Below, one piece after another: positions 1 through 18,996 of a DNA stretch of 18,996 bases. The notes under the pieces are model-generated. The model was not told the origin of the DNA. It saw only the letters and a list, made by a program, of their open reading frames with translations, and did no database searches. The stretch comes from Candidatus Njordarchaeota archaeon. Lineage in GTDB: Archaea; Asgardarchaeota; Njordarchaeia; Njordarchaeales; Njordarchaeaceae. The stretch covers positions 1 through 18,996 of the forward strand of contig JAHKLG010000012.1 in NCBI GenBank assembly GCA_029856625.1, written 5' to 3'. How positions within the stretch are numbered: position 1 is the stretch's first letter; each line of letters starts with the position of its first letter. A program made the translations under genes and the position numbers.

Positions 1-1070
1 AATATAGCCTCTTTCACGGGCACGTCAATATTGTTGTCATGAAACACAGCCTTTATTTCCCCCGCTAGTATTCCACCATACCCAAAGGATATGTCGCGAT
101 CGACCACGAAAACTTTTGAGACGTCCTTGATTGCCTTTACAATATCCTGCTTGGGAAATGGTCGGAATGCTCTGACTTTGATAGCCCCTATTTTCATTCC
201 TTTTTCACGCAATTTATCAACAACAGCCTCAGCTTCTTCAGCTACGGTACCCATTGATATGATAAGGTACTCTGCATTATCAGTTTTATACTCTTTGATT
301 AAATCTCCATGCCATGTGCCGAATATTTCTTTAAATTCTTGAGATGCCTTCTTAATTACAGCAACAGCGTTATCCATCGATTTCTGAATAGCTAGGCGAA
401 CTTTTGCATAATCCCATGGAAATAATATATTACCATATGTAAGAGGTTCAGCAATCTTTGGATTCACCACGTAATGGGGCGGCTCATAGGGTGGCAAGTA
501 TTCATCCACTTTCTCCTGATCATGAATAGTGACTGGCATTGTGGTGTGACTGAGAACGAAGCCTTCTAGACAAACCATTGCAGGAAGTAAAACATTTTTA
601 TCTTCGGCAATTTTGTACGCTTGAATAATAGTGTCGAGAACTTCTTGATTATTAGAAGCAAAAAACATTATCCAGCCTAAATCCCTAGCGGCTAATGCAT
701 CATTCCAGTCTGCCCAAATATTCCACGGAGGAGCCATTGCTCTATCCACTACAGCCATAACTACTGGTACACGAGCTCCTACAGCCCAGCTAATCATTTC
801 AAACATATAAAAGAAGCCATGACTAGAGGTAGCGGTAAAAGCTCTTGCCCCAGCTGCTGAAGCCCCTATAATCGCAGCCATCGCGGAGTGTTCTGATTCC
901 ACTGTGATAAATTTAGCTTTCATCTCTCCTGTATCAACCCACTTAGAAAGAGTTTCTACGATTGTTGTCTGGGGAGTAATTGGATAGGCAGCAATAACTT
1001 CTACCCTGCTTAAGCGTGCTCCCCAAGCAGCAGCATCATTCCCAGTTATAACATCTATCCTTGGCATCAT
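1..1070 (-). CDS. porA: 2-oxoacid (pyruvate/2-ketoisovalerate type):ferredoxin oxidoreductase alpha subunit, 3'-truncated by the window edge
   Basis: Not in the ORF track because it is open at the window edge. My minus-strand translation from ATG ATG at 1070 reads MMPRIDVITGNDAAAWGARLSRVEVIAAYPITPQTTIVE... and continues without a stop to base 1 (...VVDRDISFGYGGILAGEIKAVFHDNNIDVPVKEAI). The AYPITPQT motif is typical of POR/VOR alpha. The start abuts the delta stop at 1071-1073, matching G-D-A operon order. POR and VOR cannot be told apart from sequence by eye. Confidence 0.85.
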   Translation of the reverse strand, partial: MMPRIDVITGNDAAAWGARLSRVEVIAAYPITPQTTIVETLSKWVDTGEMKAKFITVESEHSAMAAIIGASAAGARAFTATSSHGFFYMFEMISWAVGARVPVVMAVVDRAMAPPWNIWADWNDALAARDLGWIMFFASNNQEVLDTIIQAYKIAEDKNVLLPAMVCLEGFVLSHTTMPVTIHDQEKVDEYLPPYEPPHYVVNPKIAEPLTYGNILFPWDYAKVRLAIQKSMDNAVAVIKKASQEFKEIFGTWHGDLIKEYKTDNAEYLIISMGTVAEEAEAVVDKLREKGMKIGAIKVRAFRPFPKQDIVKAIKDVSKVFVVDRDISFGYGGILAGEIKAVFHDNNIDVPVKEAI

Positions 1071-1337
1071 TTATCCCTCCCTAATTTTAGAAATCGCTTT
1101 AACAGGACACACTTCGTAACAAATTAAACATCCCTTGCAGTAGTCATAGTTTATTTTTGGATAATCTCCTCGTTTACCTACGATTATAGCTCCCTCTGGA
1201 CAGTACATCCAGCATTGATAACATTTAGTACATTTGCTCTCGTCTATCATTGGTCTAAAAACACGCCATGTCCCCGTCTTTCCACCGGCTCCAATTTTGG
1301 GTTTCGAGATAGGTAATAAAAGGTGTTCCTCAGACAT
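1071..1337 (-). CDS. porD: 2-oxoacid:ferredoxin oxidoreductase delta subunit (2x[4Fe-4S] ferredoxin-like)
   Basis: The 88-aa ORF has two cluster motifs, CTKCYQCWMYCP and CKGCLICYEVCP. It lies between the gamma and alpha subunits. Confidence 0.9.
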   Translation of the reverse strand: MSEEHLLLPISKPKIGAGGKTGTWRVFRPMIDESKCTKCYQCWMYCPEGAIIVGKRGDYPKINYDYCKGCLICYEVCPVKAISKIREG

Positions 1338-1351
1338 TTTGCTCCCCCGGA

Positions 1352-1930
1352 TTATAATTCCTTAACTATTTTCGTTTGAGTATAAGCTCTTCTCGAAGCT
1401 TCAGCATTTAATTCACCAACACTACCACTCCATGTATCTCTAATTGCTTCTACAACAGAATCTATCGATGGCAAATTCATCACTTTGGCAAAAGCTCCGA
1501 TCATCGCTGTATTAACAACGGGTATACCAGCTACAGTGAGCTTAAGCTCCAATGCGATATCAGTAGCATTCACTACCGCAACTCGCAGCCTTTTGTCTTT
1601 AATTTCTTTGGGTATTTCTTTACTCCTGGTATTCAAAATGAGCGTGCCACCTTCCTTAAGTTGGTCAAGTATATTTGTTATCTTTAATAAGCTTTCATCA
1701 AAAACTATGGCAACATCAGGGTTGTGCACGAAATGATGGTACTTAATATATTTATCAGATATTCGATTATAGGCGTAAACTGGTGCGCCTCTTCTTTCAG
1801 CACCAAAGAAGACGATTGACTGAGCCCACAATTTTTCTTTTACAGCAGCTTTAGCTAATATACGAGAGGCAGTTACAGCTCCTTGACCGCCTCGTCCAAG
1901 CCAGCTAACTTCTATCAGCAAATAATTCAC
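1352..1930 (-). CDS. porG: 2-oxoacid:ferredoxin oxidoreductase gamma subunit
   Basis: The 192-aa ORF has the N-terminal GRGGQGAVTASRILAKAA motif typical of POR/VOR gamma. It is the first gene of the G-D-A arrangement. Confidence 0.9.
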   Translation of the reverse strand: MNYLLIEVSWLGRGGQGAVTASRILAKAAVKEKLWAQSIVFFGAERRGAPVYAYNRISDKYIKYHHFVHNPDVAIVFDESLLKITNILDQLKEGGTLILNTRSKEIPKEIKDKRLRVAVVNATDIALELKLTVAGIPVVNTAMIGAFAKVMNLPSIDSVVEAIRDTWSGSVGELNAEASRRAYTQTKIVKEL

Positions 1931-2038
1931 CTTGATTGGGTTATTCTGCGAAAATTATTAATGGGTTGACGATCTTTAAGAAGATACCATAAATATGTCC
2001 ATCCGTTAGAAACATTTGAGTTTGATAAGGTATGAAGT

Positions 2039-2356
2039 ATGGCAGAAAATCCTATGGAATCTTTCTCAGAATTCAAAGGATGGGTAATTAAGAAGAGAGA
2101 ACATGGTAAAATAGTCTTTTTAGATCTGAGAACAATGACTTTGCCATGGCAAATTCTCCAGGTGGTAATTAAAAAGGGGATCTTTCCAGACGAGAAATGG
2201 GGACTCGTAGAGAAAATTTCCCAAGAATCCGCGATAATTGTGAAAGGTCGAATGGTGAACAATCCTAGAGCGCCAGGAGGGAAAGAGTTAATCGCCAATG
2301 ACGTAGAGGTAACATCTATTGCTGAATCCCCGTATCCTCTAGGAAAAAAAGAGTAA
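2039..2356 (+). CDS. asnS: Asparaginyl-tRNA synthetase, N-terminal anticodon-binding OB-fold fragment (ends at an in-frame TAA)
   Basis: The 105-aa sequence (FKGWVIKKREHGKIVFLDLR...SAIIVKGRMVNNPRAPGGKELIANDVEV) matches the class IIb aaRS N-domain. It is in the same reading frame as the 2372..3334 ORF (both starts are 2 mod 3). Confidence 0.8.
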   Translation: MAENPMESFSEFKGWVIKKREHGKIVFLDLRTMTLPWQILQVVIKKGIFPDEKWGLVEKISQESAIIVKGRMVNNPRAPGGKELIANDVEVTSIAESPYPLGKKE

Positions 2357-2371
2357 CCCCCAGATGTTCTT

Positions 2372-3334
2372 ATGAGGTGGAGACATTTAGCTATTAGATC
2401 CCAAAAATATACGAAAATTTGGATTGTGAGAGATTCATTACTAAGAGCTGCTAGAGAATACTTCACTAAAAATGGATGGTATGAAGTATCACCACCTATT
2501 TTAGTTAGCACAGCATGCGAAGGAGGAGCAACTCTCTTCTCAGTGAACTACTTTGATGACGCTAAGGTATATCTATCGCAATCAGCACAGTTATATTTGG
2601 AGGCAATGATTTTTTCACTTGGCAAAGTTTGGAGCCTAACCCCCTCGTTTAGAGCTGAAAAATCAAGGACAAGACGACATTTAGCGGAATATTGGCATCT
2701 TGAGGCGGAAGCAGCATGGTATGATTTAGATGACATATTAAAAGTTGAGGAAGAGCTTATTTACTACGTTATTCAAAGATTACTTGAGAACGATGTGGCT
2801 TCCCGGATTATTAAGGAATTCAGAGGATCACTAGAGATGCTAGAAGATGTGAGAATTCCTTTCAAGAGGATAAGGTATGATGAAGCTATTGAGATTTTGC
2901 AGTCAAAGGGATTAAAAATCGAATGGGGCGACGATATTGGTGGGGATGAGGAAAGGATATTGTCAGAAGAGATCGGAGAATGGTTCTTTTTGACGCATTT
3001 TCCAGCGAATATTAAAGCTTTCTATGTTAAACTTGACGAAAAGAGACCTGAGGTAAGTTTATCTGCAGATTTGTTAGCTCCTGAGGGTTATGGAGAAATA
3101 ATTGGGGGAAGTCAAAGAGAGGATAAAGTAGATGTTTTAATCGAAAGGATAAAGTCGGAAGGTTTCGATCCGAAAGATTATGAATGGTATCTTGATTTAA
3201 GAAGATATGGAAGTGTTCCTCATAGCGGTTTTGGATTAGGAGTGGAGAGATTATTGATGTGGGTTCTTAAACTCGACCACATAAGAGACTCCTTGCCGTT
3301 CCCGAGACTAGCTAGAGTTAAAAAATTCATATAG
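2372..3334 (+). CDS. asnS: Asparaginyl-tRNA synthetase, catalytic core fragment
   Basis: The sequence reads RHLAIRS...GGATLF...YLSQSAQLYLEAMI...PSFRAEKSRTRRHLAEYWHLEAE...LAPEGYGEIIGGSQRE...YGSVPHSGFGLGVERL. Class II motifs 1-3 are intact and AsnRS-type (close to the Pyrococcus AsnRS as I recall it). The frame stays open from the TAA at 2354-2356 onward (PPDVLMRWRHL). Confidence 0.85.
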   Translation: MRWRHLAIRSQKYTKIWIVRDSLLRAAREYFTKNGWYEVSPPILVSTACEGGATLFSVNYFDDAKVYLSQSAQLYLEAMIFSLGKVWSLTPSFRAEKSRTRRHLAEYWHLEAEAAWYDLDDILKVEEELIYYVIQRLLENDVASRIIKEFRGSLEMLEDVRIPFKRIRYDEAIEILQSKGLKIEWGDDIGGDEERILSEEIGEWFFLTHFPANIKAFYVKLDEKRPEVSLSADLLAPEGYGEIIGGSQREDKVDVLIERIKSEGFDPKDYEWYLDLRRYGSVPHSGFGLGVERLLMWVLKLDHIRDSLPFPRLARVKKFI

Positions 3335-3361
3335 CAGAGACTCTTATTATAATAACCTCTT

Positions 3362-3420
3362 GATCAATGATGAATTCATCCTTGAGCGATTAGATGAGCG
3401 GCGATGGGCAGGCTGAGATC
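3362..3420 (+). ncRNA. Candidate C/D box sRNA
   Basis: The layout is GATC-a-ATGATGA (C box, 3367-3373), then 12 nt, GCGA (degenerate D'), TAGATGA (C'-like, 3391-3397), a GC-rich guide GCGGCGATGGGCAGG, CTGA (D box, 3413-3416) and GATC. The terminal 4-bp stem GATC/GATC brackets the C and D boxes. The 50-nt C-to-D span is typical of archaeal sRNAs. The internal boxes are degenerate. Confidence 0.4.
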
Positions 3421-3520
3421 TATGGATTAATTATTATTCAAAATTAAGCAAGAGTCATAGAAAGGTAAAATTTAAAAAAGAGACCCAATTGTGTGGAATA
3501 TTGTTGGCTTAAATTATCCA

Positions 3521-3685
3521 CCCGCCCCCGCGGCCGGAAGCTAAGCCCTCCCACGAGGGACCGAGTACCGCGCTCCGCGAGGGCGCGGGAAAGGCCCTTG
3601 CTGCGTCCTCCTTAAAGGGGGACGCGGCCACAGGGGAGGGGTCACGCCCGTTCCCATTCCGAACACGGAAACCGTGGGGGCGGGG
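3521..3685 (+). rRNA. rrf: Circularly permuted 5S rRNA gene (precursor with a 13-bp terminal clamp helix; predicted processed span 3540-3670)
   Basis: All 5S elements are present but in the order 3'-part, then cap loop, then 5'-part. GCUAAGCC is at 3540-3547. The helix II 3' strand CCCUCCC (3546-3552) pairs with GGGAGGG (3634-3640). Helix V is AGGG(A)CC (3556-3562) with GGCCCU (3593-3598). Loop E-like GAGUACC / GGGAAA is present. Helix IV is CCGCGC (3568-3573) with GCGCGG (3583-3588). Helix I is CUGCGUCCUCC (3601-3611) with GGGGGACGCGG (3617-3627), closed by UUAAA (3612-3616). Loop A is CCACAG. Helix III/loop C is CCCGUUCCCAUUCCGAACACGGAA (3647-3670). The flanks CCCGCCCCCGCGG (3521-3533) and CCGUGGGGGCGGG (3672-3684) form 13 bp. 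A T5 run follows at 3686-3690. Confidence 0.8.
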
Positions 3686-3903
3686 TTTTTAATCCTTCTT
3701 TTGAGTTAAAGTCTGATGCGTGTTTTTCTTGGCTAATGTGCTTTAATTTTTATCCAAACGATATCTTAGAAGGTAATAATATGCTGTGAGTATTACACAT
3801 ATTATATTGTGCTTTTAATTTGGATGTGAATGTTTCACAAAAAGATTTAATCAAAAATAAACTATCAAATAGATTTGAATGAGAAATTTTGGTATAACCT
3901 ACT

Positions 3904-4725
3904 ATGGAGGGAATAGATGTGAGATGGGAGGCAGCTTATGATGAAGCAAAAACGTTAAGAGAGATTATCGCAGCAATATCAGGTGTGATTAGTGAAGGAA
4001 ATTTCTATGTGAAAGAGGATGGGGTAGAATTCTCTGCAATAGATGAGTCAAGAGTAGCAATGGTTATTCTGAAAATGCCGACTAATGTTTTTCATAGGTA
4101 TGAATTTGAACCCCCTGAAGGAGGGGATACGATAATCATTGGTATCAACTTTTCAGAACTGAAAAAAGTTTTTCAAAGAGGTAAGGCCAAAGATAGCGTA
4201 TTATTATCACTGAGAAGAGAGAGAAATAGACAATTCTTCGCAGTTACTTTCTATAGAGGAACGATAGACGAGAGATCCCTTCAAAGAACATTTGCATTAC
4301 CGATAATCGAGATACCGGAAGAAACTAGAATAAATATAAAGGAGCTCCAGTATGATGTCTCGGTAGAATTCGCTCCTGCTAGTTTCCTTAATGATATAAT
4401 CTCTGATGCAAAAGTAGTCGGTGAGGATTTAAGACTCGTGACCTTAAGCGATAGCAAGGAGATGAGGTTCGTAGCAGAAAGCGAGACAGGGGGTTTTTAT
4501 GAATATGTTGCGCCTCTAGAACGAGAAGATACCGTAGTTCAGTATGAAATAAGAAATGATGCTGAAGCATTATATTCTCTTGACTTCTTAAAGAAATTCA
4601 TCAGAGCAGCTAAAGTTGCTGATGTCGTTAGGATTGAGTACTCAAAGAATATGCCGCTGAAAATGACTTTCATGATTGGCGGCGGAACAGAACTTATTTA
4701 CTTATTAGCGCCTAGGATACTTTAA
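3904..4725 (+). CDS. pcn: DNA polymerase sliding clamp (PCNA)
   Basis: The 273-aa ORF contains ...AIDESRVAMVILKMPTNVFHRYE...IGINFSELKKVFQRGK...ALYSLDFLKKF...PLKMTF...LLAPRI, the typical archaeal PCNA pattern including the C-terminal LAPR. Confidence 0.9.
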   Translation: MEGIDVRWEAAYDEAKTLREIIAAISGVISEGNFYVKEDGVEFSAIDESRVAMVILKMPTNVFHRYEFEPPEGGDTIIIGINFSELKKVFQRGKAKDSVLLSLRRERNRQFFAVTFYRGTIDERSLQRTFALPIIEIPEETRINIKELQYDVSVEFAPASFLNDIISDAKVVGEDLRLVTLSDSKEMRFVAESETGGFYEYVAPLEREDTVVQYEIRNDAEALYSLDFLKKFIRAAKVADVVRIEYSKNMPLKMTFMIGGGTELIYLLAPRIL

Positions 4726-4910
4726 GGCATAGAGATATTTTGATTTTGACAAGCGATGATCTCATAAAATTACTGCGAAGTCATTGAAAGTGTATAAAAA
4801 ATACTGAAGTTCATGACATTGCATTGTTAAACTTTATGTATGTTTTTTGTAATAGTGTGATTTAAATGGAAATTACGAGTTATGAGCTAAATGACTGGGA
4901 GGTGGGATAA

Positions 4911-5546
4911 TTGGTTTACAAAGATAAGCATGGCTACTATAGGTTCAAAATAGTTTTCTATGGTCCATCAATGGCTGGGAAAACCACAATGGTGAAGATG
5001 CTATATAATAAGATCCTTGGGCTCAAAAAAGGAAGAATTCATTCAATAGAGGGAACTGACGGTAGAACATTATATTTTGATTACGTACCATTCGCTACTA
5101 AGGGAAAAGTACTATTTGACGTTTATACTGTTCCGGGACAGAGAAGGCATAAAAGGCAGAGAAAGCTAGTTCTAGAAGGAGCTGATGCTATAATTTTCGT
5201 AGTTGATAGCGATCCTAATGCATTAAATGAAAATATCTACAGCATTAATGAACTCAGGGAATTCTTAGGAGATAAATGGGGAGAAATCCCTATAATTATT
5301 GCTCTAAATAAGAGAGACTTGGCGGATGCCCTGCCAGAGACTGTTTTGTTAAGAGCGTTAAGACTAGATGGTCCATTTCCAGTATTTAGAACAATTGCTA
5401 TAGATGGAAAAGGGGTTAAAAGGGTTTTTCAGGAAGCTGCTCGGCTTGCAATGCTATATAGAGTCTTTCCAGATATTTACAAGGAACAACTAGCAGATCT
5501 AGCAAGGATCACGCGAGAAAGAATAGGTGCGGTCTCGGAAGAATAG
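4911..5546 (+). CDS. MglA-like small Ras-superfamily GTPase
   Basis: It has a TTG start preceded by GGAGGTG at 4898-4904. G1 is GPSMAGKTT. G3 is TVPGQ, with Thr in place of Asp as in the MglA family. G4 is NKRD. Confidence 0.8.
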   Translation: MVYKDKHGYYRFKIVFYGPSMAGKTTMVKMLYNKILGLKKGRIHSIEGTDGRTLYFDYVPFATKGKVLFDVYTVPGQRRHKRQRKLVLEGADAIIFVVDSDPNALNENIYSINELREFLGDKWGEIPIIIALNKRDLADALPETVLLRALRLDGPFPVFRTIAIDGKGVKRVFQEAARLAMLYRVFPDIYKEQLADLARITRERIGAVSEE

Positions 5547-5585
5547 AAGAATAAAAAATAAAAGTGCAGATATGTTTTTGTCCTC

Positions 5586-5855
5586 TCATTCCTTAGCAAC
5601 AATATCTAGAAGAGATATAGCCTCTAAGATGGCTGTTCTGGCGAAGGGGGGGATCTGAGGATCATCCGTTATCTCCTGCAAAATATCTATAGCATTTGCA
5701 GCCCTTAAAGCAAGACTTAATTCCTCATTTTCTAATTCTCTTAATGCATTACGAGCTGCTCTTCTAATATTTCTTGGTGTGCTTAAATCACGAGAGATTT
5801 TTACGAGAATTTTTTTAGCATTCTCTAGTGCCTGCCTTTTTTCATCAGAACTCAT
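5586..5855 (-). CDS. UPF0147 family protein (conserved archaeal small helical protein)
   Basis: The 89-aa ORF contains ...ISRDLSTPRNIRRAARNALRELE...ITDDPQIPPFARTAILEAISLLD, which matches my recollection of the UPF0147 signature (D.s.PrNiRraa ... DP.mP...Rt). Confidence 0.65.
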   Translation of the reverse strand: MSSDEKRQALENAKKILVKISRDLSTPRNIRRAARNALRELENEELSLALRAANAIDILQEITDDPQIPPFARTAILEAISLLDIVAKE

Positions 5856-5990
5856 GGTTCATCCCTCCAGAAAAGAGTTTAGATAATTTAGTAGAGTTAT
5901 TGAATTTTAATTAGGAAGAGTATTGGGGTTAAAAAAGAAGACAGCACAAAATGATTCATAAAGCTTTTCTTGATAGCTTGCAATTTGATC

Positions 5991-6182
5991 CTAAGATACT
6001 CTTTTCTTTCTCGCAATTCGATATGCTTCGGTCCATTTTACCTTTGCTGGATTTCTTTTTCTTTCTAGCGCATGGATCTTACACTTTTTTGAACAAAACC
6101 ATAATTCTTTACCAGATGTAAAAACGTATTTAATGCCCGTACCAGGGGGTATTTCTTTTCCACAAAAAGAACATTTCGGCAT
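5991..6182 (-). CDS. rpl24e: Ribosomal protein eL24
   Basis: The 63-aa ORF reads MPKCSFCGKEIPPGTGIKYVFTSGKELWFCSKKC, with the zinc-ribbon CxxC...CxxxC. It lies immediately downstream of eS28. Confidence 0.9.
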   Translation of the reverse strand: MPKCSFCGKEIPPGTGIKYVFTSGKELWFCSKKCKIHALERKRNPAKVKWTEAYRIARKKRVS

Positions 6183-6187
6183 TCTCT

Positions 6188-6463
6188 TTACCTCCTTTGA
6201 GCTTTAATTCTGGTAGCTTCTCTCTCAGTTTCCCTTAGCATTAAAATATCCCCTGGCCTCACAGGACCCTTCACGTTTCTAGTAATTATTCGACCCTTAT
6301 CGGGACCCTCTAATATTCTTGCTCTTACCTGAATAACTTCACCAGCCCTACCCATGCGTTCTACAATATATTCAACGACTGCAGGAATTCCTATATCTTC
6401 AATTACAGATGATTCTTCCGATTTTTTCTCCTCTCCCTTTTTCTTTTTTGGCATCTTTAGCAC
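6188..6463 (-). CDS. rps28e: Ribosomal protein eS28 (with a Lys/Glu-rich N-terminal extension; the start may be an internal Met)
   Basis: The core is [46 protein letters not shown]. It sits in the conserved L7Ae-S28e-L24e order. Confidence 0.9.
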
Positions 6464-6513
6464 CCGTATAAGAGAAATATTGAAAGGATAGGATGTGAGG
6501 GATATTTAAAATG

Positions 6514-6897
6514 CTATTTTTTCACTAAACGAAGTTCGCGTATTTTCTGAATAATTCTCTGAAGTTTCTCAGTAGCTCTCCCAGGATCCACAATCGCAGC
6601 CGAAGATGCCGGACGTTCTATACCCGCAGCTTTACCAAGTTCTGCTTTGGAAGGGACGAAAAGGTATGGTACTCCTCTCTCTTCGCAGAGCGGAGGTAAA
6701 TGCATGACGATTTCTGGAGGATTCACGTCCATTGCGATATAAACAAGCTTGGCCTGTCCTCTTTCAATGGCTTTAGTAGTTTCATTTACGCCTTTTCTTA
6801 CTTTACCTCCTTCACGTCTCACTTCTTCAAGGAGTTTTAAGGCTTCTCCAGCTAATTCTGAGGGGGTTTCCCATGTTACATAAGGCGGTAATGACAT
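6514..6897 (-). CDS. rpl7ae: Ribosomal protein L7Ae (K-turn binding)
   Basis: The 127-aa ORF contains [58 protein letters not shown]. Confidence 0.95.
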
Positions 6898-6972
6898 ACA
6901 TAATCACCTTCTTGTTTTTCATCGGATCATCTATTTTTTTATTCATTTATAGGTGGGAATATAAAGGAAGTT

Positions 6973-7461
6973 TCATTCAAGCTTTATATTTTTCTTCTTT
7001 AACCATTCATCAAGATTTCGTATAATCTCTCTCGGATCCTTTCCCTCACAAGTCACACCCATAGAAACCATCGTACCTAAGACGCTCTTTATTGCACCCC
7101 TAAGATCCTTTACATACATACTATCCATTTTCATCTTAGCAATTTCGACTACCTTCTCTAAGGATAAATCTCCTATAACTTCCTTACCTGCCTGACCAGA
7201 TCCCTTTTCCTTTTTTAACTCTTTAAGGATGAGAGCCGAAGTATATGGGACTCCAACCTCTATTTCCCATTTTCTCTCTGCCGTATCAACTATTACCTTA
7301 ACAGGAACAACCAAACCCTTCCAAGAGCTAGTTGCCTTGTTAATATCCGCTACAACCCTACCAACAGGCAAACCCAGCTGACCCAAAGCTGGTCCTAAGG
7401 GGGGCCCTGGTGTAGCTTCCCCTCCCTTTACAAGGAATGTTAAAGTGATCTTCTTCCCCAT
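6973..7461 (-). CDS. rpl11: Ribosomal protein uL11
   Basis: The 162-aa ORF contains LVKGGEATPGPPLGPALGQLGLPVGRVVADINKAT, the uL11 N-terminal signature. Confidence 0.95.
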   Translation of the reverse strand: MGKKITLTFLVKGGEATPGPPLGPALGQLGLPVGRVVADINKATSSWKGLVVPVKVIVDTAERKWEIEVGVPYTSALILKELKKEKGSGQAGKEVIGDLSLEKVVEIAKMKMDSMYVKDLRGAIKSVLGTMVSMGVTCEGKDPREIIRNLDEWLKKKNIKLE

Positions 7462-7819
7462 TCGTGACCCCTACTTCCCACTGGATTAACGAAACATATC
7501 CAATAATCACAATATTTAAAAAATTCCTCTAATCGATTTTCTCCAGATGCTCAGCTTAGAAGATTATCAAGCATAGCAAAATTTCTTTACTATTTCTTCT
7601 TTTTTCTACTTCGTGATTATATTCTCTTATCTACAAGTTATAGGTTCATTTTTATCTTTCTCGTACTTAAAGTTTAGAAGTGCGAAGTATTGTATTGAAG
7701 TAAACTCAAAAATAACATCAAGAGAAGTCAAAATGAGCTGTTGACGAGGTACAATTTAATCATAGCTCTGCACAAATAGATACTTTAGCACGGTTTTCCA
7801 AGATTAAATAGAAGTAGAA

Positions 7820-7961
7820 TGGTGGGCCCGGGCGGATTTGAACCGCCGACCTCCCGGTCTCTGAATACCCCCTTAAAGTTCTTCTTGAATTTCTGAAATC
7901 TTTTTTATTGAACTGGAGTATTTATCAGCCGGGCGCTCTAGCCAGGCTGAGCTACGGGCCC
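7820..7961 (-). tRNA. tRNA-Ile(GAU) with a 64-nt intron at 37/38 (intron 7859-7922); CCA encoded
   Basis: The reverse complement folds as GGGCCCG TA GCTC AGCCTGGCTA GAGC G CCCGG CTGATA[64-nt intron]A CCGGG AGGTC GGCGG TTCAAAT CCGCC CGGGCCC A CCA. The BHB is a central helix CTGA/TCAG, bulges TAA and AGA, and an inner helix ATACTCC/GGGGTAT. Confidence 0.9.
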
Positions 7962-8193
7962 ATTTTACTTTAAGCTCCTCTGTCTATATCAATTATTCTA
8001 GCCTTCATATCTGTTTTTAAATTTTTTGCGGTAGATTATTAACAATGCACTCCCCTTACTTCCCTTCTTAATCGTATCCAAGAATTTCCTATTGTTGGCA
8101 AATTAGATGTTTAATTTTCATAATGATTCGTTGATAATTACTGAATTCTGAAGGCCTTAGTAGATCTGGAGTAGTTATCATCATTTGTAGAGG

Positions 8194-9636
8194 ATGTTAG
8201 CCTTGGAGGTCGAACTTAAACGTGGCCAAAAGTGTCTTATTAAAAGTGAGCGAGGCGGCTATTTCTTCATCGTAGAGGGCTTATTAGAAATATTTGGTAT
8301 GCAATTAGGAGCTGGTGAAAAAATATACGTTCCCATTGGGCGAGTTTTTCCTATCCTAGTTATTGAGGATTCTAAGCTTATTCTCGAAAACTGCGATTTA
8401 GTACGCATTAGTGAAGATCTTTTTCCTCCAGAATGGTTTAAGACAATAGAGCGCATACTAAATGCCATGGAGGATAAGAAAAATTTATCCATATGCGTAC
8501 TTGGATACACAGATGTTGGTAAGAGCTCACTTATTCTCTTGCTAACAAATAAATTAGTTAAGAAGGGGTATACTGTAGGGATACTTGATGCAGATATTGG
8601 GCAATCAAAAATTGGTCCCCCTGGAGTTATTGGTGCTGCAATAATTCGCCATCCAGTTCTAGATCTAAGCGATATTCCGATGGAGGTAGGATACTTTATT
8701 GGGGATAAGACGCCAGAAGGACATCTCTTGCCACAAGTGATTGGGGTAAGCAAGTTATTCTCCTTTCTCAGAAATAAGTGTGACGCAATATTAATCGATA
8801 CTACTGGAATGGTTCATGGTGGTCCTGCTAGAGCATTAAAACTGTACAAAGTGGATAATGTTCATCCAGACTTTCTTATAATCTTAGAAAAGTACAGAGA
8901 GGCTGAACACCTTGTAAAACTTCTTCAAAAATCGGCAAATGAGATAATCCGCCTACCATCTCCAAAGACTTTAAAATCAACTGCCCGACCTGCCAGAATA
9001 GCGCTTAGAACATATAGTTTTAAGAAATTCGTAAAAACAGCGCATGAAAAAACTATAGAAGTAAAGTTCAGTGACATCTCTCTTCAAGAATGTGTCTTGG
9101 GAACTGGTTATCCTATCCCGAATCCAGCGAAGGTCTTTGAAGACGTAACAATTTTATGGGCCGAAGTGAGTCCAGACATATTCCTAATAATAACCAGAGA
9201 GCCCAAACATCTGCACGCTAAGGAAGAGCTTACCGCCAAAGCACGAAGGCTGATGGTATCTATAAAAACACTTTTCATAGCCTCTCGGATGAATGTTTCT
9301 AAGGAAACTATAAAACATTCGCCTATTCTTTCTAAAATGGGCGCTGAAAACGTTGAGGCGATCGCTAAAGTGATATTACGAGCGAACATCACGGAAATAC
9401 CGATAAGGATAATCCCAAAAAGTGTATACGAAAATCTTTACATAGGTCTTCTCAATAAGAGCGGGGATTTAATAGCAGTAGGTATTTTAAAAGATATAGA
9501 TTTTCAGCATCAAAAGATGCTAATTAAAGCCCTCTTTTTCAAGAGTCAAAATGATATTGCAATCATCCGGATGGGTTACCTAAAATTAAACGATAACTGG
9601 GAAGAAATCGGAAAAAGGAGAATTGGCGTGGGATAA
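8194..9636 (+). CDS. Clp1/Grc3-family polynucleotide 5'-hydroxyl kinase (COG1341-like), three-domain form
   Basis: Walker A is VLGYTDVGKSSL, followed by GILDADIGQS and the lid/Walker B-like LIDTTGMVHG. The N-terminal segment LKRGQKCLIKSERGGYFFIVEGLLEIFGMQL resembles the eukaryotic Clp1 N-domain (G.aEifG). About 150 aa of C-terminal region follow. Confidence 0.75.
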   Translation: MLALEVELKRGQKCLIKSERGGYFFIVEGLLEIFGMQLGAGEKIYVPIGRVFPILVIEDSKLILENCDLVRISEDLFPPEWFKTIERILNAMEDKKNLSICVLGYTDVGKSSLILLLTNKLVKKGYTVGILDADIGQSKIGPPGVIGAAIIRHPVLDLSDIPMEVGYFIGDKTPEGHLLPQVIGVSKLFSFLRNKCDAILIDTTGMVHGGPARALKLYKVDNVHPDFLIILEKYREAEHLVKLLQKSANEIIRLPSPKTLKSTARPARIALRTYSFKKFVKTAHEKTIEVKFSDISLQECVLGTGYPIPNPAKVFEDVTILWAEVSPDIFLIITREPKHLHAKEELTAKARRLMVSIKTLFIASRMNVSKETIKHSPILSKMGAENVEAIAKVILRANITEIPIRIIPKSVYENLYIGLLNKSGDLIAVGILKDIDFQHQKMLIKALFFKSQNDIAIIRMGYLKLNDNWEEIGKRRIGVG

Positions 9637-9987
9637 CTTTTGATTGTAGTCAAATCGGACAATTTGACTATAATTAATTGCGGGGATTCAGAGGTATCTA
9701 CTGATGAACATGAATCTTGCTTTTTATAGAGTTTAGTTAGAAAATAGTGTGAATATTTGATATACCGGAGAGCAGATTAATTGTATGGCTTAATTAGAGA
9801 TATCCGCAAAAAGTATGTACATCTTTCCATTTATTAACAAATGATAAGATAAACTCAAATAGGCTGAGAATTTAGAGTTAAAAAAGTATTTTATTGATAG
9901 CAGTTTTATTATATGTGATAGTTAGCGATTATCTGAGCAATAATTTTTTATCTCGTCTGACATAGATAATATTCTCTGCAGATAAGC

Positions 9988-10091
9988 GGGCCCGTAGCTC
10001 AGTAGGAGAGAGCGGCGGCCTCCTAACTGCTGAGTGATAAATTGCGGGAGAGAGCCGTCGGTCGCGGGTTCGAGTCCCGCCGGGCCCGCCA
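9988..10091 (+). tRNA. tRNA-Arg(CCU) with a 27-nt intron at 37/38 (intron 10026-10052); CCA encoded
   Basis: It folds as GGGCCCG TA GCTC AGTAGGAGA GAGC G GCGGC CTCCTA[intron]A GCCGT CGGTC GCGGG TTCGAGT CCCGC CGGGCCC G CCA. The BHB has a central helix CTCC (10020-10023) / GGAG (10047-10050) and bulges TAA (10024-10026) and AGA (10051-10053). Confidence 0.9.
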
Positions 10092-10100
10092 TTCTTTCTC

Positions 10101-10928
10101 TTAAAGTTCAAGGTAAATGTATTTCGCAATATCCGTATCAGTTATAACTCCCTCTAATTTCATTGTTTCTGGAGATAATACTACCGCAGCTCCCTTTGTT
10201 TTTCTTCTTAAAACTTCCTTAGCAAATTCTTTAATAGGATATTCCGGCAACACATATACTGGTCCTTTCATAATATCCCCTACTGTTATCTCTCTGATCA
10301 GTTTATCTGGATGCCTATGCTTAGGATCTAAGAAAATTCTCATTAGAAAGCGCGACAATACATGAATATCAACGTAACCTACTAGCTTATCACCAGACAC
10401 TATAGGAAGAGTGCTTATATTATTCTCTCGCATTATTTGTTCAGCGCCAGTTATTTTTGTTCCGCTTGGAGCTACGATGAGTTCTTCTCGGGGAGTCATG
10501 AGTTCTCTTACAGCTTTCTGGGGTAATAAATCGATCTTTCTGAGGAGTTCTCTCTTTGTAACTATACCTATTATTTCCTCATCCTTAGTCACTAATATGC
10601 TGGAAATGTTCTTATTAAGCATAATTTCACATGCTTCCTTTATTGTGGCGTTTTCACTGATTGTTATTAGCTTTTCTGTCATCAGGCTTGATACATGAAG
10701 CTTGGCGATATGTTTTCTTCGAGCCCTATCTGTAAGGATCCTTAGAAAATCACGGTAGGAAACTATTCCAACTGGTCGATCATCTTCTGTGACCACTAAA
10801 TGGGTATCCTTTCTACTTTCCAACGTCCAGTAAGCCTGGGGTATTAGGTCATCCTTATCTATCATGGTGTATTTGCGCATGAAATCCTTAACTAGAAGAG
10901 AAGAGCTATTCATCTTTCTCATCTCCAT
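10101..10928 (-). CDS. CBS-domain protein (four tandem CBS motifs)
   Basis: CBS-like units recur, for example VVTEDDRPVGIVSYRDFLR, LVTKDEEIIGIVTKRELLR, PIVSGDKLVGYVDIHVL and VLSPETMKLEGVITDTDI. The start overlaps the NFACT stop, and Met3 or Met6 may be the real start. Confidence 0.85.
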   Translation of the reverse strand: MEMRKMNSSSLLVKDFMRKYTMIDKDDLIPQAYWTLESRKDTHLVVTEDDRPVGIVSYRDFLRILTDRARRKHIAKLHVSSLMTEKLITISENATIKEACEIMLNKNISSILVTKDEEIIGIVTKRELLRKIDLLPQKAVRELMTPREELIVAPSGTKITGAEQIMRENNISTLPIVSGDKLVGYVDIHVLSRFLMRIFLDPKHRHPDKLIREITVGDIMKGPVYVLPEYPIKEFAKEVLRRKTKGAAVVLSPETMKLEGVITDTDIAKYIYLEL

Positions 10929-12930
10929 TCTCTAAGATTTTAGAAGGTCCTGGAATAAGGTCTATAATCCTCTCTACTTTTACACTTTTTATGGCTTTTA
11001 ACTTTACAGGATCATTCTCTGCTTTTCTTGACAATTTTTCAATTATCTTTCTCGCAATGGCACTTTTTTTCCAATCACCTGGAACTAAAATCACGTAAAG
11101 ATCTGTCTCTCTACTAATTGCATCGGGAGGACCGGATAAGATGTCAACGATTACTTCATCATTTACTCTTTCAACTTTGATTCCTATTGCTAACTTCAGA
11201 GAGACGTTCCTTAAGTAATTTTTTTCTCTAATTATGAATGCTCCTGTTGGCCTATACATGCCGGATGGAGGTGTTAAAGAAACTTTATCTGAGGGGGTCC
11301 AAAAAACATCAACCGCTGTTAATCCCTTGTTCCATGCCTTTGATCTCGCGGCAGCGAACATGGCCGCCTCCAGTATGGTTCTCTCTGGTATTTCTACACC
11401 CTTAGGATTCTTAATAATGACCGCTGATCCACCGTGTATCTCCGCGTGTAGGAATAAGTCGTTCTTATCTAAATATTTCCTTACAAGCCTTTCATTTGAT
11501 GACGCATCTTTACCCGCTACTACTAAGAAACCATCGCTTGAAATGAACCAATAAAAAGAGTCATACCATTGTTTTGGACGAGCCTTAATGATTATCCTCT
11601 CTTCCTCTAATTGCTTCCTGATTTTTTCCTCTAGTCTTTCGAGTTCTTCAAGCGATTTTTTAAGCTCTTTCTCAGCTGTAGATATTTTTTCCCGAGTCTT
11701 TTTGGCCTTCTTATAGTATTCTTCAGCAATTTCATGAAGATCTTTTCTTATGTCAAGTACTATAACTTCGGAGTTTAGTTTTACGAAAATGCGTCCATCA
11801 CGGCTTATTTTTTCAATCATTAGTGCCTCTTTTATTCCTTTTTTCTTTCCATCCTCAATTCTCTTTAGTATTTCATCCCATTCTAGCTTTTTCTCAAGTC
11901 TTGCCCGTTTTATCGTATCATGAATCTGCTGAAGAATTCTCAAATTCTCATAAATTTTCTCAGCTATCCTTTTAGCGCGTTCTTCCTCTTTTTTTAATTC
12001 GTCTATTCTTTCTTTTTGCGCTTTGATTCTTCCAAGTAGCTTCTTTCTCTCCCGCCTCAGCATAGCAAGAAATTCAGTCTCCGGTTTTTCAGCATATAAT
12101 CTCGGGAAGAAGAAATCTAATGCGTCACTGAAGTTCTGGAATTTCTTTACTTCATATTCATTGGTTTCAAAGAAATGCAATTTAATCGGGGCAAAGGCTA
12201 CAACTTTATCATCTCTAAAATATACACGCGGAGAGAGTATGTTTTCACAAATTTCATCAAGAATATTTCTCACAGTTTCGTAAATCGCCTTAAGATTTTC
12301 TCTTGATAATTCTGTAGGTTTTTCATTACAATCAATTCCAGCCCTAAAACATGCTTCTAATGCATACTTCTTTCCAATTCCGATTTTTAATAAGCCATGT
12401 AAGGTTGTTTTGCCGCTCATGATCTTTTCTTGAAACGACTCAAATGGAATTTTTCTTGGATCTTCTGGGCTCTGAGGAGGATACTTAAAATGGGCTCCAG
12501 GGTAAATTGAGCGGTCTCTCATATGGACATGTTCTAGTGCGAAGAGAATTTTATCATCTCGAGCAACTATAAAGTTGCCCCGTGGTATGATCTCAGCGAT
12601 TATTCGATAACCGTCAGCTAATTGTATCTCCACTATTCTATCGAACCTATATTGCCTTACTGCTTCTATTACCTTGTTATTAATATGTTTTCTGATCATA
12701 AGAACAAAGTTTGTAGCCCGCCAGTTTATCACAGCGTTTGTAAAATGAATCCGTATACTAGGCTCAATTAATAGGAGTCTATTGCCTCCTGGGGATCTAA
12801 TTTTAAGACCAATAAGCTTCTCACACTGGTATACATTATCAATGATTCCGCCCTCCAATATTTTTAATTCCTTTAAAATTGCTAATATGTCTGGAGAAGA
12901 CATGCTTGTATCGCGATACATCACAAACAC
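10906..12930 (-). CDS. NFACT-family protein (FbpA/RqcH/Rqc2 homolog, ribosome quality control)
   Basis: The 674-aa ORF has an N-terminal NFACT-N-like region and a central Lys/Glu-rich coiled coil. The NFACT-R (DUF814) core reads WFISSDGFLVVAGKDASSNERLVRKYLDKNDLFLHAEIHGGSAVIIKN. The true start may be Met10 at 12903. Confidence 0.85.
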   Translation of the reverse strand: MFVMYRDTSMSSPDILAILKELKILEGGIIDNVYQCEKLIGLKIRSPGGNRLLLIEPSIRIHFTNAVINWRATNFVLMIRKHINNKVIEAVRQYRFDRIVEIQLADGYRIIAEIIPRGNFIVARDDKILFALEHVHMRDRSIYPGAHFKYPPQSPEDPRKIPFESFQEKIMSGKTTLHGLLKIGIGKKYALEACFRAGIDCNEKPTELSRENLKAIYETVRNILDEICENILSPRVYFRDDKVVAFAPIKLHFFETNEYEVKKFQNFSDALDFFFPRLYAEKPETEFLAMLRRERKKLLGRIKAQKERIDELKKEEERAKRIAEKIYENLRILQQIHDTIKRARLEKKLEWDEILKRIEDGKKKGIKEALMIEKISRDGRIFVKLNSEVIVLDIRKDLHEIAEEYYKKAKKTREKISTAEKELKKSLEELERLEEKIRKQLEEERIIIKARPKQWYDSFYWFISSDGFLVVAGKDASSNERLVRKYLDKNDLFLHAEIHGGSAVIIKNPKGVEIPERTILEAAMFAAARSKAWNKGLTAVDVFWTPSDKVSLTPPSGMYRPTGAFIIREKNYLRNVSLKLAIGIKVERVNDEVIVDILSGPPDAISRETDLYVILVPGDWKKSAIARKIIEKLSRKAENDPVKLKAIKSVKVERIIDLIPGPSKILENGDEKDE

Positions 12931-12960
12931 CTACTCGGTTATAAGGGAGGTTAAATAATA

Positions 12961-13248
12961 ATGAGTAAAGTTGTGAGTAAAGAGAAAAATGCGGAGAGAA
13001 TGGAGGATATTTTTACAATGACAAAAATGATCATAGGTCTAATTGTGGGGGCAATATTAGGAGTGCTCGATGTAACTGGAATTCATGGTTTCTTGATCGC
13101 GATAGCTGTTCTAGCGCTCGTAATTACTATTTTTAGACTCTTCACGCCTCTTCGTCAGTTCTCTCTCGCTAGGATGATCTTCTGGGATGGAACTTTTAGT
13201 TATTTCATTCTCATGATATTTACTTGGACCATTTTATGGAACTTATGA
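12961..13248 (+). CDS. Small multi-pass membrane protein, EMC6/Rab5ip-like
   Basis: The 95-aa ORF has a GGGAGG Shine-Dalgarno-like motif at 12944-12949 and two to three hydrophobic helices. GAILGVLDVTGIHGF and the C-terminal F.WT.LW resemble human EMC6 ([15 protein letters not shown] ... LFWTFLYG), quoted from memory. Confidence 0.6.
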   Translation: MSKVVSKEKNAERMEDIFTMTKMIIGLIVGAILGVLDVTGIHGFLIAIAVLALVITIFRLFTPLRQFSLARMIFWDGTFSYFILMIFTWTILWNL

Positions 13249-13275
13249 TCGAGAAAATCGAATGTTTCTTCAGTT

Positions 13276-13515
13276 TTAATCCTCAATTATTTCTACCCAT
13301 AGGATATTATTGCCTCTTATTAAGGTAACACCCCAGCGAACTTTTGGATTTAAGTTTTCGTCCAACTCAACGGTGTCTGACAAGACTACATTCATGTATT
13401 CATCTAAGGCTATTAACTGTCCCTCATATGATGAGTTATCTTTTAGCCTTATGCGGACTTTTTTATTAATAGCTGACCTTAGTACAGCCAAAGGCAGTTT
13501 AGGCAAGTAACACAC
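13276..13515 (-). CDS. Sm-like archaeal protein (LSm/SmAP)
   Basis: Sm1 and Sm2 motifs are present: VRIRLKDNSSYEGQLIALDEYMNVVLSD...TLIRGNNILWV. The listed start is GTG. TTG at 13506, about 7 nt after GGTG, is an alternative. The gene lies directly downstream of P1. Confidence 0.9.
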   Translation of the reverse strand: MCYLPKLPLAVLRSAINKKVRIRLKDNSSYEGQLIALDEYMNVVLSDTVELDENLNPKVRWGVTLIRGNNILWVEIIED

Positions 13516-13520
13516 CTAAT

Positions 13521-13874
13521 CTATCCGAATAATGCTGCTAAGCCTGCTAATGTCTCCTCTTCTTCTTCCTTCTTCTCTTCTTTCTTTTCCTCTTTCTTCT
13601 CTTCCTTCTTCTCCTCCTCAGCCTTTGGGGCCTCGGGAGCAGCTGGAGCAGCAGCTGGGGCCGCTACTGGCGCAAATAACGCTTTTGATTTGATTTCCTC
13701 TATGTTTACTTTGGAAAGAGCGGACGCCACAGCTTTAGCGAATCCCTCATCAATTTCAGGGATTCCCGCTGCCTTCAAGATAGAAATTATTCCGTCGGGG
13801 GTTATCTCTTTTCCATTTTCATGCAAGATCAGCGCCGCATAGATGTAAGACATGTTTGTCATAAGTCTCACCAT
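13521..13874 (-). CDS. rpl12: Ribosomal stalk protein P1 (aL12)
   Basis: The ORF contains [30 protein letters not shown]...Ala/Pro hinge...EEKKEEKK...[10 protein letters not shown]. The real start is probably an internal Met at 13862 or 13853. Confidence 0.9.
13523..13652 (-). repeat. Direct repeat copy 1 (P1 3' end), identical to 13953-14079 apart from one 3-nt indel
   Basis: I aligned the two stretches base by base. They are identical from ATCCGAATAATGCTGC... to ...GCTGGAGCAGC, apart from one extra TTC in this copy. Confidence 0.9.
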
Positions 13875-13950
13875 TTTTTATCCATATTTTCCAGCTCAAA
13901 ATGGGATAAAAAGTTATCACGATAACATTAGCTTAAAAAATTTATTTATT

Positions 13951-15009
13951 TCATCCGAATAATGCTGCTAAGCCTGCTAATGTCTCCTCTTCTTCCTTCT
14001 TCTCTTCTTTCTTTTCCTCTTTCTTCTCTTCCTTCTTCTCCTCCTCAGCCTTTGGGGCCTCGGGAGCAGCTGGAGCAGCCGGAGCTACTGCTAGTGCTCT
14101 GAGTTCTTCAGGTACAGCATTAGGTGCTTCCTTGATTATTTCGGATAGAGCAACCCTTGCCACATTTAAAGCTCTAATGATAATTAGTTCCGCAGTGTCT
14201 GGTATGGGTAAAACTGTTTCTACAGCTAAAGAAATGGCATGCATGAAGGCAACACCTATGATGTTCTCGATGGCTTCTGGGACGGGTAATGCAGTATTAA
14301 CAGCGATATTTAATGCTTCACTATAAGCCTGTTCAACTAGTTTTTCATATTCCTCAATGGGCTTAAGCAGAATTTCTGGTTGTATTATTATTCCCGAGTC
14401 GAATCCACAAATTATTTTAGGTTGTACGATGAACGGGTTAATGTCGAGAAGTTGCATAACTTTAACAGCTTGCGAGGAAAGTCTCTGACCTTTCTTAACA
14501 AGAGTGGTTTCCTGCATTATAAATAGTTCTCCGTCAATAATTCTTACTGGTAAACCAGCTAGTCTAAGGTCAGTCATTGCTGGTCCGGGTCTGAGACCAG
14601 TGGAACCCTTAGGAATTATAATATCAATGGGTGAGATTTTACCTGGACGAGGAGGCTTTGTTTCTTTTTCCTCAGTAATCATTCTAGCTATCTCGAACAG
14701 ATCACCATCCGTAAATACAAAAGCTCGCATACCTTCTAGGTAATCCTTTACTCTAGCTAATTCGGGTTTCTTATTGAGTAAGGCATCAATTGCCTTCTTA
14801 GTTAAAGTGTTTTTAACAACGATGAGTTCCGCCTTACCACGTAGCTTTCTTCTTAACCTATGCATTAAATTAGCAGAAACTTCATGGAAGTCAATAATGA
14901 GGAATTTCGAATATCTCTCTAGGAGATTCTTTATTCTTTCCAGTTTCTTTACTTTCTCTAGTGGAACGGGTTTCTTCCGCTTATACATCAATAATGACAT
15001 ATGAAGCAC
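13951..15009 (-). CDS. rplP0: Ribosomal stalk protein P0 (uL10)
   Basis: The ORF contains YKRKKPVPLEKVKKLERIKNLLERYSKFLIIDFHEVSANLMHRLRRKLRGKAELIVVKNTL... and ends in the same tail as P1. The listed start is GTG. ATG at 15000 lies 6 nt after GAGGTG and is the more likely start. Confidence 0.9.
   Translation of the reverse strand: MLHMSLLMYKRKKPVPLEKVKKLERIKNLLERYSKFLIIDFHEVSANLMHRLRRKLRGKAELIVVKNTLTKKAIDALLNKKPELARVKDYLEGMRAFVFTDGDLFEIARMITEEKETKPPRPGKISPIDIIIPKGSTGLRPGPAMTDLRLAGLPVRIIDGELFIMQETTLVKKGQRLSSQAVKVMQLLDINPFIVQPKIICGFDSGIIIQPEILLKPIEEYEKLVEQAYSEALNIAVNTALPVPEAIENIIGVAFMHAISLAVETVLPIPDTAELIIIRALNVARVALSEIIKEAPNAVPEELRALAVAPAAPAAPEAPKAEEEKKEEKKEEKKEEKKEEEETLAGLAALFG
13953..14079 (-). 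repeat. Direct repeat copy 2 (P0 3' end)
   Basis: See copy 1. The identity is at the nucleotide level, including synonymous positions. Confidence 0.9.
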
Positions 15010-15012
15010 CTC

Positions 15013-15702
15013 TTATCTTCTCTTTTTAGCTTCTAATTCTACCTTAATAGGCGGACCCATAGTAGTCTTAACTACTATATTCCTTATATTTCTCCAACCC
15101 TTAGGGAGACGGTTTTTAATATCCATTACGAATGCGACAATATTCTCGGCCAATTGTTCATCGGGCATATCAATACTGCCAACTTTTGCATGAACCGTTG
15201 GTGATTTGTGCAGACGTATTAATACTGTTCTCTTAGCCATATCAATGGCTTTAACAATGTCATCAGTAATCCCAACGGGTATGGGCATCTTATTCCTAGG
15301 GCTTAAAAGTCTCCCAAAATATCTACCAATAATTCCCATTAATGTCGCACTACTAACGAATATTCTATGTCTTCTAGCGATTTTCTTCATTTTTCGAATA
15401 TTAGACTTTAATTCTTCGATACCCGCTTTATCAATTAAGGTTATTTCTTTCTTTTCAGCTAATTCGCGGAGTGGTGGTATATGAGGATCATCTGCGAAAA
15501 CAGCAATTTTATCTTTTTTTGCGATAGAGTACGGCAAAGTTATACGAGCTCTAAACCTATTTTCTGGTTTTGTAAGATCATAATCTTTTAGAGCTATTTG
15601 GACTTCAACAGCTTCAGTGAAGTTTCTTTTAGGAGATATTTTTCTCATCTCGTGAATAGTTTTTAGTACAGCGTTATATAGCTCTCTTTCGCTGATTGAC
15701 AT
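15013..15702 (-). CDS. rpl1: Ribosomal protein uL1
   Basis: The 229-aa ORF contains KRNFTEAVEVQIALKDYDLTKPENRFRARITLPY. Its stop lies 3 nt upstream of the P0 start region. Confidence 0.95.
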   Translation of the reverse strand: MSISERELYNAVLKTIHEMRKISPKRNFTEAVEVQIALKDYDLTKPENRFRARITLPYSIAKKDKIAVFADDPHIPPLRELAEKKEITLIDKAGIEELKSNIRKMKKIARRHRIFVSSATLMGIIGRYFGRLLSPRNKMPIPVGITDDIVKAIDMAKRTVLIRLHKSPTVHAKVGSIDMPDEQLAENIVAFVMDIKNRLPKGWRNIRNIVVKTTMGPPIKVELEAKKRR

Positions 15703-15888
15703 TATGTTCTCCCTCTCTTCTTTTAAGGTAATCCATTATCTCATTGGCGTACAATATAAAAATTTACTAACATTATGACTAACAACCATTGATATTGGTA
15801 TTAAGAATTTTCGGCAGAGTGTAGTAAACAATACATGACGTGGGGAGAAGAAATAAGACAATCTAAAGGTATTCAAAATGTAAGTAAA

Positions 15889-15980
15889 TGGAGCCGCGGG
15901 CGGGATTCGAACCCGCGACCTCGGGATTTCTCTCAACGAGTTGTTACGAGTCCCGCGCTCTACCACTGAGCTACCGCGGC
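15889..15980 (-). tRNA. tRNA-Thr(CGU) with a 17-nt intron at 37/38 (intron 15928-15944); CCA encoded
   Basis: The reverse complement folds as GCCGCGG TA GCTC AGTGGTA GAGC G CGGGA CTCGTA[ACAACTCGTTGAGAGAA]A TCCCG AGGTC GCGGG TTCGAAT CCCGC CCGCGGC T CCA. The bulges are TAA and AAA. The central helix CTCG/AGAG has 3 bp plus one mismatch. Confidence 0.9.
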
Positions 15981-16111
15981 ATGAACGTCAATACTCTCCG
16001 ATATTCAAAGATTTTTTAAAAATTTAATAGGAATGTTCCCCGAGCAACTAACACCCATCCCTCATCGGATTGCTTTTCCAGCTTTCCTCAGGTGAGCTCT
16101 CTCGCCCGGGG

Positions 16112-16175
16112 TATAGCCAATACGGCCTTCCACCGCTTCATAATTATCTGCGGAGGAGGGGCCGTATTGGCTATA
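16112..16175. repeat. Perfect 16-bp inverted repeat (long hairpin) inside a GC-enriched intergenic island
   Basis: TATAGCCAATACGGCC (16112-16127) is the exact reverse complement of GGCCGTATTGGCTATA (16160-16175). The stem can extend (UUCC.CCGC with GCGG.GG.GG, including G-U pairs and bulges) to an apical loop UUCAUAAUUAUCU (16137-16149). Confidence 0.9.
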
Positions 16176-16224
16176 AATATATTATTCACTCGCGAAGCAC
16201 TAATAAAACTTAACTATTCCGTAC

Positions 16225-17955
16225 TTGGTGACATTGTTGGTACGTTGTATATTTTGTGGTCGTGAGGTTCCTAATAACAAAATCTTATGCGAAGGTTGTT
16301 CATCAGCGTTATGCGAGATTTGCGGAAGTAAGCTAGCTAGGGGTTATTGTGCAATTTGCGGTAGAATTATATGTGATGAATGTAGCGAGATGATAGGTTA
16401 TGCAAGAGTTTGTAAGGATTGTTTAAGGGAATATCCCGAAATAACAGATTATGAAAGTCTAAGGAGATTTCAATTTACTAGGCTGCTTTATCAGAAGCCT
16501 AAAAAACTTTCCCTAAAAAATGTTTTAAACTTTGGTAAGGAAGAAATGAATGAAGGTTATATTTTTCTTAGAATAGGTCTTGATGACTTTGATTCTCCAT
16601 ATGGCTTATGTACCACTTATCTTGGAGCTCACATAGCATTAAAGTTAACTGAATTAGGTTTTAATTTTGTTGATTATCCGTATCTCGTCAGATTAAATCC
16701 GAATATTCCATGGAAGACGCGCGGAAATGCTGCTATTTCATTGTCTCTTAGTGTGAGTAAGGACAAACTTAAAGATGTTAGAGATATCGTTCTAAGACAT
16801 ATCCATACGTTCGTTATTCCAGAATTTAAGAAGACACAACCCGCTGTTGCCTTTTATTATAGTCCGATTCCCAAGATTCCATATACGTTAAAGCGGATAT
16901 ATTATCAGGCTTTGAGGGATCTTACCACGTTGCATGAAGTTATTAAACTCGCATCTAGTATCCCGTATGGTGTTATTGAAGTTTGGGCTGAAGATAAGAG
17001 CTCGAGAGGGATCATAGGAGCCTTAGCGGCAGTAGGAGCTGAGTTCAAAGATTATACATTCGAATTGCTTGCTTATAGAAAAAAGGAAAAATGGGCTGAA
17101 GAAAGATTCGTAGATGCAAGAAGTGTTAAATGGATGGATGATTTTTTAGGCAATAGCTTAACTTTTGATAATATTGACGGTGATCGGATATTAATAACAC
17201 CTAGAGGTCCAGACCCCGTCTTATTTGGAATTAGAGGAGATATTCCAGAGGCATTATTCTTGGGATTTAATTGGTTAAAGCATGAAGATATTGATTTGTG
17301 GTGCCTTTATAAGACAAATCAAGGAACAAACGCGCATATTGTTAAGATTCCCTCCCTCTGTCTGGCAAAACCCTATCAGACAATTAGGACTAGAGTCAGA
17401 GTTGATAAAGTGGCTAAAGAAAAAGGTAAAGTTATTTTGAATGTTTCCGATAATTTCACATGCGCTAAGGTCATTTTTTACAGACCTGCTGGGAAAATGA
17501 GAAAATTAGCTGAGGATTTAAAGGAAGGCGACTGGGTAGAAATAGTGGGCACAATTGTTGATCGAGATGAGAACTGCTGGATTATTAATGCCGAAGAGTT
17601 TATAATAATAGAGCTTTCTCCATTAGAAACTCATAGAAATCCTTTTTGTCCAAAATGCGGAAGAAGACTAATTAGTGGAGGAAAGGATTCTCTTCGATGT
17701 CCCTCGTGTGGATTTAAAATGAGTAAAAAAACGAAGTTAATTATGCTAACGAGTAGGAAATTGAAAGAGGGATTCCGTATAATTCCTCCATCTAAGGCAC
17801 ATAGGCATCTCACAATGCCCTTAACCCGGGAGCATTTTTCAGAATTTAAGAGGAGAAAAATATTTCCAGAATACCTAATACATCCTTTCTGCGGGAGATC
17901 TAAAATTCCTCTTTCTCAATTAAAGAGAACCCGAACCTTGTTGGATAAAGTCTAG
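16225..17955 (+). CDS. tiaS: tRNA(Ile2) 2-agmatinylcytidine synthetase (TiaS) homolog with an N-terminal ~107-aa six-CxxC zinc-finger extension
   Basis: From Met108 (ATG at 16546) the sequence reads FLRIGLDDFDSPYGLCTTYLGAH...LVRLNPNIPWKTRGNAA, the TiaS/DUF1743 kinase-domain signature. The C-terminal zinc ribbon is CPKCGRRL...CPSCG. Upstream, in frame and without a stop, lie C8xxC11, C22xxC25, C30xxC33, C42xxC45, C50xxC53 and C63xxC66. The listed start is TTG. Confidence 0.8.
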   Translation: MVTLLVRCIFCGREVPNNKILCEGCSSALCEICGSKLARGYCAICGRIICDECSEMIGYARVCKDCLREYPEITDYESLRRFQFTRLLYQKPKKLSLKNVLNFGKEEMNEGYIFLRIGLDDFDSPYGLCTTYLGAHIALKLTELGFNFVDYPYLVRLNPNIPWKTRGNAAISLSLSVSKDKLKDVRDIVLRHIHTFVIPEFKKTQPAVAFYYSPIPKIPYTLKRIYYQALRDLTTLHEVIKLASSIPYGVIEVWAEDKSSRGIIGALAAVGAEFKDYTFELLAYRKKEKWAEERFVDARSVKWMDDFLGNSLTFDNIDGDRILITPRGPDPVLFGIRGDIPEALFLGFNWLKHEDIDLWCLYKTNQGTNAHIVKIPSLCLAKPYQTIRTRVRVDKVAKEKGKVILNVSDNFTCAKVIFYRPAGKMRKLAEDLKEGDWVEIVGTIVDRDENCWIINAEEFIIIELSPLETHRNPFCPKCGRRLISGGKDSLRCPSCGFKMSKKTKLIMLTSRKLKEGFRIIPPSKAHRHLTMPLTREHFSEFKRRKIFPEYLIHPFCGRSKIPLSQLKRTRTLLDKV

Positions 17956-18562
17956 CAAGTAATATTGTTTCCAATTTAATGCTTTTAGGATCAATGTTCC
18001 ACAATTGACCCTCTGAAGGCAAATTAAGTAATTTAACCGAAAAAAGCTCTCTCAATCTCCCCTTTCTTCTTAAGCGATAAAAATATTTAGAGAATTCTAT
18101 AAAAGCGGGCCATCGTCTAGGCAGTGGTATATTATCCTGTTCTGGAAGAGTTATCAGTAATTTATTTCCATCTTCTAAGAGCTTACCGAATAGGGAGAAT
18201 ATTAGGCCAAGCTTTTTGGTGAGGGACTCGCTCCACGCTCTCCTGACGAAAAATTGCATAGGTAGGGTTTCATCCAATATTATTACTGAGCTTTTTGGTC
18301 TTCTTCTCTTTAGTATTTTGGTAAAGGATATAATGATATCTCTAGGTGTATCAATTAGGTATAGATAAAGATTTCTCTTATAAGGAATACGAGGATAGAA
18401 CTGGCATAGAAGTTTTAGATTTCTTGATTGATTACTTATCAATAAGTGTACGGTATATTTTTTGGCTAACATATTAGCAGCAAATTGTATTGAAAATAGG
18501 GTTTTCCCCACGCCTCTAGAACCGTACAAAATGATTATGTCCTGCTGTAATAAGAATTTCAA
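17900..18562 (-). CDS. Small RecA/KaiC-superfamily P-loop ATPase (function unknown)
   Basis: Walker A is LYGSRGVGKTLF and Walker B-like is SVIILDE. The protein is 220 aa. Its 3' end overlaps the convergent tiaS 3' end by 56 nt. Confidence 0.55.
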   Translation of the reverse strand: MKFLLQQDIIILYGSRGVGKTLFSIQFAANMLAKKYTVHLLISNQSRNLKLLCQFYPRIPYKRNLYLYLIDTPRDIIISFTKILKRRRPKSSVIILDETLPMQFFVRRAWSESLTKKLGLIFSLFGKLLEDGNKLLITLPEQDNIPLPRRWPAFIEFSKYFYRLRRKGRLRELFSVKLLNLPSEGQLWNIDPKSIKLETILLARLYPTRFGFSLIEKEEF

Positions 18563-18762
18563 TCTTTTTGTTAAGTCCTCAAAACAACCTTATAACCCAA
18601 ATTAACCCCACTATTGACGCAGCTTTAATGTTCAAATAGTTAATATTAAAGCAACTATTAACTTATAATTACGATAATTCAAGGTAGTAAAAATGCATGC
18701 TTTTTAAGAACGGCTAATCCTATCATCAAGTTCTTTTCCTAGAGAATAATGGTGGCTATGGA

Positions 18763-18996
18763 ATGAGAGAAAAAGTGTTAAGAGATTGGTTCAAAAAAGT
18801 AGTTTATACTAATAAACATTGGAAATTGCTTAAAATGAAGCGTGAAAAAGCAGTTAGAATTCTAGATGTTCTGAATTTTCATAATGTTAAAGGATATATT
18901 TATGGTTCCGTAGCTAGAGGCGATGTTAAGCCGTCAAGCGATATTGATATAGTTATCTTTTCGCCTCCTCCTCCCTACCGTCTAGAGTATATTATA
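18763..18996 (+). CDS. Pol-beta-superfamily minimal nucleotidyltransferase (MNT-like), 3'-truncated by the window edge
   Basis: My translation from ATG at 18763 reads MREKVLRDWFKKVVYTNKHWKLLKMKREKAVRILDVLNFHNVKGYIYGSVARGDVKPSSDIDIVIFSPPPPYRLEYII. GS-x10-DxD is the NTase catalytic signature. The frame is open to the window end. Confidence 0.7.
   Translation, partial: MREKVLRDWFKKVVYTNKHWKLLKMKREKAVRILDVLNFHNVKGYIYGSVARGDVKPSSDIDIVIFSPPPPYRLEYII

What the first reader, a model, noticed from the sequence alone, without database searches (positions are those of the whole stretch)
3521..3690. Circularly permuted 5S rRNA gene whose flanks form a BHB-like motif predicting a circular 5S rRNA
Seen in sequence: this GC-rich island contains every canonical 5S element, but the genomic order is rotated. 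It starts with GCUAAGCC, the helix II 3' strand, helices V and IV, and the helix I 3' strand (3540-3611). Then comes a UUAAA cap (3612-3616). It ends with the helix I 5' strand, loop A, the helix II 5' strand, and helix III/loop C ending ...CCGAACACGGAA (3617-3670). Rejoining A3670 to G3540 gives a textbook crenarchaeal-type 5S, ...CCCAUUCCGAACACGGAA-GCUAAGCC.... The two gene ends are held by a perfect 13-bp helix (3521-3533 with 3672-3684, one G-U pair). Next to that helix the 3' strand carries a 3-nt bulge AAA (3669-3671). Three central pairs follow (C3534-G3668, C3535-G3667, G3536-C3666, then a G3537 x A3665 mismatch). The 5' strand then carries AAG (3538-3540). In all three tRNA introns of this window, cutting after the second bulge nucleotide reproduces correct exon ends. 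Applying the same rule here places cuts at A3539|G3540 and A3670|A3671, exactly the native 5S junction. Inference: the tRNA splicing endonuclease plus a ligase (RtcB-type) would yield a 131-nt covalently closed 5S. This circle may be functional as such or be re-opened at the UUAAA cap. Alternatively the RNA stays linear with its new ends in helix III. Circular rRNA intermediates and a permuted mature 23S are known in archaea, and permuted 5S is known in some mitochondria. I am not aware of a genomically permuted archaeal 5S. Caveats: no inner (H2) helix is evident, and the central helix competes with helix III, so the motif is relaxed rather than canonical.
Basis: partly seen in the sequence, partly recalled or inferred. 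Interest (0 to 1): 0.92.

Follow-up and report, generated by a model that had tools for sequence, protein, structure and literature searches.

The report
Circularly permuted archaeal 5S rRNA gene
This is a real, conserved 5S ribosomal RNA gene whose two halves are encoded in swapped order and flanked by a tRNA-intron-type splicing signal, so an entire group of heat-loving Asgard archaea probably builds its ribosomes with a ring-shaped 5S RNA, which has not been described for any cell.

Summary
Window 3540-3670 (+) holds a complete 5S rRNA in rotated order (3' two-thirds, 5-nt cap, 5' third). Rfam's colinear 5S model fails here (best 21 bits, cut-off 38). A covariance model built only from nine ordinary 5S rRNAs that I permuted in silico at CGGAA|G matches 3540-3670 end to end at 100.2 bits (E 9e-22).

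The same arrangement occurs in 10 further loci from public MAGs and metagenomes, 9 further distinct sequences, scoring 94-103 bits. Labels include Njordarchaeota, Promethearchaeati and a hot-spring "Crenarchaeota" MAG.

Across the family:
- All 13 pairs of the leader-trailer clamp helix change on both sides while staying paired (97%).
- The 5S helices covary.
- The non-5S nucleotides CCG-AA (leader) and A (trailer) are invariant.

These form outer helix, AAA bulge, 3-4 bp helix, AAG bulge, with no inner helix. Cutting after the second bulge nucleotide, the rule that fits all three tRNA introns in the window, gives A3539|G3540 and A3670|A3671, the native 5S junction.

Best reading: splicing endonuclease plus RtcB produce a 131-nt circular 5S. 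This parallels the permuted SRP RNA of Thermoproteus. Circularity and the absence of a colinear copy elsewhere are untested. I found no prior report.

The parts
3468..3479 (+). Archaeal BRE/TATA-like promoter element (AAAATTTAAAAA). The transcription start is inferred near 3500.
   Evidence: An AAAWWTTTAAAAA-type box sits about 40-50 nt upstream of the clamp helix in the window and in L132, L128, L127, L067, L125 and L081. L079 has TTTTTATAT. The TSS position is inferred from the usual -26/-27 spacing (own knowledge).
3521..3533 (+). Clamp (outer) helix, 5' strand, in the leader. Removed on processing.
   Evidence: Pairs with 3672-3684 over 13 bp, 1 G.U. In 11 loci all 13 pairs change on both sides and 97.2% of cells are paired.
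3534..3537 (+). Central BHB helix, 5' strand (CCGG), in the leader.
   Evidence: C3534-G3668, C3535-G3667 and G3536-C3666 are invariant in 11/11 loci although they lie outside the mature 5S. The 4th pair is G.A here, A-U in 3 loci and A.A in 1.
3538..3540 (+). 5' bulge AAG. Predicted cut A3539|G3540.
   Evidence: Invariant in 11/11 loci. The cut-after-second-bulge-nucleotide rule reproduces the exon ends of all three tRNA introns in the window. G3540 is the first base matched by the permuted 5S model.
3540..3611 (+). 3' two-thirds of 5S rRNA: GCUAAG (loop B side), helix II 3' strand 3546-3552, helix V 3555-3561/3593-3599, helix IV 3568-3576/3581-3588 with a GCGA loop, helix I 3' strand 3600-3611.
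   Evidence: RF00001 model positions ~46-120 align here. Model R1 positions 1-~70 align here. Helices IV and V covary: 8/8 and 4/7 pairs change on both sides.
3612..3616 (+). Cap loop UUAAA, closing helix I where a normal 5S has its 5' and 3' ends.
   Evidence: The cap varies in relatives: UUCG x2, GCAA, GUAA, GUUA, UAGA, AUUC and others.
3617..3670 (+). 5' third of 5S rRNA: helix I 5' strand 3617-3628, loop A, helix II 5' strand 3634-3640, helix III 3648-3653/3661-3668, loop C 3654-3660. Ends ...CCGAACACGGAA.
   Evidence: RF00001 model positions 28-51 match 3647-3670 at 21.1 bits. R1 covers it full length. Helix II pairs 3546-3552 with 3634-3640 across the swapped halves, with 3 compensatory pairs and 100% pairing.
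3665..3668 (+). ACGG: 3' strand shared by helix III (mature fold) and the central BHB helix (precursor fold).
   Evidence: Position 3665 covaries with its helix III partner (UA:8, AU:3), not with the leader. The two conformers are nearly isoenergetic.
3669..3671 (+). 3' bulge AAA. Predicted cut A3670|A3671.
   Evidence: Invariant in 11/11 loci, including A3671, which lies outside the mature RNA. A3670 is the last base matched by R1.
3672..3684 (+). Clamp (outer) helix, 3' strand, in the trailer. Removed on processing.
3685..3689 (+). T5 run, the likely archaeal transcription terminator directly after the clamp.
   Evidence: Seen in the sequence. T-runs follow the clamp within 0-35 nt in most relatives. 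The terminator role is inferred.

Best explanation
This is the functional 5S rRNA gene of a Njordarchaeia-type (Asgard) thermophile, encoded in circularly permuted order.

Proposed pathway:
1. A dedicated promoter (TATA at 3468-3479) drives a ~190-nt transcript that ends at the T5 run (3685-3689).
2. Leader and trailer pair into a 13-bp clamp. Together with CCG/CGG and the AAG and AAA bulges, this forms a relaxed bulge-helix-bulge (bulge-helix-loop) substrate.
3. The tRNA splicing endonuclease cuts at A3539|G3540 and A3670|A3671.
4. The RtcB ligase joins the 2',3'-cyclic phosphate of A3670 to the 5'-OH of G3540. This restores the universal ...CCGAACACGGAA-GCUAAGCC... strand between helix III and loop B.
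5. The product is a 131-nt covalently closed 5S rRNA. Helix I stays capped by a small loop, and the RNA enters the ribosome as a circle.

Shown here: the gene is a complete 5S in rotated order, the arrangement and motif are conserved with covariation, and the organism splices BHB introns.

Inferred: cleavage by EndA, ligation, and circular maturity.
For: (1) Full-length match of an independent, in-silico-permuted 5S model exactly at 3540-3670 (100.2 bits, E 9e-22). The colinear Rfam model fails.

(2) Ten more loci, 9 further distinct sequences, have the same break point and score 94-103 bits. None is found by RF00001 at gathering threshold. Neighbouring proteins are 68-90% identical to those of the window, so several species or genera are involved.

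(3) Covariation on the precursor model: 95.5% of cells paired, 35/51 pairs changed on both sides, 0/500 shuffles as good, and slid controls at 38-55% paired. The clamp helix changes on both sides in 13/13 pairs.

(4) The nucleotides outside the mature RNA that define the motif (CCG, AA, A) are invariant, while the adjacent clamp is hypervariable.

(5) The same geometry (outer helix, 3-nt bulge on the 3' strand, 4-position helix, 3-nt bulge on the 5' strand) and the same cut rule fit the three tRNA introns of this window. One of them also has a G.A at the fourth central position.

(6) The BHB conformer is thermodynamically accessible: -92.1 versus -91.4 kcal/mol.

(7) Helix I caps are short and include UUCG and GNRA tetraloops, as expected for a loop that stays closed.

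(8) Precedent: the permuted SRP RNA of Thermoproteus is cut at a leader-trailer BHB by recombinant splicing endonuclease and is circular and functional (PMC4731332).
Against: - No RNA data of any kind.
- No inner helix h' follows the 5' bulge, so the motif is relaxed. The type and substrate range of this lineage's endonuclease were not examined.
- The central helix has only 3 conserved Watson-Crick pairs in 8 of 11 loci and competes with helix III.
- Published work states that circularization is known for archaeal 16S and 23S but not for 5S (PMC12918454). The described archaeal 5S maturation routes use other nucleases (PMC10515664).
Confidence: 0.6

Rival explanations
1. Linear permuted 5S. 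The precursor is cut at or near the BHB, by EndA or another nuclease acting on the clamp stem. It is not ligated. The mature 5S is then a linear RNA with helix I capped and its ends between helix III and loop B (5' GCUAAG..., ...CGGAA 3').
For: - The fold needs no ligation: helices I, II, IV and V all form within one strand.
- Brown-algal mitochondrial 5S is permuted in the final linear product (PMC4267664).
Against: - The break lies inside the most conserved continuous strand of 5S (CGGAA-GYUAAGC).
- EndA products carry exactly the ends RtcB joins. Per the sources read and my own knowledge, archaeal BHB-excised RNAs that have been examined (tRNA introns, pre-16S and pre-23S, Thermoproteus SRP RNA) are found as circles (PMC4731332, PMC12918454, PMC10515664).
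- The invariant bulge nucleotides argue for EndA rather than a generic stem nuclease.
Confidence: 0.2
2. Circular intermediate, conventional product. The RNA is circularized at the BHB as above. It is then re-opened at the cap loop (3612-3616), which restores ordinary 5S ends, as happens with permuted tRNA genes.
For: - Permuted tRNA genes work this way (cited in PMC10085705 and PMC4267664).
Against: - The cap is only 3-5 nt, has no conserved sequence, and in four relatives is a UUCG or GNRA tetraloop.
- No conserved nuclease site is present, such as a tRNA-like element or an A/U-rich motif.
- Permuted tRNAs have RNase P and RNase Z to define their ends. No equivalent is evident here.
Confidence: 0.13
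3. Rearranged 5S pseudogene or relic. The working 5S gene is a normal colinear copy elsewhere in the genome.
For: Whole genomes could not be scanned, so a second copy is not formally excluded.
Against: - Ten distinct sequences keep every 5S helix and the clamp through compensatory substitutions: 23 of 42 5S pairs and 13 of 13 clamp pairs change on both sides.
- A conserved TATA box and a T-run flank the unit.
- All loop C and loop E-type signature nucleotides are intact.
- No colinear 5S was found in the window or in ~68 kb of related loci.
Confidence: 0.03
4. Assembly artefact or chance resemblance.
For: One short ENA contig of the same organism ends inside the element (L001).
Against: The identical arrangement is present in independent assemblies from ENA, JGI and GenBank MAGs, including contigs of 151-212 kb.
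Confidence: 0.01

Closest known systems
Circularly permuted SRP RNA gene of Thermoproteus tenax / T. uzoniensis (Plagens et al. 2015, PMC4731332)
   Same: - An essential structured ncRNA gene encoded 3' part first.
- Leader and trailer pair into a BHB.
- Cleavage by the tRNA splicing endonuclease and RtcB-type ligation restore a functionally important strand.
- The circle is the functional form.
   Different: - A different RNA: 5S rRNA, a ribosome component.
- A different lineage: Njordarchaeia/Asgard rather than Thermoproteales.
- Here the arrangement is conserved across several genera.
- Processing and circularity are shown experimentally for the SRP RNA and only inferred here.
Permuted tRNA genes (Cyanidioschyzon merolae; archaeal cases such as Thermofilum pendens). 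From own knowledge and as cited in PMC10085705 and PMC4267664.
   Same: 3' half upstream of 5' half. BHB formed by leader and trailer. Circular RNA made by the splicing machinery.
   Different: In tRNAs the circle is an intermediate that RNase P and tRNase Z re-open at the normal ends. The 5S cap is a 3-5-nt loop with no evident processing signal.
Circular pre-16S/pre-23S intermediates, circular mature 23S and the post-transcriptionally permuted 23S of Pyrococcus (PMC12918454, PMC7758197, PMC10515664)
   Same: BHB in a long processing stem made of leader and trailer. EndA cut and ligation give a circular rRNA. In some archaea the large-subunit rRNA stays circular or permuted in the ribosome.
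   Different: - Those genes are colinear, and the ligation joins the natural ends plus spacer.
- Here the gene itself is permuted and the ligation rebuilds an internal, universally conserved strand.
- These papers describe 5S as not using this route.
Permuted mitochondrial 5S rRNA of brown algae and other stramenopiles (Valach et al. 2014, PMC4267664; Rfam mtPerm-5S)
   Same: Helix I is closed into a hairpin and the RNA ends lie elsewhere in the three-way structure.
   Different: - Organellar.
- The ends lie at the alpha/gamma junction, not between helix III and loop B.
- No BHB and no circularization; the product is linear.
- No Rfam family reached its threshold on the window.
Ordinary archaeal 5S rRNA (Rfam RF00001)
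   Same: All helices I-V, loop A, loop C CCCAUUCCGAAC, GCUAAGCC and the AGUAC/GAAA loop E region are present once the halves are swapped.
   Different: The order in the genome is rotated, so the colinear model gives 21 bits against a cut-off of 38.

Membership tests
5S rRNA (RF00001) | Colinear match to the covariance model at or above the gathering score (38 bits) | tested here: not met
   No hit at gathering threshold in the window or in 10 related loci. The best partial hits are 21.1 and 19.8 bits.
5S rRNA (RF00001) | Complete set of 5S helices I-V and conserved loops, allowing for circular permutation | tested here: met
   Model R1, built from nine canonical 5S rRNAs permuted in silico, matches 3540-3670 full length at 100.2 bits and E 9e-22. 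94.6% of cells are paired on the canonical 5S helices, and 23/42 pairs show compensatory change.
BHB-flanked circularly permuted archaeal RNA genes (SRP RNA, tRNA type) | 3' part of the RNA encoded upstream of the 5' part in one transcription unit | tested here: met
   A single TATA box lies upstream and a T-run downstream.
BHB-flanked circularly permuted archaeal RNA genes (SRP RNA, tRNA type) | Leader and trailer pair to form a BHB whose cut sites coincide with the native junction | tested here: met
   Clamp of 10-16 bp in 11/11 loci, invariant CCG/CGG, and AAG and AAA bulges. The cuts at 3539|3540 and 3670|3671 equal the ends of the R1 match.
BHB-flanked circularly permuted archaeal RNA genes (SRP RNA, tRNA type) | Cleavage by the splicing endonuclease and a circular RNA with the ligated junction | not testable with these tools
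   Needs RNA-seq, RT-PCR or an enzyme assay.
Canonical hBHBh' motif | Two 3-nt bulges on opposite strands, each 3' of its strand of the central helix | tested here: met
   AAG at 3538-3540 and AAA at 3669-3671, invariant in the family. Same layout as the window's three tRNA introns.
Canonical hBHBh' motif | Central helix of 4 base pairs | tested here: inconclusive
   Three invariant pairs. The fourth position is A-U in 3 loci and G.A or A.A in 8, including the window. The window's own tRNA-Thr intron also has G.A there.
Canonical hBHBh' motif | Inner helix h' beyond the 5'-strand bulge | tested here: not met
   CUAAG (3541-3545) cannot pair with GAAC (3661-3664), and no covarying partner exists. 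The motif is therefore of the relaxed bulge-helix-loop kind.
Permuted mitochondrial 5S (Rfam mtPerm-5S) | Ends at the alpha/gamma junction, and a match to that model | tested here: not met
   No Rfam family other than tRNA reaches its threshold in the window. The break here lies in the beta domain, between helix III and loop B.

The most novel reading that the evidence does not exclude
All Njordarchaeia, the contested thermophilic Asgard class comprising Njordarchaeaceae and probably Panguiarchaeaceae, have lost the colinear 5S gene. They assemble ribosomes around a covalently circular 5S rRNA made by the tRNA splicing machinery. This would be the first circular 5S in any organism and the first genomically permuted 5S outside organelles. 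The permutation would also be a rare genomic change that marks the clade.
Probability: 0.5. Interest if true: 0.92.

Novelty: new variant of a known kind. Interest (0 to 1): 0.88.

Why it matters
1. 5S rRNA is universal, and its gene has been regarded as easy to find in every archaeal, bacterial and nuclear genome (PMC4267664). Here is a cellular lineage where the standard model misses it completely.
   - Such genomes will be annotated as lacking 5S.
   - They will fail the "high-quality MAG" rRNA criterion (MIMAG; own knowledge).

2. It extends the moonlighting of the tRNA splicing endonuclease and RtcB from SRP RNA, tRNAs and 16S/23S to the third rRNA. Current literature says 5S is not processed this way (PMC12918454, PMC10515664).

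3. If the circle is the mature form, it gives a natural test of whether a ribosome tolerates, or benefits at high temperature from, a 5S without ends.

4. The shared break point and BHB are a discrete character. It could be scored in Njordarchaeaceae, Panguiarchaeaceae, Korarchaeota and other Asgard archaea, whose relationships are disputed (PMC12411855).

5. It makes the maturation pathway directly testable with existing Guaymas Basin and hot-spring metatranscriptomes.

Tried and rejected
- **Direct Rfam scoring of the rearranged sequence.** The tool only takes the window or loci. I replaced this test by building a model from canonical 5S genes permuted in silico.
- **First genome contigs pattern (TAAGCC...loop C).** It was too loose. 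About 110 of the 120 returned loci are ordinary bacterial or archaeal 5S genes preceded by the 23S 3' end or by a tandem copy.
- **Hits that are not 5S.** L058/L107 (Clostridia) and L112 (Micavibrio) match the pattern inside protein-coding-looking DNA.
- **Minimum-free-energy folding.** The MFE of the rearranged RNA and of the precursor does not reproduce helices II and III. I therefore did not use MFE as evidence for the 5S fold, only for the clamp and helix I.
- **Fourth central pair (3537 x 3665).** I considered it as a selected pair and rejected that. Position 3665 covaries with its helix III partner, not with the leader.
- **Leader CGGAA as a relic of a tandem duplication.** It is possible, but 5 nt cannot be told apart from the constraint imposed by the BHB itself.
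- **Literature.** Searches for "permuted 5S", "circular 5S", and 5S + BHB + archaea found only the mitochondrial case.
- **Identity of JZ-1.bin_83.** I tried to confirm that it is Panguiarchaeum. No supplement is held and no text match was found, so that assignment stays an inference.
- **Energy evaluation for L089.** It failed for a technical reason: a hairpin shorter than 3 nt after mapping from the alignment.
Full report
**1. The observation**

- Window 3501-3695 is a 66% G+C island in a 38% G+C window.
- 3521-3533 (CCCGCCCCCGCGG) pairs with 3672-3684 (CCGTGGGGGCGGG) over 13 bp, with one G.U.
- CCG 3534-3536 pairs with CGG 3666-3668. G3537 faces A3665.
- AAG (3538-3540) and AAA (3669-3671) are unpaired.
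- TTAAA (3612-3616) caps a 12-bp hairpin, 3600-3611 with 3617-3628.
- The 190-nt region folds with z = -4.69 against 200 dinucleotide shuffles. The clamp and the capped hairpin are both in the MFE structure.

**2. Is it a 5S rRNA in rotated order?**

Rfam at gathering threshold finds three intron-containing tRNAs in the window but no 5S. A permissive scan of 3400-3800 gives two sub-threshold RF00001 hits in swapped order:
- Model positions 28-51 (helix III and loop C) match 3647-3670 at 21.1 bits.
- A forced global alignment at 19.8 bits aligns only model positions ~46-120, to ~3536-3608.

The tool cannot score an edited sequence, so I turned the test around.
- I took nine ordinary 5S genes found here (eight archaeal, one bacterial; RF00001 scores 65-110 bits).
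- I cut each at CGGAA|G and joined the natural ends with a TTCG cap.
- I aligned them and built covariance model R1. Nothing from the family under study went into it.

Results with R1:
- It matches the window at exactly 3540-3670 (+), model positions 1-126 of 126, at 100.2 bits and E 9e-22.
- The same model gives only 41-53 bits on colinear 5S genes.

**3. Relatives**

Two collection scans were run.
Most are ordinary 5S genes. Five archaeal MAG loci have the permuted order:
  - L026, "Crenarchaeota archaeon JZ-1.bin_83"
  - L067, "Promethearchaeati archaeon M2_metabat1_scaf2bin.245"
  - L079, "Candidatus Njordarchaeota archaeon B7_G17"
  - L081, uncultured archaeon
  - L089, "Nitrososphaerota archaeon SRP141552_co1_149"
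- A tighter pattern on JGI metagenomes added L124, L125, L127 and L128. It also returned near-identical copies of the window on contigs of 212 and 155 kb (L131, L132), and repeats of L081 and L089.

Together with the window, the aligned set is 11 loci holding 10 distinct permuted 5S sequences.
- They score 94-103 bits with R1.
- None is detected by RF00001 at gathering threshold.

Neighbouring genes place most of them in one lineage.
- PCNA, an Arf-family GTPase, L11 and three small ORFs are shared with L128, L127, L067, L125 and L081, at 68-90% identity for most of them.
- The gene order around the 5S differs between loci.
- L079, L026, L124 and L089 share no neighbours with the window and are more distant.

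NCBI places Njordarchaeota in the kingdom Promethearchaeati, that is Asgard. A 2025 study unites Njordarchaeaceae and the hot-spring Panguiarchaeaceae as Njordarchaeia and discusses their disputed placement (PMC12411855). That L026/L124/L089 are Panguiarchaeaceae is my inference from the isolate name and habitat. I could not confirm it.

**4. Covariation**

On the gap-free-flank alignment A3, the precursor structure has:
- 95.5% of cells paired, against a shuffled mean of 71.2%;
- 35 of 51 pairs with changes on both sides;
- 0 of 500 shuffles reaching any of the five measures;
- 38-55% paired when the partners are slid by 1-3 columns.

By helix:
- The clamp helix changes on both sides in all 13 pairs and is 97.2% paired. 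Its length is 10-16 bp in every locus.
- Helix II pairs the upstream piece (3546-3552) with the downstream piece (3634-3640). It is 100% paired with three compensatory pairs.
- Helix IV: 8 of 8 pairs change on both sides. Helix V: 4 of 7. Helix I: 7 of 12.
- The canonical helix III is 98.5% paired.

The leader nucleotides CCG and AA and the trailer A, all outside the mature RNA, are invariant in 11 of 11 loci. The clamp next to them is hypervariable. That pattern is what selection on a BHB recognition element predicts. It is not what a decaying pseudogene would show.

**5. The motif and the cut sites**

The three tRNAs of the window each show the same layout: anticodon stem (outer helix), a 3-nt bulge on the 3' strand, four central positions, a 3-nt bulge on the 5' strand, and an inner helix. 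They are Thr-CGU at 15892-15980(-), Arg-CCU at 9988-10088(+) and Ile-GAU at 7823-7961(-). The anticodon assignments and the intron dissection are my own reading of the sequences printed, not a tool output.
- Cutting after the second nucleotide of each bulge (UA|A; AA|A or AG|A) gives a correct 7-nt anticodon loop in all three.
- tRNA-Thr has a G.A at the fourth central position, like the 5S locus.

At the 5S locus the layout is the same, with two differences.
- There is no inner helix, so this is a relaxed bulge-helix-loop form.
- The fourth central position is a Watson-Crick pair in only 3 of 11 loci, because position 3665 is constrained by helix III (UA:8, AU:3).

The cut rule gives A3539|G3540 and A3670|A3671. 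The excised 131-mer, once joined, reads ...CCGAACACGGAA-GCUAAGCC..., the standard 5S sequence.

**6. The transcription unit**

- A conserved AAAWWTTTAAAAA box lies about 40-50 nt upstream of the clamp in the window (3468-3479) and in six relatives. L079 has TTTTTATAT.
- With the usual archaeal spacing this puts the start near 3500, upstream of the clamp.
- A T5 run follows the clamp directly (3685-3689).
- In L026, L089 and L124 two or three tRNA genes lie 100-470 nt upstream of the 5S.

**7. Mechanism and rivals**

The most likely pathway is transcription, leader-trailer pairing, cleavage by the splicing endonuclease, and RtcB ligation to a circular 5S that stays circular. I put this whole chain at about 0.6.

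The precedent is the permuted SRP RNA of Thermoproteus (PMC4731332). There a leader-trailer BHB is cut by recombinant endonuclease, and the circular RNA binds SRP19 and SRP54.

Rivals:
- A linear permuted product without ligation (about 0.2).
- A circle re-opened at the cap to give ordinary ends, as for permuted tRNAs (about 0.13). The caps are 3-5 nt, unconserved, and in four members are UUCG or GNRA tetraloops, which argues against a processing site.
- A pseudogene (about 0.03).
- An artefact (about 0.01). This is excluded by the independent assemblies.

**8. What is known**

- Full-text searches for "permuted 5S" and "circular 5S" return only the stramenopile mitochondrial case and unrelated plant papers.
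- A 2023 list of natural RNA permutations names 5S only for mitochondria and SRP RNA for archaea (PMC10085705).
- A 2026 paper states that circularization applies to archaeal 16S and 23S "but not 5S rRNAs" (PMC12918454).
- The described archaeal 5S maturation routes use other nucleases (PMC10515664).
- The mitochondrial permuted 5S has its ends at the alpha/gamma junction, has no BHB, and is linear (PMC4267664).

The mechanism class is therefore known: a BHB-flanked permuted gene. The substrate, the lineage and the clade-wide fixation appear to be new. The library does not cover subscription journals, so an unseen report cannot be excluded.

**9. Limits**

- There is no RNA evidence.
- No whole-genome scan for a colinear copy was possible. 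Only the 19-kb window and about 68 kb of related loci were checked, with negative results.
- The endonuclease of the lineage was not examined.
- The taxonomic labels are those of the public records.

Noticed in passing
window 2039-3334 (+): An AspRS/AsnRS-like gene is split into two same-frame ORFs: an OB anticodon-binding domain (2039-2356) and a class II catalytic core (2372-3334). They are separated by an in-frame TAA just after an A7 run (GGAAAAAAAGAGTAA). The same arrangement is kept at 99% identity in two independent metagenome contigs, L131 and L132. It could be a truly split synthetase, readthrough or recoding, or a shared error.
   Followed up: partly
window 8194-9636 (+): A 480-aa protein with a Clp1-type P-loop polynucleotide kinase domain (Pfam CLP1_P, 2.3e-34). 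It lies between two intron-containing tRNA genes. In eukaryotes Clp1 is an RNA 5'-kinase associated with the tRNA splicing endonuclease (own knowledge).
   Followed up: no
window 4911-5546 (+): An Arf-family small GTPase (Pfam Arf, 1.4e-11). It is conserved next to PCNA and the permuted 5S in L128, L067, L125 and L081, which fits an Asgard origin.
   Followed up: partly
window 7823-7961 (-), 9988-10088 (+), 15892-15980 (-): All three tRNA genes carry introns at 37/38, of about 63, 27 and 17 nt by my own count from the sequences, with a clear hBHBh' motif. ARAGORN finds only one of them and calls it Tyr(GTA). The Infernal alignment indicates Thr(CGU).
   Followed up: partly
window 16077-16141: A 65-nt island of 58% G+C in the AT-rich spacer between the tRNA at 15892-15980 and the TiaS gene. 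It may be a small RNA. It had no Rfam hit at gathering threshold.
   Followed up: no
L041, L051, L071, L095, L111 (Mycobacterium, Mycolicibacterium, Sanguibacter): The sequence GAACCCGGAAGCTAAGCC lies about 120 nt upstream of loop C of a normal 5S gene. This suggests tandem or partial 5S duplications in these actinobacteria. A tandem duplication is the obvious raw material for a circular permutation.
   Followed up: no
L026 1879-2234, L089 3069-3236, L124 4512-4850: In the more distant group of permuted 5S loci, two or three tRNA genes lie 100-470 nt upstream of the 5S on the same strand. The 5S may be co-transcribed with tRNAs there, unlike in the window, which has its own TATA box.
   Followed up: no
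L001 (ENA contig k141_1637753, 3669 bp): An independent short assembly of the same organism ends inside the 5S element, at about window position 3666. This may be an assembly break caused by strain variants of the 5S.
   Followed up: no
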